Notes under the pieces: generated by a model
Told to the model about the DNA's origin: nothing
The model's input: the letters and a program-made list of their open reading frames with translations, nothing else
Databases searched by the model: none
From: an uncultured Clostridia bacterium
GTDB lineage: Bacteria; Bacillota; Clostridia; Christensenellales; Borkfalkiaceae
Direction: 5' to 3'
DNA length: 64,000 nt
NCBI GenBank assembly: GCA_904502225.1
Contig: CAJGDO010000002.1
Location: forward strand, 1,425 to 65,424
Made by a program: the position numbers and the translations under genes
Shown: one piece after another, positions 1 through 64,000 of the stretch
How positions within the stretch are numbered: position 1 is the stretch's first letter
Layout: the number at the start of each line of letters is the position of its first letter

Positions 1-1857
1 GTCAAGGTTGATAAGTGCCTTGCAATATTGCAAAACCACCCTTGGCACTTTTTGCGTTTTTTTATCAAGGCATTCGATAAAGGTTTTAAGTTCAGCCCAC
101 TTGCCCGCCAAGTCAAAAGCAACCGTTGCTTTTTTAACAAGTTCAATTTCTTTTGGGTTAAACTTTACCGACTCTAACGCAAACTTTAAACAGTTTTCAT
201 AATCTTTTTTTATCATATAATATTGCGATAAAGCAAAACAGTTCCAAGCGTTCTTTTCTAAAGCAATCGACCTTTCTAACTGTTCCTTGCCCTCGCCAAA
301 CTTTCTTTCAGCAATCAACGCACAGCCAAGCATATAATATGTAAGCCAAAAATCTTTATCCTTATTTTTTATAGCCAAGCGTAAAAGGTCTTGCCACTCT
401 TGACTTCTTTGATAAGAAAGTGGTGCAACCGAACTATCCACCGTGTTTTTGCTTTTAAGCGTGCCATCTTTAACCAAACTTATCCACATTTCTTGTTCGG
501 CGTTCGTTGTCCCAAAATCTAAATGCTCTGATAAAACTTTCTCGCCCGCCTCTCTTCTTCTAATATTTTCAAGTTGAGCAAACCCTTCACCACGCATATA
601 AACTTCGCCAAGCCTTGTGGTTGCCATTTTTTGTGTGTCAACAAGTTCTTTTTCTGCACTTTGTTCGGTTATTTGACTTTCAATCTCTCTTTCAACCGCT
701 TGTTGTGCAACTTTCCAATCCCCAAAAGCCTGCTTTGGCTCAATTTGTATAGCACCGTAATATTCAACCCATTCCCAACACTCGTTTTTTGGCATAGGTA
801 TAACTTCATATTGAGTTTTCCCAACGCCACATTGAATTTCACAGTATTTTCCGTCTTGATATTTGCCAAACCCGTCATCGCCAGAAAGATATTCTTGCCA
901 ATTTTCTCCGCCTTTGCCAACACCCCAAACAAAGAGTTTTCGCCCTTGCAATTTTTGGGTTGAAAACTGACATAAGCCATAGCCGTTTTCATCAACTTGG
1001 GCAATATATTTTCGCCTATCTTTTTTAATATTGAAAAAATAGTCTTTGGCTTTTTTATTGTTTAACGCATAGGTTATGTCCGTATGATTATAAACTGGAA
1101 CAGGCACTTCCACAACCGAAATTTCATCTCTTGAAATAGCCGAAATCGAGCCTTCCGTGGTAAACGCCGTGTCGGCAGGGAAAATGCACCTTGCCCCCTT
1201 TGAAGTTGGCACGGCTATGTTCGACCACCAATATGCGTAAGTTTGATAAGGCAATTCATTGACAATTCTTGTTCTACAATGCAAAAATTTTGAGCCGTCT
1301 GGCAAATAAAAATCCATTTGATAAGTCACTTGCCTTATCCTTTCATAGTTATAAATTCTTAAAACAGGACACCCTAACCCCGACTGCTCTTTTGAAATAA
1401 GGTTTGTAAACATCTTATCGCAAGTGTAAGCGTTGTGGCCTGCCGTTTGGGCAAAATTCCACTCCACCCCGCCCGATGACCAAGCGTTTCTTAACGCAAG
1501 ATAGGCTGGCCTAAAAACGTGGTTGTTAAAAAGCAACTCTTTGCCCGCCTTTTTGTCAAAAAGCGACCAGAGTTTTCCGCCCCACTGTGGCGTAAAGGTT
1601 GCAATCAAATATTCGTTTTCTAAAGCGATGGCATCAATATCGCTATAAACCAACTTTCTATCATATCCGTTCTGCTCGCTATACGGAAAAGTTGAACAGT
1701 TGGTCTTATCGCTTAAACATAAATCGCTTTCATCATTTACCTTTTGTGCAACAAAAAGCGATTCTCTTTCCTTTATATCATAAAGAAAGGGAAGATTGCT
1801 GTTTTTGCCCATATCAACGGCTCTGATTGGTAGTTTAACCTTTTTTAACTCGCTCAT
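1..1857 (-). CDS. Large TPR-containing protein with a DUF5107-like N-terminal region. It is 3'-truncated by the window edge.
   Basis: I translated the minus strand by hand from the ATG at 1857..1855 (MSELKKVKLPIRAVDMGKNSNLPFLYD...). It stays open for 619 codons to position 1. The C-terminal part has TPR-like helical repeats (WLTYYMLGCALIAERKFGEGKEQLERSIALEKNAWNCFALSQYY). It is absent from the ORF track only because it has no stop codon in the window. The family name is from memory. Confidence 0.7.
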   Translation of the reverse strand, partial: MSELKKVKLPIRAVDMGKNSNLPFLYDIKERESLFVAQKVNDESDLCLSDKTNCSTFPYSEQNGYDRKLVYSDIDAIALENEYLIATFTPQWGGKLWSLFDKKAGKELLFNNHVFRPAYLALRNAWSSGGVEWNFAQTAGHNAYTCDKMFTNLISKEQSGLGCPVLRIYNYERIRQVTYQMDFYLPDGSKFLHCRTRIVNELPYQTYAYWWSNIAVPTSKGARCIFPADTAFTTEGSISAISRDEISVVEVPVPVYNHTDITYALNNKKAKDYFFNIKKDRRKYIAQVDENGYGLCQFSTQKLQGRKLFVWGVGKGGENWQEYLSGDDGFGKYQDGKYCEIQCGVGKTQYEVIPMPKNECWEWVEYYGAIQIEPKQAFGDWKVAQQAVEREIESQITEQSAEKELVDTQKMATTRLGEVYMRGEGFAQLENIRRREAGEKVLSEHLDFGTTNAEQEMWISLVKDGTLKSKNTVDSSVAPLSYQRSQEWQDLLRLAIKNKDKDFWLTYYMLGCALIAERKFGEGKEQLERSIALEKNAWNCFALSQYYMIKKDYENCLKFALESVKFNPKEIELVKKATVAFDLAGKWAELKTFIECLDKKTQKVPRVVLQYCKALINLD

Positions 1858-1973
1858 AAAACACCTTTTTAACAACTTGGTTTTATCATACATTATCCTT
1901 AAGCATTTTTCAAGTGTTTTTGTAAATTATTTACATAAAAACAAAAGGCAAAGTCAAACTTTGCCTTTTATTT

Positions 1974-2261
1974 TTAACTTAATTGAGTTTTGACCTTTGA
2001 AAACTTGTTTTTATGCTCTGATAAAACTGTTTCAGGTGCCGATTCCACTTGGTAATAACCGTGTTCGGTCATTTGGCAAAAAACCTTCATTTGGTCATCA
2101 GCCTGTTCTTGCCAATGCTCTTGAATAAGCGTTCTAAAACCCTTTGAGCAACCTTCGGTCATTGCCGTTGAATAAATTTTAACTAAACTTTTTTCAATGT
2201 TTAGCATATCTTGTAAACTGTCTTTTTCATTTAGCGTTATATCTGCTTTATAATTACTCAT
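1974..2261 (-). CDS. Spore coat protein, CotF family
   Basis: This 95-aa product carries a Coat_F-type motif (LNEKDSLQDMLNIEKSLVKIYSTAMTEGCSKGFRTLIQEH...HGYY). Confidence 0.8.
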   Translation of the reverse strand: MSNYKADITLNEKDSLQDMLNIEKSLVKIYSTAMTEGCSKGFRTLIQEHWQEQADDQMKVFCQMTEHGYYQVESAPETVLSEHKNKFSKVKTQLS

Positions 2262-2272
2262 ATTCCCCCCTA

Positions 2273-2461
2273 TTATAACAAATCAAAAAGTGCGTTAAAT
2301 CTTTTTTCGTGATTATCTGCAATTTTTGAAAAAGTGTTTGCCAACTTTTCATCAGTTAGCGTTCTTGAATAAAGCCTTGCCTTTTTGCAAGCACTTTCTT
2401 CCATTGTCAAAAGGTCTGAAATAAGCGTTGCTTCTTTAGTTGTCAACATGTTTTTGTTCAT
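2273..2461 (-). CDS. Small helical protein directly upstream of the cotF-like gene; hypothetical, likely spore-associated
   Basis: A 62-aa ORF lies 11 nt upstream of the CotF-family gene on the same strand. No motif was recognised. Confidence 0.5.
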   Translation of the reverse strand: MNKNMLTTKEATLISDLLTMEESACKKARLYSRTLTDEKLANTFSKIADNHEKRFNALFDLL

Positions 2462-2511
2462 AATTTTTTCTCCTTTATTTTATTATTGTCAAACAATGCT
2501 ATTTTATACTT

Positions 2512-4371
2512 TTACATTAAAAGCGTGCCTTCAGTGGACTCTATAACCTTAAACATTTCAATTTGGTGCAAAGTGTTTGCATCTATATAAACGTAATAGG
2601 TTTGCCCTTCAAACTCGCCCGAAAACTCATAGCAAAGTTTTTCGCCACTTTGCCCAAAAGGTACGACAACAAGCCTTGAACTTTCAATGTTTATGCCGTC
2701 ATACACTTGGCTTTTTGCGTCCTGAACGCTTGCCGTTGCCCTGCCAACATTTCTATCGGTGTGGTTGGTATAATAAGTTTTTGCTTCAATGCCGATTACC
2801 GTGCCCGTTTCAGCACAAACTCTTACCTTAACTAAATCAGGGTATAAAATAACGCCGTTTTGCTCGCTTGCAAAGTTAATGGTGTAAACGTTGTTTGCAA
2901 GGTTAAACCACACTTCTTTCATATTGGTTAAGCCCATATTCTTCAAAAATGCTTGTGCTTTTTCTATTGCCGTTTGCCTTTCGACACCAACTTGCTCGCA
3001 ACTGCCCGCATATGAAAACATTATAAGTTTCCCGTCACGCTCTGACATTTGTGCATAAAGTCTTTCGCCCTCGTAAACGGCTTCAATATTATAGCAAACA
3101 ATATCGCCATCGGTTTTACCTGCACTTTCTATTTTAGAAAACGAATAATCGTTAAAAATCTTAACAAAGTTTTCTTTTGCCTTGTCAAAACTTACCGTAT
3201 TTGTTGAAAGCCCTTTAATTTCCCTTTGGTCTAACCCGTCTGAAAACGGCCCGTCGTAAATTAGTTCAGGATACTGAACGGATAAGTTTTGAAGTTGGTT
3301 TAAACTTTCAAGCAAAACGTCCTTATTTTTGGCGTTTTCCAGATTGGAAAAAGAATAGCCGTTTCCCATATTTTTCATAACTTCTTGCAAAGCGTTTTTA
3401 AAGTCAAGGTTAGCATAATATAAATTTTGCAAGTTTTCCCTATCCTTTGCCGTCAAAGCCTGCCCGTCAAGTAATTTGTTGTTCAAATATTTTGCATAAT
3501 CGCCAATTTGGTTAATCATTTTTGCAATATATTCTTTGCTTTGGTCGTGAAGTGGAAGTTGTTGAATTTCATTTTCGGCAAGTTCGCTGTTGATTGCCGT
3601 GTCCACCAAATATTTTTGCACTGCCGACTTGTCCTTGCTTGCAAGAATTTTCGATAAGTTTAAGTCAATGTTATCAACTTGCTCAACCGTGCTATAAAAA
3701 GACTTTTGGTAAGAACTTTCTAACATTGTGTCAGTGGTTGATGGCATCAAAAGCGTATAGGTTAAAACTGATGCAAGCACCAAAGACACCACGCCAAGTG
3801 AAATAACTGCAGCAAGCCACCCACCAAAACCTTTATTTTTTTGTCTTTTTTTCTTCTTTTCTTGTTTTTTTGCTCGTTTTTGGGCTAAAATTTGCTCTCT
3901 TTTTTGTTGTTTTTCTCTTTTAGCCGTAATTTTTTGTTCTTTTTTTGCGTTCTTCTCTAAAAGTTTTCTGTTTTTTCGCTCTTGTTTAGTTTCCTTTTTT
4001 AAGGCTTCTTTTTTCTCTCTTTTTTGTTCTAAAATCCTTTGTTTTTGCTCTAATTTTTCTTGCTTTCTTTTCTTCTTTTCTCTTAAACGCGTGGCTTTAG
4101 CCTTTTGTTTTTCGGCTTTTTTGTGGGCACGAAGTTTTGCATTTTCAATGCGTTTTTGTGCTTTAATTTTTTGCCTTTCTTCTTTTAATTTTTGTTTTTT
4201 TGCCCTTTTTTCTGCCTTTAATTGTTGTTTTAACTGTCTTTTTTCTTGCTTTTTAGAAAGTTTTTCTTGGCTTTGTGAATTTTTTGTATTTGAGCCACTT
4301 GAAGATTGTTTTTTCTTTGGTTTTTGCATTTTTTCAGCCTTTTCAACGGCGTTATTTTTCTTTTTTTCCAT
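2512..4371 (-). CDS. ypeB: Germination protein YpeB-like, with a long Lys-rich N-terminal extension
   Basis: The 619-aa product has one TM segment (GWLAAVISLGVVSLVLASVLTY) followed by a YpeB-like region and C-terminal PepSY-like repeats. It sits immediately downstream of sleB, as in the canonical sleB-ypeB operon. Confidence 0.85.
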   Translation of the reverse strand: MEKKKNNAVEKAEKMQKPKKKQSSSGSNTKNSQSQEKLSKKQEKRQLKQQLKAEKRAKKQKLKEERQKIKAQKRIENAKLRAHKKAEKQKAKATRLREKKKRKQEKLEQKQRILEQKREKKEALKKETKQERKNRKLLEKNAKKEQKITAKREKQQKREQILAQKRAKKQEKKKKRQKNKGFGGWLAAVISLGVVSLVLASVLTYTLLMPSTTDTMLESSYQKSFYSTVEQVDNIDLNLSKILASKDKSAVQKYLVDTAINSELAENEIQQLPLHDQSKEYIAKMINQIGDYAKYLNNKLLDGQALTAKDRENLQNLYYANLDFKNALQEVMKNMGNGYSFSNLENAKNKDVLLESLNQLQNLSVQYPELIYDGPFSDGLDQREIKGLSTNTVSFDKAKENFVKIFNDYSFSKIESAGKTDGDIVCYNIEAVYEGERLYAQMSERDGKLIMFSYAGSCEQVGVERQTAIEKAQAFLKNMGLTNMKEVWFNLANNVYTINFASEQNGVILYPDLVKVRVCAETGTVIGIEAKTYYTNHTDRNVGRATASVQDAKSQVYDGINIESSRLVVVPFGQSGEKLCYEFSGEFEGQTYYVYIDANTLHQIEMFKVIESTEGTLLM

Positions 4372-4380
4372 AATTCCCCC

Positions 4381-5079
4381 TTAAATTGCAAAAACGTGGT
4401 TGCCTATTGTGACCGTGGTTTTTCTTGAAAAAATCCATTGGCTTGTTGCCGTTGCAGGATTATAATAGTAAAGTGCCCCGTAAGAAGGGTCCCAACCGTT
4501 CATAGCGTCTTGTGCCGCCTTTTTTGCGGTGGCGTTTGGCGTTAAGTTAATCTGCCCGTCATCAACGGCAGTGAACGCATATTTTTGGTAAATTACGCCC
4601 GCCATAGTGTTTGGGAAAGACGCACTTTTAATTCTGTTTAGAACAACTGCCCCAACGGCCACTTGCCCAACGTAACTTTCCCCCCTTGCTTCGCCGTAAA
4701 TAAGTCTTGCCAAAAGCATAACGTCTGCATCGGTATAACTTGACGAGCCTTGTGAAGAACTTGTCGTGCTTATGCCAAGTGCTTTTAGCGTTTGATTGCC
4801 AACGACACCATCGACTTTAAGCCCGTTCTTTCTTTGGAAATATTTAACGGCTTCCTTGGTTTTTGCCCCGTAAATTCCGTCAATAGCCCCCTTATAATAT
4901 CCCCAATTTTTAAGTTTGGTTTGAATAGTTTTTACAGTTTGACCACGGCTACCTTGTGAAATAACGGCGGCGTAAGCCGTCAGCGGTTGGCTGTTATCGG
5001 TTGGCGTATAAGCCCCCGCAAAAATGCCGATGCTCAAAAACATTAAAACTATTGCAGTTAGTTTAAAAATTTTTTTCAT
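4381..5079 (-). CDS. sleB: Spore cortex-lytic enzyme SleB (PG-binding domain plus Hydrolase_2)
   Basis: It has a signal peptide, a PG_binding_1 motif (GSRGQTVKTIQTKLKNWGYYKGAIDGIYGAKTKEAVKYFQRKNGL) and a SleB catalytic motif (LLARLIYGEARGESYVGQVAVGAVVLNR). Confidence 0.9.
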   Translation of the reverse strand: MKKIFKLTAIVLMFLSIGIFAGAYTPTDNSQPLTAYAAVISQGSRGQTVKTIQTKLKNWGYYKGAIDGIYGAKTKEAVKYFQRKNGLKVDGVVGNQTLKALGISTTSSSQGSSSYTDADVMLLARLIYGEARGESYVGQVAVGAVVLNRIKSASFPNTMAGVIYQKYAFTAVDDGQINLTPNATAKKAAQDAMNGWDPSYGALYYYNPATATSQWIFSRKTTVTIGNHVFAI

Positions 5080-5613
5080 TTATCTTTTCTCCTTATCAAA
5101 AAAGTCAAAAATAATGTCCAAAATCTTGCTTTTATACTTATAGTTTTGCCCTTCGCCAGTAAAGCACAACGGCGGATAAACCACGCACCACCAGTTGTCG
5201 CCTTTTGCTTCACCAAGTTCTAAAATTAAAGCGTCGTAAAACCCGCTTTCCAAACACAAATCTTCGTAATATCGTGTTGGGAACTTTTCGTTTTTCACGC
5301 TCGCTTTTACCGAATAGTTAAAGCCGTTTGCCTTTAAAACGGTCAAAGCAACACCCTCTATATTTTCCAAGTTGTCAGAAAGCATTTTTTGGGCTTTTTC
5401 TTTGGTGTTGCACTCGGCTATATAAGGCGTTAAAAAGTCAACGACCTTATCTTTAACTAGGTATTTAACTTGTTGGTCAACTGAAAGGTTTGAGTTGGCA
5501 CGAATATGTATCCGAAGATACTGTGTGTTTTGCCCACCCTGATAAGACGATAGACCTATTCCCGACAAAACTATTATGGCTATAAACAAAAAACTTATGC
5601 ACGCTTTTTTCAT
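5080..5613 (-). CDS. spoIIR: Stage II sporulation protein R
   Basis: SpoIIR motifs are present: YLRIHIRANSN...DNWWCVVYPPLCF. The N-terminus has a signal/TM segment. Confidence 0.9.
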   Translation of the reverse strand: MKKACISFLFIAIIVLSGIGLSSYQGGQNTQYLRIHIRANSNLSVDQQVKYLVKDKVVDFLTPYIAECNTKEKAQKMLSDNLENIEGVALTVLKANGFNYSVKASVKNEKFPTRYYEDLCLESGFYDALILELGEAKGDNWWCVVYPPLCFTGEGQNYKYKSKILDIIFDFFDKEKR

Positions 5614-5758
5614 CTTGATTTTCCACCTTTATCTTAAACTTTGTTTGCTTGCCCTTTGTTTATTGACATATCCTTTAATTTTTATACAATGATTTTAAAC
5701 TTAAAACGCCGTCGGGTTTCCCCAACGGCGTTCTCTTTTTTTGGTTTATTAAATTGTT

Positions 5759-6601
5759 TTAAACTGTTTGTGCTTTTATAAGTTTTTTCTTATAAAGCGG
5801 ATAAAGTTTTTTATAAGCCTTTTGTCTTTGACCTTTTGAAGGGAAAATTCCATAAACGGCAGTTCCGCTTCCCGTCATAATTTGTGCTGATGCCCCCGCT
5901 TTTTTAAGTGCGATTAAGTTTGCCTTAATTTCTTCAACTTTGCTTGCAGATGCACTTGTAAGGTCGTTTTTCAAAATCAAGCAAAACCTATAAAAGTCAT
6001 TTTCTTTAAGTGCTTTTTCAGCACTTGCCGTGCAAGGCTTATAAGTTTTTTCTTGCTTGTCAAAAAGTTTATAACTTTCTTTTGCGGTAATCGACTTGTC
6101 ATCAGTTATTATAAGAAGATACAACTTTTCTTTTATATCCTTTTTATCAACCTTGTCGCCCCTTCCCGTCAAAACGGCATAACCGCCGTCTAAAAGGTAT
6201 CCCGAATCGCTACCCAACTCGTTTGCAAGTGATAAAACTTCTTCTTTTTCATAAAGCCTTTTCATTCCGTTAAGCACGCCTGCTATATCTACACTTGAAC
6301 CGCCAAGCCCAGCCCCAACGGGAATTTTTTTGTTCACGATAATGTCCACACCCAACGTCTTATATTTATCCGCAAAGGCCTTGCCCGCCCTATAAGCGTT
6401 GTTTTCGGTTGTTTCGCAATTAACAGGAACGCCTTTCATAATCAAATTTATTCGGCTGTCCTTTCTCTTTTTTATTGTGATTGTATCATAAAGGTCAATG
6501 GTGCTGACAAGCGTTTTTATTTTATGATACCCGTTTTCCACCCCCAAAACGTCAAGGGTAAGATTGACCTTTGCTGGAGCTTTGATAACCACTTTTTTCA
6601 T
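5759..6601 (-). CDS. ispE: 4-diphosphocytidyl-2-C-methyl-D-erythritol kinase
   Basis: The product has the KAPAKVNLTLDVLG N-terminus and the GHMP kinase motif PVGAGLGGSSVDIAG. Confidence 0.9.
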   Translation of the reverse strand: MKKVVIKAPAKVNLTLDVLGVENGYHKIKTLVSTIDLYDTITIKKRKDSRINLIMKGVPVNCETTENNAYRAGKAFADKYKTLGVDIIVNKKIPVGAGLGGSSVDIAGVLNGMKRLYEKEEVLSLANELGSDSGYLLDGGYAVLTGRGDKVDKKDIKEKLYLLIITDDKSITAKESYKLFDKQEKTYKPCTASAEKALKENDFYRFCLILKNDLTSASASKVEEIKANLIALKKAGASAQIMTGSGTAVYGIFPSKGQRQKAYKKLYPLYKKKLIKAQTV

Positions 6602-6630
6602 AAGTATTTCCTTTTTTATGCTACATTATA

Positions 6631-8157
6631 TTACTTTTGTCTATAAATTACAATCCTTTCATTTCCGCTCAACGGGAATTGCAAGTCTTTATTGGTTTGC
6701 CTAATCTTATCTGGGCATTGATTAAGCCTTTTTGCAAGTGCAAAAACGTCCTCACCACACCTTGCGATATACACGCTTATTGGGAAAGGGTTTTCTTCCT
6801 TATCCTCTAAAAACTTAATGTCGCTGACAACTTTATATTGAACCTTTTGGGTTGGATAAAGGGTTAAAAACACTTCACCAAAAATTTCCAACTCGGTTGA
6901 AGACACGATTTTTGCCGTTGTCTTAAATGCTTTTGCATTAAAGCAGAACTCGGTGTTTTCACCAAACTCGCCCTCGATAAAGTTTTCAAACGCAAACTCT
7001 ATTTTTCTTGTAAAAACTTTGTTGTCGGTGTCCTTAAAATACACTGTGGTAAAATATTCGCCCACAACGTTTAAGCCGTCCGCCGTTCTATTATGCCCAA
7101 CGATATTAACGTTTTCTAAACAACAGCAAACAACGCTAGCCCCAAGCGGAATTTCCATTGTAGAGCCTTTGCCACTTACCGAAAAGTTATAACTTCTTAT
7201 TTCTTGGCATTGGCAAGAATAACAGTTTTCACTGACAAGTTCTAAATTCTTTTCCGTGCAGAACGCATCTTTGGCGTGACAATATGCATTTTGCGAAAAA
7301 GCCTCGCCCTCGAACTGCAAAGATACGTATGCATTAACCACGCTAACGCCACGCTCTTCATCAACGCCAACGTCCGTTCTAAACGACTTTTCTTTAACGG
7401 TTGCAACCGATAACATATTTGGCATTGCGTCCTCGCACTCGATTTCCATTCTGAACGGCAACACCCTATTTTCTCTTATTATATCCCTTTTTTCATTTTT
7501 TTGCAAGCATACTATTGATAAAAGCACTTCTCCATCAACGATAATGCTTCCAACACCGCATTGGGTTGCCGTAATAACGCCTTTTGCCGTGTGGCACAAC
7601 ACTTGTTCAACGGGATATGAAAGTTCAAACTCTTCTTCAATAGGGTAAACGCTTTTAACCTTGCCAAGCGAAACAAGGCAGTTGTTTTCCACTTTATCAA
7701 CAAACAAGTTATCCCCACCCACCAACGCACTGACACTGTGCGATTTTTGACAAGCAAGATAAACTGTTATAATTGCACTTACCGATAGGTAAGCCCCCGT
7801 TTGCGAATATTCAACCTTTTCAATCTTTGCAGATACGCTCGACTTAATATCTTCCGCCACGCCCAACGCACTCAAGTCAAACGCCCCGTCAAAATCGACG
7901 GCACACTCGCTCTTTTTTAGGTTGTTTTCGTTGTCAACGTAAGTTATGTAAAAGTTTGTTTTTCCGTTATATTTTATCTTCCCGTCTAAACTTTCGCCGT
8001 TTTCCACAAAACAAAATGGCGATATTGAAAGCACGCTAACGCACTCTTCATTTAACAAGGTTGATTTTGTTTCAACCTTAATTTGTTCTTTTTTTTCAGA
8101 TAACGCTTGTTCAAACGTAATTTTTTCAAAAACAGGCTCTACCATTTTCCCCTCCAA
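6631..8157 (-). CDS. DUF3794/SPOCS-type repeat protein with a C-terminal LysM-like segment
   Basis: The 508-aa ORF sits in the veg-ispE neighbourhood typical of sporeformers. The C-terminus (VYIARCGEDVFALAKRLNQCPDKIRQTNKDL...IVI) looks LysM-like. The family call is from memory. Confidence 0.65.
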   Translation of the reverse strand: MEGKMVEPVFEKITFEQALSEKKEQIKVETKSTLLNEECVSVLSISPFCFVENGESLDGKIKYNGKTNFYITYVDNENNLKKSECAVDFDGAFDLSALGVAEDIKSSVSAKIEKVEYSQTGAYLSVSAIITVYLACQKSHSVSALVGGDNLFVDKVENNCLVSLGKVKSVYPIEEEFELSYPVEQVLCHTAKGVITATQCGVGSIIVDGEVLLSIVCLQKNEKRDIIRENRVLPFRMEIECEDAMPNMLSVATVKEKSFRTDVGVDEERGVSVVNAYVSLQFEGEAFSQNAYCHAKDAFCTEKNLELVSENCYSCQCQEIRSYNFSVSGKGSTMEIPLGASVVCCCLENVNIVGHNRTADGLNVVGEYFTTVYFKDTDNKVFTRKIEFAFENFIEGEFGENTEFCFNAKAFKTTAKIVSSTELEIFGEVFLTLYPTQKVQYKVVSDIKFLEDKEENPFPISVYIARCGEDVFALAKRLNQCPDKIRQTNKDLQFPLSGNERIVIYRQK

Positions 8158-8254
8158 AACATAAAATTATATTACATTATATTATTTCTCTTTTAACATT
8201 ATGCTATTTAGGAAAATGAAAAAAGCGTTGGGTTTTGCCAACGCTTTTTATAGA

Positions 8255-8512
8255 CTATTCCACGCCTTCTAAATTTATTTCTTTCAGTTTAACTCTGCCA
8301 CACATATATTCTGAATAAGAATAGGTGGTTTTGCCCTTAAACGTTTGGTCAACAGGGCAAACGGTAAATAGTGCGGGATAAACGCTTTTAACCTTGCCAA
8401 CAAAACTTATCACTTTGTTCCTGCCAAGGTTTAATGTGACCGCAACCGATTTTTCTTGCATTTTTTTGATGCTTGATTTTACTTCGGATAAAGATAAAGA
8501 ACTTTTAATCAT
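8255..8512 (-). CDS. veg: Veg (biofilm formation stimulator, DUF1021)
   Basis: The 85-aa product has the Veg motif (LNLGRNKVISFVGKVKSVYPALFTV...YSYSEYMCGRVKL). Confidence 0.9.
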   Translation of the reverse strand: MIKSSLSLSEVKSSIKKMQEKSVAVTLNLGRNKVISFVGKVKSVYPALFTVCPVDQTFKGKTTYSYSEYMCGRVKLKEINLEGVE

Positions 8513-8553
8513 ATATTAAATATTGACTAAAAATTCTTTTCTATACCTTTTAT

Positions 8554-9048
8554 TTAAAAATCTTCAACTTCTTCGCCGTCTTCGTCTTCATCATCTTCGT
8601 CGTCTTCATCATCTTCAAAGTCGGCTTCGTCAATGTCTGGAATATCAAAATCGTCCTCTTCTTCTTCAACGATTTCTTCTTCCTCTTCTTCTTCAAGGTC
8701 ACCTTCTTCTTCGGCTAACTTGTTAAGAGAAAGCATTTCTTCATCTTCCTCTTCTTCCTCTTCTTCAGCGTCTAGATATTCCTTCCAAGAATCGTCATCT
8801 AACTCATCAGAGCGTTCCTTATATTCTTTTTCTTCCAAACACTTATAGCACATCTTTTCACCCGGTCTAATAGGGTTTTGGTGGCAAACTGGGCAAAGGT
8901 CCATCATTTCGCCATCATCTTCATCATCAACAGCAAAAACGAGTTGAGGGCCCTTCTTCAATTCTGCTTTACAAACTGCACAAAACTCTTCGCCCCTTTT
9001 AATGTAATTAAGTTCACATCTTGGGCACTTGATATAATCTCCTGGCAT
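8554..9048 (-). CDS. Double zinc-ribbon protein with an extreme poly-acidic C-terminal tail; hypothetical
   Basis: Two CxxC...CxxC pairs are present (CPRC..CAVC and CPVC..CYKC), followed by about 75 residues that are almost all E/D. An ATG start is preceded by an RBS-like sequence. Confidence 0.7.
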   Translation of the reverse strand: MPGDYIKCPRCELNYIKRGEEFCAVCKAELKKGPQLVFAVDDEDDGEMMDLCPVCHQNPIRPGEKMCYKCLEEKEYKERSDELDDDSWKEYLDAEEEEEEEDEEMLSLNKLAEEEGDLEEEEEEEIVEEEEDDFDIPDIDEADFEDDEDDEDDEDEDGEEVEDF

Positions 9049-9210
9049 AGTAAATTCTCCGTATATATCATATATATTATTCTTTTGCTCAAAGCGTTAA
9101 TATCTTTGCTTGCTATATTATATATACCTATAAAGAATTTGTAAACTGTTTTAATAAAAATTTTTAATTTTTTTAATATTTTTTTATTTTTTCTTTATTT
9201 ATTGTCTTTT

Positions 9211-9969
9211 CTATGCTTTTTCAAGTAGCATTTTATCGGCAATAAGTGCTATAAATTCGCCATTTGTCGGCTTTTCCGCACCAATATATGCACGAACGCC
9301 CAAAATTGAGTTAATGCTTTCAATCCTTCCCCTATTCCAAGCAACTTCTATTGCGTGGCGAATTGCACGCTCAACCTTGCTTGCAGTCGTTTGGTATTTT
9401 TCGCCAATCGATGGATAAAGTTTTTTGGTTATGTTGTTGATAATTTCAGGTTCTTTAATTGCCATAAGCACGCCTTCCCTTAAAAACGAATAGCCTTTTA
9501 TATGTGGCGGGATTCCAACGTTAATAAAAATTCTGCTAACCTTTTCTTCAACGCTCATTTCGTGGAAACTTTCTTTTGCCTCTCTTGGCCTTGTTTCCAC
9601 TTTATCATCCATCTCGTTCAACCTTTCAATCAAAGCCGAAAAGTTAATAGGCTTTGCCATAAAATAATCTGCCCCAGCACTCATAACCTTTGCAACGACT
9701 TCTTCGCTCATAAGAGCACTAACGACAACAATTTTAACGCTTAACTTCATTTGTTTGATTTTGTAAATAACGCTTATGCCATCATACCCCACAAGCACCA
9801 AATCCATAACTAAAATTTTAGGTTTCTTTTCTTCTATCATAGGTAAAGCCGAAATTCCATCGGTGGCACAGCCAATAACGGAATAATCTTCGGTGGTAGA
9901 AAACAAGTTTGCTAGTTCTTCGTTTTGCTCTTTGGTACCCTGCAATAAAAACACCGTTCTTTTCTGCAT
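9211..9969 (-). CDS. spo0A: Sporulation master regulator Spo0A
   Basis: It has a receiver domain plus the Spo0A_C signature (GIPPHIKGYSFLREGVLMAI...ASKVERAIRHAIEVAWNRG...KPTNGEFIALIADK). Confidence 0.95.
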   Translation of the reverse strand: MQKRTVFLLQGTKEQNEELANLFSTTEDYSVIGCATDGISALPMIEEKKPKILVMDLVLVGYDGISVIYKIKQMKLSVKIVVVSALMSEEVVAKVMSAGADYFMAKPINFSALIERLNEMDDKVETRPREAKESFHEMSVEEKVSRIFINVGIPPHIKGYSFLREGVLMAIKEPEIINNITKKLYPSIGEKYQTTASKVERAIRHAIEVAWNRGRIESINSILGVRAYIGAEKPTNGEFIALIADKMLLEKA

Positions 9970-10054
9970 AAAACGCTCCTTTTCTCTTTATATTTGCATT
10001 TTACTATAATATTTTTATTATTGCAAGCGTTTTTTATCATATTTGTAAAATAAA

Positions 10055-10061
10055 TGTCGAA
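10055..10061 (+). promoter_or_regulatory. Spo0A box (TGTCGAA) upstream of spo0A
   Basis: This is an exact 0A-box heptamer 86 nt upstream of the spo0A start. It sits in the loop of a 10-bp inverted repeat (TTGTAAAATA / TATTTTACAA). Confidence 0.6.
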
Positions 10062-10111
10062 TATTTTACAAAATTACATTATTAGTGTTTTTCTAATGTT
10101 TTTCACTGTTT

Positions 10112-10118
10112 TTCGACA
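10112..10118 (-). promoter_or_regulatory. Spo0A box (TGTCGAA on the minus strand) upstream of spo0A
   Basis: The + strand reads TTCGACA, the exact reverse complement of the 0A box. It lies 143 nt upstream of the spo0A start. Confidence 0.55.
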
Positions 10119-10265
10119 TTGTTTTTGGGCATAATAAATTTTGTACAAAATTCGTGCGTTTGTTTACAAAGTTCGGGGAAAGGGCAAAAAAATAAAATTG
10201 CAAAAAGAAAACGCCTTGCGTTTAGGGCGTTCCTATAAGGGAATTTTAATTTAATACAAAAGTGT

Positions 10266-10311
10266 AGCCCACTATACTTCGCTTTAAGGCGAAATATGGT
10301 GGGCTTTTCTT
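10266..10311 (+). terminator. Nested hairpin plus T-run; terminator-like element with a second copy at 60044..60082
   Basis: The outer stem AGCCCAC/GTGGGCT encloses TATACTTCGC-tttaag-GCGAA and is followed by TTTTCTTT. It shares the core CACTATACTTCGC..GCGAA with the second copy. Confidence 0.5.
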
Positions 10312-10364
10312 TATCCACAAAATCTTAAAATAAAAAAGTTGTATTTTTAGCCGTGTGTCTAAAA

Positions 10365-10581
10365 GTGATATTGTTTACGCAGTAAACAGTTTAGCCGAGC
10401 GAAGCGAACGCCAACTGCGTAAGCAGTTATATTTTGGCTATCGCCAAAGTTATATTAAATAAATCCTTAACTCGCCGTAAGGCGAATATAACTGCCGTAA
10501 GGCAATCTCACTCGTCATTAGACGAATATCACAAATCCGTAAGGATTTATTTAATTGCCGAATCCCTTGTAGGGACTCGGC
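10365..10581 (+). repeat. Hairpin-array element, copy A: 8 or more mini-hairpins separated by oriented AT-rich 8-9 nt linkers
   Basis: Linkers are GTGATATT 10365-72, AGTTATATT 10425-33 and 10448-56, AATATAACT 10485-93, AATCTCACT 10504-12 and AATATCAC 10525-32. Hairpins are at 10373-87, 10413-28, 10434-47, 10473-84, 10494-503, 10513-24, 10533-48 and 10557-81. Four of them have GTAA loops on the + strand. Confidence 0.65.
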
Positions 10582-10609
10582 TTAGCAAGGCGTTTGTTGT
10601 TTAGTTTTT

Positions 10610-12487
10610 TTAGTCGTTAAACAATTCTTCTGCTTTTGTTAAGTATGCTTTCAAGTTGTCAGCGATAAGGTCATCGACAACTTCTCTATTAGAACTGTTT
10701 TTGAACTTTTTGAAGTAATCTTTAACTGCTTGGTATTTCACGTCAAAGCCGAGAGCCTTTGCTTCTTCAGTGTCAACGCAAACCATAATGCCGTCTAACT
10801 CTTTGTATTTTTCAATAACTTCAAGGGCTTTTTTGATATATGCAAGTTTATCTTCTTGAATATTTTTAACCTTGCCTTTTATTGAGCCAAGAGCGTTATA
10901 TTCGTCTAATACTTTGTTATATTCTTCCATAAATTCAGCGTCTTTTTCAGCATCGTCGCCAAGTCCGCCTTCTGGAAGATAAAGTTTGTCAATCTTTTCA
11001 GAAACAATGTCTGCCCTGTCGCTGTCAGCCATTTTGCCGATTTTTTTAGCGTTTTCTTCTTTTAAGAAATACAAATCGGTTTTGCCGTCTTCATCGGTGT
11101 CTTTTTCTTCAACTTCGCTTGCAAGGTCAATATATTCAATATAAGACTTTCCTAAAAGCGAACTATCGCAATAGAAGATATAATCTTTTGCATCATCACC
11201 TTGACCGACTGTTATAATTTTTGGCATATACCAACTTGTTTCAACGCTTGCGTCAGAAACACGAATTTCTTTTTCCAAGGTTTCCAAATTGATTTTAGCA
11301 ATTTCGCTTGATTCGTTGTAATAATATAAATATTCAACCCCGCCTTCGGTTCTAACAAAAAGCAATTTCAAAACGTCATCTTTTGTTAGAATAGGTTTTT
11401 TGGTCATTGCATCTTTTGTCAAAGCCGTTGTTTCATAAACGTTGGTTTCACCCACAACGTAAACTTTATCGAGTGAACCGTTGAAAAGGTTGGTTGACTT
11501 GATATAATCTTTGTTTATAATTTCAGTATTTTTTGTTTTCTCTGACCAATTTGCAGGTTCGCTTGCATCAGCAAGGCTGATTGCATAATACTTGGTCGTT
11601 CCATTTGTGGTTTTGCTATAGAAAAGATATCCGTTATGGATTAAAGAAATTTGGAATTTTTCGTTATACTTTTCTTGGTTGATTTGACCGGTTGCAACCC
11701 TCTTTGGCGTGTTGTTGCCAGCAATAACTGCATAAACTTCGTTATAAGTTGCAACGGTTCTTTCATAACCAGCCTTGTCTGCGTTATCTTTGTCGTATTT
11801 ATCTGTATAAACCGTTGCGGTAAAGTATGCAACCACACCGTTATAATCACTGCTACTAACAAAAGTCAAAGCATCCAAAGTGTATCCGTTTGCCGTTTTG
11901 TCCATTTTGATAACGGTTGACTTGGTGTCTTTTGCCGTGTTGTAGCAATAGAGTGCATTGTTTTCAAAATAATAAATGTAAACGGTGTTGTCAGCCTTAA
12001 CGATTCTATATTCGGTTGAAAGAGCGTTTATGGTAAAGAATTCATCAGTTTTGCCACTGCCATCAAGTTTGGTTCTCATAAACATCATTTTGCTTTTTGA
12101 AACTGTGCCGTAAGAGTTCTTTTCCACGCTTGGTGTGCCGTAATAAGCATAACCGCCATCGATAAACACGCCCATATTATAGTCTGAAGCAACCATAAGT
12201 TTTGGAACAACGATTTCAGAGTTAGACAAGTCGTTTTTATCAGCAACCATCAAAGCACCTTTCAAAGGTTCGCCCATCTTGTTGTTAGAAGTTGAAACGC
12301 CAAGACCGTTTATAAAATAGATATAGTTTTCGGTTTCAGCAATAAACCCGCCGTTGCTCCAAACCTCGCCACTGTTTTTCAAGGTCACCTTGCCAGACCA
12401 ACTACCCTCCGAACAGCCCGAAAGGGTTGCTATACCTAGCACTAAAACTAGCATTGCACAAACTATTTTGGCTAATAATTTTTTCAT
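10610..12487 (-). CDS. Surface lipoprotein with beta-propeller-like YxYY repeats (DUF5050-like); function unknown
   Basis: It has a lipobox (LSGC after a signal peptide) and repeated motifs (NYIYFING, GGYAYYGTP, VYIYYFENNALYCYN, GYLFYSKT). Confidence 0.75.
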   Translation of the reverse strand: MKKLLAKIVCAMLVLVLGIATLSGCSEGSWSGKVTLKNSGEVWSNGGFIAETENYIYFINGLGVSTSNNKMGEPLKGALMVADKNDLSNSEIVVPKLMVASDYNMGVFIDGGYAYYGTPSVEKNSYGTVSKSKMMFMRTKLDGSGKTDEFFTINALSTEYRIVKADNTVYIYYFENNALYCYNTAKDTKSTVIKMDKTANGYTLDALTFVSSSDYNGVVAYFTATVYTDKYDKDNADKAGYERTVATYNEVYAVIAGNNTPKRVATGQINQEKYNEKFQISLIHNGYLFYSKTTNGTTKYYAISLADASEPANWSEKTKNTEIINKDYIKSTNLFNGSLDKVYVVGETNVYETTALTKDAMTKKPILTKDDVLKLLFVRTEGGVEYLYYYNESSEIAKINLETLEKEIRVSDASVETSWYMPKIITVGQGDDAKDYIFYCDSSLLGKSYIEYIDLASEVEEKDTDEDGKTDLYFLKEENAKKIGKMADSDRADIVSEKIDKLYLPEGGLGDDAEKDAEFMEEYNKVLDEYNALGSIKGKVKNIQEDKLAYIKKALEVIEKYKELDGIMVCVDTEEAKALGFDVKYQAVKDYFKKFKNSSNREVVDDLIADNLKAYLTKAEELFND

Positions 12488-12641
12488 AAATTCTCCACCT
12501 AGTTCGGTAAACTTTTGTCGTTTTACCGAATATACTGTTTATAACTAACTTAATTTTAAAATATATCGCTATATATTATACCTTATATAAAAAAGTTTTG
12601 CAATTATTTTTACCTTTTTTTTCTTTCAAGGAGCAAATTAT

Positions 12642-12920
12642 ATGGATAAATTCGGCATTTTTAACCTTTTAAATTCCTTTTTTTCTTTAACCAATCAAAA
12701 AAATCAAGCCACTGAAAACCAACCTGCCCCTTCGGGCGACCTTTTGAGTGGGCTTTTATCATCTTTTACTAAAAATTTAAGCACCACGCAAAGCCAAAAC
12801 GTTAAAGCCGAAAAACCCGCCACTCTTTCCCCTCACCCGCTCCAAGAACAAATGCTTTCAACCGTTGTCAACCACGATGCTTTGGTAAAAAGGGTTAAGG
12901 AAAAACAAAAAACCTTTTAA
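12642..12920 (+). CDS. Hypothetical small protein (92 aa)
   Basis: The ATG is preceded by the RBS AAGGAG. No motif was recognised. Confidence 0.5.
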   Translation: MDKFGIFNLLNSFFSLTNQKNQATENQPAPSGDLLSGLLSSFTKNLSTTQSQNVKAEKPATLSPHPLQEQMLSTVVNHDALVKRVKEKQKTF

Positions 12921-13031
12921 GGTTTGGGTATTAAGGTTTTTGTCTATTATGCATTTTAACCACTTAAAACCAAAAAAAAGCAAGGGAAAAAACCCTTGCT
13001 TTTTGTGTTTTTTGATAATATCGATTTCCAA

Positions 13032-13445
13032 TTATCTCTTTGAGAATTGTGGAGCACGACGAGCCTTTTTCAAGCCGTATTTCTTTCTTTCCTTCATTCT
13101 TGAATCTCTGGTTAAGAAACCTGCTTTCTTAAGAGCTGCTCTCGTTTCTGGTTCTGCTTGCAATAAAGCACGAGCGATACCATGACGGATAGCACCTGCT
13201 TGGCCAGTGAAACCACCACCGCAAACGTTTACGATAACGTCGTATTTAGCGTCTGCTTCAACCAAAACTAATGGTTGGCGAACGATAAGTTTAAGAGTGT
13301 CAAGACACAAATATTCATCAACAGACTTGCCGTTAATGGTTATTGCACCGTCACCTGCTGGGATAAGACGAACACGAGCAATTGCTTTCTTTCTTCTGCC
13401 TGTTCCCCAATATTGAACTTTTTTCTTTGATGTTGCTTTTGCCAT
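13032..13445 (-). CDS. rpsI: 30S ribosomal protein S9
   Basis: The S9 signature is present: [19 protein letters not shown]...[18 protein letters not shown]. Confidence 0.95.
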
Positions 13446-13458
13446 ATCTCCACCTCAA

Positions 13459-13890
13459 TTAAACTAATTTAAGCGTTTCAGGTTTTTGAGCCTGATGGTT
13501 GTGTTCTGCACCACGATAAACTTTAAGTTTGGTGAGCATAGAACGACCTAAACTGTTCTTTGGAAGCATGCCTTTAACTGCTTCGTAAACAACAAAGTCT
13601 GCTTTGTTTTCCATTAAAGACTTATATTGAATTGATTTAAGTCCACCGATGTGACCGGTATGGTAAGTGTAATATTTCTTTTCTAATTTTTTGCCGGTTA
13701 ATAAAACCTTATCGCAATTAACAACGATAACGAAATCGCCCGTATCAACGTTTGGAGTGAAAGTTGGCTTATTTTTGCCACGAAGAATTGCAGCGACTTT
13801 AGATGCGAGCCTACCTAAAACAAGACCTTCAGCATCAACAACATACCACTTTCTTTCCACGGTTTCTTTGTGAGCCATGTAAGTTTTCAT
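13459..13890 (-). CDS. rplM: 50S ribosomal protein L13
   Basis: The product begins [17 protein letters not shown] and continues ...[10 protein letters not shown]. It lies directly upstream of rpsI. Confidence 0.95.
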
Positions 13891-14156
13891 TGATTTTCTC
13901 CTTATAAATTGTATTTAATGTTAAGTGTTTTATATAAAAATCGTTCGATTGCCGTACACGAAACAGGCAATGTTGAGAGGGCTAATCTCAAAAATATCCG
14001 AACTTTTCCTTATAAACGCCTAAATATATTAACTTTTTTTGCAATTTAAGTCAAGCATTTTTAAGGCTTTTTTATGCTTTTTCTTTTATTTTTTGTATAT
14101 TTTTTATACACGGTCTATATATTGTGGTGCTTTTGACTTTTTACCACAAAAATTCA

Positions 14157-14888
14157 CTAATATTCAACTTTCATTAAGGTTAAGCCTTTGGCAGATAAAG
14201 TTTTTCCACCCAAACTTCTCTTTCCCGTTGACAACATTTTTATAACGTCTTCTTTTTTGATTTTTCCACTGCCAACTTTTAAGAGTGTGCCAACCATAAT
14301 TCTGACCATATTATATAAAAAGCCGTTTCCACAAATGTAAAAATCAATTTGCCCGTCTTTTTCAATAATGTCAATGCTATAAATAGTTCTCACTGTGGTT
14401 TTTGCCCCGCCACCGCTTGCACTCATGCACTTAAAATCGTGTTCGCCAAGCAAAATTAAAGCCGTTTCTTTCATCTTTTTAATATCGGGCATCTTTTCCA
14501 CTTGAACGGCGTATCTATCCCTTAACGGAAGTATACTTTGGCTGACGTAAGTTGAATATCTGTAAGTCTTTTTTACAGCGTCTCTGGTTGCGTGAAAGTC
14601 CGGCTCGGCAAGTTCGCTTTTGATAACCTTTATATCGTCTGGAAGATGGATATTGAGTGCCAAAAAGAACTTTTCTGGTGGGATAGAAGAGTTTGTGTCA
14701 AAGTGTGCAACCTGCCCCAAAGCGTGAACGCCAGCGTCCGTTCTGCCACTTCCCGTCACCCTAACTTTTTCACCCGTCACTTGAAAAATGGCTTGTTCTA
14801 TTTTTTCTTGAACGGTGACTGCGTTTGGTTGAACTTGCCAACCACAGTAAGAAGTGCCGTCATAACTAACTAAAAGTTTAATTCTCAT
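14157..14888 (-). CDS. truA: tRNA pseudouridine38-40 synthase
   Basis: Motifs YDGTSYCGWQVQPN and GSGRTDAGVHA are present. It sits in the conserved ecf-truA-rplM context. Confidence 0.9.
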   Translation of the reverse strand: MRIKLLVSYDGTSYCGWQVQPNAVTVQEKIEQAIFQVTGEKVRVTGSGRTDAGVHALGQVAHFDTNSSIPPEKFFLALNIHLPDDIKVIKSELAEPDFHATRDAVKKTYRYSTYVSQSILPLRDRYAVQVEKMPDIKKMKETALILLGEHDFKCMSASGGGAKTTVRTIYSIDIIEKDGQIDFYICGNGFLYNMVRIMVGTLLKVGSGKIKKEDVIKMLSTGKRSLGGKTLSAKGLTLMKVEY

Positions 14889-15709
14889 AACACCACCGCC
14901 AAAAATCCAGAAATATTTAAAAACACAATGCCCGTGATAAGCCCAGCCACTGCCAAAAAGCCTATCAAATCTCTAAAGGTAAAGGTCAATTTTTTATATC
15001 TCGTTCTGTTTTTACTGCCCGAATAGCACCTTGCATCCATAGCGTCCGCAAGTTCGTCTGCACGGCGGAAAGAACTGATTAAAAGCGGAATTAAAATAGG
15101 GATAAGCGACTTAATTTTCTTAAAAATATTGCCACTTTCAAAGTCTGCACCCCTTGCTTTTTGAGCCTTAATAATCCTGTCCGTTTCTTCTAAAAGGGTT
15201 GGGATAAACCTTAAAGCAATGCTCATAATTAAAGCAAATTCGTGCACGGGAAATTTGATAAATTTTAATGGATATAATAAACTTTCAATACCGTCTGCAA
15301 GTTCAACGGGCGAAGTGGTTAAGGTCAAAAGACTTGCCCCCAAAACCACAAGCGAAATCCTTGCGATTATAAACCCTGCGTTAAGCAAGCCCACGTCGGT
15401 AATTTTAATAAATTGCCACTCAAAAATCACCTTGCCACTCGTGTTAAAAAACAACTGCAAAATGCCCGACAAAATGATTAAAAAGAGTATGGCTTTTATG
15501 CTTTTAAGCACCCTTAAAAAAGGCACTTTTGCAAACGCCGTTGCGACCAAAACGAACAGCAAGCAAAGGGCAAAGCCCATAAATTGAAACTGTTTAACTA
15601 TAAAGACGGCAACAATGTATGCTATAACGGCTAAAATTTTCATTCTTGCGTCCATTTTGTGAACGAAAGAAGTTGCTGGATAATATTGACCAAAGGCTAC
15701 GTCTTTCAT
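14885..15709 (-). CDS. ecfT: Energy-coupling factor transporter transmembrane component EcfT
   Basis: A multi-TM protein with an EcfT-type C-terminal motif (ARGADF...RRADELADAMDARCY), located downstream of two EcfA ATPases. Confidence 0.9.
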   Translation of the reverse strand: MKDVAFGQYYPATSFVHKMDARMKILAVIAYIVAVFIVKQFQFMGFALCLLFVLVATAFAKVPFLRVLKSIKAILFLIILSGILQLFFNTSGKVIFEWQFIKITDVGLLNAGFIIARISLVVLGASLLTLTTSPVELADGIESLLYPLKFIKFPVHEFALIMSIALRFIPTLLEETDRIIKAQKARGADFESGNIFKKIKSLIPILIPLLISSFRRADELADAMDARCYSGSKNRTRYKKLTFTFRDLIGFLAVAGLITGIVFLNISGFLAVVL

Positions 15710-16572
15710 AACTTTGCCCCCCTTTCTTTAACCGCCCTAACAAAGTCCTTAACGGTTAAATCACAGTCGATATTTATACCTTTTTTGCTTAACTCTCTAA
15801 CAACTTTTGCCGTTGTTGGAAGGTCAAGCGACAAACTTTCAATAAGGTTATAATCAGAAAAAATTTCTTTTGGGCTTCCGACTGCACAAATTTTTCCGTG
15901 TGAAAAAACAGCCGTTTTCGTACAGTGTTCGGCAACCAAATTCATATCGTGCGAAACGATAATAATAGTCTTTACAAAATTTTTGTGTAGCGAGTGTAAA
16001 AGACTTAAAAAATCCCTTTTTCCAACAGGGTCTAACCCCGCAGCCGGCTCGTCAAGCACCAAAATTTCCGGTCTTGAAACGATAACGCCCGCAATCGCCA
16101 CCCTTCTTTTTTGCCCGCCAGAAAGTTCAAAAGGGGACTTGTCTTTGACTTGTTCATAGTTTAGCCCAACAAGTTCAATTGCCCGCCTTACCCTTTCTTC
16201 CATTTGGCTTTCGCTTAACTCTTTTTCAAAGTTTTTAAGGGCAAAAGCAACGTCCTCAAACACGGTTTCGGCAAAAAGTTGATGCTCTGGATATTGGAAA
16301 ACCATACCAATTTTCGACCTTAAACCCTTAAAGTCGCACTTCTTGTCTTGCAAACAAAATTCACCTATTTGAATTTCGCCCTTGTCTTTTGCTATCTTAA
16401 TAAGCCCGTTTAAGTGTTGAACGAAAGTGGTTTTTCCGCTGCCCGTTTGCCCGATTATGCCAAAAAATTCGCCTTCGTTTATGGTTAAAGACACGTTGTC
16501 GAGAGCCTTAACCGAAAGGTCACGGGAACTTTCGCTATACACGTATGTTAGATTTTTAACGTCTATTTGCAT
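15706..16572 (-). CDS. ecfA2: ECF transporter ATPase EcfA2
   Basis: It has Walker A (GQTGSGKTT) and the ABC signature (LSGGQKRR). I prefer the ATG at 16572, which follows a GGAGGG RBS, over the TTG at 16587 used by the ORF track. Confidence 0.9.
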   Translation of the reverse strand: MQIDVKNLTYVYSESSRDLSVKALDNVSLTINEGEFFGIIGQTGSGKTTFVQHLNGLIKIAKDKGEIQIGEFCLQDKKCDFKGLRSKIGMVFQYPEHQLFAETVFEDVAFALKNFEKELSESQMEERVRRAIELVGLNYEQVKDKSPFELSGGQKRRVAIAGVIVSRPEILVLDEPAAGLDPVGKRDFLSLLHSLHKNFVKTIIIVSHDMNLVAEHCTKTAVFSHGKICAVGSPKEIFSDYNLIESLSLDLPTTAKVVRELSKKGINIDCDLTVKDFVRAVKERGAKL

Positions 16573-17402
16573 AAGCCCTCCGACCAACCGATAAGAGAAG
16601 ACACAAGGTCATTTTCGGTCAACACTTCGCTATTTAAGTCTATTCCGTTTTGCTTTAACTCGTCTGCAATCACTGTTGAAACAGGAAGTTCAAGTCCGAG
16701 CGAGCGGATTTTATCTTTTTTAGCAAAAATTTCTTTTGGCGTGCCAGAAAGCACGACTTCGCCCTTGTTTAAAACCAAAACTCTATCCGCATTAACTACT
16801 TCGTCCATATAATGCGTGATGTTTATAATTGTTGTTTTTTGTTCCTTGTTAAGTTTTTTTGCCACTTCCAACACTTCGTTTCTGCCTTGTGGGTCAAGCA
16901 TAGCCGTCGATTCATCAAGCACCAAAACTTTTGGGTTAAGTGCCAAAACGCCAGCGATAGCAATTCTTTGTTTTTGCCCGCCAGAAAGCCTTGATGGGCT
17001 TGATTTTCTAAACTTTTGCATGCCGACAGCCGAAAGTGCAAAGTCTATCCTTTTGCCGATTTCTTGTCTTTTTACCCCCAAATTTTCTGGGCCGAACGCA
17101 ATATCATCTTCAACGATTGAAGCGATAAGTTGGTTGTCAGGGTTTTGGAAAACAACGCCCACCCTTTTTCTAACTTCAAACACCTGCTTTTTATCAGCAC
17201 AGTCAAAGCCATCGACAACAACTTTGCCTTTTTGAGCCTTTATAAGACCGTTGAAAAGTTTTGCAAGCGTGCTTTTGCCACTTCCGTTATGTCCGATAAC
17301 GGCAATATATTCCCCTTCAAAAATTGAAAGGGAAACGTTTTTGATAACGTCTATATTGTTGTCGTAAGAAAAACTGACGTTTTCCAAGTTAATAAGTGGC
17401 AT
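16563..17402 (-). CDS. ecfA1: ECF transporter ATPase EcfA1
   Basis: It has Walker A (GHNGSGKST) and the ABC signature (LSGGQKQR). Confidence 0.9.
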   Translation of the reverse strand: MPLINLENVSFSYDNNIDVIKNVSLSIFEGEYIAVIGHNGSGKSTLAKLFNGLIKAQKGKVVVDGFDCADKKQVFEVRKRVGVVFQNPDNQLIASIVEDDIAFGPENLGVKRQEIGKRIDFALSAVGMQKFRKSSPSRLSGGQKQRIAIAGVLALNPKVLVLDESTAMLDPQGRNEVLEVAKKLNKEQKTTIINITHYMDEVVNADRVLVLNKGEVVLSGTPKEIFAKKDKIRSLGLELPVSTVIADELKQNGIDLNSEVLTENDLVSSLIGWSEGLCK

Positions 17403-17533
17403 TTTTTCATCCTTAACAAAAATTTAATATTGATATTATACCAAAGGTCAAAATTTTTTACAAGCGAAAACAAAAGTTAATCGCCATAAATTTAATATTC
17501 GCCCAAAAACTTAATAAAAATTTTCTTTTTTCG

Positions 17534-17562
17534 TTGACTATTTTTTATTAAGAGTTTATAAT
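17534..17562 (+). promoter_or_regulatory. SigA-type promoter of the PFOR gene
   Basis: TTGACT, a 17-nt spacer, then TATAAT. The PFOR start is 58 nt downstream. Confidence 0.6.
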
Positions 17563-17619
17563 GATACTGTTAATTTAATATAACAAATTATTTTACTATA
17601 ATCTTATGGAGGATTTTTT

Positions 17620-20600
17620 ATGAAAAAATTGACTATCGACGGTAATACCGCCGCCAGCCACGTTGCCTATGCCTTTTCAGAAGTTGCTGCTATTTACCCA
17701 ATAACACCATCTTCACCAATGGCAGAAGTTGCAGATGAATGGTCAGCAACAGGCAGAGAAAACATGTTTGGTCAAAAACTCCGCCTTGCAGAAATGCAAT
17801 CGGAAGCAGGTGCTGCTGGTGCAGTTCACGGCTCACTCGTTGCAGGTGCTTTGACCACAACTTACACCGCAAGCCAAGGCTTGTTGCTCATGATTCCTAA
17901 CATGTACAAAATCGCAGGTGAATTATTGCCAACCGTTTTCCACGTTAGTGCTCGTGCTCTTGCTGCACACTCACTTAACATTTTCGGTGACCATGCTGAC
18001 GTTATGGCTTGCCGTCAAACCGGTTTTGCTATGATTGCTTCTAACTCGGTTCAAGAAGTTATGGACTTGGCGTTAGTTTCACACCTTTCAACCTTAAAAG
18101 CAAAAGTGCCTTTCTTGCACTTCTTTGATGGTTTCAGAACCAGCCACGAAGTTTCTAAAATCGACGTAATTGATTACGAAGATATGAAAGCACTTGTTGA
18201 TATGAAAGATATTGAAGATTTTAGAGCACGTGCTCTTAACCCAGAACACCCTGTTCAAAGAGGTACTGCTCAAAACTCTGACATTTACTTCCAAAACAGA
18301 GAAACTGCTAACAAATACTATTTAGCAACACCTGCTATCGTTCAAGAAATGATGGATAAGGTTAATAAGTTGACAGGTAGAAATTACCACTTATTCGATT
18401 ACGTTGGTGCACCAGATGCTGAAAACGTTGTTGTTTTAATGGGTAGCGGTGCTGACGCTGTTGAAGAAACAATCAACAAGATGAACGCAGAAGGTCATAA
18501 AGTTGGTATGCTTAAAGTTAGACTTTATCGTCCATTTGCTATTGATAGTTTCGTTGACGCTTTACCAAAGACTGTTAAGAAGATTGCTGTTTTAGACAGA
18601 ACTAAAGAAGCAGGCTCTCTTGGTGAACCATTATACCTTGACGTATGCTCTGCATTATTAGAAAAAGGCATGACCGACATTAAGGTTGTTGGTGGTAGAT
18701 ATGGTTTAGGTAGCAAGGAATTCAACCCTTCAATGATTTATTCAGTTTATAAGAACTTGGAACTTGCTGAACCAAAGAACCACTTTACAGTTGGTATCTA
18801 TGATGACTTAACCAACACTTCACTTAACTTTGAAGAAAAATACGATGCTGCACCAAAAGGCACAATTTCTTGTAAGTTCTGGGGTTTAGGCTCTGACGGT
18901 ACTGTTGGTGCTAACAAAAACTCTATTAAGATTATCGGTGACCACACAGACAAATACGTTCAAGGTTATTTCTTCTATGACAGTAAGAAATCAGGCGGTA
19001 TCACCGTTTCACACTTACGTTTTGGTGACACACCTATCCAATCAGCATATTTAATCGACGCTGCTGACTTCGTACAATGCTCTAATCCATCATATATCAC
19101 ACGTTATAATATGACGGGCGACATTAAGAATAACGGTACTTTCTTATTCAACACTTCTGCATTGACAGTTGAAGAATTAGAAAACGTGCTTCCAGCATCT
19201 GTTAAGAGAGATATTGCTAACAAGAACATTAACCTTTACGTTATCGACGCAATTAAGATTGCTGCTGAATTAGGTTTAAGAGGCAGAACAAACACAATTT
19301 TACAATCTGCATTCTTTAAGGTTGCAAACATTATCCCTTACGACCAAGCAGTTGATTATATGAAGAAGATGGCTTATAAGTCATTTGCTAAAAAAGGCGA
19401 TGCTATCGTTCAAATGAACTACAACGCTATTGAAAGTGCTGAAGCAAACCTTGTTAAGATTGAAGTTCCTGCAAGTTGGAAAGATGCAACTGACGGTGCA
19501 CCTATGGCTGAAGTTGCTGACAACAAATATTTTAAGGATATCGTACATCCTATCCTTACTCTTGAAGGCGACAAACTCCCTTCATCAGCATTTAACGCAG
19601 ACGGTACTGTTCCAACAGGTACAACACAATACGAAAAACGTGGTGTTGCCGTTCTCGTTCCAAAGTGGGATGAAACAAAATGTATCCAATGTAATCAATG
19701 TGCTTTCGTTTGCCCACACGCTTGTATCAGACCTGCTGTTATTAAGGAAGGCGAACAAAAACCTATTTCTTTCGTGACCAAACCTATGATTGGTAATAAG
19801 GGTTATGAATATAGAATGCAAGTTTCTGCTCTTGACTGTATGGGTTGTGGCGTTTGTGCTGACATCTGCCCTGCAAAAGAAAAGGCACTTACAATGGTTC
19901 CATTCAATTCTATCGTTGAAACTGAAAAAGTTAACTATGAATTTAGCGAAACTCTTGAAGAAGTTAACGTTTCTGCTTGCCCAGGTTGCAAACCTTCAAC
20001 CGTTAAGGGTAGCCAATTCAACAAACCACTCTTCGAGTTCTCTGGTGCTTGTGCTGGCTGTGGTGAAACACCTTACGTTAAACTTGTCACACAATTATTC
20101 GGTGACAGAATGATAGTTGCAAACGCAACAGGTTGTTCTTCAATCTACGGCGGTTCTGCTCCTACCTGCCCTTACACAAAGAATAAAGAAGGCAAAGGTC
20201 CTGCTTGGGCTAACTCACTCTTTGAAGATAACGCAGAATTCGGTTATGGTATGAACCTTGCTATGTCAACTCGTCGTGCTAAAATCGAAGAAGATATGAG
20301 AAAGGCGTTTGATAGCGTAAACGAAAAGACCAACGCTGCTTTTGCTGCTTGGCTTAACGATAAAGACGATGCTGAAAAATCTAAAGTTGCTGCAGAAATG
20401 GTTAAAGAAGCAATCGCAACTGAAACTGCTGACGGTTTAGATTACATTAAGGCTAACCTTGACTGCTTGGTTAAACCATCAATCTGGATTTTCGGTGGTG
20501 ACGGTTGGGCTTACGATATCGGTTATGGCGGTCTTGACCACGTGCTTGCAAGTGGCGAAAACGTTAACGTTTTAGTTCTTGACACCGAAGTTTACTCTAA

Positions 20601-21120
20601 CACTGGTGGACAAGCAAGTAAGTCAACCCCAACAGGTTCTGTTGCTAAATTCGCTGCTGCAGGTAAGAGAGTTAAGAAGAAAGACTTGGGTATGATGGCT
20701 ATGAGTTATGGCTACGTTTACGTTGCTCAATGCTCAATGGGTTCAAACAAGCAACAACTCTTAAACGCTCTTATTGAAGCTGAAAAATATGACGGACCAT
20801 CACTTATCATTTGTTATGCACCATGTATCAACCACGGTATCAACATGACCAAATCTCAAGAAGAAGAAAAGAAAGCAGTTGATTGTGGCTACTGGCAATT
20901 ATACAGATATAATCCAACCAGCATCGATGAAGGCAAAAATCCATTTACTTTGGATAGCAAAGAACCAACTGGCGATTATAAAGCATTCTTGCTCGGCGAA
21001 ACAAGGTACGCTTCACTTATGAAGGCTCGTCCAGAACTTGCTGAACAACTCTTTGAAAAGACTGAAAAAGATAGTAAAGTTCGTTTAGAAACCTATAAAA
21101 ACTTGGCTAAAAACGACTAA
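17620..21120 (+). CDS. nifJ: Pyruvate:ferredoxin (flavodoxin) oxidoreductase
   Basis: The 1166-aa single-chain PFOR has two 4Fe-4S motifs (CIQCNQCAFVCP and CMGCGVCADICP) and a TPP-binding GGDGWAYDIG motif. Confidence 0.95.
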   Translation: MKKLTIDGNTAASHVAYAFSEVAAIYPITPSSPMAEVADEWSATGRENMFGQKLRLAEMQSEAGAAGAVHGSLVAGALTTTYTASQGLLLMIPNMYKIAGELLPTVFHVSARALAAHSLNIFGDHADVMACRQTGFAMIASNSVQEVMDLALVSHLSTLKAKVPFLHFFDGFRTSHEVSKIDVIDYEDMKALVDMKDIEDFRARALNPEHPVQRGTAQNSDIYFQNRETANKYYLATPAIVQEMMDKVNKLTGRNYHLFDYVGAPDAENVVVLMGSGADAVEETINKMNAEGHKVGMLKVRLYRPFAIDSFVDALPKTVKKIAVLDRTKEAGSLGEPLYLDVCSALLEKGMTDIKVVGGRYGLGSKEFNPSMIYSVYKNLELAEPKNHFTVGIYDDLTNTSLNFEEKYDAAPKGTISCKFWGLGSDGTVGANKNSIKIIGDHTDKYVQGYFFYDSKKSGGITVSHLRFGDTPIQSAYLIDAADFVQCSNPSYITRYNMTGDIKNNGTFLFNTSALTVEELENVLPASVKRDIANKNINLYVIDAIKIAAELGLRGRTNTILQSAFFKVANIIPYDQAVDYMKKMAYKSFAKKGDAIVQMNYNAIESAEANLVKIEVPASWKDATDGAPMAEVADNKYFKDIVHPILTLEGDKLPSSAFNADGTVPTGTTQYEKRGVAVLVPKWDETKCIQCNQCAFVCPHACIRPAVIKEGEQKPISFVTKPMIGNKGYEYRMQVSALDCMGCGVCADICPAKEKALTMVPFNSIVETEKVNYEFSETLEEVNVSACPGCKPSTVKGSQFNKPLFEFSGACAGCGETPYVKLVTQLFGDRMIVANATGCSSIYGGSAPTCPYTKNKEGKGPAWANSLFEDNAEFGYGMNLAMSTRRAKIEEDMRKAFDSVNEKTNAAFAAWLNDKDDAEKSKVAAEMVKEAIATETADGLDYIKANLDCLVKPSIWIFGGDGWAYDIGYGGLDHVLASGENVNVLVLDTEVYSNTGGQASKSTPTGSVAKFAAAGKRVKKKDLGMMAMSYGYVYVAQCSMGSNKQQLLNALIEAEKYDGPSLIICYAPCINHGINMTKSQEEEKKAVDCGYWQLYRYNPTSIDEGKNPFTLDSKEPTGDYKAFLLGETRYASLMKARPELAEQLFEKTEKDSKVRLETYKNLAKND

Positions 21121-21150
21121 TTAAACAGTCTAAATCAGTTTAGTTAAACT

Positions 21151-21187
21151 CAAAGCCCTTGATTTTTCAAGGGCTTTGTTTTTTTGG
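21151..21187 (+). terminator. Rho-independent terminator after the PFOR gene
   Basis: A 10-bp stem (CAAAGCCCTT/AAGGGCTTTG) is followed by a T-run. Confidence 0.8.
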
Positions 21188-21333
21188 GTTTTTGTGTCTT
21201 TTTTTGCCTTTATATTATATAATGTATATTATAAGGCGATTTTTTTAAGAATTTTGGGTTGTTTTTTAAAAATTTTCTTATTTTCCCTTTACTTTTTTTA
21301 AATTATAAAGTAAATTAGAAATAGGAGAAAAAT

Positions 21334-22464
21334 ATGAAAAAAGTTTTAACCTTTCTTTTAACGCTTATTTTAAGTGTGTGTTGCCTTTTTTCGTTTGCTG
21401 GTTGTGAACAAAAAAAGATTGATAACAACGCTATTGTTGACCCAAGGGTTGACACAATTAAAGTTGGCGTAATTGAATATGCACCACTAAATTATATGTA
21501 TAGAAATACGTTCAAGGGTTTTAACACCGAACTTGCTGTTATGACCTTTAACGCTCTTGGCTATAACGTGGAATTTGTGTTGGTTGAGCCACAGGATAAG
21601 GACCAATTTATCCCTGATGCAAATGACGTTTACTCTGCCCTTAATAATAATGAAATAGATTGTTTCTGGGGCGGAATTTCTGATGCTATCCTTTTTGATG
21701 AAGAGTTGTTCGACTTTTCTTACCCTTATTTAGAAAACTCTGTTTGCCTTGTTAAAGGCAGCACAGCATCGACCGTTTCTTCTTTGGAAGATTTAGAGGG
21801 CGAAAAGATTGCTTTTGGCGAAAATTCAGCCGGCGAAAAGTATTTTAATGAATATGTTTTAGGCACGATTGATGACGTTTCTGCTTCAAGTTGCGAAAGG
21901 GGGCAAAAATCTGCATTACATAAAACAAAGTCTATTACAGAACCTGAAAAATACGCTATTGTTGACACCTTGATGGCTCTTTACCAAAAATATAACGGTG
22001 AATATGGCGACGTTGGTTTGACAGAAGTTGATTTAGAGCAAAAGAATTATTTAAGAGTTGTTTTCAAAGATGAAGATGAAAACCAACTTCGTGATAACGT
22101 GAACGCTATGCTTGAAACTTTTGCAAAGGTTAAAAAGGACGACCAGTGCATAATCGAACAAATTGCTAACAAATACAAGTTTGGCAACTATGAAAAAAGC
22201 GTTTCTGATTTTATTATAACCGATTTTTCTGCTGATGGCGGAGAAAGTGGTGGCAACGGCAGTGAAAGTGCTGGCACAAACGAGGGCGACGGGTTATCAA
22301 CCCCACCAGAAAATTCACCTTCTAACCCACCTGAAAACCAACCAGCGGGCGAAACCCCACCTACAACCGAACCAGAAGAACCAACTGAAAACCCACCACA
22401 AGCAGGTAATAACGGAAATACCGAGGATTTTAACCCAAGTTGGGCAAAACCATCTGTAATTTAA
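21334..22464 (+). CDS. Amino-acid ABC transporter substrate-binding lipoprotein with a Pro/Glu/Asn-rich C-terminal tail
   Basis: It has a lipobox (FAGC) and an SBP_bac_3-like core (GFNTELAVMTFNALGYNVEF). A low-complexity tail of about 80 aa follows (PPENSPSNPPENQPAGETPPTTEPEEPTENPP). Confidence 0.85.
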   Translation: MKKVLTFLLTLILSVCCLFSFAGCEQKKIDNNAIVDPRVDTIKVGVIEYAPLNYMYRNTFKGFNTELAVMTFNALGYNVEFVLVEPQDKDQFIPDANDVYSALNNNEIDCFWGGISDAILFDEELFDFSYPYLENSVCLVKGSTASTVSSLEDLEGEKIAFGENSAGEKYFNEYVLGTIDDVSASSCERGQKSALHKTKSITEPEKYAIVDTLMALYQKYNGEYGDVGLTEVDLEQKNYLRVVFKDEDENQLRDNVNAMLETFAKVKKDDQCIIEQIANKYKFGNYEKSVSDFIITDFSADGGESGGNGSESAGTNEGDGLSTPPENSPSNPPENQPAGETPPTTEPEEPTENPPQAGNNGNTEDFNPSWAKPSVI

Positions 22465-22626
22465 TAATTTATAAGCAAATAAAAACCCACAGAGCAAAAC
22501 TCTTTGTGGGTTTTTTAATTTTTTTTATTTTTTTACCTTATTTTACTTTACTTCTTTAGCGTAATAAAGTATAATGGTATTACTTTATTAGAGTAAAGTG
22601 AAAAAACATTTTTAGGAGAAACTATC

Positions 22627-23466
22627 ATGAAAAAAGTTTTAACACTAATTTTAACAGTGCTTATGTCATGCGTTGCAATTTTTGCAGTTGGCTGTGCAGA
22701 AGAAAAATCTTCTGTTGTTGACCCAAGAAAAGGCAACACAATTGTTGTTGGTTATACCGTTTATGAACCAATGAACTATACAAAAGACAAAGTTTTGGTT
22801 GGTTTTGACACCGAACTTGCAATTATGACTTTTGAAGCACTTGGCTACAACGTTCAATTCAAGTGTATCACTTGGGAAAACAAGTATATCGACCTTCATG
22901 AAGAAACCATCGATTGTATTTGGAACGGCTTTACGTCAAACGGTCAAGACACGGTTGACGGGGTTAAAAAATCAAGAGACCAAATCGTTGACTTCTCTTA
23001 CAACTATATGCAAAACGCACAATGCATTTTAAGAAAGTCTTCTACCCCTGCAATCACAGACCCTGCACAATTTAACGGCAAAACAATTGCAGTTGAAAGG
23101 GGCTCTTCTGGTGACGCACTTGCATCTTCTTACAAAACTGGCGACGTAAATATCGATATCAGTGCACTTGCATCACAAATGGATGCTGTGACAAAGGTAA
23201 ACGAAGGTCTTGTTGACTACGCTATCGTTGACGTTTTACTTGCAGATGCTATTTTAGCAGGCAGTGGATATTCTGGTTTAGTTAAAAACACAGGTCTTAA
23301 CATTGCTGTTGAATATTATGCTGTTGGCTTTGCAAAAGGCAGTGAATTAACAGATAAAGTAAACGCAACGTTAGAATATTTTGCTAAAACCGGTTATTTA
23401 CAAAAACTTGCTGATAAGTATAACCTTTCAACTTCAGTAATCACCGACTTTACTTCACAAAAATAA
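22627..23466 (+). CDS. Amino-acid ABC transporter substrate-binding lipoprotein
   Basis: It has a lipobox (AVGC) and an SBP_bac_3 core (GFDTELAIMTFEALGYNVQF), making it a paralogue of the preceding gene. Confidence 0.85.
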   Translation: MKKVLTLILTVLMSCVAIFAVGCAEEKSSVVDPRKGNTIVVGYTVYEPMNYTKDKVLVGFDTELAIMTFEALGYNVQFKCITWENKYIDLHEETIDCIWNGFTSNGQDTVDGVKKSRDQIVDFSYNYMQNAQCILRKSSTPAITDPAQFNGKTIAVERGSSGDALASSYKTGDVNIDISALASQMDAVTKVNEGLVDYAIVDVLLADAILAGSGYSGLVKNTGLNIAVEYYAVGFAKGSELTDKVNATLEYFAKTGYLQKLADKYNLSTSVITDFTSQK

Positions 23467-23487
23467 TTTTTTACTCAAGGATTTACT

Positions 23488-24201
23488 ATGGATTTTTGGT
23501 CAGTCACTCAAAGCCTTTTACAAGGCTTTGAGGTCACTTGTTTAATTTTTATAATTACCCTTTTGTTTTCTTTACCATTAGGGCTTATTATTGCTTTTGG
23601 GTCTATGTCAAAGTTCCCACCACTTAAATTTGTGGTAAGGATTTTTGTTTGGATTATCCGTGGCATACCTTTAATGCTACAAGTTTTTATCGTTTACTAT
23701 ATGGTAAAAATTGATGGTATAAACGTTTGGGGAAAAGTAAACAAGTTTTTCTATTTTGAACTCGGTTGGAGTGTTGGTCCAGCAGAACTAAACGGTGAAG
23801 GCTTTGGCGGTTTAATCGCCGTATTGATTGCCTTTATTATTAACTACGCTTGTTATTTTTCTGAAATTTTTAGAGGTGGTATTTCAAGCATACAAAAAGG
23901 TCAGTACGAGGCGGGTAAGGTCTTGGGCTTAAAGAAAGGTCAAATCTTCTCAAAAATCGTGCTTTTACAAGTGTTTAAGCGTATTTTAGCACCTATGGGC
24001 AATGAAGTTATTACCCTAGTTAAAGACACGGCTTTATCAAACTCTATCGGCATTTTGGAAATTATTTTGGTTTCAAAATCATTTACCTATCAAGCAATTT
24101 GGCCACTTTTCTATTCGGGTGCATTTTACTTGGTTTTCGTCGGAATTTTAACACTTCTTTTCGGCTATTTAGAAAAGAAATTGTCGTTTTATAAGGAGTA
24201 A
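23488..24201 (+). CDS. Amino-acid ABC transporter permease
   Basis: A polytopic membrane protein with an EAA-type loop (YEAGKVLGLKKGQIFSKIVLLQ). Confidence 0.9.
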   Translation: MDFWSVTQSLLQGFEVTCLIFIITLLFSLPLGLIIAFGSMSKFPPLKFVVRIFVWIIRGIPLMLQVFIVYYMVKIDGINVWGKVNKFFYFELGWSVGPAELNGEGFGGLIAVLIAFIINYACYFSEIFRGGISSIQKGQYEAGKVLGLKKGQIFSKIVLLQVFKRILAPMGNEVITLVKDTALSNSIGILEIILVSKSFTYQAIWPLFYSGAFYLVFVGILTLLFGYLEKKLSFYKE

Positions 24202-24204
24202 ATT

Positions 24205-25077
24205 ATGGCTTATTTAGAAATTAAAGGTTTTAAAAAGTCTTTTTCTAACTTTGAAGTATTAAAAGGCATTGACTTTTCGCTTGAAAAAGGGCAAGTTTTA
24301 TCTATTATCGGCCCATCAGGTAGCGGTAAAAGTACACTTCTTCGCTCGCTTAACTTTTTAGAAACGCCAGACGAAGGGGTTATGATTTTAGATAACGAAG
24401 TGCTTTTTGACGCCAAAACGGCTAAATCAGACGGCGAAAAGGTTTTGAGAAACAAACGCCTTAACTTTGGCTTGGTTTTCCAATCTTTCCACCTTTTCCC
24501 ACAATATAACGTGCTAAAAAACATTACTCTTGCACCTACTCTTTTACTTAAAGACAAGGTTAAAGAATACAAAAAAGAACTTAAAAAAGACAAGTCGCTT
24601 GGCTTTAAAAATAGAAAGGAACTGGTTAATCAATTTAAAAAAGAACAAACCGAATTGATTGAACAAAACGCACTTTCACTTTTAGAAAAAATCGGCTTAA
24701 CTGAAAAAGCATCTTCTTATCCTTGTGAACTTTCTGGTGGGCAATGTCAACGTGTTGCTATTGCCCGTGCTCTTGCATTAAACCCAAAAGTTTTGTGCTT
24801 TGACGAGCCAACTAGTGCCCTTGACCCAGAACTTACGGGCGAAGTGTTAAAGGTTATCCGCTCTCTTAAAGGTCAAGATAGAACAATGATTATCGTGACC
24901 CACGAAATGGGTTTTGCTAAAAACGTTTCGGATAAAATTATCTTCCTTTACGACGGTGTTGTTGAAGAAGAAGGCAAGCCAAAACAAGTTTTTGAAAAGC
25001 CAAAGTCAGAAAAACTGGTGCATTTTTTGTCAAACTTAACTGAAAAAGACGGTGACCTTAATAAACAAAAAGCGTAA
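24205..25077 (+). CDS. Amino-acid ABC transporter ATP-binding protein
   Basis: It has Walker A (GPSGSGKST), the signature LSGGQCQR and Walker B (LCFDEPTSALD). A Lys-rich insertion of about 45 aa separates the Q-loop region from the signature motif. Confidence 0.9.
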   Translation: MAYLEIKGFKKSFSNFEVLKGIDFSLEKGQVLSIIGPSGSGKSTLLRSLNFLETPDEGVMILDNEVLFDAKTAKSDGEKVLRNKRLNFGLVFQSFHLFPQYNVLKNITLAPTLLLKDKVKEYKKELKKDKSLGFKNRKELVNQFKKEQTELIEQNALSLLEKIGLTEKASSYPCELSGGQCQRVAIARALALNPKVLCFDEPTSALDPELTGEVLKVIRSLKGQDRTMIIVTHEMGFAKNVSDKIIFLYDGVVEEEGKPKQVFEKPKSEKLVHFLSNLTEKDGDLNKQKA

Positions 25078-25086
25078 GGTGAAATT

Positions 25087-25347
25087 ATGGGAACAAATCA
25101 AGATTACACCGAACTTTATTCGGCAATTTTAAAACTAAAAAGCATAAGCGATTGTGAAGAGTTTTTTTCCGACCTTTTAACCATAAAAGAATTAAACTCT
25201 ATGACCCAAAGGGTGGTTGCGGGAAAACTTTTGCTCTCTGGCGAAACTTATGAAAAAATCATTTCTAAAACTGATATTTCATCAGCAACCCTATCCCGTG
25301 TTTCAAGATGCGTTAAGTACGGAAAAGGCTATAAAAAGTTTTTATAA
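25087..25347 (+). CDS. YerC/YecD-family TrpR-like protein
   Basis: The 86-aa product has the family motif (FFSDLLTIKELNSMTQRVVAGKLLLSGETYEKIISKTDISSATLSRVSRCVKYG). Confidence 0.8.
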   Translation: MGTNQDYTELYSAILKLKSISDCEEFFSDLLTIKELNSMTQRVVAGKLLLSGETYEKIISKTDISSATLSRVSRCVKYGKGYKKFL

Positions 25348-25398
25348 AAGTTAATAAAAAAGAAAAGTTGGTAAGTAAAAACTTATCAACTTTTTTAA

Positions 25399-25863
25399 TT
25401 ATATGACGTTTATAACAAACACGTTTTTCTTTTTTGCATAGTTTACAGTGTTGAACGTTCCGCCCGAATTTCTGTTTAAATAACACAACACAGCAAAACT
25501 ATTATCCACCATAAACTCGTTTCTTTTTTGCATACAATAAGGGGTATATTCTGGGCTTAAAACCACCTTTTCATCAGCGACGGATAAAAGCCTAAAATAC
25601 TCTTCTTTTTGCTTAAAATTAAATCTTTCGGGCTGTGATGGGCAAGGAACACAGGCAATAATTTTAATGTCGTTTTTCTCTCTTAATCTTTCCAAAATCT
25701 GAAAACACAATGTGTCAAAACCCAAGGCCATACCTATCAAAAACGTGTTAAAGCCTTTTTCGATTAACTTAACCAAAAAACCCTCAACTCTTTCTTTATT
25801 TAAGTCTTTACCAATATATCTATGCCCTGAAACACAAATTGTTTTTTCTCTTATAATTTCCAT
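25399..25863 (-). CDS. SLOG-fold DUF1273 (YpsA-like) protein
   Basis: Motifs VSGHR...FLIGMALGFDTLCFQ...IACVPCPSQPERF match the DUF1273 pattern from memory. Confidence 0.75.
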   Translation of the reverse strand: MEIIREKTICVSGHRYIGKDLNKERVEGFLVKLIEKGFNTFLIGMALGFDTLCFQILERLREKNDIKIIACVPCPSQPERFNFKQKEEYFRLLSVADEKVVLSPEYTPYCMQKRNEFMVDNSFAVLCYLNRNSGGTFNTVNYAKKKNVFVINVI

Positions 25864-25865
25864 AA

Positions 25866-26546
25866 TTAAAGCGGTTTTTTTCTTTCCTTTCCGTTTCCCC
25901 TTGGATAAATTGCCGGCGTGTTATTTTCCTTTCTAATAGTTATAATTTGCCTTGTTGCATCGCTTAAAGAAAAGTTATCAACTTTTTCTAATTTACCACC
26001 CAAAATCTTGATTGCGTTTTGTGCCTCGTCAATTTCTTCTTGTGCGTTTCCTTTATAAGCAATAAACTTTCCACCTTTTTTAACAAACGGCATACAATAT
26101 TCACATAAAGTATTAAGTCTTGCAACAGCACGGGCAGAACACATATCAAACTTTTCCCTATAATTTTTATCTTTTGCAAGGTCTTCTGCTCTGCCACAAA
26201 TAACGCTGACGTTGGTAAGTTTTAAGTTATCAACAACGGCTTTTAAGAACTCACATTTTTTGCCCGTGGAATCAACCATTACTAACGAAAGGTCATCTTT
26301 AAAAATCCTTATAGGAATAGCGGGAAATCCCCCTCCCGAACCAATATCTATCAACGTTTTCCCGTCAACGTTATCAACGTTTAATAAACTGTCGATAAAG
26401 TGTTTTTCAATAACTTCTTCTCGCTCTGTGATAGCAGTTATGTTGAATTTTTGGTTATATTCCATCAATAGTTGATAATATTTTTCAAACTTTTCTATCT
26501 TTTCGTTTGAAATTTTTATGTTATATTTTTCAAAATAATTTTTCAT
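25866..26546 (-). CDS. rsmG: 16S rRNA (guanine527-N7)-methyltransferase RsmG
   Basis: It has the SAM motif DIGSGGGFPAIPI and GidB-like layout. The start is either the ATG at 26546 (MKNYFEKY) or the ATG at 26564. Neither has an RBS (see the leaderless finding). Confidence 0.9.
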   Translation of the reverse strand: MKNYFEKYNIKISNEKIEKFEKYYQLLMEYNQKFNITAITEREEVIEKHFIDSLLNVDNVDGKTLIDIGSGGGFPAIPIRIFKDDLSLVMVDSTGKKCEFLKAVVDNLKLTNVSVICGRAEDLAKDKNYREKFDMCSARAVARLNTLCEYCMPFVKKGGKFIAYKGNAQEEIDEAQNAIKILGGKLEKVDNFSLSDATRQIITIRKENNTPAIYPRGNGKERKKPL

Positions 26547-26939
26547 AGAAAAAGTATAACACATTGGTAAAAATTTTTCAATTTTTTTTAACCTTTTTAA
26601 TAATTTTTATAGTTATCAAACAAAATTAAAAGTTATAACTTTTTTATAAACGTTTTATCTACATATCTTTTCATTAAGGATTATATAACGAAAAAACACT
26701 TATCAACTTTTCAACGCCATACTACTATACCTAATACCTTTTTAAATTTAAAAAATAAATAAAAAAAACAATACAAAGGAAATTAAAAAATTAAAAATTT
26801 TTGTTTTTTCTAAAAAAGGAAAATAGCAAATTTATCATTAGAAAAAGCCTTGATTTTTTTTCCCTTTTATTATATAATAAAAGGGTATAATTTAAATAAC
26901 GATTTTTTTCTTAAAATAAAGGATAAACGGAGGGGAAAA

Positions 26940-28040
26940 ATGAAACTTATATGTGACGGTCTTGATTTATCAGATGCAGTGTTAAAGGTTAGCAAAGCGT
27001 TAAGCGTAAAAGCATCTAACCCTATATTAGAAGGAATTAAAATTACTGCAAAGGGCGATACTTTAACTTTGCTTGCAACCGATATGGAACTTACCATTGA
27101 AAAGAAGATTAAAGCAGACGTTTTGATGGAAGGCGAAACAGTTGTTGTTGGTAAATATTTTGTTGAGTTTGTTAAAAAACTTGAAAAAGAACAAATTGAA
27201 CTTTCACGCCTTTATGACGGTCAGTTAAAAATTAAATATTCTGATTCTGAAAGCGAACTTCAAATCTTCCCTGCTGAAAACTTCCCAAAGATTGAAAAAG
27301 ATGAAGATGGCAATTTTATAGAATTGACCCAAAAAGATTTTAAGGAAATTGTTGAAAAAACGGCTTTTGCTTGTTCAGCAGACGATTCAAGGCCAATCTT
27401 AAAAGGTTGTTTATTTGAAATAAACGATAGTTTATTGACAGCAGTTGCTCTTGACGGGTTTAGAATGGCTGTTGTTAAAAAACAAGTTTTATCTGACCAA
27501 AACATTAAGGCTGTTATACCTGCAAGAGCACTTAACGAAATTATCAGACTTTTAGATAAAGATGAAAACACGATTAAAATTTATATTCAAAAGAATTCAC
27601 TTTTCGTTCAAGTGGAAAACACTGTTTTAATGAGCAGACTAATTGAGGGCGAATTTGTTAAGTATAACCACATTTTGCCAGCAAATTTTGAAAATAAATT
27701 AACTGTTAATAGGCAAGCACTTTTAACAAGTATTGAAAGAGCATCAATCGTTGCAAGAAACGATAGATATAACGTTGTTAAGTTTGATATTAAAGAAGAT
27801 ATGATGTCAATAAGTGCAAAATCTGAAATTGGTGTGGTAAACGAAAACGTTTCAGTTATGCTAACAGGTAAAGATTTAACAATCGCATTTAACGGCAAAT
27901 TTATTATAGAATATCTAAAAATAATTGATGACGAATTTATAACGATAAATCTTAACACGCCAATCGACCCTTGCACAATCACTGCAGTGGGTAAAGAAAG
28001 TTCGTTATATTTAGTTCTTCCTGTAAGAATTAGTGCATAA
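26940..28040 (+). CDS. dnaN: DNA polymerase III beta sliding clamp
   Basis: The product starts MKLICDGLDLSDAVLKVSKAL...ILEGIKITA and has a typical DnaN length of 366 aa. The ATG at 26940 follows a GGAGGGG RBS. The ORF-track start at 26850 adds an implausible 30-aa extension. Confidence 0.95.
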   Translation: MKLICDGLDLSDAVLKVSKALSVKASNPILEGIKITAKGDTLTLLATDMELTIEKKIKADVLMEGETVVVGKYFVEFVKKLEKEQIELSRLYDGQLKIKYSDSESELQIFPAENFPKIEKDEDGNFIELTQKDFKEIVEKTAFACSADDSRPILKGCLFEINDSLLTAVALDGFRMAVVKKQVLSDQNIKAVIPARALNEIIRLLDKDENTIKIYIQKNSLFVQVENTVLMSRLIEGEFVKYNHILPANFENKLTVNRQALLTSIERASIVARNDRYNVVKFDIKEDMMSISAKSEIGVVNENVSVMLTGKDLTIAFNGKFIIEYLKIIDDEFITINLNTPIDPCTITAVGKESSLYLVLPVRISA

Positions 28041-28044
28041 ATCA

Positions 28045-28073
28045 TTGACAAAATAAAAAATTATATATACAAT
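28045..28073 (+). promoter_or_regulatory. SigA-type promoter of the rpmH-rnpA-yidD-yidC-jag operon
   Basis: TTGACA, a 17-nt spacer, then TACAAT. The rpmH start is 48 nt downstream. Confidence 0.6.
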
Positions 28074-28120
28074 ATATAAGCAAAAAAATATTAAAAACAA
28101 AAGGTTTAAGGAGATAGATT

Positions 28121-28255
28121 ATGAAACAAACGTATCAACCTAAAAAAAGACAAAGAAGTAAAGTTCACGGATTTAGAGCAAGAATGAAAACACGCAACGG
28201 TAAAAACGTGTTAAAGAGACGTCGTAATAAAGGTCGTCATAAACTCTCTGCATAA
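28121..28255 (+). CDS. rpmH: 50S ribosomal protein L34
   Basis: Manual translation gives [44 protein letters not shown] with an AAGGAG RBS. It is below the ORF-track length cutoff. Confidence 0.95.
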
Positions 28256-28258
28256 TAA

Positions 28259-28591
28259 ATGAAAAAAGAGTTTAGGTTAAAAAAAGAAAAAGATTTCAAT
28301 TTAGTATTTAATAAAGGGAAAAGACTGTTTAGTTCTGACCTAACACTAATTTATTTTGAACAAAAAGAATTGAAAGTTGGCTTCGCCGTGGGTAAGAAAC
28401 ACGGCGGAAGCGTAAAAAGGAATAGAATTAAACGTCTTTTACGGGAATCTTTTAGAAGTTTTAGTTTGGATTTAAGACAAAACTTCTTTTTTGTTTTTAT
28501 ACCGAAAGTAAAAGAAGAATATACGCTTGAAAGTTTTAAAAAGAATATGGAGTATCTTTTTATTAAGGGTGGATTTATAGAAAAATGTTAA
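28259..28591 (+). CDS. rnpA: Ribonuclease P protein component
   Basis: A basic 110-aa product immediately follows rpmH and carries the RNR-type motif (KKHGGSVKRNRIKRLLRE). Confidence 0.9.
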   Translation: MKKEFRLKKEKDFNLVFNKGKRLFSSDLTLIYFEQKELKVGFAVGKKHGGSVKRNRIKRLLRESFRSFSLDLRQNFFFVFIPKVKEEYTLESFKKNMEYLFIKGGFIEKC

Positions 28592-28818
28592 AATTTATAA
28601 GCGTTAAATTGATAAGGTTTTATCAGAAATATTTATCAAAAGGGACATGTATGTATATCCCCTCTTGCTCTCAATATACTTTGGAAGCAATTTTAAAACA
28701 CGGCTTTTTTGTGGGCTGGTTTTTAGGGATAAAAAGGATTTTAAGATGCACGCCTTGGTGTAAGGGCGGTTTTGATAAGGTCCCTGATAAAAAAAGCGTA
28801 ATTAAGTGGGTATATTAA
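28585..28818 (+). CDS. yidD: Membrane protein insertion efficiency factor YidD
   Basis: It has the YidD motif (IRFYQKYLS...C.Y.PSCSQYTLEAI..HG...G...RILRC.PW..GG.D.V). Confidence 0.9.
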   Translation: MLKFISVKLIRFYQKYLSKGTCMYIPSCSQYTLEAILKHGFFVGWFLGIKRILRCTPWCKGGFDKVPDKKSVIKWVY

Positions 28819-28819
28819 A

Positions 28820-30376
28820 ATGGAAATTTTAAATTTTTCCAAGCCAAGTACAGGCAGTTGGATTGTTGATATAATATTTTGGATAGTATCTATTTGCGGA
28901 AACGTTGCAGTGGGCGTAATTGTGTTTACAATTGTTCTTAAATTGCTAACCTTCCCATTTGACTATTTTTCAAGAGCGTCTATGAGGAAGAACTCTGTTA
29001 AAATGGAAGAGATGCGGCCAGAATTAGAAAAATTGCAAAGACAATATGCAGACAATAAAGAAATGTATAACAGAAAAATGATGGCGTTATACAAGAGAAA
29101 CGGCTATTCTATGTGGGGGGCTTGCTTACCAACCATTTTAACGCTTGTTATCTTTATCGTTGCAATTAATGCATTTACCGATTACTCAAAATTCCAAAAC
29201 AAGACCTATTTTTATAATATGAGCAACTCTTACAACAACGTTGTTTATGCAGGTTTTGACGTTGATGACCAAGAAAGGTATATTTATAGAGATAAAAACG
29301 GTAAACTTATAGTAGATTGTGCAAGCATTTTAAGTGATGATACTAATTCAGATAATAAAATTGATGAAGTTGACGGTTTTAATAATACTGAATTTGATAT
29401 TAATTATGAAATTGTTTTTGATGAAATTAAAGATGGAAAAACATATTCTAAATTTGTTTTAACAACCACAAACAGTTATATCACTTACGAACACACTTTC
29501 TATGAAGAAAACGGCCAAAAAACTTGGATTAAAGAAAGTTTTAAGCCAAGAGCAGATATTTTAGAAACTGTTGCAAGTCAGGACGGATATAAGTTAGCGA
29601 CTGAAGAAAACAATTTCTTAAAGGTAAACGGTAAAACTTTTAACGAGTTAAAAGACCTTGTTAACGAAAATCAAGAAAACGTTTGGACGGCGGAAAAGTT
29701 TATTTTAGATATTAGACAAAGTAAGTCTGCCCAAACTTATAAAAACGAACAACAATCATTCCTTTGGGTTAAAAATATTTGGGCAACCGATAGTTTAACT
29801 TCTCACCCAATCGAAAGCAGTTGGTCAACCTTTAAGCAAACACACGGCTATAACGGTGCAAATATTGGTAAGGATGGATATAATAACCTTATCGCAAAAC
29901 TCGGTTATGAAAAAACCGCACCAAACGGCTATTACATTTTAGTTGCTTTAACCGCATTATCTTCGTTGTTTATGCAACTTGTTATGGGTAATTCACAAAA
30001 AGCACAAATGGAATTGCAAACTGTTGACGGGCAAGGTGCACAAACACAAAAGGTTATGAAATGGGTTATGCCTATTATGATGGCAGTGTTTGCGTTTATG
30101 TACACGGCAGCGTTCTCGCTTTACATTGTCGTAAGTTCGATTATAAGTATTGCAACAACCTATTTGATTAACGTTATCGTTGATATTCAACTTAAAAAAG
30201 AAAATGCTAACAAAAAGACTGACACGAAAGTTCGTGGAAGAATTTACGTTAAGCAACCTGAACCTAAAAAGGAAGAGCCTAAAAAGGAAAAGAAAAATAA
30301 GGACGACAAGTTTGCTCACGAACAAGGCGGAGACTTTTTGACAGGTAAAATTAAGGTTAAGAAAAAGAATAAATAA
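28820..30376 (+). CDS. yidC: YidC/Oxa1-family membrane insertase, unusually long at 518 aa
   Basis: It has a YidC core (KMEEMRPELEKLQRQYADNKEMYNRKMMALYKRNGYSMWGACLPTILTLVIF) and C-terminal TM segments. A hydrophilic insertion of about 230 aa splits the core. Confidence 0.85.
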   Translation: MEILNFSKPSTGSWIVDIIFWIVSICGNVAVGVIVFTIVLKLLTFPFDYFSRASMRKNSVKMEEMRPELEKLQRQYADNKEMYNRKMMALYKRNGYSMWGACLPTILTLVIFIVAINAFTDYSKFQNKTYFYNMSNSYNNVVYAGFDVDDQERYIYRDKNGKLIVDCASILSDDTNSDNKIDEVDGFNNTEFDINYEIVFDEIKDGKTYSKFVLTTTNSYITYEHTFYEENGQKTWIKESFKPRADILETVASQDGYKLATEENNFLKVNGKTFNELKDLVNENQENVWTAEKFILDIRQSKSAQTYKNEQQSFLWVKNIWATDSLTSHPIESSWSTFKQTHGYNGANIGKDGYNNLIAKLGYEKTAPNGYYILVALTALSSLFMQLVMGNSQKAQMELQTVDGQGAQTQKVMKWVMPIMMAVFAFMYTAAFSLYIVVSSIISIATTYLINVIVDIQLKKENANKKTDTKVRGRIYVKQPEPKKEEPKKEKKNKDDKFAHEQGGDFLTGKIKVKKKNK

Positions 30377-30401
30377 AAAAAATATAAAAAAGGAGAGCAA
30401 A

Positions 30402-31202
30402 ATGCAGTTTGTTGGCAAAACTATTGATGAAGCAATAGAATTAGGCTTAAAAGAAATGAATTTAGAAAAAAGCCAAGCAAACATAACCGTTTTAGCAGAG
30501 CCTGTTAAAGGTTTATTCGGCAAAATTAAGGTTATGGCAAAAGTAGAAATAGAAAAAATTGTTGATGAAAAAGAAAAAACTGCTGAATTTGTTAAAGAGA
30601 TTGCAAAGTTTTTGGACCTTGACGTAAACACCGAAGTTTACGAAAAGGGCGATAAAACGGTTATTAAACTTGTTTCAAATGATTCAGCAAACGTTATCGG
30701 ATACCGTGGTGAAGTTTTGGATGCAATCCAAACTTTAGCCGGTGCAAGCATGAACATTGGCAAAAAAGACTATAAAAAAGTGGTTGTTGACTGTGAAAAC
30801 TATAGAGAAAAAAGAGAAGACACTTTAATTTCTCTTGCTAAAAAGTTGGAAGAAAAGGCAACCGAAATGAGAAGGGAAGTTATTTTAGAGCCTATGAGCC
30901 CTTATGAAAGAAGAATTATCCACACTACCCTATCCGATAGTCAAACTTGCACCACAAAGAGCGAAGGAAAAGAACCAAATAGATACGTTGTTATCGTTCC
31001 TTTTGATAAAGATGAATTTGCAAAGCCTTATAACGCAGGCAGAAACAAGCAAGACGGCAAAGGAAAAAGAGACTTTAATAAAAAAGGCAAAGGCTTTAAC
31101 AACAAAAGAAGAGATAGAAAACCAAGCGGATTTTCTGAACAAAAGAAAAAAAGTCCTTTGAGTTTTGGCACTTACCTTGGAAACAGTTTAAAAGATAAAT
31201 AA
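30402..31202 (+). CDS. jag: Jag/KhpB RNA-binding protein (Jag_N, KH, R3H)
   Basis: The N-terminus (GKTIDEAIELGLKEMNL) and the R3H motif (LEPMSPYERRIIHTTL) are present. It follows yidC, as is conserved. Confidence 0.9.
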   Translation: MQFVGKTIDEAIELGLKEMNLEKSQANITVLAEPVKGLFGKIKVMAKVEIEKIVDEKEKTAEFVKEIAKFLDLDVNTEVYEKGDKTVIKLVSNDSANVIGYRGEVLDAIQTLAGASMNIGKKDYKKVVVDCENYREKREDTLISLAKKLEEKATEMRREVILEPMSPYERRIIHTTLSDSQTCTTKSEGKEPNRYVVIVPFDKDEFAKPYNAGRNKQDGKGKRDFNKKGKGFNNKRRDRKPSGFSEQKKKSPLSFGTYLGNSLKDK

Positions 31203-31266
31203 TAAGAAAAAACATATTGTTAATAAAAAAACAATATAATAAAAATACAAAAAGAAGGAAAGGAAA

Positions 31267-31890
31267 ATGGATATTTCAATAATTGTTATCATTTTATTGG
31301 CAGTTGCTCTATTATTTGGAACTCTTTTCGGTATGATGAGAGGCAGGAACCGTTCAATTCTTCGTTTGATTTTAATTATCGGTTGTATCGCTGGTGCGGT
31401 TTGTTTGGTGCCAATGATAAAAGAAATCGTTATGGAAATCGACACGGGTAAAGGAACGCTTGGCGAAATGCTTACCGCAATGGAAGGCGAAGGCGGTGGA
31501 AACGTTCCACAAGAAATGCTAGATATTAGTTCGGCTCTTATGACAGCAATAAGCCTATTGATTTTCATATTAGTGTTCAACGTTTTGCGTTTTGTTTCTT
31601 GGCTTATCATCTTCCCTATCTGCAAAATCTTTGTTAAGAAAGATTTGATAAAGAAAAAGGGTTTTGGTGCAATCATCGGTTTGGTTCAAGGATTGGTTAT
31701 TGCGTTTGCAGTGCTTGTTCCACTAAACGGTTTAATTGGTGAATTACACACGATTTCAAGCACTGAAATAGAAGGTAAAACAATGATAGAAATACCTGCT
31801 GAATTGGGGCTTGATAAATATGAAGATTCTGCTATAAGCGGAGTTTTAACCTCAATCGGCGATTGGTATTATGAATTAATAACAAAATAA
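31267..31890 (+). CDS. CvpA-like integral membrane protein
   Basis: The N-terminus (MDISIIVIILLAVALLFGTLFGMMRG) and 4-TM layout resemble the CvpA family. The overlapping minus-strand ORF 31188..31676 is rejected. Confidence 0.5.
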   Translation: MDISIIVIILLAVALLFGTLFGMMRGRNRSILRLILIIGCIAGAVCLVPMIKEIVMEIDTGKGTLGEMLTAMEGEGGGNVPQEMLDISSALMTAISLLIFILVFNVLRFVSWLIIFPICKIFVKKDLIKKKGFGAIIGLVQGLVIAFAVLVPLNGLIGELHTISSTEIEGKTMIEIPAELGLDKYEDSAISGVLTSIGDWYYELITK

Positions 31891-32006
31891 GAATTAAAAA
31901 CAACCAAAAATAAAAGAAGAGTTAAAAATAACTCTTCTTTTTTTGACTAAAATATTGATTTATTATATATAATTATGTTAGAATAATAAAAAAAGCGAGA
32001 AAGAAA

Positions 32007-32204
32007 ATGAGCGTTAAACTTAACCCAAATAAAGAAGTTGTTGAAACTATTAAAGAAGGCTTAAAAAGAACGGGTGGATATTGCCCTTGCAGGCTTAACC
32101 GCACCGAAGATTATAAGTGTATGTGCAAAGAGTTTAAAGAGCAAATCGCAGACCCACAGTTTGAAGGGTTTTGCCACTGTATGCTTTATTATAAAGAAAA
32201 ATAA
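32007..32204 (+). CDS. Ferredoxin-thioredoxin reductase catalytic-subunit-like small protein
   Basis: The cysteine pattern CPCR-x9-CMC-x15-CHCMLY resembles the FTR catalytic chain CPC...C.C...CHC motif. It lies directly upstream of trxA. Confidence 0.65.
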   Translation: MSVKLNPNKEVVETIKEGLKRTGGYCPCRLNRTEDYKCMCKEFKEQIADPQFEGFCHCMLYYKEK

Positions 32205-32216
32205 AGGAGAAAAATT

Positions 32217-32531
32217 ATGGAAGTTATATTAACAAAAGCAAATTTTGAACAAGAAGTATTAAAAAGCGAAATTCCTGTTGTTGTAGATTTTTGGGCAACT
32301 TGGTGTGGCCCTTGCAAAATGATTGCACCTATTTTAGAGCAAATTGCAACCGAATATGCAGGCAAAATCAAGGTTGCAAAAGCCAACGTTGATGAAGAAA
32401 TGCAACTTGCACTTGACCATAAGGTTGAAGTTATCCCTACCCTATTTTATTATAAGGACGGCAAAATTATCAACAAATCAGTTGGTGTTTTAGAAAAGAA
32501 CGATATAGTTAAAAAAGCACTTGGATTTTAA
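32217..32531 (+). CDS. trxA: Thioredoxin
   Basis: A 104-aa product with the WCGPC active site. Confidence 0.95.
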   Translation: MEVILTKANFEQEVLKSEIPVVVDFWATWCGPCKMIAPILEQIATEYAGKIKVAKANVDEEMQLALDHKVEVIPTLFYYKDGKIINKSVGVLEKNDIVKKALGF

Positions 32532-32556
32532 GAAAATATAAAAACACTCACGAAGT

Positions 32557-32767
32557 AGTGCGTCAGTAATAGGGATTATTACTGACGCACTAGTTATATT
32601 TGCCTATCGGCAAGTTATATTGCTATCGCAGTGTTATTTTGCTACGCAAAGTTTTATTTTCCCTTTCGGGAAAGTTGTGGCAAATATAATATAACTTTGA
32701 CTTAATGTCAAAATATAACTTTTAGATTTTCTAAAAATATAACTGTTTGCAACGCAAACAATATCAC
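32557..32767 (-). repeat. Hairpin-array element, copy B (inverted paralogue of copy A)
   Basis: The minus strand reads GTGATATT-gtttgcgttgcaaac-AGTTATAT-hp-AGTTATAT-hp-AGTTATATTATATT...hp-AAAATAAAA-hp-AAAATAACA-hp-AATATAACT-hp-AATATAA, followed by a 15-bp-stem hairpin (32557-32591). On the minus strand the loops read GATA, GATA and GAAA. Confidence 0.65.
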
Positions 32768-32881
32768 TTTACTTAAAAATAACTTTATGATATAATTAAC
32801 TTATGAGTGAAAACGCTTAAAGAGAAAAAATAATTTAAAAAACTCGACTATTATTAAAGCCGAGTTTTAATTTTTTTTATA

Positions 32882-33550
32882 CTATTTCAATTTTTCGAGA
32901 TAATCTGAAATGGCAAAGATTGCTTTTTTGCTTCCGCAAAGGTATAACACGTCGTTTTCCTTAAAAGCGTAAGTTGGGCGGATTGTGTCAACAACAGTGC
33001 CGTTGTTTTCAATGGCGATAATGTTTAAGCCAAAGTTTTCTCTTAAAGAAACGTCTAAAATAGTTTTGCCAACAAAATCGTTTGGCACGTTAAAGGTTGC
33101 AACCTTGATTGATTCGCTTAACTCAATAAAGTCTAAACCTTGCCCCATTTCAAGCCTGTGTGCTAAACGGAGTGCCATATCTTGTTCTGGATAAACAATT
33201 TCCGCACCGAGTTTAGATAAAATTTCGCCGTGTTCTGGGCTGGTTGCTTTGGCGATAATACGCTTAACGCCCAAGTTTTGCAACTTCATAACCGTTAAAA
33301 TTGAAACGTCAATCGCACCGATACAAACCACAACCACGTCACAATTAGAAAAGCCCATATCTGAAAGAGTTTTTCTTTCCAAATCGTTTGTAATAAAAGC
33401 GTTTTCAGTAAGTTCACGCATTAAACTAACTTTTCTTTCATCTTTATCGGCAACTAAAATTTCCGAACCCATGCCCGAAAGTTTTTGTGCAAGAGCCATA
33501 CCGAATCTGCCTAAACCGATAATTCCATAAGTCATTTTTTTGTTTTTCAT
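32882..33550 (-). CDS. trkA: Potassium uptake protein, NAD-binding peripheral subunit (TrkA/KtrA)
   Basis: It has a Rossmann motif (IIGLGRFGMALAQKL) and an RCK_C domain. I prefer the ATG at 33550 (MKNKKMTYGIIGLG), which avoids overlap with trkH. Confidence 0.9.
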   Translation of the reverse strand: MKNKKMTYGIIGLGRFGMALAQKLSGMGSEILVADKDERKVSLMRELTENAFITNDLERKTLSDMGFSNCDVVVVCIGAIDVSILTVMKLQNLGVKRIIAKATSPEHGEILSKLGAEIVYPEQDMALRLAHRLEMGQGLDFIELSESIKVATFNVPNDFVGKTILDVSLRENFGLNIIAIENNGTVVDTIRPTYAFKENDVLYLCGSKKAIFAISDYLEKLK

Positions 33551-33573
33551 AATCTTTTCCTTTTTAAGTCCTT

Positions 33574-34896
33574 TTAACCTATTGATATATTCCCCTCTGG
33601 ATAATAATAACCCTCGCCACGAGAGAACGACCAAAGCGATGCAATGGTAAGTGGCCCAAGCCTTCCTATAAACATTATAATAACGTTCACAACTTTACTG
33701 CCCACCGAAAGCGACGGGGTTATGCCGGTTGAAAGCCCAACCGTGCCGAAAGCACTTGTCATTTCAAATAAAATTTGCGTTAGTGTAAACTGTGGTTCAA
33801 AAATAGCAACGACAAACGTTCCCACAATAATTACAAAAAGCGATAATAGTGCGATTACCGACGCTTTTTTATAAGCATCTTTTGGCATTGAATATTTAAA
33901 CGCCTTTTCCGATTTGTTTGTTGCCGATGATTTTATGCCTTGAAAAAGAGCGAACACGGTTGTGGTTTTGATACCGCCACCCGTTGACCCAGGGGAAGCA
34001 CCAACAAACATTAAACATATAATTAAGAATAAGCCTGCAACAGTAAATTCGCTTAAATTAAAGGTTGAAAAGCCAGCCGTTCTTGCCGAAACCGAAGTGA
34101 AGAAAGCCCCAAGCCAAGATATATTGCCCTTTTCGGTAAGTTTTAATAAAAGCGTTCCGCCCGTTAGCAAAACCACCGTCATTGACAAAACGACTTTTGT
34201 GTGCATCGAAAAGTTTTTCCAACGGAATTTGCTGTTAAGCAAGTCCTTTATTACCAAAAACCCTATACCGCCCAAAATAATCAAAAGCGAAGTGGTTAAA
34301 TTTAGCACAACGTTATCTTTATAAGGTGCAAGGTTAAGGTAAGCAAACTCACTGCCCAAACAACCCATTATATCAAACCCAGCGTTGTTAAAGGACGCAA
34401 TGCTGTGAAACAAACTCATTCCAACCGCCGTTGAAAAATGCATATCTTGAATAAAGACGGAAAAACTGATAACTGCCCCTATAAATTCAATTATAACGGT
34501 TGTTATAAAAATTTCCTTAATAAATGCGATAAGCCCCTTTCTCGTGCTTAAATTTGAGCCTTCTTTAATAATGTTCACGCCCTTAAGGCTAACTTTTTTT
34601 CCAACGGCAAGAATTATTCCCGCACCGATTGTGGAAATGCCCAAGCCACCAATTTGAATTAAAATGGCGATAATCGTTTGACCGAAAGGCGTGAAAGTAC
34701 TGCCCACGTCCTTAACGATAAGCCCTGTCACACAAACGGCACTTGTCGAGGTGTGCAGTGCATCAATATACGATAAAGTCTGCCCGTCTTTTATGCAAAA
34801 TGGAAGCATAAGAAGTGCCGAGCCAAGCAAAATCGTGAACATAAAGCCCATTGCAATTATTCTTGCAGGCGATTGTTTTTTAAGTAAATTAAGCAT
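33574..34896 (-). CDS. trkH: TrkH/KtrB-family potassium transporter membrane subunit
   Basis: It has a polytopic topology with repeated selectivity-filter-like motifs (TGL, GGLG, NAGF, TGGG). I prefer the start MLNLLKKQSPARIIAMGF at 34896. The ORF track uses a TTG at 34959. Confidence 0.9.
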   Translation of the reverse strand: MLNLLKKQSPARIIAMGFMFTILLGSALLMLPFCIKDGQTLSYIDALHTSTSAVCVTGLIVKDVGSTFTPFGQTIIAILIQIGGLGISTIGAGIILAVGKKVSLKGVNIIKEGSNLSTRKGLIAFIKEIFITTVIIEFIGAVISFSVFIQDMHFSTAVGMSLFHSIASFNNAGFDIMGCLGSEFAYLNLAPYKDNVVLNLTTSLLIILGGIGFLVIKDLLNSKFRWKNFSMHTKVVLSMTVVLLTGGTLLLKLTEKGNISWLGAFFTSVSARTAGFSTFNLSEFTVAGLFLIICLMFVGASPGSTGGGIKTTTVFALFQGIKSSATNKSEKAFKYSMPKDAYKKASVIALLSLFVIIVGTFVVAIFEPQFTLTQILFEMTSAFGTVGLSTGITPSLSVGSKVVNVIIMFIGRLGPLTIASLWSFSRGEGYYYPEGNISIG

Positions 34897-35002
34897 AAAA
34901 ATTTTATTTATCCTTTTTTTGACAACACCTATTATACCACAAAAAAACAAAAAATTCAAACAATTTAAAAAAAACGATATTTCTACCGTTTTTTTATAAA
35001 AA

Positions 35003-36097
35003 TTATCTTTTCTTAATTTTCCCGTTTTCTATGGTTAATTTATTAATTTCCGCACCCTTAAAAACCGTTCTATCTATATGTGTTGCGGTGAAAATGGTTT
35101 GCATATGCGAAACGGCAGAGATTAACTTTTTTTGGCGTTTTTTGTCTAATTCACTTAACACGTCGTCCAAAATCAAAATAGGATATTCGTTAAAACGCTT
35201 ATAAAAAATCTCGGTTTCAGCAAGTTTAAGTGCAAGGGCGACTGTTCGCTGTTGACCTTGTGAGCCAAACACCCTAACGTCATCGCCGTTAAGCGTAAAC
35301 TTAATATCGTCCCTATGTGGCCCGATATTGGTAAAGCCCAAACGCATATCCTTTTCAATAGATAGTTTTAAGTCCTCTTTCATAGCAAAAGCAATATCTT
35401 GTTCACTGCCGTAATAACCGCTTTCGGTCTTCATTTCAAGCACTTCCTTATTATCTGACAAAAGCGAGTGCTTTTGGCTAGCAATAGGCGAAATTTGGCT
35501 TAAAAAGTCGTTTCTTGCCTTAATAATTTTGCCCGCTTCCTTGGTGAACTGCTCGTCCCAAATAGGCAAGGTTTCTCTAATAAGGTATTTATCTGGGTCT
35601 TTTAAAAGGTTGTTCCTTTGTGCTAAAATTTTGTTATAGCGAGATAGGGCGTAAAAATAGTTTTTGCTCATTTGCGAAAGTGAAATGTTCATAAACCTTC
35701 GCCTATCTTCTGGGCTTTCTTGAACGAGTTTTAGTTCGGCTGGGTTAAAGAACACGCTGTTAATGTTGCCCAAAAGTTCGCCAATCCTTAAAACTTGAAG
35801 TTCGTTTATATAGATTGATTTTTTGTCTTGCTTGTTAAAGTTTATTCTAACCGACACGTCGCCATAAGTCGAACTTGCAACGCCCTTTATCTCGGCACTT
35901 TCTTGACCGTGGCGGACAAGCAGTTTATCTTTATTAGCACGTGGCGAATAACCTGTGCATAAGAAGAAAATTGCTTCGGCACAGTTGGTTTTGCCTTGGG
36001 CGTTTGCACCCGTTAAGATATTAATTCCGTCAGTAAATTCGAACTCCTGATATTCGTAATTTCGGAAGTTTTTTAAGGTCAATGTTTTAATATTCAT
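35003..36097 (-). CDS. recF: DNA replication and repair protein RecF
   Basis: The product starts MNIKTLTLKNFRNYE, has Walker A GANAQGKTN and the signature GSQGQQRT. I prefer the ATG at 36097; the ORF-track start at 36187 adds 30 aa. Confidence 0.95.
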   Translation of the reverse strand: MNIKTLTLKNFRNYEYQEFEFTDGINILTGANAQGKTNCAEAIFFLCTGYSPRANKDKLLVRHGQESAEIKGVASSTYGDVSVRINFNKQDKKSIYINELQVLRIGELLGNINSVFFNPAELKLVQESPEDRRRFMNISLSQMSKNYFYALSRYNKILAQRNNLLKDPDKYLIRETLPIWDEQFTKEAGKIIKARNDFLSQISPIASQKHSLLSDNKEVLEMKTESGYYGSEQDIAFAMKEDLKLSIEKDMRLGFTNIGPHRDDIKFTLNGDDVRVFGSQGQQRTVALALKLAETEIFYKRFNEYPILILDDVLSELDKKRQKKLISAVSHMQTIFTATHIDRTVFKGAEINKLTIENGKIKKR

Positions 36098-36225
36098 AAT
36101 TTTTAAAATAATTTTGAAAAAAACTGTCAGTAATACTTTATTTTCTTTTAAAAATATTATATAATGTTTTTTACTTAAATGCAACAAAAACGAAAGATTT
36201 TAAAGAATATATAAAAGGAAGAAAT

Positions 36226-37575
36226 ATGGATAAGGAAAATTACGAGATTTTATGGGAAAATGTGTTTTTGCCACAAATTGAAAGGCTTGTCAGTTCAGTA
36301 GCGTTTGGAAGTTTTATTATGAACTTAAAGCCTGTTGACCTTAAAGGCAACGTTATCGTGCTTTGCACCGAAAGCAAGATTTTTGCCGACGGGGTGACAA
36401 ATAACTTAATCGGGAACAAAATTAAAGAGGCTATCTTAAAGTGCGACACTTATATTAACGACTTTGAAGTGGTGGTTGCAAAGGATAGAGAGGAATATTT
36501 AAAGCAACTTGGCGAGGACGAAAGGGAAAATATCCAAAACCAAGGCTCGCCAATCAACGCTAAATTCACTTTTGAATCGTTTGTTGTTGGACCATCAAAC
36601 GAAATGATTTATGCTGCCGCAAAAGCCGTTGCTGAAAACCCAGGCGATTCTTATAACCCACTTTTCGTTTATGGTGGCACGGGTTTAGGTAAAACGCACA
36701 TTTTAATGGCTATTGCTAACTACTTAAAAATTCACAACCCTACCCTTAACGTGTTGTACGCTACTTGCGAGCAGTTTACTAACCAATTTATCGAAGGGTT
36801 AAGTAAAGGCAAAGGAACAAACGCCAATGCCGAGTTTAGAAGAAGATATAGAAACGTGGACGTGTTGTTGATTGACGACGTGCAGTTTTTGGCAACCAAG
36901 CAAGGTATTCAAACAGAGTTTTTCCACACCTTTAACGAACTTGTTATGCAAAATAAGCAAGTCGTTTTGGCGTCGGATAGGCCACCAAAGGAAATTGAAG
37001 TTTTGGAAGAAAGACTCCGCACACGTTTTGAAGGCGGGCTTTTAGCAGACGTTCAACCACCTGATTTGGAAACAAGAATTGCTATTCTAAAAAGAAAGTC
37101 AGAAGAGAAAAAGTGTGTTGTAAACGTTAAGGTCTTAACCTATATCGCTGAAATGAACGACGGGGATATTAGAACGCTTATCGGCAAGTTGACAAAGGTT
37201 ATTTTTGCATCTAAATTGCATGAAAAGCCTATCACTATCGAACTTGTGAACGAGGCGTTAAAAGAATCTGCTGGCGAAAGGCAAGAAGAACTCCGTGCCG
37301 AAGATATTATCAACAGTGTTTGCGAGTTTTATAAGGTTTCAAAGCAAGACATTATGTCAAAGAAAAAGACCAAAGAGATTGCACTTGCAAGACAAGTTAG
37401 TATGTATTTGGTAATCGATATGATGACCTTGCCACAAGTGACGGTTGGTAAGATTTTCAGCCGTGACCACGCAACCGTTAACTACACTCGTGATAAGATT
37501 AGCGAGCAAATGGAAACGGATAGGAAGTTATCAATCGAAATTAACGATATTAAGAAAAAATTGCTTAAAGAATAA
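36226..37575 (+). CDS. dnaA: Chromosomal replication initiator DnaA
   Basis: It has the AAA+ motif (GGTGLGKTHIL), box VII, and the C-terminal DNA-binding motif (IALARQVSMYL...FSRDHATV). Confidence 0.97.
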   Translation: MDKENYEILWENVFLPQIERLVSSVAFGSFIMNLKPVDLKGNVIVLCTESKIFADGVTNNLIGNKIKEAILKCDTYINDFEVVVAKDREEYLKQLGEDERENIQNQGSPINAKFTFESFVVGPSNEMIYAAAKAVAENPGDSYNPLFVYGGTGLGKTHILMAIANYLKIHNPTLNVLYATCEQFTNQFIEGLSKGKGTNANAEFRRRYRNVDVLLIDDVQFLATKQGIQTEFFHTFNELVMQNKQVVLASDRPPKEIEVLEERLRTRFEGGLLADVQPPDLETRIAILKRKSEEKKCVVNVKVLTYIAEMNDGDIRTLIGKLTKVIFASKLHEKPITIELVNEALKESAGERQEELRAEDIINSVCEFYKVSKQDIMSKKKTKEIALARQVSMYLVIDMMTLPQVTVGKIFSRDHATVNYTRDKISEQMETDRKLSIEINDIKKKLLKE

Positions 37576-37605
37576 TATAAACATTATTATATAAAGTGTT
37601 TTAGT

Positions 37606-39474
37606 ATGGAAAATAGATTTATTGAAGGACAATTTGATGCAGTCGTTATCGGTGCAGGACACGCCGGTTGCGAAGCGGCATTAGCCCTTGCAAGAACGGG
37701 CTTTAAAACGGTTATGCTAACCTTAAACCTTGATAGCATAGCCTTTATGGCGTGCAATCCTTCAATAGGCGGAACGGCAAAGGGGCAAATCGTTAAGGAA
37801 ATTGACGCACTCGGTGGCGAAATGGGTATTAACGCAGACAACGCACTTTTGCAAATCCGCATGCTCAACCGTGGTAAAGGTGCGGCTGTTCAATCGTTAA
37901 GGGGGCAAGCCGACAAAAACTATTACCACACAATAATGAAAAAGACGCTTGAAAACACCCCTAACCTTAAAATTTTGCAAGGCGAAGCAGTGGAAATTTT
38001 GACCGATGATGACGGCAAAAAGGTTGTTGGCGTGTTGACTTCTTTTGGCGGGGTTATAGAGTGTAAAAGCGTGGTCGTTGCAACGGGCGTTTACCTAAAC
38101 GGAAGCGTTATCGCTGGCGAGTGGAGGCAAAATTCTGGGCCAAACGGCTTTCAAGCAGCAAACGGGGGATTGACTGAAAACCTTATTAAACTTGGCTTTA
38201 CCATCAGAAGATTTAAGACGGGAACGCCTGCAAGGGTGGATAAAAGAACGATTGATTTTTCGGTTTTGGAAATTCAGGACGGCGAAAAGGATATTTACCC
38301 GTTCAGTTTTTTAACAAAGCAAGTGCCACAAAACCAAACGCCTTGCTATTTGACTTACACAAACGAAAAAACCCACCAAATTATAAGGGACAATTTGCAT
38401 AGAAGTCCGCTTTACGGTGGGCTTATAAAAGGCACAGGGCCAAGATATTGCCCGTCTATTGAAGATAAGGTCGTTCGTTTTAGCGATAAAGAACGCCACC
38501 AACTCTTTTTAGAGCCAGAAGGGGCTGACACCAACGAAATTTACGTTCAAGGCTTATCCACTTCACTTCCACACGACGTTCAAAAGGCTATGTATAGAAC
38601 GATTAAGGGTTTGGAAAATTGCGAGATTATGAGATATGCTTACGCTATCGAGTATGACTGCATTGATTCGCTTGACCTATACCCTACCCTAGAATATAAA
38701 AAAATTGAAGGGCTTTACACGGCAGGGCAAATTAACGGCACAAGCGGTTATGAAGAGGCTGCTGCACAAGGGCTTATCGCAGGGCTTAACGCTTCACTAA
38801 AAATGCGTGGCGAAAAACCGTTGATTTTATCCCGTGATGATGGATACATTGGCGTTTTAATTGATGACCTTGTGACAAAAGGCACCAACGAACCATATAG
38901 AATGATGACAAGCCGTGCAGAATATCGAATTGTGTTAAGGCAAGATAACCCAGATTTTAGGCTTACCGAAAAAGGTAGAAATGCTGGGCTTGTTGACGAT
39001 GATAGATACCAAAGGTTTTTGGAAAGGAAGCGTTTGTGGGAATTGGCAACCGACGAAATGAACGTTTTAGTTAAACCAAAAGATGCTGAAAGTTTGCTTA
39101 AAAAGTATGGTTATGAAAAGGCAAACCAAGGCTTAACCAAGGGAGACCTTATAAGGCGTGGAATTCCACTATCCGATATAATTAGTGAACTTGGTGGTTT
39201 TGACGGGATTGACAGTGCAATTCTTGCAACCGTTGAGATTGACGCAAAATATCAAGGGTATTTGCAAAAAGGTTTAGAGCAGATTGAAAAGGCAAAGAAA
39301 CTTGAAGAAAAAGATTTGCCAGACGATATTGATTATCTTTCAATTAAGGGTTTAAGAATTGAAGCCCAACAAAAACTAGATAAGATTAGGCCAAAGAACC
39401 TAGGGCAAGCGGGCAGAATTTCCGGCGTTTCCCCAGCAGACATTGCAGTTTTAATGGTTTATTTAAGAAAATAA
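37606..39474 (+). CDS. mnmG: tRNA uridine 5-carboxymethylaminomethyl modification enzyme MnmG (GidA)
   Basis: It has the FAD motif (DAVVIGAGHAGCEAA) and GidA motifs (GPRYCPSIEDK, GQINGTSGYEEAAAQG). Confidence 0.95.
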   Translation: MENRFIEGQFDAVVIGAGHAGCEAALALARTGFKTVMLTLNLDSIAFMACNPSIGGTAKGQIVKEIDALGGEMGINADNALLQIRMLNRGKGAAVQSLRGQADKNYYHTIMKKTLENTPNLKILQGEAVEILTDDDGKKVVGVLTSFGGVIECKSVVVATGVYLNGSVIAGEWRQNSGPNGFQAANGGLTENLIKLGFTIRRFKTGTPARVDKRTIDFSVLEIQDGEKDIYPFSFLTKQVPQNQTPCYLTYTNEKTHQIIRDNLHRSPLYGGLIKGTGPRYCPSIEDKVVRFSDKERHQLFLEPEGADTNEIYVQGLSTSLPHDVQKAMYRTIKGLENCEIMRYAYAIEYDCIDSLDLYPTLEYKKIEGLYTAGQINGTSGYEEAAAQGLIAGLNASLKMRGEKPLILSRDDGYIGVLIDDLVTKGTNEPYRMMTSRAEYRIVLRQDNPDFRLTEKGRNAGLVDDDRYQRFLERKRLWELATDEMNVLVKPKDAESLLKKYGYEKANQGLTKGDLIRRGIPLSDIISELGGFDGIDSAILATVEIDAKYQGYLQKGLEQIEKAKKLEEKDLPDDIDYLSIKGLRIEAQQKLDKIRPKNLGQAGRISGVSPADIAVLMVYLRK

Positions 39475-39503
39475 AAAAAGCGTGAGATTTTCTCACGCTT
39501 TTA
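39474..39503. terminator. Bidirectional terminator between mnmG and the DUF898 gene
   Basis: The stem AGCGTGAGA/TCTCACGCT is flanked by an A-run and a T-run. Confidence 0.75.
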
Positions 39504-39516
39504 ATATAACCTGTGA

Positions 39517-39846
39517 CTAGATTATAGGCTCATATTTGCCAGATTCTAAAGTATGGGTGTGCTTGGTAATCCATTTTTGCATCTTAATTGTAAGCCAGAA
39601 TGCATAAATACCAAGAGTGATGATAGTAAGGAAGAACCACTTAATATAATTACCAAAAAGTTGTCCACCTGTGCCGTCAAAACATAAACGGTTGCCATCA
39701 ATTATAGTGTGCGAAGTAAACCATTTTTGTTTTAAGCACGTTGCCCAAGGTAAGCCAAGGCCAAGTGTTATAATTGTTAAAAAGCCTGTTAATAAATTAA
39801 TGCCAATTAACCCCAACAAACCGCCGTCAAATTTAGATTCTCTCAT
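39517..39846 (-). CDS. DUF898 (YjgN-like) membrane protein
   Basis: The motif FDGGLLGLIGINLLTGFLTIITLGLGLPWA...GIYAFW matches the DUF898 pattern from memory. Confidence 0.7.
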   Translation of the reverse strand: MRESKFDGGLLGLIGINLLTGFLTIITLGLGLPWATCLKQKWFTSHTIIDGNRLCFDGTGGQLFGNYIKWFFLTIITLGIYAFWLTIKMQKWITKHTHTLESGKYEPII

Positions 39847-39891
39847 AATAACTCTCCTTTGAATAAAATATACCGAAACGGGATATTTTTA

Positions 39892-39910
39892 TTATACCGA
39901 TTCGGTATAA
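39892..39910. promoter_or_regulatory. Perfect 9-1-9 palindrome TTATACCGA-T-TCGGTATAA; likely operator of the XRE regulator
   Basis: It overlaps the presumed -10 region 14 nt upstream of the XRE start. A related imperfect palindrome (AATATACCGAAACGGGATATT) is at 39867..39887. Confidence 0.5.
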
Positions 39911-39923
39911 TAATGTCAAGCGT

Positions 39924-40130
39924 ATGAAACTAAAATTTTTAAGGGAAAAGAGAAAAATATCTCAATTAAAACTTGCTGTTGACTTAAATATGAATCAAAA
40001 CAGCATAAGTAGGTATGAAAACGGGCAAAGGCAAGCCGATTATGAAACGTTGATAGCGTTTGCTGATTATTTTGACGTTTCCATTGATTATTTGTTAGAA
40101 AGAACAGATAATCCAAAAATGAACAAATAA
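39924..40130 (+). CDS. XRE-family helix-turn-helix transcriptional regulator
   Basis: A 68-aa product with the HTH_3 motif (LREKRKISQLKLAVDLNMNQNSISRYENGQRQADYETLIAFADYFDVSIDYLL). Confidence 0.8.
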   Translation: MKLKFLREKRKISQLKLAVDLNMNQNSISRYENGQRQADYETLIAFADYFDVSIDYLLERTDNPKMNK

Positions 40131-40181
40131 AAAATTGAAGAGCCTTGCAAGGTTTTGCCTTGCAAGGCTCACGTTCTTTTT

Positions 40182-40523
40182 CAGTCGGTCTATAAGCCGA
40201 GTTCTGTCGTGTACGGTCATTTATCTACGAATAACGTTGCCGTTATCCCCCAGCGATATTTGTTAAACTGTTTTGGCGAAACTCCCTAATAAAACAGTTT
40301 GTCAATCTTGCGTCGGGTGGGGTTTACATTGCACCTTGTGTCGCCACTCGGTCGGTGTGCTCTTACCACGCCTTTTCACCATTACCTAAAAATAGGCAGT
40401 TGTTTTCTGTTGCACTTTCCTTAAAGTCACCTTCACCGGGATTTCTCCGGCACCCTGTTTCTAAAACGCTCGGACTTTCCTCATTGACAGGCTCTCCCTG
40501 TCCCCGCGACCGTATAACCAACT
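40182..40523 (-). ncRNA. rnpB: RNase P RNA (ribozyme component)
   Basis: The minus strand carries the universal GAGGAAAGTCCG motif near the 5' end and ACAGAACTCGGCTTATAG near the 3' end. The termini AGTTGGTTATA / TATAGACCGACT can pair as P1. A terminator hairpin follows at 40141..40168. The ends are approximate (+/-10 nt). Confidence 0.9.
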
Positions 40524-40967
40524 CAAAAAGTAAAAGTATTATATATTAATTTATCAGTTTTGTCAACTAAAAATAAAAAAGACCGAGTTAATCCATTATT
40601 TTACTAATTTTTATTAGGTAATTATTACTTAATTAAAATTCTAATAACTTCTTTAAGCCAGTCTTTTTCGTTTTTTCAAGGTTTAGTTTTAAGATTTTTT
40701 ATAAATCGTCAGCATCTTGAACAGGTTTTTCATACTTATCAAAAGCGTTTACACCTGTATATGAACCTTGCGTATCAAAATTGCTTATAAATGATTTCTT
40801 ACTTGCAATTTTTCGCATCGTTTTGCTTCTTGCTATTCGTTTTACTTTTCTTATTATCTCTCATAATCTTCCCCCTTGATAATATGTTGTGTAGAAAACA
40901 AAAAGATATACATTTAAAAACAAAAAAACGACAAAAATTTTGCCGTTTTATTTTTTTGTTTAATAAA

Positions 40968-41792
40968 TTATCTAACGCCTATTCTGGTTGCTTTTGCTTT
41001 GCCACTTAAAAGGTCGTTAATCGAGCATTTTGCCGATGCGATTATAACCTTTGTGCCAATCTTAACAGCGTCTTTAATGTATTCAAGTTTAGCCTTTGCA
41101 CCGTTTGCCCCCGCACGAGATGCACCGTTGCAATAATTTTCACACTCGGTAATGTTATCCAAAACTTCGTAAACGTCCTTACCAGAAATTTCTTCAATCA
41201 AAGTGCTTGGGTCGTGGCTATCCTTATAAATACCGTCTGCACTTGTTAAAATAAGCAAGGTTTTTGCTTTAACAAGGCAAGCAATTTGGGAAGCCGTTTC
41301 ATCGTTGTCAACACACTCAACAACCTTTGAATTTTGGTTTTTAAGCGATTGAATTTCAAACCTTCTGCTTTCTTCTGTGCTGATAGCATCGTTATAGTTA
41401 ATAATAGGAATAGCGTTTTGCTCGGTTGCACGAATAAGCATTGCTTTAAGGTGTTCCCTTTTTTGTGGGTCGTTAAAGTGTTGGTGTTCAACCAAAACTT
41501 GACGGAGCGAGTACTTTGAATCGACAAACTCACGATAGGTTGACATTAAAATTGATTGACCTTGCGATGCATAGTCGGTCTTAATATCTTCCTTTTCGCC
41601 AGAAAGTTCTTTTCCGTTTCTCTTTATATAGTCAAGCCTGCCCGTTTCGGCAGCACCACTCGTTATCCAAATATATCCCGGTTTAAGTTCAGACGAAAGC
41701 CTTGCAATCAAGGTATAGTCTAAAATATTGCTTGCTTTATCAATGAGAGCCATTGAACCGATTTTGCCAACGAGTTCAATATCAAAATTCAT
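40968..41792 (-). CDS. Amino-acid kinase family protein (glutamate 5-kinase-like, no PUA domain)
   Basis: The N-terminal motif VGKIGSMALID and the motif ITSGAAETG are typical of the AA_kinase fold. I prefer the ATG at 41792, which follows an AGGTGA RBS. The exact substrate cannot be called. Confidence 0.6.
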   Translation of the reverse strand: MNFDIELVGKIGSMALIDKASNILDYTLIARLSSELKPGYIWITSGAAETGRLDYIKRNGKELSGEKEDIKTDYASQGQSILMSTYREFVDSKYSLRQVLVEHQHFNDPQKREHLKAMLIRATEQNAIPIINYNDAISTEESRRFEIQSLKNQNSKVVECVDNDETASQIACLVKAKTLLILTSADGIYKDSHDPSTLIEEISGKDVYEVLDNITECENYCNGASRAGANGAKAKLEYIKDAVKIGTKVIIASAKCSINDLLSGKAKATRIGVR

Positions 41793-41931
41793 AATAATCA
41801 CCTAAAAAATCAAATTTTCCCCTATATTATAATCTAAAACTGCAAAATATTCAACTAATTACACCACAATTAAGTATTAAAATGCTATTTTTGGCAAAAC
41901 TACTAAAAAAGAAAGATAAGGAGAGAAAATT

Positions 41932-42459
41932 ATGAAGTTAAAAGATAGCAAAACTTACGACAATTTGATGAAAGCATATTTAAGAGAATCGGGTGCATAT
42001 AACGAATATTCTTTTTATGCCGATCAAGCAAAAAAAGACGGCTTTGAAGTGATTTACAACGTGTTTAAGCAGTTTGCCGACAACGAGCAAGCCCATGCAA
42101 AAGTATGGTTTAAGTTGTTCCACGGAATCGCCAGCACCGAAGAAAACCTTAAAGATGCGGCAGACCTTGAAAATTACGAGCGTTCAGTTTTATATGCAGA
42201 GTTTGCAAAGATTGCAAGAGAAGAAGGCTTTGACGATATCGCCGAACTTTTTGACGGCGTTTCAGCCATTGAAAGACAACACGAAGAAAAGTACCTTTGC
42301 CTTTTAGAAAAGGTTAAAAACGACAAAATGTTTAGCGAGTCAAAAGAAGTTTGGTGGAAATGTTCTAACTGCGGGCATAAGCACAAAGGCAAAAACCCAC
42401 CTGAAAAATGCCCCGTTTGTTCTCACCCACAAGCCTTTTTTGGTTTGGACAACCAGTAA
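41932..42459 (+). CDS. rbr: Rubrerythrin
   Basis: It has a ferritin-like diiron domain (ESGAYNEYSFYADQAKKDG...NEQAHAKVW) and a C-terminal rubredoxin motif (CSNCGH...CPVCSHP). Confidence 0.9.
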   Translation: MKLKDSKTYDNLMKAYLRESGAYNEYSFYADQAKKDGFEVIYNVFKQFADNEQAHAKVWFKLFHGIASTEENLKDAADLENYERSVLYAEFAKIAREEGFDDIAELFDGVSAIERQHEEKYLCLLEKVKNDKMFSESKEVWWKCSNCGHKHKGKNPPEKCPVCSHPQAFFGLDNQ

Positions 42460-42517
42460 TAAAAAATCGTTAATAAAAAACCTTTGGCTTTTTGCCAAAG
42501 GTTTTTTGTGTTTAAGT

Positions 42518-43789
42518 TTATCTACTTGCAAGGTCAAAAATTGCCTTTTTATAAATTTTATATGCGGTCAAAAGATTTTCAATCGACACTTGTTCGTTTG
42601 CATCGTGGATATTATCAACTTGCCCAACAAATTTTGGGCCAAAAGAACAGCCTTTACTAAACGCCCTTGCAAAAGTCGAGCCACCCATACTTACAGGTTG
42701 GGCGGTTTCGCCCGTAATCTCGTTATAAGCACCAAGCAAGGTTTGAACAAAACTGCCTGTTTTTTCAACCATAACCGATGGGTGTTTTATTGAAGTTTTA
42801 ACGTTTAGGTTAAACTTTTCAAAGTATGGCAAAAAGTCCTTTTGTTCAAGCGGTGCAGGGAAACGGCAATCGCATTTAATAGTAATTACGCCGTCCTTTT
42901 CGCTAATTAAGTTTGGCGAAAAGGTAAGATAGCCTTGCTCGGTTTTAAGTTTGCCAACTTCCAACTTGTCATAAAAAATATAATCTAAAACTTGTTTAAC
43001 GTCCTCGCCTTGGCTTAAAAAGTATTCAAAAAGTGGCTTGATTGCGTTTTTGCCAAGATGTGGAACAGAACCGTGTGCAGATTTGCCTTTTGAAACGATA
43101 AGCCCCTCGTCATTAAGAGCAAGCCCAAACTTTTTAAGTTCATTTTCATCGACCTTGATAAGTGGTTGTGCCGTTGCATAATCGCAAACGGCGTTTATAA
43201 CCGTGCCACCCTTAATGTCGGCAAAGTTTTTAAGGCTGTTAATGGAAAAGTTGACGTAAGCAATGCCCTTTTCAGCATAACTTAACGGAAAGTCGCCGTC
43301 AGGCGAAAAGCCAAACTCGGGAACGGTGGTTTTTGTGTTTAGATAGTCTATATCTCGCCAACCCGTTTCTTCATCAGTGCCAACGAAAAGGCGGAATTTT
43401 TTGTTTACCGAAAGCCCGCTTTCTTTTAGTTCTTTTAATGCGTAAAGGCAAGATAAAAGCGGTGCTTTATCATCACAAACGCCCCTGCCATATAAAACGC
43501 CGTCCTTTTCGGTTAGAGTAAAAGGGTCGGTTTCCCAACCTAAACCTGTTGGGACAACGTCAATGTGCCCGATAATCCCCACTTCTTCGCCCGTGCCGAA
43601 AAAAACTTCGCCAATATAGTTGTCGTAATTGATTGTTTCAAAGCCAAAAGACTTTGCAAGGTTCAAAAAGTAGTTAAGGCAAAGGGAATTTTGCTCGCCA
43701 AACGGTGCGTTCGGCAAAGGTTTACCGCAAACGGTTTTATATGAAATTAGTTTTTCTAAATGTAAAAGGTAGTTGTTAAAATCACGCAT
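42518..43789 (-). CDS. M20-family dipeptidase (PepV/Sapep-like)
   Basis: Motifs GHIDVVP, GRGVCDDKAP and VGTDEETGW are present. I prefer the ATG at 43789, which follows an AGGGG RBS. Confidence 0.85.
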   Translation of the reverse strand: MRDFNNYLLHLEKLISYKTVCGKPLPNAPFGEQNSLCLNYFLNLAKSFGFETINYDNYIGEVFFGTGEEVGIIGHIDVVPTGLGWETDPFTLTEKDGVLYGRGVCDDKAPLLSCLYALKELKESGLSVNKKFRLFVGTDEETGWRDIDYLNTKTTVPEFGFSPDGDFPLSYAEKGIAYVNFSINSLKNFADIKGGTVINAVCDYATAQPLIKVDENELKKFGLALNDEGLIVSKGKSAHGSVPHLGKNAIKPLFEYFLSQGEDVKQVLDYIFYDKLEVGKLKTEQGYLTFSPNLISEKDGVITIKCDCRFPAPLEQKDFLPYFEKFNLNVKTSIKHPSVMVEKTGSFVQTLLGAYNEITGETAQPVSMGGSTFARAFSKGCSFGPKFVGQVDNIHDANEQVSIENLLTAYKIYKKAIFDLASR

Positions 43790-43922
43790 AATAACCCCTA
43801 AAAGTCTGTTTAATTGATAGTTTACTATTATATTATACAATAACTATAAAAATATTGTAATCATATTGACAAAAATAATTTTTTTATTTTGTTTTTTTAT
43901 GATTTTATGATAAAATATTTTT

Positions 43923-44651
43923 ATGAGCAAAGATAAGAATTTACACGCTGGGCATAGGGCCCGTGCAGTTGAATTGTTATTGAATAATGCAGAGGCTCTT
44001 ACAGACCATCAGGTTCTAGAAGTTTTGTTGTTTTACGTTGTGCCAAGAATTGACACTAACCCGCTTGCACATAGGCTAATCAGGATTTTTGGGGACCTTA
44101 ACGGTGTGTTCAGTGCAAGTAAAGAGCAACTTTCGGCTGTCGATGGTGTGGGTGAAAGAGTTTCAGCATTTATTGTCGCTATGGGCGAAGTGCTTAAAAG
44201 GGCAAGCAAAAAAGCCGAAAGGCAAATTGATTTTTCCACACCACAAAAGACAAAAGATTTTGTAATCGGGCTTTTAAGGTACGAAAGAAGCGAAAAGTTT
44301 ATAATGCTTTTGTTAGACAAAAGGTTTTCGCTTGTTGCAAAGGTTGAGTTTACCGATAACGAAAAACACAAAGTCAGTGCGGAAATACCTGAACTTGTAA
44401 GTGCACTTAACGTCTATAAGCCTTGCCATGCAATTTTGACGCATAATCACACAAGCAATAACTGTTCACCAACCGCTGAAGACGACCTTTCGACTAAAAA
44501 GATTAATCTTTTGTGCCAATTAAACGGCGTTAATCTTATCGACCACGTTATCGTTGCGGGGGAAAAGACGTTTAGTTATAAAGCCGAAGGGCTTATTGAA
44601 AAAATTAAAGAACAAACCAATTTAGAAAAAATATTTAATGATATAAAATAG
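43923..44651 (+). CDS. radC: RadC-like JAB-domain protein
   Basis: It has an HhH region (LSAVDGVGERVSAFI) and a JAMM-like motif (ILTHNHTSNNCSPTAEDDLSTKKI). Confidence 0.85.
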   Translation: MSKDKNLHAGHRARAVELLLNNAEALTDHQVLEVLLFYVVPRIDTNPLAHRLIRIFGDLNGVFSASKEQLSAVDGVGERVSAFIVAMGEVLKRASKKAERQIDFSTPQKTKDFVIGLLRYERSEKFIMLLLDKRFSLVAKVEFTDNEKHKVSAEIPELVSALNVYKPCHAILTHNHTSNNCSPTAEDDLSTKKINLLCQLNGVNLIDHVIVAGEKTFSYKAEGLIEKIKEQTNLEKIFNDIK

Positions 44652-44667
44652 ATTTTAGGAGAAAAAT

Positions 44668-46101
44668 ATGGTAAGAACTCGTTTCGCACCAAGCCCAACA
44701 GGTTATTTGCATATCGGTGGGCTTCGAACAGCACTTTACGGATACCTTTATTCAAAGCGTTATGACGGAAAGTTTATTTTAAGAATTGAAGATACTGACA
44801 CGGCAAGATATGTTGACGGGTCTGTTCAAATTATTTACGATACTATGCGTGATTCGGGCATTATGTATGATGAAGGCCCAGACGTTGGCGGGGATTTTGG
44901 CCCTTACGTTCAAAGTGAAAGAAAAGACCTTTATTTAGAGTACGCAAAAAAACTGGTTGAACTTGGCGGGGCATATTACTGTTTCTGTAAGCCTGAAAGA
45001 ATTGAAGGCTTAAAGGATGAAACGGGCAACATCAGATACGACAAGCACTGCTTAAAACTTTCAAAAGAAGAAATTGAGGCAAAAATTAAGGCGGGCGAGC
45101 CATACGTTATCCGTCAAAACGTGCCACTTGAAGGCACGGGCAGTTATCACGACCTTGTTTATGGTGACATTAGCGTTGACTATAAAGATATTGAAGACGG
45201 TATATTGATTAAGAGTGACGGAATGCCAACATATAACTTTGCAAACGTTGTTGATGACCACTTGATGGGCATTACCCACGTTATTCGTGGCACCGAATAT
45301 CTTTCTTCTACACCAAAATATAATCTTATGTACGATGCATTTGGTTGGGAAAGACCAACTTACATTCACCTTCCACCTATTATGAAGGACGCTCAACACA
45401 AGTTAAGCAAGAGAAATGGCGACGCAAGTTATGAAGATTTTGTAAATAAGGGCTACGTTAAAGAGGCAATCGTAAACTACATTGCACTTTTAGGCTGGAG
45501 TCCAAAGTCTAACGTTGAAAAAATGAGTTTAAGCGAACTTTGTGCAAACTTTTCGCTTGAAGGCATCAACAAGTCGCCATCAATATTTGACGAAGCCAAA
45601 ATGAAATGGCTTTCTGGCGAATATATTAAGGCTATGACTGATGAAGAGTTTGTTGAAAAAGCAGACAAGTTCTTAAAAGAAAGCAAGGTTTACGGCAAAT
45701 ACGATTTATTAAAGATTGCATCTTTATTAAAAACAAGAATTGAAATCTTTAGCGAAATACCTGAAAAAATCAACTTTTTAGAAGAGTTTGATAGATACGA
45801 TTTAGAACTTTACACGCATAAGAAGATGAAGACGGACAAAGAAATCGCTAAAACCGTTCTTCCACTTGCAAGAAAGGCTATTGCTGAATTAAAAGAGTTC
45901 ACTTTTGACGGCGTGCACGATTCGTTAATGGCACTTGTTGAACAACTTGGCGTTAAAAACGGGCAAGTTTTCTGGTGCGTTAGGGTTGCTATCTCTGGCA
46001 AACAATCAACTGCTGGTGGCGTTATGGAAATTGCCGAACTTTTAGGCAAGGAAGAAACGCTTAAAAGACTTGACTATTCAATAGCATTGTTAAACGAATA
46101 A
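44668..46101 (+). CDS. gltX: Glutamate--tRNA ligase
   Basis: It has the class I HIGH motif (PSPTGYLHIGG) and the KMSKS variant (KLSKRNG). Confidence 0.95.
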   Translation: MVRTRFAPSPTGYLHIGGLRTALYGYLYSKRYDGKFILRIEDTDTARYVDGSVQIIYDTMRDSGIMYDEGPDVGGDFGPYVQSERKDLYLEYAKKLVELGGAYYCFCKPERIEGLKDETGNIRYDKHCLKLSKEEIEAKIKAGEPYVIRQNVPLEGTGSYHDLVYGDISVDYKDIEDGILIKSDGMPTYNFANVVDDHLMGITHVIRGTEYLSSTPKYNLMYDAFGWERPTYIHLPPIMKDAQHKLSKRNGDASYEDFVNKGYVKEAIVNYIALLGWSPKSNVEKMSLSELCANFSLEGINKSPSIFDEAKMKWLSGEYIKAMTDEEFVEKADKFLKESKVYGKYDLLKIASLLKTRIEIFSEIPEKINFLEEFDRYDLELYTHKKMKTDKEIAKTVLPLARKAIAELKEFTFDGVHDSLMALVEQLGVKNGQVFWCVRVAISGKQSTAGGVMEIAELLGKEETLKRLDYSIALLNE

Positions 46102-46439
46102 TGATTGGCATAGATATTGTTGAAGTAAAAAGAGTTGAAAAACTTATAGAAAACCAAGAAAACGCGAAGAAGTTGTTTTTTAGCGAAGAACTTTCGTATG
46201 CTTACGCTAACCACTCCCCTGCAATGCATTTGGCGGGTTGCTTTTGTGTTAAAGAAAGCGTTGTTAAGGCTCTTGGCGGTGGCTTTATTCGTGAAGTTAA
46301 GGTTTTGCATTATGAAAACGGAAAACCTTACGTGGAACTCTTTGGCAAAACCAAAGAACTTTTGGGCGATAAAAAAATTGACGTTTCAATTTCACACACA
46401 ACTGAACTTGCAACGGCAGTTTGCTTGGTGAAAGAATAA
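46101..46439 (+). CDS. acpS: Holo-[acyl-carrier-protein] synthase
   Basis: The product begins MIGIDIVEVKRV and ends ...VSISHTTELATAV. Its start overlaps the gltX stop (TAATG). Confidence 0.9.
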   Translation: MIGIDIVEVKRVEKLIENQENAKKLFFSEELSYAYANHSPAMHLAGCFCVKESVVKALGGGFIREVKVLHYENGKPYVELFGKTKELLGDKKIDVSISHTTELATAVCLVKE

Positions 46440-46489
46440 TAAACGAACAAAAAATGCCAAACGAACTGTTAAAAAAGGCTAAATAAATT

Positions 46490-46524
46490 TAAAAACGCAC
46501 GCTTGATTAAGCGTGCGTTTATTT
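46490..46524. terminator. Bidirectional terminator between acpS and yyaC
   Basis: The 11-bp stem AACGCACGCTT/AAGCGTGCGTT is flanked by A and T runs. Confidence 0.75.
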
Positions 46525-46531
46525 GCTTTTA

Positions 46532-47113
46532 TTATGCCCCAAACGAATTGATTGAAAAATTATTTTTGTTATTAAGATAGCAAACGTATTTTTCTATTCC
46601 GTTTGCAATAGTTTCAGCCATTTTATATATTAAGTTAAGCCTTGTCAAATTGAAAAGATTATAATTTTTATTTGACCTTGATGCAACAACGCCAATTATA
46701 CTGATATCACCAACCGTTCCTAAATTCTTATCTACGCCAAGCCCAGGCTTTAATCCCCTATCAAACACACGAACAAGCCCCACGTCATCACTGTTGCCTA
46801 TTGCTGCATCAATGGCAATTGAAATCGAGTTCGGATGCATTTGTTTTAGATAAGTTCTTGCATATTCAATTTCTTTTGCCGTTATAGGAAAGTTTAACGT
46901 TCCATAAACGTATGAGCCAATATTCTTATTTTTCAAAAACGTTCCAACCAAAGGCCCTAAACTATCCCCCAACACTAAATCACTTCCAATGCAAATGAAA
47001 AAAGGTTTTTTATTTTTAACGTTGCAATCGATTAAGCCTTGATATATCCCCATTGAAGAATGGTCGTTAAAAGTGCTAAACGAAAATTCCTTGCCTGCCA
47101 TATAATTTCTCAC
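46532..47113 (-). CDS. yyaC: Spore protease YyaC (DUF1256)
   Basis: It has the motif CIGSDLVLGDSLGPLVGTFL. yyaC lies near parB in Bacillus too. The start is uncertain: GTG at 47113 or ATG at 47101. Confidence 0.85.
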   Translation of the reverse strand: MRNYMAGKEFSFSTFNDHSSMGIYQGLIDCNVKNKKPFFICIGSDLVLGDSLGPLVGTFLKNKNIGSYVYGTLNFPITAKEIEYARTYLKQMHPNSISIAIDAAIGNSDDVGLVRVFDRGLKPGLGVDKNLGTVGDISIIGVVASRSNKNYNLFNLTRLNLIYKMAETIANGIEKYVCYLNNKNNFSINSFGA

Positions 47114-47232
47114 TTAAAAATTTTATTAAAGTAAATATTGCCAAAAAAGTAAAATATATACAAAATTTTTATTTTTTATAGTAAAAAACAAAAAAATGTG
47201 TTATAATAAAGAAAATATTTACAAGGTGCATT

Positions 47233-47982
47233 ATGACAAACATTCTTTCTTCAAGTCTTTGCGCCACCATAGATATTATAGCGCTAATTTTTATTTTAGT
47301 GTTTGCACTGCACGGTGCAATAAAAGGTTTCACAAAAACGTTCTTTTCTTTGTTTGGAACTTTCATTGGGCTTCTTTTGGCAGTTTTGCTTGCCCCATCG
47401 GTTGTTAAGTTTATGCAAAGCAAACACGGGCTAATCAGCAGTTTTGCAAACGAACTAGATGGAGTTGTGACAAACCTGTTTGGAAAAAACGTTCTATCAA
47501 TTAAGATTAGCGATGCAAACAAAGCCACGTTGACTTCGGCAGGGCTAGGCGGATATATCGCAAGCATTATCCTTTCGCTCAAAACTGGCTCCTACTCCCC
47601 TGATGCAACAGTTGGCGATGCGTTATGCCCAACATTTGCATACTATATTGTGTTAATCTTGTCTGTGGTTGTGCTGTTTATATTATTTAAATTAATATTT
47701 GCGGTATTATGCTCATTGGTTAAAGATGCGTATAAAAACAAAAAAGTTGAGAAATTTGACAAGACGCTAGGCTTTTTTCTAGGGATTGTTCACGGAATTA
47801 TCATTTTTGAACTCGTTATTATGATTATAAGTATTATTCCACTTAACTTTTTCCAAAACATTTATGCAAATATCCAAATATCGACTATTGCTAAATTTAT
47901 TGCCGATATCAACATGTTTAACCTTATTATCACCGCAATCAGTCAAAACAACGTTATAAACATAATAATATCAACAATTTAG
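47233..47982 (+). CDS. CvpA-family integral membrane protein
   Basis: It has the motif IDIIALIFILVFALHGAIKGFTKTFFSLFGTFIGLLLAVLLAP and multiple TM segments. The overlapping minus-strand ORF 47169..47582 is rejected. Confidence 0.6.
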   Translation: MTNILSSSLCATIDIIALIFILVFALHGAIKGFTKTFFSLFGTFIGLLLAVLLAPSVVKFMQSKHGLISSFANELDGVVTNLFGKNVLSIKISDANKATLTSAGLGGYIASIILSLKTGSYSPDATVGDALCPTFAYYIVLILSVVVLFILFKLIFAVLCSLVKDAYKNKKVEKFDKTLGFFLGIVHGIIIFELVIMIISIIPLNFFQNIYANIQISTIAKFIADINMFNLIITAISQNNVINIIISTI

Positions 47983-48015
47983 TATAAAAAACAATAAAAA
48001 ATTAAAAAAAACTAT

Positions 48016-48060
48016 AAAACGTCTGCAAAAGGAATAAATTTTTGCAGACGTTTTTTATTT
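48016..48060 (+). terminator. Terminator after the CvpA-family gene
   Basis: The 11-bp stem ACGTCTGCAAA/TTTGCAGACGT is followed by TTTTTTATTTTTTT. Confidence 0.8.
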
Positions 48061-48229
48061 TTTTAGGTTAAAAATTATAAAAAATGCTTTAAATAACCTT
48101 CAAAACAACCTAAAAAACAATAAAAACGTTGAATAAATGGATAAAAAGCCCCTAAAACAAGCAAAACTAACCTATTTTTATAAATATATACACATATTAA
48201 AATACCCCCATTTATTTTTACCCCATTTT

Positions 48230-48245
48230 TGTTTCACGTGAAACA
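48230..48245. promoter_or_regulatory. parS: parS centromere site (TGTTTCACGTGAAACA)
   Basis: This perfect 16-bp palindrome matches the Firmicutes parS consensus TGTTNCACGTGAAACA. It lies 2.9 kb upstream of parA-parB. Confidence 0.9.
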
Positions 48246-48269
48246 CCTATTTTTTTATATTTTTTAAAT

Positions 48270-48285
48270 TGTTCCACGTGAAACA
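48270..48285. promoter_or_regulatory. parS: parS centromere site (TGTTCCACGTGAAACA)
   Basis: It is identical to the B. subtilis-type parS consensus and lies 24 nt from the first site. Confidence 0.9.
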
Positions 48286-48771
48286 GCAAAATCAAAAAAG
48301 CCAACGTGTTTTATAAAATTTATTTTTGGGCTCGCTCTGTTTTTGCTAAAAACAACCCTTGTGAGACAAAATGGCAAAAATTTTTCCCACCTAAAAAATT
48401 AAACCATTCTGTCTCACAGCGTTAAAATGACATTTTTTAAAGCACAAAATTGCCCGCAAATTTCCCATTTTTTTATAATTTAGCTTTTGTTATAGATTTT
48501 GTGAGCGATGTTTATGGCAAAAACTTTTGCTAAAACGATGGTGTAGGGCGGTGGCAAATTGGTTTTTCTTAATTTTTATTTTTAAGTTTATCTTAAATAG
48601 TTTTTTTGCGTATAGTAAAACTTAACAATTTTTTTAAAATTTTGTTTTATAAAACATTATAGGTGCAAAATATTTTATCAATTTTATAGCGTTTTGCACC
48701 ATAGTAAAATGCGTAGCGCCATATATAAAATCTTTGCTTTTTCAAACCAGAGTAAAATTTTGGAAAAAGTA

Positions 48772-48800
48772 TTGTATTTTTTTAACTTATATTGTATAAT
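48772..48800 (+). promoter_or_regulatory. Extended -10 promoter upstream of ftsH
   Basis: TTGTAT, a 17-nt spacer that includes TG, then TATAAT (TGTATAAT). It would give a leader of about 140 nt. Confidence 0.5.
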
Positions 48801-48942
48801 ATAAATAATAAACATTAGAAATTCCCTTGCGAATTTAACGATTTTCTCAAAAATGCTCGCTTAACTTAAGGTTTAATTAAGGGTGAGTTAATATTATGTG
48901 TGTATAATTCGCAATGAACGATTTTATAAAGGAGAAATTATT

Positions 48943-51090
48943 TTGGGCAAAAAGAAAGGAAAAGGGATATGGATTATCCTTGGCATTATAGTGGCAGTTA
49001 TAGCGATTTTCTCGTTTACCTCTTGCTTAATGGGTAGAACAGAAGTGAATACTTCTGAATTGCATTCTATATTGGAAGTAATGGCGGAAGATAATGGTGA
49101 AACCACCAAGAAGATATTAAGTGTAGACGAATTAGATAAGGCCAATGCTAAACAAATCAAGCAAGAAATCATCGGCAGTGGCTTTAGCAAGAGCGAGGGC
49201 ATTAAGATTACAAACGTTTTGTTTGATGGATACGTTGTCGAATTTGATTTAGTAAGCGTAAAAACGGGCGAAGTTTTGACCTTTACGACCAATTATTCAA
49301 GGGCTGATAGCGAGGTTGAAAAACTAACCGAACTAATGAGTGGTTTGGGCATAAGCTATTCTTACACCGACCCTAACGCTGGCTCAATTTGGTCATCATT
49401 GTTGCCGCTTGGCGGAACGATTTTGATAGCAATTGTGTTCTTTATTCTTATGATGCAAACTCAAGGTGGAACAAAGAGTGCAATGAACTTTGCAAAAACC
49501 AATGCAAGAGTGAACCAAAACTTAAAAGTAAGGTTTACCGACGTTGCAGGTGCAGAGGAAGAAAAGGAAGAGTTGGCGGAAGTTGTTGACTTCTTGAAAA
49601 ACCCTAAAAAATTCTCTGACCTTGGTGCAAGAATACCAAAAGGCGTGTTGCTTGTAGGCCCTCCGGGCACGGGTAAAACCTTGTTTGCAAAAGCCGTTGC
49701 GGGCGAAGCGGGTGTACCGTTCTTTTCAATAAGCGGTTCAGACTTTGTAGAAATGTTTGTCGGCGTTGGTGCATCAAGGGTAAGAGATTTATTCGACATG
49801 GCAAAAAAGAGTATGCCATGCATAGTGTTTATTGACGAAATTGACGCAGTCGGCCGTCAAAGAGGCACAGGTATGGGCGGTGGCCACGATGAAAGAGAGC
49901 AAACGCTTAACCAACTTCTCGTTCAAATGGACGGTTTTGAAACCAACGACGGCATAATCGTTATGGCGGCAACCAACAGAGCGGACATATTAGACCCAGC
50001 ATTGTTGCGTCCAGGCAGATTTGACAGGCAAATTTACGTAAACGTGCCAGACGTTAGGGGTAGAGAAGCGATTTTGAAAGTCCATGCAAGAAACAAACCG
50101 CTTGCAAGCGAAGTAAGTTTCAAAACGGTTGCAAGAATGACCAGTGGTTTTTCGGGTGCAGACCTTGAAAACTTGCTAAACGAAGCAGCGATTTTGGCAG
50201 CGAGAGCAAACAGAAAATTCATTACTAACAAAGACCTTTACGAAGGCATAAACAAAGTATTGATGGGCCCACAAAAGAAGAGCAGGCTTGTGACCGAAAC
50301 GGATAAACGTATAACGGCATACCACGAATCAGGCCACGCAGTACTAGCACGATTGTTGCCAAACTGCGACCCTGTGCATGAAGTTTCGATAATTCCAAGA
50401 GGTCAAGCGGCGGGCTATACAATGACAAGACCTGATAGCGACGACAACCACTTAACCAAGGCAAAATTGTTAGACGATATAGTTATGACTCTTGGCGGAA
50501 GGGTTGCCGAAGAACTTATTATAAAAGACATATCGGCGGGGGCATCGGGCGACATACAAGCGGTGACCAAGCGAGCAAGGTTGATGGTGACCGAGTGGGG
50601 TATGAGCGACAAGGTAGGCCCAATCTCATACGGTTCGGATAAAGAAGTGTTTATCGGCAGAGATATGGCATCGCACGTAAATTACAGCGAGCAAACTGCA
50701 GGTATTATCGACGAAGAAATAAGAAAGATAATCGACGGAGGCTTAAAGAAAGCCCGTGATTTATTGTCAAAGAACAAGACCTTGCTTGACAACATGGCAA
50801 GATTGTTGGTGGAAAGAGAAACTATTTTCAGCGAAGAAGTCGATATGCTTATGGAAGGAAAGAGCGTGGAAGAAATCATGGCGTTTATGGACGAAAACGA
50901 AAGGACGCTTAACCAAAACCCGTTCGATAGAAAATCGGTTATAATCAGCGAAAAAGAGGCTAAAGCCAAAAAGGCAAAAACCAAACCCGCCGAAAAAACA
51001 GCGGAAAAAGAAACAGCCGAAAAGACCGACGAAACAACGGCCGACCAAAACGAAGACAAGGGCGAAAATGACACAAACGCCCAACAATAA
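48943..51090 (+). CDS. ftsH: ATP-dependent zinc metalloprotease FtsH
   Basis: It has Walker A (GPPGTGKT), the SRH and the HEXXH motif (HESGHAV). I prefer the TTG at 48943, which lies 8 nt after an AAAGGAG RBS. The ORF track uses a GTG at 48898 with no RBS. Confidence 0.95.
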
Positions 51091-51148
51091 ACTTAAAACC
51101 AACAACTGAAAACCCCAAAAAGCGAAAAACAGCAAAGGAGAGCAAACG

Positions 51149-51931
51149 ATGGGAAAAATAATAGCTTTTTCGAACCAGAAAGGTGGCGTAGGCAAAACGA
51201 CAACGTGCGTGAACATGTCAGCATACTTGGCCCATAAGGGCTACAAATGCTTAATAGTGGACCTTGATGCCCAAGGCAACGCAACGAGCGGATTAGGCTT
51301 TGCAAAAAGCGACGTAAAAGCGTCGGTATATAACGTAATGATAGACGAAATGCCGATAGAACAAGCGGTGCTAAAAACGGACGTGGAAGGCTTGGACATT
51401 TTGCCATCGAACATAGACCTTGCTGGGGCAGAAGTTGAATTGGTGTATATCAAGGAACGAGAAAAGGTTTTAAGAAAAGTCCTAGAGAAAGCCAAAGAAA
51501 GTTATGATTATATTACGATAGACTGTCCGCCATCGTTGGGGTTATTGACGATAAACGCCCTAGCGGCGAGCGACACGGTTATGATACCGATACAAAGCGA
51601 GTATTACGCATTGGAAGGCTTATCTCAACTAATGAACACAATAAAACTCGTAGTAAAGCACCTTAACCCAGCGTTAAAAATCGAAGGCGTTGTGCTAACG
51701 ATGAACGACAACAGAGCAATCATCTCAAGGCAAATCAGCCAAGAAATCCGCAAATACTTTGGCAAACGAGTGTTTGACACCGTTATACCAAGGAACATAA
51801 GGCTAGCCGAAGCCCCAAGCCACGGCAAGCCAATAATGTTGCACGATACCAGATGCTCTGGAGCGAAAGCATACCTAGCGTTGACCGAAGAATATTTGGA
51901 AAGACAACCAACCAAGAAAACCAAAGAATAA
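51149..51931 (+). CDS. soj: Chromosome partitioning ATPase ParA/Soj
   Basis: It has the deviant Walker A (NQKGGVGKTTT) and a typical length of 260 aa. Confidence 0.95.
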   Translation: MGKIIAFSNQKGGVGKTTTCVNMSAYLAHKGYKCLIVDLDAQGNATSGLGFAKSDVKASVYNVMIDEMPIEQAVLKTDVEGLDILPSNIDLAGAEVELVYIKEREKVLRKVLEKAKESYDYITIDCPPSLGLLTINALAASDTVMIPIQSEYYALEGLSQLMNTIKLVVKHLNPALKIEGVVLTMNDNRAIISRQISQEIRKYFGKRVFDTVIPRNIRLAEAPSHGKPIMLHDTRCSGAKAYLALTEEYLERQPTKKTKE

Positions 51932-51943
51932 AGGGGATAAAAA

Positions 51944-52849
51944 ATGAAAGCCAAAGGATTAGGAAAAGGCCTATCAGCACTATTTTCAGAAACAGAAGAA
52001 GATTACGGCAAGAGCCTGTTGTTTGAGGAAGAAGAAAGCGACAAAACGGGCGAAACGGTAAAACAAATAGAAATTAGTTCAATCTTTGCAAACCCAAACC
52101 AGCCACGAAAAGTGTTTGACCAAACGGCGTTGCAAGAACTAGCCGACTCTATCTCAAAGCACGGCGTAATCATGCCAATCATCGTCAACAAGAGTGGCGA
52201 CAGGTATATGATAATCGCAGGCGAAAGGCGATTTAGGGCGAGTAAACTAGCAGGACTTTCGACCGTTCCGGTAATCGTAAAGAACTATACCGAAAGGCAA
52301 ATCAAAGAAATCTCGCTTATCGAGAACTTGCAAAGGGAAGACTTAAACCCAATCGAAGCGGCAACTGCAATGCGTTCGCTAATGGACGATTACGGAATGA
52401 CACAGGAAGACTTGGCTGACAGAATAGGCAAGTCAAGACCAGCCATTGCCAACACTTTGAGATTGTTGAATTTGGCCCCAGAAGTAATAAAAATGGTTGC
52501 AAACGGCACGCTATCTGCTGGGCACGCAAGGGCGATTCTATCTTTGCCACAAACCGACCAGAAAAAGTATGCCGAACAGTCTATAAAGGAAGGCTTGTCG
52601 GTTAGAGAAATCGAAAAGAAAGTCAAGGAATTCTTTGAGCCTGAAGAAGTTAAAGCCAAAAAGAAAATCAGGCAAGAACTTTCGGCTGAACTAAAAGAAC
52701 TTGTAAGCGAAATGCAAAGGGTTTTAGGCACCAAAGTCAACGCTATCGGCAACGATAAAAAGGGCAGAATTTATATCGATTATTACACCAGAGACGACCT
52801 TGATAGAATAAGCGAAATAATAGAAAAAGCCAAAACCGACAAAAAATAA
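51944..52849 (+). CDS. spo0J: Chromosome partitioning protein ParB/Spo0J
   Basis: It has ParB box motifs (NPNQPRK and IIAGERRFRA) and an HTH (TQEDLADRIGKSRPAIANTLRLL). Confidence 0.95.
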   Translation: MKAKGLGKGLSALFSETEEDYGKSLLFEEEESDKTGETVKQIEISSIFANPNQPRKVFDQTALQELADSISKHGVIMPIIVNKSGDRYMIIAGERRFRASKLAGLSTVPVIVKNYTERQIKEISLIENLQREDLNPIEAATAMRSLMDDYGMTQEDLADRIGKSRPAIANTLRLLNLAPEVIKMVANGTLSAGHARAILSLPQTDQKKYAEQSIKEGLSVREIEKKVKEFFEPEEVKAKKKIRQELSAELKELVSEMQRVLGTKVNAIGNDKKGRIYIDYYTRDDLDRISEIIEKAKTDKK

Positions 52850-52900
52850 AAGCATTTAGTCGCCAACAAAAAACATAAAAACAAACAAAACAACCCAAAG

Positions 52901-52947
52901 AAAAAAGCGTTTTTGTAACAAAGCAAAAACGCTTTTTTTTGTTTTTT
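52901..52947 (+). terminator. Terminator after parB
   Basis: The stem GCGTTTTTG/CAAAAACGC is followed by a T8 run. Confidence 0.75.
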
Positions 52948-53039
52948 TAGAAAAAAATAAAAAATTTTTCCAAAAACCGCCATTTTAGACAAAAAACAAT
53001 CAAAATTTGCAAAAAAACCATAAAAACTTTAAAAAAGTG

Positions 53040-53068
53040 TTGACAAAAACAGTCATAAAGTATATAAT
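53040..53068 (+). promoter_or_regulatory. Consensus SigA promoter for the micro-ORF and 989-aa protein operon
   Basis: TTGACA, exactly 17 nt, then TATAAT. It would give a leader of about 185 nt before the micro-ORF. Confidence 0.65.
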
Positions 53069-53252
53069 TACTTTGTAAAGTTATAGTATGAATGGAAAAG
53101 TGCCCTATTTTAAAGAAAAAGCACTGCCAATTATTACTATATTAGGAAAAACTTGTGCCTTAATATAAACATAATATATTATGGGGATATACGGTGGGAA
53201 ATAAGGCACGCAAATGTAAAAACAGTTGAATTAGTAAGGAGGACTTTTTTTA

Positions 53253-53381
53253 ATGAAGAAAAAGTATGTAGAACCAACAGTTTTACTAGTAGACTATGTC
53301 GTTGAAGACGTAATGATGGCGTCTTTCAACTCAAACAACTCAATTCATTTCCCTACAGATAAGTGGGGCGGATTGATTTAA
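53253..53381 (+). CDS. Candidate 42-codon micro-ORF (MKKKYVEPTVLLVDYVVEDVMMASFNSNNSIHFPTDKWGGLI)
   Basis: The ATG lies about 8 nt after a strong RBS (TAAGGAGGA). It is 31 nt upstream of the 989-aa gene and downstream of a consensus promoter. It is below the ORF-track size cutoff. Coding status is unproven. Confidence 0.4.
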   Translation: MKKKYVEPTVLLVDYVVEDVMMASFNSNNSIHFPTDKWGGLI

Positions 53382-53412
53382 GAGACTGTGACAGGTAAAG
53401 GAGATTAGAGAA

Positions 53413-56382
53413 ATGAAATTTTTAACAAAAATCAAATCTATTTATTTGTTAGCAATCGTTGCGATTTTAAGTTTTTGTATGGTATTGTTCCCAGCATTGC
53501 CATCATTTGCAAACGCAACGGAAGGTGAAGAACCAGAATCTGGAGCAGAAGTTGTTCTTCCAGAAGAAGGTGGGGAAACAGAAGGCGAAGAACCAGAAAT
53601 CGTTGTCCCAGAAGAAACAGTTGAAATGGGCACTGGCGAAGTTAAGATTGTATTAGCAAGGTCAGTTGTTCAAAACTATACTGGGGAAGGTGCTTTTGCA
53701 GACAAGGCTAACCAATGGGCAATTATGTTCGGTGCTCATATCACAAAAGCAGAATATGATAACATTACCCAAAACGATACAGCACTTGTTAAGTTTGGTA
53801 TGTTAATCGGGCCAACAAAACTTCTTGAAAGTGTTGAACATACCGATAAAGGTATCTATGCAGACCTTGTTGCAACGGGTTTTGAATCTTTTGCATACGT
53901 AGGTTCAAGCAAGAGTGATGGCCAAGACCTTGGCAAAATGTTTAACGAAGAAGGTGTTGCAGAATATTTGGGCGGTATCATTTATGACCAAACCAAATTA
54001 GGCAATAATTCAATTGCTTTTTCTGCTTTAGAGTTGACTGCTATTCCATTCTATATGAATGCAAACAAGGCAAGTGAAGCAACCAATATCGTTGTTGATT
54101 ATGACGTTGATAACGACGTTTTTGGTAGTGCAAAATCAGCAGTTCCAAGGAATGTTTTAGTTGAAAACTATATTCGTCAAGACGTTGGTAATGAAACAGT
54201 ACCTGGCGACGAAGTTGAAATTGATATTTCAACCATCCAAACTTTCGTAGCACAAGTAAACGCTTTAACTTATAAAAATGATGATGCATATATCTGCCGT
54301 TCAACCAACAGAGTTATGGTTGGTGAAACTGAACAATCAGAATTATCACCATTAGAAATGGCTACTGATGGCAACATCACAAGCACTGCATTTGCAGGTA
54401 AGAGAATTGATGCAACAGGCATTGTTGATGGTGATGACTTGCTTGATGAAACAGTTGTTCAATCTTTACCAATGTATAAAGAAGGCGTATCTGGTCAAGG
54501 CTACTTTGTAATTTACGGTGCAGATTCAATCACCGTTTACGTTGCAAAAGTTGCAGAACGCGTAATTATGCGTTTCGCTGATACTTACACCGGAAACTTT
54601 TCAAAATTTGATGATAGCACTTATATGACTGAAGATGGGGAATTTAACTATACAAATGCTACTGCTATTGATGACACAAAAGACTATTTAGCACAAGCGG
54701 TGCTTGTTTTGACGACTAATAGAAAGACAATCAATAGACGTCAATATCAATCTATTTTCTCTTTTAAGACTAATACCCCTCAAAATATAGTTGCTGGTTC
54801 AGCATCCACAGGCTCTTTCTCATACCAAGATTCAAACGCTGCTATGCAGTTGCGTTTTGCAGATAGGGCGTATGATGGCTTATACGTTTTAGGGGCACAC
54901 ATTGATATGTATCCATTTACAAACACTAAAAACGTCACAACCGGAGACTACGAGTATGCGTTAGACCTTGGCAATGGTTTGCACGATGGTCAACCTGCTT
55001 ATGAGACTGTTGACAAAGAAGGCGCACCTGCAAGAGCAAAGATTGGTAGAGTTGAGGCTGCTGCAGGCACTGGCTTTATTGGAACTTTTGATGGCAGAGG
55101 CTTTTCTATGAATATGAGAAGTAAAGACACAAAGTCTTCTAGAATGCAAGGCGGTATTTTACCACCAGCGTTTGGTGCAACAATCAAAAACGTTGCTTTC
55201 TTAAGTTTAGGCCATAGTTTTGCCAGAAGTGGTGGCACCTATTCAAGTGTTCTCTCTAATGGTGCAGGTATTACAACAGCGGCACGAAACACAACGTTTG
55301 AAAATATTTATGCAGAAGTAAAAGATGCAAAAAATTATTCTGCTGACTATAACAAAGGCATCCTTATGGATATTCAAAACTGTGAATTAAAGAACTTTGT
55401 TGCAAACGTTAGCCTTGTTAACGAAACTGTTATGGGAGCAACGATTTCAACAACAAACGCAACAGGTCAAAATGGCACAGGTGTAGGTCAAGGCGTCACA
55501 ACTGCAGGCGTATTCAATTTCAGAGCATTCACTGATGCTTATTATGATAAGACATTTGTTAAATCTGACGGAACAAAAGGTGCGGTCAGATATGCTACTG
55601 GCGAAGGTCAATGGATTTCACCATATTTTAGGGCTAATATTAGTTTAGATGAAATAAAAGAATATTTCCCAAATATGATTAACACTAACGGTGAGGCTAC
55701 TTGGGATTTGTATAACTGGGCTTGGAATAGTAGCAATAAGGTAGCACCACTTGCAAGTGACTATAATGATATGCTAAACAAAGAACAAGCAAACGAATTC
55801 ACCGGCACAACTGGTCAAAACGTTTATGCAGTCGGTTCGTCTCCGCTTTTCGTCGGTTATGATTACGGTGATGTTTTATATGTATTGAACGGCACAAGTT
55901 ATTATGGTCAACAATTAACGGCAACAAATAGTGCAACCGTGTTTGTAAACAGTGACAAGTTGCCAAAGTTAACAGACGGCACAACGGCAGAAGTTGGTTG
56001 GAGGGTTGTTGAAAACACCACAACAAATGAAGAAACTGGTGAAGAAACAACAACACAAAGTTTAGTTGCTCCACAATCATATAAGATGAGTCAACTTGAC
56101 GATGCAAGATTTGTTTTCGCTGAAGATACAGCTTATACTTTAGGTGAAATCATTTACAAAGGTAAATTATATCGTCACGGTGCAACAAGAATGGCAAACT
56201 TACTTGGCGAATCAAGTGCAGCAGACACGTTAGAAGTTAGATTTATCACTCAAGATGGTTTCTATGACTGTGCAGATGCAACAGAAATGGCAACTTACTT
56301 GACAGAAGAAAACATTAAATTGTTCACTGATTCAGGTTTCTGGAACGTTGTTGACGGTGTTGTTTCTTGGAAAAATGCTTAA
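53413..56382 (+). CDS. Large secreted protein of unknown function (989 aa)
   Basis: It has an AAAGGAG RBS, a signal peptide (MKFLTKIKSIYLLAIVAILSFCMVLFPALPSFANA) and an acidic EGEEPE linker. An internal GFIGTFDGRGFSM motif is reminiscent of GLUG/beta-helix surface proteins. Confidence 0.8.
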   Translation: MKFLTKIKSIYLLAIVAILSFCMVLFPALPSFANATEGEEPESGAEVVLPEEGGETEGEEPEIVVPEETVEMGTGEVKIVLARSVVQNYTGEGAFADKANQWAIMFGAHITKAEYDNITQNDTALVKFGMLIGPTKLLESVEHTDKGIYADLVATGFESFAYVGSSKSDGQDLGKMFNEEGVAEYLGGIIYDQTKLGNNSIAFSALELTAIPFYMNANKASEATNIVVDYDVDNDVFGSAKSAVPRNVLVENYIRQDVGNETVPGDEVEIDISTIQTFVAQVNALTYKNDDAYICRSTNRVMVGETEQSELSPLEMATDGNITSTAFAGKRIDATGIVDGDDLLDETVVQSLPMYKEGVSGQGYFVIYGADSITVYVAKVAERVIMRFADTYTGNFSKFDDSTYMTEDGEFNYTNATAIDDTKDYLAQAVLVLTTNRKTINRRQYQSIFSFKTNTPQNIVAGSASTGSFSYQDSNAAMQLRFADRAYDGLYVLGAHIDMYPFTNTKNVTTGDYEYALDLGNGLHDGQPAYETVDKEGAPARAKIGRVEAAAGTGFIGTFDGRGFSMNMRSKDTKSSRMQGGILPPAFGATIKNVAFLSLGHSFARSGGTYSSVLSNGAGITTAARNTTFENIYAEVKDAKNYSADYNKGILMDIQNCELKNFVANVSLVNETVMGATISTTNATGQNGTGVGQGVTTAGVFNFRAFTDAYYDKTFVKSDGTKGAVRYATGEGQWISPYFRANISLDEIKEYFPNMINTNGEATWDLYNWAWNSSNKVAPLASDYNDMLNKEQANEFTGTTGQNVYAVGSSPLFVGYDYGDVLYVLNGTSYYGQQLTATNSATVFVNSDKLPKLTDGTTAEVGWRVVENTTTNEETGEETTTQSLVAPQSYKMSQLDDARFVFAEDTAYTLGEIIYKGKLYRHGATRMANLLGESSAADTLEVRFITQDGFYDCADATEMATYLTEENIKLFTDSGFWNVVDGVVSWKNA

Positions 56383-56502
56383 TAGCAAAATTTAGAGAAA
56401 TCTAAAATTTAACAAAAACAAAAAAGCGATAGAAAATTCTATCGCTTTTGTTTTTTATATTAAACAAAAAAGAAAAGATTTTTTATCTTTTCTTTTTGCT
56501 TT

Positions 56503-57105
56503 TTATTTATTTAAATCGCTTACCAATCTTAAAACTTTGTTCTTTAAATCTTCTGTGTTTTTATCGTTAATAACAACTAAATATTTTGATAAATCAATTT
56601 TATCGTAATCAACTTGAAAAGCCATTCTTTTTTCAACTTGTTCTTTTGTTAAATTTGAGCGTGTTTTAACGCTTTCAATTCTTTCGTTTTTATCCCTTAA
56701 AACAACAATCGCATTGTCAAAGTGGTCGGCAAACCCACACTCAAAAAGCAGTGGCACTTCCACAAAAACCAACCCGTCTTTGCTTTTTGTTTTTCTTAAA
56801 ATTTGTTCTAAAACAAGTGGGGTTATGGCTTTTGTCAATCCTTCATTGTTTTCCTTATCTTTAAATGCAAGTTCAGAAAGAGTTTTATAGTCTATCCTTA
56901 ACCTTGTTTCACCTTTAACGGCGTTTGGGAAAAGGTCTTTTAAAATGCGTTTGATTTTTGGTTTTTTATAAAGGTCCTTAACGATTTTATCGCTTGAAAG
57001 GGTATGGTGCCCTGCTTTTTCAAGCGTTTCTAAAACCAAACTTTTTCCACTGCCTATTCCACCCGTAATCGCTATAAGTTTTTTTGGCATTTTATTTTGC
57101 GTCAA
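56503..57105 (-). CDS. coaE: Dephospho-CoA kinase
   Basis: It has the P-loop IAITGGIGSGKS. It lies downstream of polA and overlaps it by 14 nt, a conserved pairing. Confidence 0.9.
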   Translation of the reverse strand: MTQNKMPKKLIAITGGIGSGKSLVLETLEKAGHHTLSSDKIVKDLYKKPKIKRILKDLFPNAVKGETRLRIDYKTLSELAFKDKENNEGLTKAITPLVLEQILRKTKSKDGLVFVEVPLLFECGFADHFDNAIVVLRDKNERIESVKTRSNLTKEQVEKRMAFQVDYDKIDLSKYLVVINDKNTEDLKNKVLRLVSDLNK

Positions 57106-59668
57106 ACCACGTTTCGCCCGAGCCTAACTCAACCGTCAAGCGAACTGCAAGTTTTACCGCACCCTCCATTTCTTCAACAAGTATTTTTTCAACTTGTTCT
57201 TTTTCGCTCTTAAAAGCGTCTATAATAAGTTCATCGTGCACTTGCAAGATTAGTTCAGATTTAAGGTTCTCTTTCTTCAATCTGTTATTAACTTTAATCA
57301 TTGCAATCTTTATTATGTCGGCACTGCTACCTTGCAATGGCATATTCATTGCAACACGCTCGCCAAACTGCCTTGTCATATAATTGCTTGAAAGCAATTC
57401 TCTTATATATCTTTTTCTATTAAGAAGTGTTTTAGCATAGCCGTTTGCCTTTGCAAATTCCACGTTGTTTGTCATATATTCTTTAACTTCTGGATATTCG
57501 TTAAAGTATGCAGAAATAAACTCTCTCGCCTCGTAGTTAGATATATTCAAAGTCTTTGCAAGCCCAAACTCGCTCATACCGTAAATTATCCCAAAATTCA
57601 CAGCCTTTGCCCTGCTCCTATAATATGGTGTCATTTCTTCTTGGGTTTTCTTAAACACTTTCATTGCCGTTGCTGTGTGAATATCTTTTCCGCCATTAAA
57701 AGCGTCAATCAAACTTTGGCACTTTGAAAAGCACGCCAAAAGCCTTAACTCTATTTGCGAGTAATCGGCACTAACAAGCACTCTTTCCTTGTCCTTTGCA
57801 ACAAAAAACTTTCTTATTTCCTTGCCTTCTTCTTCTCGAACAGGGATATTTTGCAAGTTTGGCTCTTTGCTCGATAATCGCCCTGTCGCAGTCAAGGTTT
57901 GGTTGAAAGTGGTGTGGATAAGTCCGGTTTTTTTGTCGATTAACGGCTTAAAACCCTCAATATATGTCGAACTGATTTTTTGTAATTGTCTATGCTTTAA
58001 AATAAGTGGCACGATAGGGTGGGCATCTTCAAGCCCTTCTAACACGTCGGCAGAGGTTGAATACCCAGTCTTTGTCTTTTTGCCCTTGCCAATCTTAAGT
58101 TTTTCAAACAACAATTCGCCCAACTGTTTTGGCGAATTGGCGTTTAGCGTTGGTTCGTCCGCAAGCGTTCTAATCTGCTCTTCTATCTTTTCTATTTCCG
58201 CTCTATACTTGTTCCCAGCCGTCAAAAGTGCGTCGTAGTCAACCTTAAAGCCGTTGTCTTCCATTTCTTTTAGCACGTCCGATAAAGGCAATTCAACGTC
58301 ATAGTATAGTGATGTTAGCCCTTCTTCTTTAAGTTTTGCCTTTAATTTTTTGTAAAGTTCAAAAAGAGAAAAGGCTGGCGTTTTGTCGCTTAAACCATAC
58401 TCAATCAAAACGTCATCTAAACTTTCGTCCTTGCCCGAAAAGTCGGCAAGGTATTTTATTATCGCCACGTCCTCGCACTCGGCACTGATTTCTATACCAA
58501 CGTTATTCTTAACGTAATGCTTAAGGGCTTTTTTGTTATATGCGATTATTGTGCTTTCGCCCTTGAAGATAGGGGAAAGGCGTTCTAAAACTTGGCTTTC
58601 CGAAAACCCGTCATCAAGTAGCGTTTGCATAATTTTTATAACGTACTCGGTTTGGCCGTCGCTTAAATTTATGCTGTCTTTATTTATCACTATCGAAACT
58701 TGCTTTGCTAAAAGTGGCAAGTCTTTTTCTATATCGCTAACGTTGACAACTTGTTTAACAGCGTTTACCGTTTTGCTTTCTTCTAAACCTTGTTCGTCTT
58801 GGCTTTGCTCGCTTTGGCTAAACCACTCTTGCTTGTTATAAAGCGACTTAAACTCTAACTCAACAAACCTTTTTCTTACCTTGTCTGAAAATGGAAGGGT
58901 AAAGGTCATTTTGCTTAAATCTGTGTCCACCCCGCAGTTCACGTCAATGGTGGCAAGAGTCTTTGATAAAAACGCACTGTCTTTGCCAGCAACTATCTTT
59001 TCTTGCAATTTGCCCTTTAACTCATCAGTATGCTCGTATAGATTTTCTATTGTTTGGTATTCTTTTAAAAGTGTTTTTGCCGTCTTTTCGCCAACCCCGC
59101 TAACGCCAGGGATATTGTCCGAATTGTCGCCCATAAGTGCTTTTAAATCGGTAATTTGGCTTGGCACAAGTTCGGTCTTTTCAAAAAAGTTGTCTTTATC
59201 ATAAACCTCAACGTCAGAAATTCCACGCACGGTAAAATGCACTTCGGTCTGCTCGTCAACAAGTTGGAAAGAATCCTTATCGCCCGTGATTATAATTGTC
59301 TTAACGTCGGTCGCTTTGGCTATCGTGCCGATTATGTCGTCCGCCTCGCTCCCTTCAAGTTCAAAAGTCTTTATCCCCATTGTTTTAAGCACTTCTTTAA
59401 GTAGTGGGATTTGTGGGCGGAGTTCTTCTGGCATCGGTTTTCTTGTGCCTTTATACTCGGTGTATAATTTGTGCCTAAACGTCGGTGCTTTTAGGTCAAA
59501 CGCCACCCCAACGTACGTCGGTTTTTCGCTCGCAAGCATTTTGAAAAACATATTCATAAACCCGTAAACGGCATTAGTGTTTTCGCCCGACTTGGTCGTC
59601 AAAACAGGCATTGCATAAAATGCTCTGTTGATTAAACTGTTTCCGTCTATCAATACTAATTTTTCCAT
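57092..59668 (-). CDS. polA: DNA polymerase I
   Basis: It has the 5'-3' exonuclease N-terminus (LIDGNSLINRAFYA) and polymerase motifs A (LVSADYSQIELRLLA), B (RSRAKAVNFGIIYG) and C (QVHDE). Confidence 0.95.
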   Translation of the reverse strand: MEKLVLIDGNSLINRAFYAMPVLTTKSGENTNAVYGFMNMFFKMLASEKPTYVGVAFDLKAPTFRHKLYTEYKGTRKPMPEELRPQIPLLKEVLKTMGIKTFELEGSEADDIIGTIAKATDVKTIIITGDKDSFQLVDEQTEVHFTVRGISDVEVYDKDNFFEKTELVPSQITDLKALMGDNSDNIPGVSGVGEKTAKTLLKEYQTIENLYEHTDELKGKLQEKIVAGKDSAFLSKTLATIDVNCGVDTDLSKMTFTLPFSDKVRKRFVELEFKSLYNKQEWFSQSEQSQDEQGLEESKTVNAVKQVVNVSDIEKDLPLLAKQVSIVINKDSINLSDGQTEYVIKIMQTLLDDGFSESQVLERLSPIFKGESTIIAYNKKALKHYVKNNVGIEISAECEDVAIIKYLADFSGKDESLDDVLIEYGLSDKTPAFSLFELYKKLKAKLKEEGLTSLYYDVELPLSDVLKEMEDNGFKVDYDALLTAGNKYRAEIEKIEEQIRTLADEPTLNANSPKQLGELLFEKLKIGKGKKTKTGYSTSADVLEGLEDAHPIVPLILKHRQLQKISSTYIEGFKPLIDKKTGLIHTTFNQTLTATGRLSSKEPNLQNIPVREEEGKEIRKFFVAKDKERVLVSADYSQIELRLLACFSKCQSLIDAFNGGKDIHTATAMKVFKKTQEEMTPYYRSRAKAVNFGIIYGMSEFGLAKTLNISNYEAREFISAYFNEYPEVKEYMTNNVEFAKANGYAKTLLNRKRYIRELLSSNYMTRQFGERVAMNMPLQGSSADIIKIAMIKVNNRLKKENLKSELILQVHDELIIDAFKSEKEQVEKILVEEMEGAVKLAVRLTVELGSGETWFDAK

Positions 59669-59814
59669 AATTTTTCCCTTAAATGCTTGCTAAAATTCTT
59701 TTTTTGTGATATTATCATATAGCAAGTTAGATTTGCTTTTTATTTTTATTATTGTTATTCCTAATAATTTTAACAAAAATACAGCAATTTTGCAACTCTT
59801 AACACAATATTTTT

Positions 59815-59901
59815 GCCGCTGTGGTGAAATTGGCAGACGCGCTGGACTCAAAATCCAGTGGTAGCGATACCGTGCCGGTTCAAGTCCGGCCAGCGGCACC
59901 A
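59815..59901 (+). tRNA. tRNA-Leu (anticodon CAA), CCA encoded
   Basis: I folded the cloverleaf by hand. The acceptor is GCCGCTG/CAGCGGC, the anticodon stem is CTGGA/TCCAG with loop CTCAAAA, the variable arm is long, and the T arm is CCGG-TTCAAGT-CCGG followed by CCA. Confidence 0.95.
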
Positions 59902-60043
59902 AAACAGTATAATCCGAACCAAATACTTGTAACAAGTGAATGGTTCGGATTTGCTTTTACTCTTTAATCATTATAACGGTAGGAATTTACGTTCTTATTG
60001 TTTTTTATTTAGTCATAAATTATTGATTTTCATAAAAAAGCAT

Positions 60044-60082
60044 AGCACACTATACTTCGCAAAGCGAAGAAGTGTGCTTTTA
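60044..60082 (+). terminator. Nested hairpin plus T-run; second copy of the element at 10266
   Basis: The outer stem AGCACAC/GTGTGCT encloses TATACTTCGC-aaa-GCGAAGAA and is followed by TTTTAATT. It lies between tRNA-Leu and the integrase gene. Confidence 0.5.
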
Positions 60083-60106
60083 ATTATTTAAAAAGGAGAT
60101 GTTATT

Positions 60107-61018
60107 ATGAAATATAAAAATTGGTTAAACGAGTGGCTTGCTTTGTACGTCAAGCCCACTACGAAAATAAGAACGTACAAAAAATATCAAAGACAAATAG
60201 AACTACATATACTCCCCGCGCTTGGCGAGTTTGAGCTACACGAGTTAATGGCAACCGTTTTGCAACGTTTCACTGTTGATTTATCCGAAAAAGGTTTATC
60301 CGCAAATACCGTGAACTGCATTATATCCGTGCTAAAATCTTCTTTGCGCCGAGCAGTTTTACTTGGTGTAACGGACACAGAGTTTACGATGGCTATCGTG
60401 CGCCCTAAACAGCGTGAAAAGCAAGTTGATTGCTTTTCTAAAGAAGAACAGCGCAAAATTGAGCAATATATCTTTGAAAAGAAGAAAAACAAAATGTTCG
60501 GCGTGGTGCTTTGTCTTTATACGGGCTTGCGTATTGGAGAATTGCTATCCCTTACTTGGGATGACGTGGACTTACAAAAAGGAATTATAACCGTTTCTAA
60601 ATCTTGCCACGACTCTTGGGAAAACGGCGAATACGTTAAGATTACAGATACCCCGAAAACGGATTGCTCCGAGCGTATTATTCCTATTCCAAAGCAACTG
60701 CTTATAAGGTTAAGAGAACACAAGAAAGCGTCAAGCGGAAACTACGTTATTTTTGGTGAACGCATACACGGTGCACAGATTCGCTCCTATCAAAAGAGTT
60801 TTGAATTACTTTTGAAAAGACTAAAATTGCCACATAAAGGTTTTCACTCTCTTCGTCACACGTTTGCAACAAGGGCTTTAGAGTGCGGTATGGATATTAA
60901 AACGCTATCTGAAATTTTAGGGCATAAAAATCCTATGGTTACCTTAAATCGATACGCCCACTCTTTACTCGAACATAAGACGGAAATGATGAATAGGCTT
61001 GGAAAACTCCTATTATAA
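60107..61018 (+). CDS. Tyrosine-type site-specific integrase
   Basis: It has an N-terminal SAM-like core-binding domain and catalytic-domain motifs (TGLRIGELLSLTWDDVD, HSLRHTFATRALE, LGH...TLNRYAH). It lies 205 nt downstream of tRNA-Leu. Confidence 0.9.
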   Translation: MKYKNWLNEWLALYVKPTTKIRTYKKYQRQIELHILPALGEFELHELMATVLQRFTVDLSEKGLSANTVNCIISVLKSSLRRAVLLGVTDTEFTMAIVRPKQREKQVDCFSKEEQRKIEQYIFEKKKNKMFGVVLCLYTGLRIGELLSLTWDDVDLQKGIITVSKSCHDSWENGEYVKITDTPKTDCSERIIPIPKQLLIRLREHKKASSGNYVIFGERIHGAQIRSYQKSFELLLKRLKLPHKGFHSLRHTFATRALECGMDIKTLSEILGHKNPMVTLNRYAHSLLEHKTEMMNRLGKLLL

Positions 61019-61269
61019 ACGCGCTAAAAGCACAAGAAAACGGCGAGATAGCCTCTCGCCGTTTTCTACATAGAATATTCTAATCTATGTAATTATTTTA
61101 AATCTTCTTAACGAAAAAGTCAACTATATTTATATTTGGAAGCAAAAATTGATAGCAAAAATTACTTTTGATAAAAATTCTATGAATTTTTTATATAAAT
61201 TCTACGCGGATTAGAATAATCTATGCCAAAAATAAAAAAGAAAAATTCATTTATCATTGGAGGATTTCT

Positions 61270-64000
61270 ATGAAAAAAAGATTTTTCACTCTTATTCTCA
61301 CTCTTACCGCTATGCTTATGTGCATATTCGGTTTAACGGCTTGTGGCGATAAAGAAGTTTCGTTCAAACTTAATTTCGTTGTAGATAATGAAATTTATGC
61401 AACGATTGACACGAGTGGAGACGAAGTTATAGCACTTCCCGAAAATCCTACGAAAGAAACACATACTTTCGACGGTTGGTTTTGGGATAAAGACGTATGG
61501 AATAAACCGTTCACGGCAAATTCGCTTTTAGACGCACCTTTATCAAGCGATATGTCGGTTTATGCTAAATTTATCCTTAATACCATTGATGGTGTAACGT
61601 TTGAAGATGTAGAAACGACTTATGACGGCACGGAAAAAACGCTCGCCGTTAGCAATCTTCCCAACGGTGCGAGCGTTACCTATGACAAGGCAAATACATA
61701 TACTAACGCGGGCGAATATACCGTTACGGCAACTATAAGTCAAGAAAACCACGAAGATTTGCAGTTGACGGCAACGCTTAAAATCAATAAGGCTGCTTAT
61801 GATATGAGTGGTGTTGTCTTTGTGGACAAAGCCGTGACCTATAACGGCGAAAGTCATTCTATCACGGCAACGAATTTGCCCAACGGGGTGACTGTTGAAT
61901 ACACGGGCAATAATCAAACCAACGCCGACGAATATACGATAACAGCAACGTTCACGGGCGATAGCGCAAACTACGAGCCTATCGCGGACAAAACAGCAAC
62001 GCTTACTATTAATAAAGCAAGCGTATCTAAACCCACTCAAGATTCCACTTCGTTTGTATATAACGGTAACGAGCAAACGTATTTCCTTGCAGAAAATAGC
62101 CTCTATACGATTAGTGGAAATAAACAAACCAATGCAGGAAATCATACCGTAACGGTTTCCTTGAAAGATAAAAACAATTATCAATGGAGCGATGAAACTG
62201 CCACCGACCTTTCTTACTCTTTTGATATAGCAAAAGCAACCTACGATATGAGTGCGGTTGTTTTTGCGGATAAAACCGTAACCTATAATGGGGAAATTCA
62301 TTCCGTTATCGTAACGAATATTCCTAATGGCGTTAGCGTTGATTATGAAAATAACAATAAAATGAACGCCGATACTTATACCGTTATCGCAAAATTCACT
62401 GACACAACGGGAAACTATGAAAATCCTGCCGACAAAACCGCAACGCTTATTATCAATAAGGCTACCTATGATATGAGTGGTGTTGCCTTTGCAGATAAAA
62501 CCGTAACATACAATGGCAATGCGTACTCTATCGAAGCGCAAAACGTTCCGAGCGGACTTTCAGTTTCTTATACGGGTAACGATAAAACCAACGTCGATGC
62601 TTATACCGTTACGGCTACCTTTACCGATACGACGGGCAATTATGAAAATCCCGAGAATATGACGGCAACGTTGGTTATCAACAAAGCCACCATAACGGGA
62701 ATTACTTTTACAGATAAAACTGTAACCTACGATACAAAAACGCACGCGCTTGCGATTGACGGCAATCTTCCCGCTTGCGTAAAAGTGACTTATACAAATA
62801 ATGATAAAGTAAACGCAAACACGTACACAGTAACCGCTTCGTTTGCAGATACAAGCGGAAATTATATTGTACCAAATGATATGAGCGCAAAACTCATTAT
62901 TAACAAGGCAACTGTTTCGGGTATCTCTTTTGAAGATAAAACGTTCACGTATAACGGAGAAAAACGTAGCCTTGCCATTAGCGGAACGCTTCCCGAAGAA
63001 GTGACCGTTTCTTACGTCAATAACGGCAAGACTAATGCTAATACCTATAACGTAACGGCGACCTTTACTTGTGAAACGGAAAACTACGTCGTACCCGAAG
63101 ATATGACGGCGGTTCTTACGATCAAAAAAGCTATGTACGATATGAGCGAGGTTACCTTTGAAAACAAAACGGTGACCTACGACGGCAAAATCCACTCTCT
63201 TGCCGTTAGTGATAATCTGCCCGATGGCGTAACCGTAACATATGAAAACAACGATAAGATAAGTGCAAATCAATACATTGTAATCGCTATCTTTACGGGC
63301 GATTCTATCAACTATTACGCAATAGACGATATGCAAGCAATGCTTACTATCAATAAGGCAACTTATGATATGAGCAAGACACAATTCGTTGGCGGTAGAT
63401 TTACCTACGACGGAACGCCGAAGTCTATCTACGTTACGGGCAACCTTCCCGACGGCGTAACCGTAAACTATACGAACAACGGCAAAATTAATGCGAATAC
63501 GTATACTGTAACTGCAACCTTTACGGGCGATACGGAAAACTATAATAAACTTCCCGATTGGCCAGCTTCGCTTATCATTGATAAAGCAACTTACGATATG
63601 AGTGGCGTTTCGTTCAAAAATCAAACGTTTACTTATGATACAACAGCGAAGAACGCTTTAGTTACGGGAACTCTTCCCAGCGGCGTGGAAGTATCTTACG
63701 TTGGTAACGGCAAAACGGACGTTGGAACTTATAACGTAACGGCAAAGTTCAACGGCGATAGCAATAACTATCATTTGATTGAAGATATGACGGTAACTCT
63801 TAAAATCAATCAAGCCGTGCCGTATATCAAAGAAGTATCCTGCAATCAATCCTTAAACTTGTATTCAGCGGTAGAACTTATTGCCGATACCGAAGTGGCA
63901 GGTACGATTTCGCTTGATAACGGTCAAACGCTTGCGCTTGGTTATAAAACGTATTCTTGGACGTTTGTTCCCGAAGATACGCATAATTACACCAATGCAA
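61270..64000 (+). CDS. Giant surface lipoprotein with an InlB-B-type repeat and at least 10 tandem MBG-like domains. It is 3'-truncated by the window edge.
   Basis: I translated by hand from the ATG at 61270 (GGAGGA RBS). The frame stays open for 910 codons to the window end. It has a lipobox (LTAC), an FDGWFWDKDVWNKPF motif, and repeated units (INKATYDMSGVxFxDKTVTYNGxxHS...NLPxGVxVxY.N..K.NA.TYTVTA.FTGD..NY). It is absent from the ORF track because it has no stop codon in the window. Confidence 0.85.
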   Translation, partial: MKKRFFTLILTLTAMLMCIFGLTACGDKEVSFKLNFVVDNEIYATIDTSGDEVIALPENPTKETHTFDGWFWDKDVWNKPFTANSLLDAPLSSDMSVYAKFILNTIDGVTFEDVETTYDGTEKTLAVSNLPNGASVTYDKANTYTNAGEYTVTATISQENHEDLQLTATLKINKAAYDMSGVVFVDKAVTYNGESHSITATNLPNGVTVEYTGNNQTNADEYTITATFTGDSANYEPIADKTATLTINKASVSKPTQDSTSFVYNGNEQTYFLAENSLYTISGNKQTNAGNHTVTVSLKDKNNYQWSDETATDLSYSFDIAKATYDMSAVVFADKTVTYNGEIHSVIVTNIPNGVSVDYENNNKMNADTYTVIAKFTDTTGNYENPADKTATLIINKATYDMSGVAFADKTVTYNGNAYSIEAQNVPSGLSVSYTGNDKTNVDAYTVTATFTDTTGNYENPENMTATLVINKATITGITFTDKTVTYDTKTHALAIDGNLPACVKVTYTNNDKVNANTYTVTASFADTSGNYIVPNDMSAKLIINKATVSGISFEDKTFTYNGEKRSLAISGTLPEEVTVSYVNNGKTNANTYNVTATFTCETENYVVPEDMTAVLTIKKAMYDMSEVTFENKTVTYDGKIHSLAVSDNLPDGVTVTYENNDKISANQYIVIAIFTGDSINYYAIDDMQAMLTINKATYDMSKTQFVGGRFTYDGTPKSIYVTGNLPDGVTVNYTNNGKINANTYTVTATFTGDTENYNKLPDWPASLIIDKATYDMSGVSFKNQTFTYDTTAKNALVTGTLPSGVEVSYVGNGKTDVGTYNVTAKFNGDSNNYHLIEDMTVTLKINQAVPYIKEVSCNQSLNLYSAVELIADTEVAGTISLDNGQTLALGYKTYSWTFVPEDTHNYTNA
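61555..64000 (+). repeat. In-frame tandem repeats of 222-228 nt (74-76 aa MBG-like modules), at least 10 copies
   Basis: The I-N/K/D-K-A boundary motif recurs at 61783, ~62005, ~62225, 62452, 62677, 62899, 63121, 63349, 63577 and 63805. Confidence 0.85.

Follow-up and report, generated by a model that had tools for sequence, protein, structure and literature searches.

In the REP/BIME elements of enterobacteria, extragenic multi-copy sequences with proposed roles at both the DNA and the mRNA level, conservation falls on the palindrome, and each unit is inverted relative to the one before it. The BOX repeats of Streptococcus pneumoniae are modular intergenic repeats of the form A-Bn-C, whose modules are conserved in sequence. 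Gut-1 (RF01706) was reported in 2010 from human-gut metagenomes as a 77-nt motif, rated a likely RNA and a stand-alone ncRNA, with no known host (Weinberg et al., PMC2864571); we found no literature on Gut-1 later than 2010. DGR targets contain DNA hairpins or cruciforms in supercoiled DNA, with GC stems of free sequence and a strand-specific GRNA loop, and the authors of that work suggested Brt, Avd, the TR-containing RNA or other parts of the target as possible contacts of the loop (PMC3240598). The S23p ORF of 23S rRNA intervening sequences (IVSs) belongs to a selfish element that is bounded by inverted repeats and lies within a stable-RNA gene, from whose precursor RNase III frees the element at those repeats (PMC4990558).

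The DNA analysed here is a 64,000-nt stretch from an uncultured Clostridia bacterium (the window), in which an initial annotation had described an array of mini-hairpins with conserved linkers between spo0A and a lipoprotein gene. This element, copy A, occupies 10337-10581 and parses as short perfect hairpins separated by linkers of 7-9 nt, with the orientation reversing half-way; a second copy, copy B, lies at 32556-32768. The canonical strand is minus for copy A, which is irregular, and plus for copy B. All strings quoted in the annotation were recovered within 1 nt of the positions given there, including the linkers GTGATATT (10365-72), AGTTATATT (10425-33 and 10448-56), AATATAACT (10485-93), AATCTCACT (10504-12) and AATATCAC (10525-32), the four hairpins with GTAA loops, and the long-range complement of AAATAAATCCTTA (10457-69) with TAAGGATTTATTT (10540-52). 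The further pairing of AGCCGAG (10393-99) with CTCGGCT is present as well, with CTCGGCT at 10576-82 rather than 10575-81. The left border had been drawn too narrowly at 10365, since an extra unit, AGTTGTATT plus a hairpin, fills 10337-10363. The window contains AGTTATATT nine times, where 1.16 occurrences would be expected, and eight of the nine fall inside the two copies (~10.4 kb and ~32.6 kb). Moreover, folding of both strands of both copies gives z ~ -8 relative to shuffled sequences. The finding is real, non-random and conserved. The window holds no further copy, a cluster of near-matches at 26.4 kb being ordinary AT-rich sequence. The GC skew of the window flips at ~17-20 kb, coinciding with the switch in gene orientation, and no cluster of DnaA boxes, sought as a sign of a replication origin, was found between copies A and B. 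Exact-protein look-ups with the Spo0A and thioredoxin of the window returned no record.

The annotation recognized no named RNA family in this element, which is contradicted by an Rfam match. Gut-1 matches the minus strand at 10481-10557 with 51.9 bits (gathering score 50, E = 2.3e-07), and this counts against novelty on the annotation's own terms, under which a hit to a known Rfam family would tell against the idea. The Gut-1 model covers only one half of the element, its left array; the 11 further matches found in relatives likewise each cover one half only, and relatives score 54-74 bits. In the Gut-1 alignment the linkers of copy A read GUGAUAU, GUGAGAU and GUUAUAU, accompanied by three short hairpins and in keeping with a GUGAAAU-type linker; the exact GTGAAAT form is carried by a relative (L019; loci are given as L numbers). 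The unannotated flanks of the published alignment already hold a second, inverted array, and one of its rows is the same locus as L331 (PMC2864571). Copy A is a member of the known, uncharacterised Gut-1 family, in the full two-armed form with a variant linker.

Read along its canonical minus strand, copy A begins with a long terminal hairpin at 10557-10581 (gccgagtccctacaagggattcggc on that strand), directly 3' of a 625-aa gene whose stop codon is at 10610. This hairpin has no T-tract and is homologous in position to the hairpin that heads other family members, here called H0. The left, or "Gut-1", array occupies 10485-10556 on the minus strand, as delimited by the Rfam match and by parsing. 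Its units are hairpin 1 (hp1, 10534-10549), a linker (10525-10532), a hairpin (10513-10524), a linker (10504-10512), a hairpin (10494-10503) and a linker (10485-10493). The last left hairpin (10470-10484) and the centre (10457-10469) follow on the same strand, together filling 10457-10484. This centre is the complement of 10540-10552, where the left array starts, and this 13-nt complementarity has the topology of the family centre, GGCGAATATAAT, against the first linker (L1) plus the 5' arm of hp1. The right array was delimited by parsing at 10337-10456, minus strand. Its linkers, in plus-strand reading, are AGTTATATT at 10448-56 and 10425-33, AGTGATATT at 10364-72 and a degenerate AGTTGTATT at 10337-45, and its hairpins lie at 10434-47, 10413-28, 10373-87 and 10346-63; GCGAAGC occurs within an irregular insert (10388-10412). 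The sequence downstream of copy A (10209-10319, minus strand) features a DnaA-box-like TTATCCACA at 10311-19 and a long hairpin at 10267-10304, which is common to the unrelated loci L087 and L097. It also holds the first T-tract terminator of the transcription unit of the 625-aa gene, within 10209-10231; a terminator scan puts the stem at 10209-10223.

Copy B starts on the plus strand with an H0 hairpin (TAGTGCGTCAGTAATAGGGATTATTACTGACGCACTA, 32556-32592) that also heads elements at five unrelated loci (L093, L097, L087, L114 and L117). Its left array and centre span 32592-32690, with left linkers at 32592-600 and 32613-21, degenerate linkers at 32631-39 and 32650-58, hairpins in between, and the centre AGTTGTGGCAAATATAAT at 32673-90. 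The right array (32688-32768) carries AATATAACT three times, at 32688, 32712 and 32736, followed by AATATCACT (32760-68), and its hairpins lie at 32697-711, 32721-35 and 32745-59, all on the plus strand. The downstream region (32768-32864, plus strand) features an outward promoter-like site, TTTACT-17-TATAAT (32768-96), the remnant of the start of a PF05635 gene (ATGAGTGAAAACGCTTAA, 32803-20), and, beyond these, a terminator hairpin (32843-64). The promoter and first codons of the PF05635 gene are kept at copy B, and the gene is lost at copy A. Both copies are in a 3'-UTR position, downstream of a stop codon and ahead of the first T-tract terminator.

Relatives were found by a pattern scan with one genome per species, which returned 120 loci from which the real ones were sorted from chance. 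A single architecture is common to about 60 relatives in Clostridia MAGs from gut and rumen. Real matches carry the host labels Acutalibacteraceae, Eubacteriales, Ruminococcus, Oscillospiraceae, Christensenellaceae and Clostridia, and come from human and ruminant guts. The order of the module is the upstream gene, H0, four units of GTKATAT plus hairpin, the centre, and four units of ATATMAC plus hairpin. One base ahead of the first linker stands H0, a long and perfect hairpin that resembles a terminator. On the Gut-1 strand the linkers are spaced by ~21, 16 and 22 nt on the left, then by a gap of ~36 nt, then by ~24, 24 and 22 nt on the right. This ++++---- layout is recurrent, its spacing is asymmetric, and every spacer in the canonical element is a hairpin; left-only, truncated and extra-unit forms also occur. 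The family centre (GGCGAATATAAT-ATCAC) comprises two abutting inverted linkers, and the left part of this centre is reverse-complementary to the first linker together with the 5' arm of hairpin 1. These centre and hp1 partners change together across lineages (tcgcc/ggcga, ttgcc/ggcaa, ttgttcc/ggaacaa and AAATAAATCC/GGATTTATTT). Of the 203 distinct spacers in the family, 150 form perfect hairpins; among random spacers of equal composition the share is 0.16%. The selection on structure proposed in the annotation is upheld, as the stems vary and the pairing is kept; equally, the linker is the conserved part and switches orientation as described, with left and right linkers being reverse complements in every lineage.

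The module has a fixed genomic position. In 33 of 38 elements it runs in the same direction as the upstream feature, and in 13 of the 38 a tRNA or tmRNA ends 32-46 nt before the first linker with H0 alone between them; a 14th tRNA is 515 nt away. For example, the element follows the tmRNA in L030 and the last tRNA of a 23S-5S-tRNA operon in L031, and other upstream genes encode EF-Ts, CysRS and thioredoxin. In tRNA-linked members H0 is a perfect hairpin of 13-16 bp with a T-run, directly before the arrays, and has the GC-rich stem and T-run of an intrinsic terminator; the mini-hairpins were only occasionally flagged as such. H0 bears both an A-run and a T-run. These features raise the alternative of a bidirectional terminator or insulator array, in which the left array would serve as a back-up for termination behind strongly expressed genes and the right array would halt transcription arriving from the opposite direction. 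On the GTKATAT strand each hairpin is indeed followed by U-rich AGUUAUAUU, the scan flags H0 plus L1 and single units as terminator-like, the elements stand behind tRNA, rRNA, tmRNA, EF-Ts, CysRS and thioredoxin genes, and H0 carries the two runs. We nevertheless consider this reading improbable. Stems of 3-6 bp followed by G-U-K-A-U-A-U-U would be very weak terminators, the variant linkers GTGAAGT and GTGAAAT are not U-rich, and the repeats of L071 occur without hairpins. Moreover, the gene downstream is usually co-directional with the element, so that the right array would have nothing to stop, and neither the loop polarity nor the PF05635 link described below would be explained.

Several observations suggest that the module spreads as a unit. 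The same H0 follows different tRNAs, and an identical promoter/RBS/ATGAG is found between the last linker and genes that differ from locus to locus; H0, both arrays and the expression signals after them would thus travel together. Five relatives keep the order of the 625-aa gene and spo0A, and the spacer there has a plain terminator only, which makes copy A a lineage-specific gain; in all, copy A is absent from 80 of 80 related spo0A loci. The filled and empty spo0A spacers are too diverged for a target-site duplication to be read from their comparison. Two near-identical copies occur in L041 and a tandem duplication in L049. As regards the vehicle, neither a transposase nor cargo was seen among the flanking genes scanned, and plasmid copies gave no match. 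A composite transposon was rejected; split arrays occur only in L010, where they flank a Mur ligase gene and other housekeeping genes. Phage origin was also rejected, since matches to viral contigs are almost all chance AT-rich or tandem-repeat sequence, and the real ones (L234 and L331) are in tRNA-flanked, host-like contexts. The single match in a phage database is an unverified fecal contig with a tRNA-Arg, the element and a four-helix-bundle (4HB) gene.

The gene in question encodes a protein of family PF05635, annotated as "23S rRNA-intervening sequence protein", an Avd/S23p-like four-helix bundle. We take this family to include the Avd of DGRs, and presumably the S23p ORF of the 23S IVS belongs to it too. 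In seven loci (L002, L027, L028, L073, L084, L093 and L100) a PF05635 gene of 116-118 codons lies ~20-60 nt after the element and is co-directional with it, and the flanks of these loci are unrelated (EF-Ts, CysRS, a Na/H exchanger and others). Look-ups of close homologues revealed a PF05635 gene after an array in L321, L331 and L332 also, and every PF05635 gene seen (13/13) is directly preceded by an array. Within the GTKATAT arrays the gene is kept in only ~7 of ~60. No other conserved gene was found after the element, and no conserved second gene after the 4HB gene. The linker differs by protein lineage: besides GTKATAT, the forms are GTGAAAT/ATTTCAC in L019, GTGAAG(T)/ACTTCAC in L040 and L332, and TTCACT/AGTGAAT in L071. 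The L019 linker is the original Gut-1 consensus, in the order tRNA, H0, arrays, gene, and the species of L332 is very common in the gut. Such linker-protein covariation is also expected from plain shared ancestry, and we know of no sequence-specific binder in the 4HB family, nor of a role for stand-alone Avd/S23p family members. In most 4HB-linked copies a separate promoter follows the last linker; in L321 and L332 no room for one was seen between the last linker and the 4HB ATG, so the arrays there would belong to the mRNA leader.

At which level the arrays act can be approached through their pairing statistics. In functional RNA helices, G-U pairs are normally tolerated far better than A-C. 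Across the family the stem pairs comprise 672 Watson-Crick, 7 G-T, 9 A-C and 15 other; wobble pairs thus make up ~1%, equal to A-C mismatches, with no strand asymmetry. H0, considered as a control for G-U content, is itself nearly perfect, and one H0 class flips orientation. Template-switch "correction" of short quasi-palindromes could also keep stems perfect. On the ATATMAC strand, 38 of the 80 triloops read GNA and 43 of the 62 tetraloops GNNA, and none reads the complement; the closing pair is C-G in 135 of 150, there is no purine preference at loop position 3, and loop polarity flips together with the linker across the family. The placement of all four GTAA loops on the plus strand, stressed in the annotation, holds for copy A; it is peculiar to that copy and breaks the polarity rule of the family. 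We take cGNAg and cGNNAg to be the loops of very stable DNA mini-hairpins, d(cGNAg) and d(cGNNAg), including d(GCGAAGC), and not GNRA RNA loops. The DGR target hairpins are a precedent for such a structure in DNA. The left-array loops of a forward RNA would be UNC or UNNC, neither of which is, to our knowledge, a stable RNA loop. Together, the pair and loop statistics question whether the Gut-1 "RNA family" acts as RNA.

The specific RNA fold put forward in the annotation, a rod of linker-linker helices with a hairpin at each step, is the least supported reading. If linkers pair, the T/G choice at the variable base of a left linker should match the A/C choice of its partner on the right. Across 15 complete elements the nested register is complementary at this base in 28 of 60 pairs, compared with 22.3 +/- 3.6 after shuffling (p = 0.10), and no other register gives better complementarity. 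L1 is T in 15 of 15 elements and its partner R4 is C in 14 of 15, leaving the outermost pair mismatched in 14 of 15, and three elements combine TTTT on the left with CCCC on the right. The left and right arrays behave as two independently homogenising tandem arrays. The Rfam match, the strong predicted folding of either strand and the reverse-complement relation of left and right linkers in every lineage all fit a stand-alone structured ncRNA of this kind, which combines the Rfam filing with the annotation's extension of it; reverse-complement linkers, however, are equally expected of one motif used in two orientations. Left-only forms exist, wobble pairs are almost absent, and the discrete ~215-nt transcript that had been envisaged is not indicated, as no promoter precedes the element and the terminator-like H0 directly precedes the arrays of tRNA-linked members. 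Overall, we consider the rod highly improbable.

We give the same low standing to a small RNA from a reverse-strand promoter in the centre (TTGAAA-16/17-TATTAT or TTGACx-17-TATATT), which would run antisense to Gut-1 for an estimated ~110-130 nt and end at H0. A promoter-like site does lie at the same place in 23 of 35 members, agreeing at 11 of 12 positions in copy B, the A-run of H0 would give the transcript a U-run, and the loops would be GNRA-like on such an RNA. Yet the site is built of generic unit features (ATAT-T-G... and two abutting AT-rich linkers), it is absent from copy A and L321, and that strand has no G-U excess. It is also missing from the GTGAAGT lineage (centre ACTTCACTTCAC) and most left-only arrays, on which ground we rejected the central promoter as a general feature; some left-only arrays have no promoter from which the reverse strand could be transcribed, which speaks for the DNA-level reading.

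A cis-acting RNA is a better-founded alternative, although we still rate it unlikely. The arrays would be transcribed by read-through of H0 and serve as a leader or processing platform for the 4HB mRNA, or as a 3'-UTR stabiliser. The shared orientation of element and upstream gene, the position of both window copies ahead of the first T-tract terminator and the apparent leader arrays of L321 and L332 are what such a role would predict, and Weinberg et al. rated Gut-1 a likely RNA (PMC2864571). The release of S23p-bearing elements from rRNA precursors by RNase III makes an RNA-level life style possible for this gene family (PMC4990558). It is opposed by the long perfect hairpin and T-run that stand before the arrays in tRNA-linked members, by the separate promoter of most 4HB-linked copies, by G-U pairs no commoner than A-C on either strand, by the UNC/UNNC loops of the forward left array and by the absence of linker-linker covariation. 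Taken together, the RNA-level roles carry about the same weight as a role in DNA.

The reading we tentatively prefer, while placing it somewhat short of probable, is that copy A, gene-less and somewhat decayed, is one of the copies of a dispersed module in which the linkers are putative protein-recognition sites and the hairpins structural spacers, acting in DNA. An intact module comprises H0 at the 3' end of the upstream gene, about four units of A-GTKATAT-T plus palindrome, the centre, about four inverted units, and finally a promoter/RBS and the PF05635 four-helix-bundle gene. The 7-nt linkers would be recognized in a sequence-specific manner, most plausibly by the four-helix-bundle protein that the module itself encodes; a protein-binding array had been among the roles suggested in the annotation, and is a reasonable one. 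The palindromes would be spacers free in sequence which, extruded as very stable mini-hairpins, set the distance between the linkers and present them, most likely in supercoil-extruded or single-stranded DNA and not in a folded RNA rod. The two arrays would be independent tandem arrays in inverted orientation, and not the two strands of one helix. The module would be copied as a unit to new sites behind genes, the protein gene often being lost later, as in both window copies. Against action in DNA stands the consideration that a double-stranded-DNA binder would not need hairpin spacers.

A bolder form of this preferred reading, which we regard as possible if doubtful, is that the arrays and the PF05635 protein are the two parts of a single system not recognised before. 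Its protein, an Avd/S23p-like oligomer, would read the 7-nt motif of its lineage where this is presented between extruded DNA (or RNA) mini-hairpins; the system as a whole would settle behind stable-RNA genes and copy itself to the ends of further genes. If so, this would be the first cellular function and cognate nucleic-acid ligand for stand-alone four-helix-bundle/23S-IVS proteins, a very large family, and an Rfam "RNA" family would be re-assigned to a protein-bound DNA element. If the link between protein and array holds, the role of non-DGR four-helix-bundle proteins and the tie of S23p-type elements to stable-RNA genes become directly testable, and the PF05635 link is the part most worth following up. 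Irrespective of this, Gut-1, an orphan Rfam family since 2010 without host, context or function, gains hosts among uncultured gut and rumen Clostridia, a full two-armed architecture, a fixed position behind genes and a recurrent protein partner of the Avd/S23p family.

The annotation did not recognise the element as CRISPR or REP/BIME, and repeat and palindrome tests bear this out. CRISPR arrays have repeats of 23-50 nt in a single orientation, with unique non-palindromic spacers of similar length; here the repeats are 7-9 nt, the spacers are palindromes of 9-18 nt and there are two inverted blocks, and the only match to a CRISPR model is a chance one (16.5 bits). With REP/BIME the module shares extragenic, multi-copy palindromic units, conserved linker motifs, a place behind genes and a variable unit number. 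However, its 203 distinct spacers have stems that differ within and between elements, with the linker as the conserved part, and it changes orientation a single time (++++----); the few flanking genes scanned included no RAYT-type transposase gene. BOX is likewise a modular intergenic repeat whose internal units vary in number and whose predicted secondary structure is strong, but it has neither the design of constant linkers and variable hairpins nor an associated protein gene. Integron attC sites were rejected; in place of the attC order RYYYAAC...GTTRRRY around an imperfect palindrome, the order here is GTT... and then ...AAC (convergent), and array units are direct repeats. A type III toxin-antitoxin of the ToxIN kind was rejected as well, the downstream gene being PF05635 and not ToxN/AbiQ, and the arrays being inverted and not purely tandem.

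Like the DGR target hairpin, the units here have a stem of free sequence and a strand-specific G..A loop, in a system with an Avd-type four-helix-bundle protein, and they would likewise function in supercoiled DNA. In contrast, a DGR has a single hairpin with a 7-10 bp stem beside the variable repeat and needs an RT and a template repeat, whereas stems here are 3-8 bp and the hairpins are arrayed with conserved linkers; no RT, TR or VR was seen, the scanned flanking genes being housekeeping ones with an Avd-like gene only. The 23S rRNA IVS resembles the module in its S23p-type ORF, its small size and sporadic occurrence, its tie to stable-RNA transcription units and its inverted repeats. It sits inside 23S rRNA helices, however, with inverted repeats that flank the ORF as one long stem, whereas the module follows the 3' ends of tRNA, tmRNA, rRNA or protein genes and has both arrays upstream of the ORF. 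The left array of the element is the Gut-1 motif itself, with three to four short hairpins and a GUGAAAU-type linker. Here the motif is one half of a module of ~170-250 bp (without or with H0) in Clostridia MAGs, which adds H0, a second inverted array and often a PF05635 gene, and whose linker is GTKATAT in the lineage of the window as opposed to GTGAAAT.

The second copy of the Gut-1 hairpin-array element (copy B, 32556-32864) has a more canonical form than copy A, and lies 3' of the thioredoxin gene. Within this region are also a promoter-like site that faces outward and 18 nt (ATGAGTGAAAACGCTTAA) left over from the PF05635 four-helix-bundle (4HB) gene that follows the arrays in a subset of elements, and then a terminator. 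A small ferredoxin-thioredoxin-reductase-like ORF (32007-32204) is encoded directly 5' of the thioredoxin gene.

Downstream of copy A, a 38-nt hairpin (GCCCAC...GTGGGC, 10267-10304) adjoins a perfect DnaA-box sequence (TTATCCACA, 10311-10319). The same block (10262-10319) was found again in two further MAGs (L087 and L097), where it follows elements whose loci are unrelated, and it matched no Rfam family above threshold. Copy A neighbors a minus-strand gene of 625 aa (10610-12487), whose synteny with spo0A (9211-9969, minus strand) is kept in several relatives at 30-40% identity, despite the lack of any Pfam match to its product. Spo0A-box-like TGTCGAA/TTCGACA sequences occur upstream of spo0A at 9970-10130, and similar boxes are carried in the spo0A spacers of relatives. 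At its N-terminus (residues 8-70), the product of the minus-strand ORF at 8554-9048 weakly matches a double-zinc-ribbon, below threshold. Codon repeats of the GAA/GAC type, expected to encode an acidic low-complexity stretch, form a long run that this ORF overlaps.

Across the window, genes turn from the minus to the plus strand at approximately 17.5 kb (about 17400-17620), and the sign of both the GC and the AT skew reverses at about 16-24 kb. No DnaA-box cluster was found, so the switch more probably marks the boundary between divergent operons than oriC. Elsewhere, the window encodes a class A RNase P RNA (40177-40525, minus strand) and a tRNA (59815-59898, plus strand). A long coding region at 61700-63820 is made of diverged repeats of ~225 bp (spacings of 216-234 and multiples), and its product looks like a repeat-domain surface protein.

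Among related Clostridia MAGs, four loci (L008, L031, L050 and L043) have one and the same set of signals ~55 nt past the last of the conserved linkers between hairpins, ahead of ORFs that differ: a promoter, a 5' leader, a Shine-Dalgarno sequence and an ATGAG(T/C) start. It seems that whatever follows the element receives from it either ready-made expression signals or what is left of the start of the 4HB gene. The long terminator-like hairpin preceding the first linker (H0) forms a class, GAGGCGCAC..GTAA..GTGCGCCTC, in L108, L110, L112, L071, L007, L081 and L101, with a conserved A-C mismatch on the strand matching the Rfam model that becomes a G-U pair on the opposite strand. Relative to these seven loci, the entire H0 hairpin is flipped in L113, which suggests inversion at the palindrome. 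At L049 (960-1700), a block of ~410 bp is duplicated in tandem. At the start of each duplicate is a 3' end resembling that of a tRNA or tmRNA (...tcgtctccacca); H0 comes next, then the element and its flank. H0 differs between the two blocks, and element and flank are identical. This arrangement is reminiscent of the att-site duplications that integrative elements leave.

Follow-up and report, generated by a model that had tools for sequence, protein, structure and literature searches.

Two hairpin arrays, copies A and B, in a 64,000-nucleotide stretch of DNA from an uncultured Clostridia bacterium (the window) are probably members of a dispersed, modular, MITE-like DNA repeat of gut Clostridia that targets transcription terminators, rather than an RNA specific to trxA. 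In copy A, 365 bp bounded by imperfect terminal inverted repeats have cleanly entered a terminator loop. The repeat exists in many copies that are near-identical across unrelated loci and genera; close relatives lack it at the orthologous sites. Its orientation is fixed, and it either directly follows the intrinsic terminator of the upstream gene or tRNA or occupies that terminator's loop. As in MITEs, terminal inverted repeats, empty and filled sites, and multiple near-identical copies occur together with the lack of an internal transposase gene.

A preliminary description, made from the letters of the window alone, had proposed two homologous copies in opposite orientations, and both are present. 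The diagnostic pattern GTGATATTGTTTRCNNNGYAAACAGTT matches the window just twice, at 10365-10391 (+) and 32741-32767 (-), where shuffled sequences are expected to give none. Global alignment of the two arrays yields 127 identities in 163 aligned positions and a score of 141.5, against 83.6 +/- 7.5 for shuffles, which places the similarity far beyond chance. AGTTATAT occurs 11 times in the window (2.55 expected), and eight of these occurrences fall within the two copies. Both copies are also predicted to fold strongly, beating shuffles on either strand (z -7.8 to -9.3). The features of both loci are collected in Table 1.

Table 1. Features of the copy A and copy B loci, in window coordinates.
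Feature	Coordinates	Strand	Description
Split host terminator, 5' half	10585-10595	-	AAACGCCTTGC; downstream of the 625-aa gene (stop codon end, 10610)
Copy A composite insert	10220-10584	-	365 nt: TAA, hairpin0, array, spacer, 'type-4' hairpin module, right terminal inverted repeat
Copy A hairpin0	10557-10581	-	GCCGAGTCCC-TACAA-GGGATTCGGC; doubles as left terminal inverted repeat
Copy A array	10365-10556	-	Left arm of four hairpins; linkers AATTAAAT, GTGATAT, GTGAGAT, GTTATAT
Copy A centre	10471-10449	-	Followed by right arm
Copy A right arm, extra segment	10413-10389	-	25 nt
Copy A right arm, final motif	10371-10365	-	ATATCAC
Copy A 'type-4' hairpin	10262-10315	-	Terminator-like; AAAAGCCCACC...GTGGGCT, with TTGTGGATAA before; part of 3' module
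Copy A right terminal inverted repeat	10225-10256	-	Reverse complement GTTCCTATAAGGGAATTTTAATTTAATA resembles hairpin0 and the sequence after it
Split host terminator, 3' half and U-tract	10202-10219	-	GCAAGGCGTTTTCTTTTT
trxA intrinsic terminator remnant	32540-32555	+	5' half AAAAACACTCAC and loop remnant GAAG; copy B joined directly
Copy B hairpin0	32556-32592	+	16-bp stem TAGTGCGTCAGTAATA / TATTACTGACGCACTA, loop GGGAT, no U-tract (sequence and fold)
Copy B left arm	32592-32673	+	Hairpins 32600-13, 32621-30, 32638-50, 32658-73; linkers AGTTATAT, GTTATAT, GTGTTAT, GTTTTAT
Copy B centre	32674-32695	+	GTTGTGGCAAATATAATATAAC; unpaired
Copy B right arm	32696-32767	+	Hairpins 32696-712, 32720-36, 32744-60; linkers ATATAAC, ATATAAC, ATATCAC
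Decayed gene cassette beside copy B	32768-32829	+	-35 TTTACT 32768-73, -10 TATAAT 32791-96, ATG 32803; five codons (MSENA), stop 32818-20; remnant of a PF05635 (23S_rRNA_IVP) gene
Terminator-like hairpin	32837-32870		AAAACTCG...CGAGTTTT; A-run before, T-run after

The insert of copy A sits exactly in the loop of one host terminator, whose two halves flank it. Exact-protein look-ups with TrxA and Spo0A returned no matches, and near relatives were compared instead. In two of these (L135 and L136) the corresponding site upstream of spo0A is empty and reads AACGCCTTGC-TTTTT-GCAAGGCGTTTTTTT, with the terminator intact. In the predicted RNA fold of the filled site, the terminator halves pair around the entire insert (dG -147.7, z -11.9). 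Alignment of one end of the insert against the other gives an inverted repeat of 29 nt with a score unmatched by any shuffle, and a possible 3-bp duplication, TAA, is found at either border. No ORF of at least 80 aa lies wholly inside. The array portion matches the family profile with E 1e-13 (nhmmer), and positions 10224-10371 are 75-92% identical to modules that adjoin arrays in L092, L032, L097, L108, L087, L059, L118, L039, and L027. Because the array lies upstream of the terminator's U-tract, it must be transcribed at this locus.

At the trxA locus, relatives whose TrxA is 86-97% identical (L121-L130) carry an intact, element-free terminator, AAAAAACACTCAC-loop-GTGAGTGTTTT, at the position of copy B. 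In the window, the 3' half of this terminator is gone, so that replacement or deletion must also have happened there; the resulting unclean right border of copy B weighs against the MITE-like reading. The strong terminal hairpin of the preliminary description was confirmed (stem 32556-32571 / 32577-32592). It is not an intrinsic terminator, being followed by AGTTATAT and no T-run, and it also precedes arrays at unrelated loci (L027, L029, L032, L057, L079, and L119). The family profile spans 32592-32768 as a full-length match (nhmmer, E 2.4e-33), and the array contains no ORF of at least 60 aa. Copy B is 88-91% identical to elements at non-orthologous loci in other genera, the coding DNA of the respective genomes being about 70% identical. 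Its similarity to L029 and L119 (88-89%) extends to 32829, and it retains the promoter and first five codons of a PF05635 gene. The first U-tract terminator past trxA in the window is the hairpin at 32837-32870, which, by eye, resembles the hairpin 3' of the intact PF05635 gene in L029 and L119 (post-stop sequences of L029, L119, and L079 compared).

A genome-wide pattern search built on the right arm of copy B located at least 120 loci in a scan of GTDB genomes, nearly all of them in Clostridia MAGs from guts or rumen. The hosts are Oscillospirales- and Christensenellales-type Clostridia of human and ruminant guts. Judged by sequence and covariance-model matches, copies A and B belong to the same family as Gut-1, of which the Rfam model describes one arm only. 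Gut-1 (RF01706) has been listed since 2010 under an sRNA label, with function unknown and from human-gut metagenomes only; it was proposed as an RNA on the basis of covariation (Weinberg et al., 2010, PMC2864571). Both copies contain its three successive hairpins, GUGAAAU-like linkers (GUGAUAU, GUGAGAU, GUUAUAU), and AU...GU ends that extend the stems (cmscan). Copy A matches at 10481-10557 (-) with 51.9 bits, above the gathering score of 50, whereas copy B matches at 32591-32662 (+) with 33.4 bits (E 9e-5), below this threshold. Eleven other arrays reach the gathering score, and many relatives score 52-61 bits. In L006, the model matches both arms, on opposite strands. Published Gut-1 seeds, when viewed with their flanks, display the full dyad of stop codon or tRNA, strong hairpin, array, centre, and inverted array, and one of them (BAAZ01025322) is the tRNA-array-PF05635 locus L166. 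Where Rfam records three hairpins of one arm, the element described here is a two-armed array of about 175 nt within larger composites, assigned to Clostridia MAGs and behaving as a dispersed DNA repeat.

Dispersal is apparent from L018 and L099, each with two near-identical copies in unrelated flanks. Fetched sequence contains roughly one further array per 70 kb, the density being about one per 30-70 kb, and the copy number is estimated at tens per genome. Carriage by phages or plasmids was rejected, since BLAST searches of phage and plasmid collections gave no match to the element and the 10 pattern matches in viral contigs were all low-complexity or unrelated repeats. The absence of the element from these collections is a point against the MITE-like reading.

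The complete array is a dyad of about 175 nt composed of a strong hairpin, three or four left-arm hairpins (one to four across the family) with GTKATAT linkers, the centre GGCRAATATAATATMAC, and three hairpins with ATATMAC linkers. A 7-9-nt motif, AGTGATATT / AATATCACT, recurs with a period of 21-24 bp and in opposed orientation between the arms; a single unit consists of AATATCAC and a C-GAA-G hairpin. The hairpins are 10-17 nt long, and each element has seven or eight distinct ones. Copy B had been described as having three hairpins per arm and an apical hairpin. The right arm indeed has three, but the left has four and the centre is unpaired; the supposed apical hairpin, cccGAAAggg, is the fourth of the left arm and not the centre of symmetry. 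Part of the centre of copy B, GGCAAATATAA, complements TTATATTTGCC, with which the left arm begins. RNAalifold selects this long-range pairing, as C-G in 61 of 81 sequences and as U-A in 18, and three-way complementarity holds in 79 of 116 elements. The palindrome at 26628-26643, earlier regarded as a relative, lies in an ordinary AT-rich divergent spacer with neither a surrounding hairpin array nor a family-profile match.

Across the family, stem pairs are 97% Watson-Crick (3249), with 29 G.T (<1%), 22 A.C, and 57 other mismatches. G.T and A.C pairs are thus about equally rare, without strand asymmetry, and the stems look like DNA palindromes, unlike typical RNA helices. Just over half of the right-arm loops (52%) are triloops, and the commonest class is C-GNA-G. 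RNAalifold finds double changes in 26 of 35 pairs; this extensive stem covariation, taken as RNA by Rfam curators, is an observation against the MITE-like reading. The paired difference between the window copies is real (GTTTAC/GTAAAC in the terminal hairpin of copy A, GTTTGC/GCAAAC in copy B). Its interpretation as RNA covariation is not supported: the copies are dispersed repeats at unrelated loci, and both sites are element-free in close relatives, so the stem change does not represent evolution in place under RNA constraint. The minus strand of copy B does present three GNRA loops, as claimed, while the other four of its seven array loops are not GNRA. Assigning a strand from them is unsound because loop types mirror each other between arms, reading G..A in one and T..C in the other, whichever strand is taken and throughout the family. 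A further point against the proposal of a structured RNA on the GNRA strand is that the Gut-1 model matches the opposite strand in both copies.

Several structural alternatives were considered and rejected. Strand assignment from loops or wobble pairs is defeated by the symmetry of both. A 'ladder' RNA, in which left linkers pair with right linkers in stacked four-way junctions, appears in the minimum-energy fold of copy B alone; in the family, its nested linker pairs can form in just 78, 66, 40, and 15% of elements, and no position-specific association is seen. The invariant TATAAT of the centre was considered as a promoter for divergent transcripts, but inspection found no -35 at 16-18 bp on either strand, and sequence inspection gave no convincing promoter at either array end or centre. 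Arms separated widely enough to serve as the ends of a larger transposon were not convincingly seen; L001 is a lone right arm.

The relationship with terminators extends well beyond the window. Besides copy A, 13 loci have explicit split terminators, giving 14 cases whose inserts measure 306-384 nt, and exact complements of at least 10 nt flank 22 of 96 elements, as opposed to 3 of 96 controls. Terminal inverted repeats are significant in nine of 14 complete inserts, copy A included (11-36 aligned nt, p <= 0.015 vs shuffles). Candidate target duplications of 3-4 bp (TAA, TTT, ATT, GTTC, TCTC) occur in copy A (TAA), L047, L060, L048, L118, and L035, and are absent or ambiguous in the other inserts; such inconsistent duplications are suggestive only and count against the MITE-like reading. 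Of 108 arrays, 100 have a strong hairpin no more than 50 nt upstream. In 52 of 108, this hairpin0 is followed by a T-run and forms a complete terminator before the array, as it does in 28 of 30 tRNA-adjacent members. About half of the arrays are thereby placed between a complete terminator and the next promoter and are probably poorly transcribed DNA.

Orientation is similarly constrained. All 33 tRNA genes that adjoin arrays are co-oriented with the Gut-1 strand, as are about 90% of upstream features overall, including those of both window copies. Orientation set by replication was rejected on a GC-skew proxy of only 61:38. That orientation tracks the upstream unit far more closely than this proxy is an observation against the MITE-like reading, as RNA-level selection could explain it. 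Downstream, 31 of 74 genes are convergent with the array. Where a PF05635 gene or a member of a small-lipoprotein gene family follows, its -35 directly adjoins the right arm. Duplication of tRNA 3' ends past the arrays, as an integrase signature, was also considered and rejected, the matches being weak and at the level of the T-loop.

The only gene tightly linked to the array encodes a PF05635 protein. PF05635 comprises four-helix-bundle proteins of the 23S rRNA intervening-sequence type, and its relatives include the Avd accessory protein of diversity-generating retroelements. Among metagenome loci fetched with the protein alone, 75 of 76 have the array directly upstream of a gene of one PF05635 clade and the exception has a truncated array. 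This count represents at least 14 distinct gene variants and is inflated by 62 redundant human-gut loci. The gene is also present in seven loci selected by array. Genes of this clade almost always lie 36-56 bp past the right arm, each with a promoter of its own. Intact versions in L029, L119, L014, and L004 begin MSESILREK and match PF05635 with E 5.7e-28. Most arrays, including copies A and B, lack the gene. Split terminators around gene-carrying copies were sought in seven genome and five metagenome loci, and none of these copies lies inside a split hairpin.

Among the explanations weighed against a terminator-targeting repeat, a structured noncoding RNA (the sRNA of Rfam) or 3'-UTR domain is unlikely. 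Such a molecule would be transcribed from the upstream gene and serve as a protein sponge, a stabilizer against 3' exonucleases, or a processed 3'-UTR sRNA. The covariation from which Gut-1 was proposed (PMC2864571) favors it, as do the sense orientation of the Gut-1 strand relative to about 90% of upstream genes, both window copies included, the necessary transcription and very stable predicted fold (z -11.9) of split-terminator arrays such as copy A, and the position of copy B between trxA and its first complete terminator. However, wobble pairs make up less than 1% of stem pairs and show no strand bias, and the dyad-symmetric architecture and loops render the other strand equally RNA-like, as the two-strand match in L006 illustrates. 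The arrays behind complete T-run terminators (52/108; 28/30 by tRNA genes), some of which abut the next -35, are probably little transcribed, and array ends and centres offer no convincing promoter. Moreover, close relatives lack the element at the orthologous sites, which excludes it as a conserved regulator of either trxA or spo0A.

Two DNA-level alternatives fare less well. A stationary control region, that is, phased sites upstream of promoters, notably that of PF05635, bound by a regulator or nucleoid protein and spread by duplication of gene cassettes, would account for the motif spacing of 21-24 bp (two helical turns), for right arms that abut the -35 of PF05635 and small lipoprotein genes, and for the almost invariable position of the array upstream of the PF05635 clade. 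It is nonetheless very unlikely, given that most arrays have no PF05635 gene and 31 of 74 downstream genes are convergent, that copy A, which has terminal inverted repeats and whose site is empty in relatives, lies in a terminator loop far from dependent promoters, and that recognition of duplex sites leaves variable yet perfectly palindromic spacers unexplained. Elements of the REP/BIME/REPIN type, whose hairpins a REP-associated tyrosine transposase (RAYT; HUH/Y1 class) recognizes in single-stranded DNA and copies, resemble the array in pairing a hairpin with a conserved flanking motif, in their inverted arrangement, in their extragenic location at gene 3' ends, and in DNA-type GNA loops. 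REPs are themselves both targets and substrates of transposases (PMC1525189, PMC3333891). An origin of this type is, however, extremely improbable: no GTAG-type 5' tetranucleotide is present, and the closely associated gene is PF05635 rather than an HUH enzyme. Instead of more than 100 copies per genome of one GTAG-type palindrome of ~20-35 nt, each element carries seven or eight different hairpins of 10-17 nt with the motif GTKATAT/ATATMAC, at about one per 30-70 kb, or tens and not hundreds per genome. Chance clustering of palindromes, to which an AT-rich window (30-40% G+C) might be thought prone, can be dismissed, as no pattern matches were expected, fold z-scores are near -8, and at least 120 homologous loci exist in other genomes. 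The earlier argument against chance therefore stands: the conserved family keeps its linkers, hairpin number, and stem complementarity while stem sequences change.

For the MITE-like repeat, a mechanism can be outlined. Copies without the gene would be non-autonomous or decayed derivatives, moved or copied by some enzyme. About 0.9 Mb of flanking sequence, whose ORFs were annotated unsystematically, revealed no transposase or other mobilizing enzyme and no autonomous element sharing the ends, which counts against this reading. The array may act as a cis-acting module that displays a phased motif between hairpin-prone palindromes, an arrangement that suggests protein recognition on DNA, for which the PF05635 protein is a candidate. 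Its loops (C-GNA-G, GNRA) are of the kind that stabilizes single-stranded DNA hairpins. Local folding of every module would allow a split terminator stem to re-form, and insertion may for this reason be nearly harmless to the host. A more specific proposal, which is quite unlikely, is that the Gut-1 array is the cis site of a hitherto unrecognized class of hairpin-loop-invading elements whose complete members encode only the PF05635 protein; bound to the phased ATATCAC-hairpin units, this protein would bring in a host activity that copies the element into the loops of extruded or single-stranded terminator hairpins.

Known systems offer partial parallels. To our knowledge, the array has no parent insertion sequence. 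Bacterial MITEs such as Correia and Nezha (criteria of Delihas, 2011, PMC3184786) likewise are non-coding and numerous, are predicted to fold very stably, have terminal inverted repeats, and show empty as well as filled sites, features shared by the 300-385-bp composites. In contrast to MITEs, the interior here consists of seven or eight distinct mini-palindromes that are arrayed as a dyad and carry a phased motif, the target is the loop of an intrinsic terminator or the position just past the terminator, orientation is fixed, and target duplication is inconsistent. BOX elements vary in module number. In the summary of Croucher (2011) given in PMC3184786, BOX of Streptococcus pneumoniae is a tandem array of repeat modules and SPRITE is terminator-like. 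Both are modular intergenic repeats of Firmicutes, to be compared with left-arm hairpins that vary from one to four and a hairpin0 that often mimics a terminator; they share no sequence relation with the array, whose units are a hairpin plus linker of about 20 nt and not boxes of 45-60 nt, and neither a terminator-loop nor a PF05635 link is described for them.

Insertion into hairpins also has precedents. In 23S rRNA, AT-rich intervening sequences occur sporadically as inserts that replace an apical hairpin loop and are associated with a PF05635 protein. The apical-loop position is shared by copy A and by 13 further loci, and the family shares the PF05635 association. The host hairpin here is a terminator and not helix 25 or 45, the sites of the rRNA inserts, which RNase III excises; no copy was seen within rDNA among the loci inspected, and the gene-carrying copies inspected lie outside split hairpins. 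IS1397 enters the loop of palindromic units with a 3-4-bp duplication, which would match the candidate duplications seen here. Together with ISKpn1 and IS621, it inserts into REP elements and provides a precedent for mobile DNA that targets extragenic hairpin-forming palindromes (PMC1525189). These are full insertion sequences with transposases that target REPs of Proteobacteria, whereas the present elements are gene-less and occupy ordinary Clostridia terminators.

These results give the orphan Gut-1 motif hosts and a complete anatomy, and they call its sRNA label into question, as its genomic behavior is that of a mobile or dispersed repeat. They also illustrate how 'covariation' in perfect palindromes can mislead RNA motif discovery. 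We know of no earlier description of terminator loops as the insertion niche of a gene-less bacterial repeat. Such repeats alter the 3' ends of genes, for example that of trxA, and could break metagenome assemblies. The near-obligate pairing of the array with one PF05635 clade offers an entry point to a widespread protein family whose function is unknown, and if these elements do invade hairpin loops with the aid of PF05635 proteins, this would provide the proteins with a function and rRNA intervening sequences with an origin.

Within the window the hairpin array has two copies only, copy A near spo0A and copy B after trxA, each marked by the diagnostic pattern, which occurs twice and would occur zero times by chance. 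The linker AGTTATAT is found 11 times against 2.55 expected, with 8 of the 11 inside the copies. An alignment of the copies has 127 identities in 163 positions, scoring about 7.7 standard deviations over shuffles, and both out-fold shuffled sequence on either strand (z -7.8 to -9.3). The paired A-T to G-C change reported for the first hairpin in the preliminary description is genuine. The proposed array architecture stands, with the layout of copy B corrected to a terminal 16-bp hairpin, four hairpins, an unpaired centre and three hairpins. Three minus-strand loops of copy B are GNRA as described, and GNRA is confined to those three; the strand chosen from them is contradicted by the Rfam Gut-1 model, which matches the opposite strand in both copies. 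The palindrome at 26628-26643, suggested as a related core, is unrelated to the family.

Copy A is a Gut-1 member (RF01706) by Rfam's own test, scoring 51.9 bits on the minus strand against a gathering score of 50; copy B scores 33.4 bits on the plus strand. Gut-1 was found in human-gut metagenomes and described as 'certainly' RNA, its function not known (Weinberg et al., 2010), and the seed alignment viewed with its flanks already displays the complete array. Scanning GTDB, one genome per species, with the right-arm pattern returned at least 120 loci, the hosts among the matches listed being almost all gut or rumen Clostridia MAGs (Acutalibacteraceae, Oscillospiraceae, Ruminococcus, Christensenellaceae and others). 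The family consensus runs from a strong hairpin (hairpin0) through AGTTATAT, three to four hairpins joined by GTKATAT (left arm) and the centre GTT-n-GGCRAATATAATATMAC to three hairpins joined by ATATMAC (right arm). Eleven further arrays among the matches listed reach the gathering score. At L006, one of the loci fetched from other genomes and metagenomes (L-numbers), both arms do so on opposite strands; therefore, Gut-1 is one arm of a dyad.

Relatives whose Spo0A is 87% identical have an empty site for copy A, a plain terminator AACGCCTTGC-TTTTT-GCAAGGCGTTTTTTT after the upstream gene. In the window the halves of this terminator are parted by an insert of hairpin0, array and a terminator-like 'type-4' module. 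The same layout recurs at 13 other loci (perfect A-tract and stem, insert of 306-384 nt, other stem half and T-tract), and split stems surround 22 of 96 elements versus 3 of 96 in the control. Imperfect but significant terminal inverted repeats delimit 9 of 14 inserts, copy A's included, and 3-4-bp duplications adjoin some inserts, not all. In the predicted RNA of copy A and its flanks, the terminator stem re-forms around the insert (dG -147.7, z -11.9). At the copy B site, relatives sharing 86-97% TrxA identity carry AAAAAACACTCAC-loop-GTGAGTGTTTT after trxA and no element, and only AAAAACACTCAC-GAAG of the terminator is left in the window, fused directly to hairpin0. Hence copy B arrived at the terminator loop in this lineage specifically, and the terminator's 3' half has been lost.

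Positions of features in the window
Feature	Position	Strand	Remark
Diagnostic pattern, copy A	10365-10391	+	
Diagnostic pattern, copy B	32741-32767	-	
Terminator halves around copy A	10595-10585 and 10219-10202	-	
Insert of copy A	10584-10220	-	365 nt
Remaining trxA terminator	32540-32555		
-35	32768-73		beyond copy B right arm
-10	32791-96		beyond copy B right arm
ATG	32803		then five codons, stop, terminator-like hairpin
PF05635 gene remnant	32768-32829		promoter intact
Second-family hairpins	10262-10319; ~60000-60090	-	
TTATCCACA	10311-10319		perfect DnaA-box consensus
spo0A upstream region	9970-10200	-	conserved with relatives
GC skew minimum (cumulative)	~16-18 kb		gene orientation switches (within 1-32000)
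110-aa ORF	28259-28591		unannotated
yidC-jag cluster	28.3-31.2 kb		upstream of trxA
RNase P RNA class A	40177-40525	-	249 bits, ordinary
tRNA gene	59815-59898	+	ordinary

Copies A and B are both gene-less; beyond copy B lies the remnant of a PF05635 (23S_rRNA_IVP) gene. At L029, L119, L014 and L004 the same promoter drives an intact gene of 116-118 aa matching PF05635 (E 5.7e-28), and L079 is apparently the L029/L119 locus minus the gene, which is thus present or absent at one locus. Each PF05635 gene in array-selected loci begins 36-56 nt past a right arm and shares its strand. In a test free of that selection, 80 metagenome loci were fetched by protein alone, 76 with sufficient upstream sequence; an array lies directly upstream in 75 of the 76, the exception being a truncated array. 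The set represents at least 14 distinct gene variants, although a single common human-gut species, whose locus is an original Gut-1 seed sequence, accounts for 62 loci. Most arrays among the matches listed (more than 100 of about 125) have no PF05635 gene.

Several other modules accompany the arrays. A second repeat family, the terminator-like hairpin AAAAGC[AC]CAC...GTG[TG]GCT...TTTT, usually preceded by TTGTGGATAA (the reverse complement of TTATCCACA), serves as the 3' module in the copy A insert and lies beside arrays at more than 10 other loci, oriented either way; relatives stand alone at L029, L027 and L014 and after a gene near 60055. About 40-130 nt 3' of the L064 array, a terminator precedes hairpins with AATGATG-type linkers instead of GTGATAT (…TTTTTTC AATGATGT TTGCCCTTGGCAA ATGATGA CGCTAACGC TAATGATGT TTCCTTCGGAAAT), possibly a sister family. 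Short T-arm-like pieces (GGTTCGAA flanked by stem) occur within 80 nt 3' of arrays at L023, L052, L068, L006 and L120, and L023 and L052 have pseudo-tRNA 3' ends (…CCCTTTCCA), with another terminator after each. These pieces could be what remains of tRNA 3' ends that an insertion displaced; they are weakly similar to the upstream tRNA, with 13 of 14 nt at best. The module TAACTCTTGC..GCTTTTATGCTATAAT..GGCGGTGA..ATG recurs past the right arm at L008, L015, L022, L051 (two copies), L066, L082, L086, L095 and L103 and drives small genes, the product's N-terminus being signal-peptide-like where read (L051); array, promoter and small gene appear to have been duplicated as one. An IMG/VR contig (L142), picked up solely through the common AATATAATATCAC, is unrelated: it is a phage array of five tandem, operator-like AATATAATATCACTAATTAGTGATAAATT units, each with the palindromic core TCACTAATTAGTGA.

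As for its surroundings, the window contains spo0A and the gene order yidC-jag-trxA, preceded by an ORF in the usual rnpA position; Spo0A and this gene order mark the host as a spore-former of Clostridium-like type. With up to one mismatch allowed, TTATCCACA occurs 34 times versus 15.6 expected, and the window may be close to the replication origin. The spo0A upstream region, with repeated 0A-box-like TGTCGAA / TTCGACA motifs, adjoins copy A's composite insert, which lies just upstream, between spo0A and the preceding gene.

The arrays have a strict sense orientation. Among the matches listed, all 33 adjoining tRNA genes are upstream and co-oriented, 27 of them 30-39 nt away, one hairpin's length. 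Upstream features in general are co-oriented in about 90% of cases, downstream genes are mixed, and orientation is weakly tied to replication direction (61:38). This orientation, together with the necessary transcription of split-terminator copies, leaves some weight to an RNA function of the array, the main rival explanation; the observation in the preliminary description is confirmed, and the reading as a 'functional structured RNA' has partial support only. Array stems are unlike typical RNA helices: 620 hairpins contain 3249 Watson-Crick pairs, 29 G.T, 22 A.C and 57 other mismatches, that is, less than 1% wobble, with no strand preference. These statistics are compatible with DNA-level upkeep of perfect palindromes or with perfect master copies as recent ancestors. 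The left arm has T..C loops and the right arm G..A loops; half of the right-arm loops are triloops, mostly C-GNA-G, a type known from DNA mini-hairpins of exceptional stability. About half of the arrays, including 28 of 30 adjacent to tRNAs, lie directly 3' of a complete terminator with a T-run, and many copies are therefore probably in little-transcribed DNA; some abut the next gene's -35. Pairing between left and right linkers is an attractive model, but it is not conserved across the family. The centre can pair with the left arm's opening 10 nt, in three co-varying states; this 5' segment is also complementary to its local partner within the first hairpin.

Evidence of dispersal includes near-identical arrays with unrelated flanks (L018, L099) and the 88-91% identity of copy B to elements at non-orthologous loci in genomes with a gene identity of about 70%; in the fetched flanks, a further copy turns up roughly every 70 kb. 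The element shares most features of MITEs, lacking consistent target duplication and a known parent element (PMC3184786). Its modularity and terminator mimicry recall BOX and SPRITE, its palindrome targeting recalls the IS1397 type (PMC1525189), and its hairpin-loop position and PF05635 partner recall 23S rRNA intervening sequences; it falls outside the definition of REP/RAYT. Together, the evidence is compatible with a modular DNA repeat, mobile now or recently, that would target intrinsic terminators and exist in a PF05635-carrying form and a far more numerous gene-less one. The array is best read as a putative cis module, in which a phased 7-9-nt motif, oppositely oriented in the two arms, is set between hairpin-prone palindromes. 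Gut-1 is a known motif, re-read here as a bacterial dispersed repeat.
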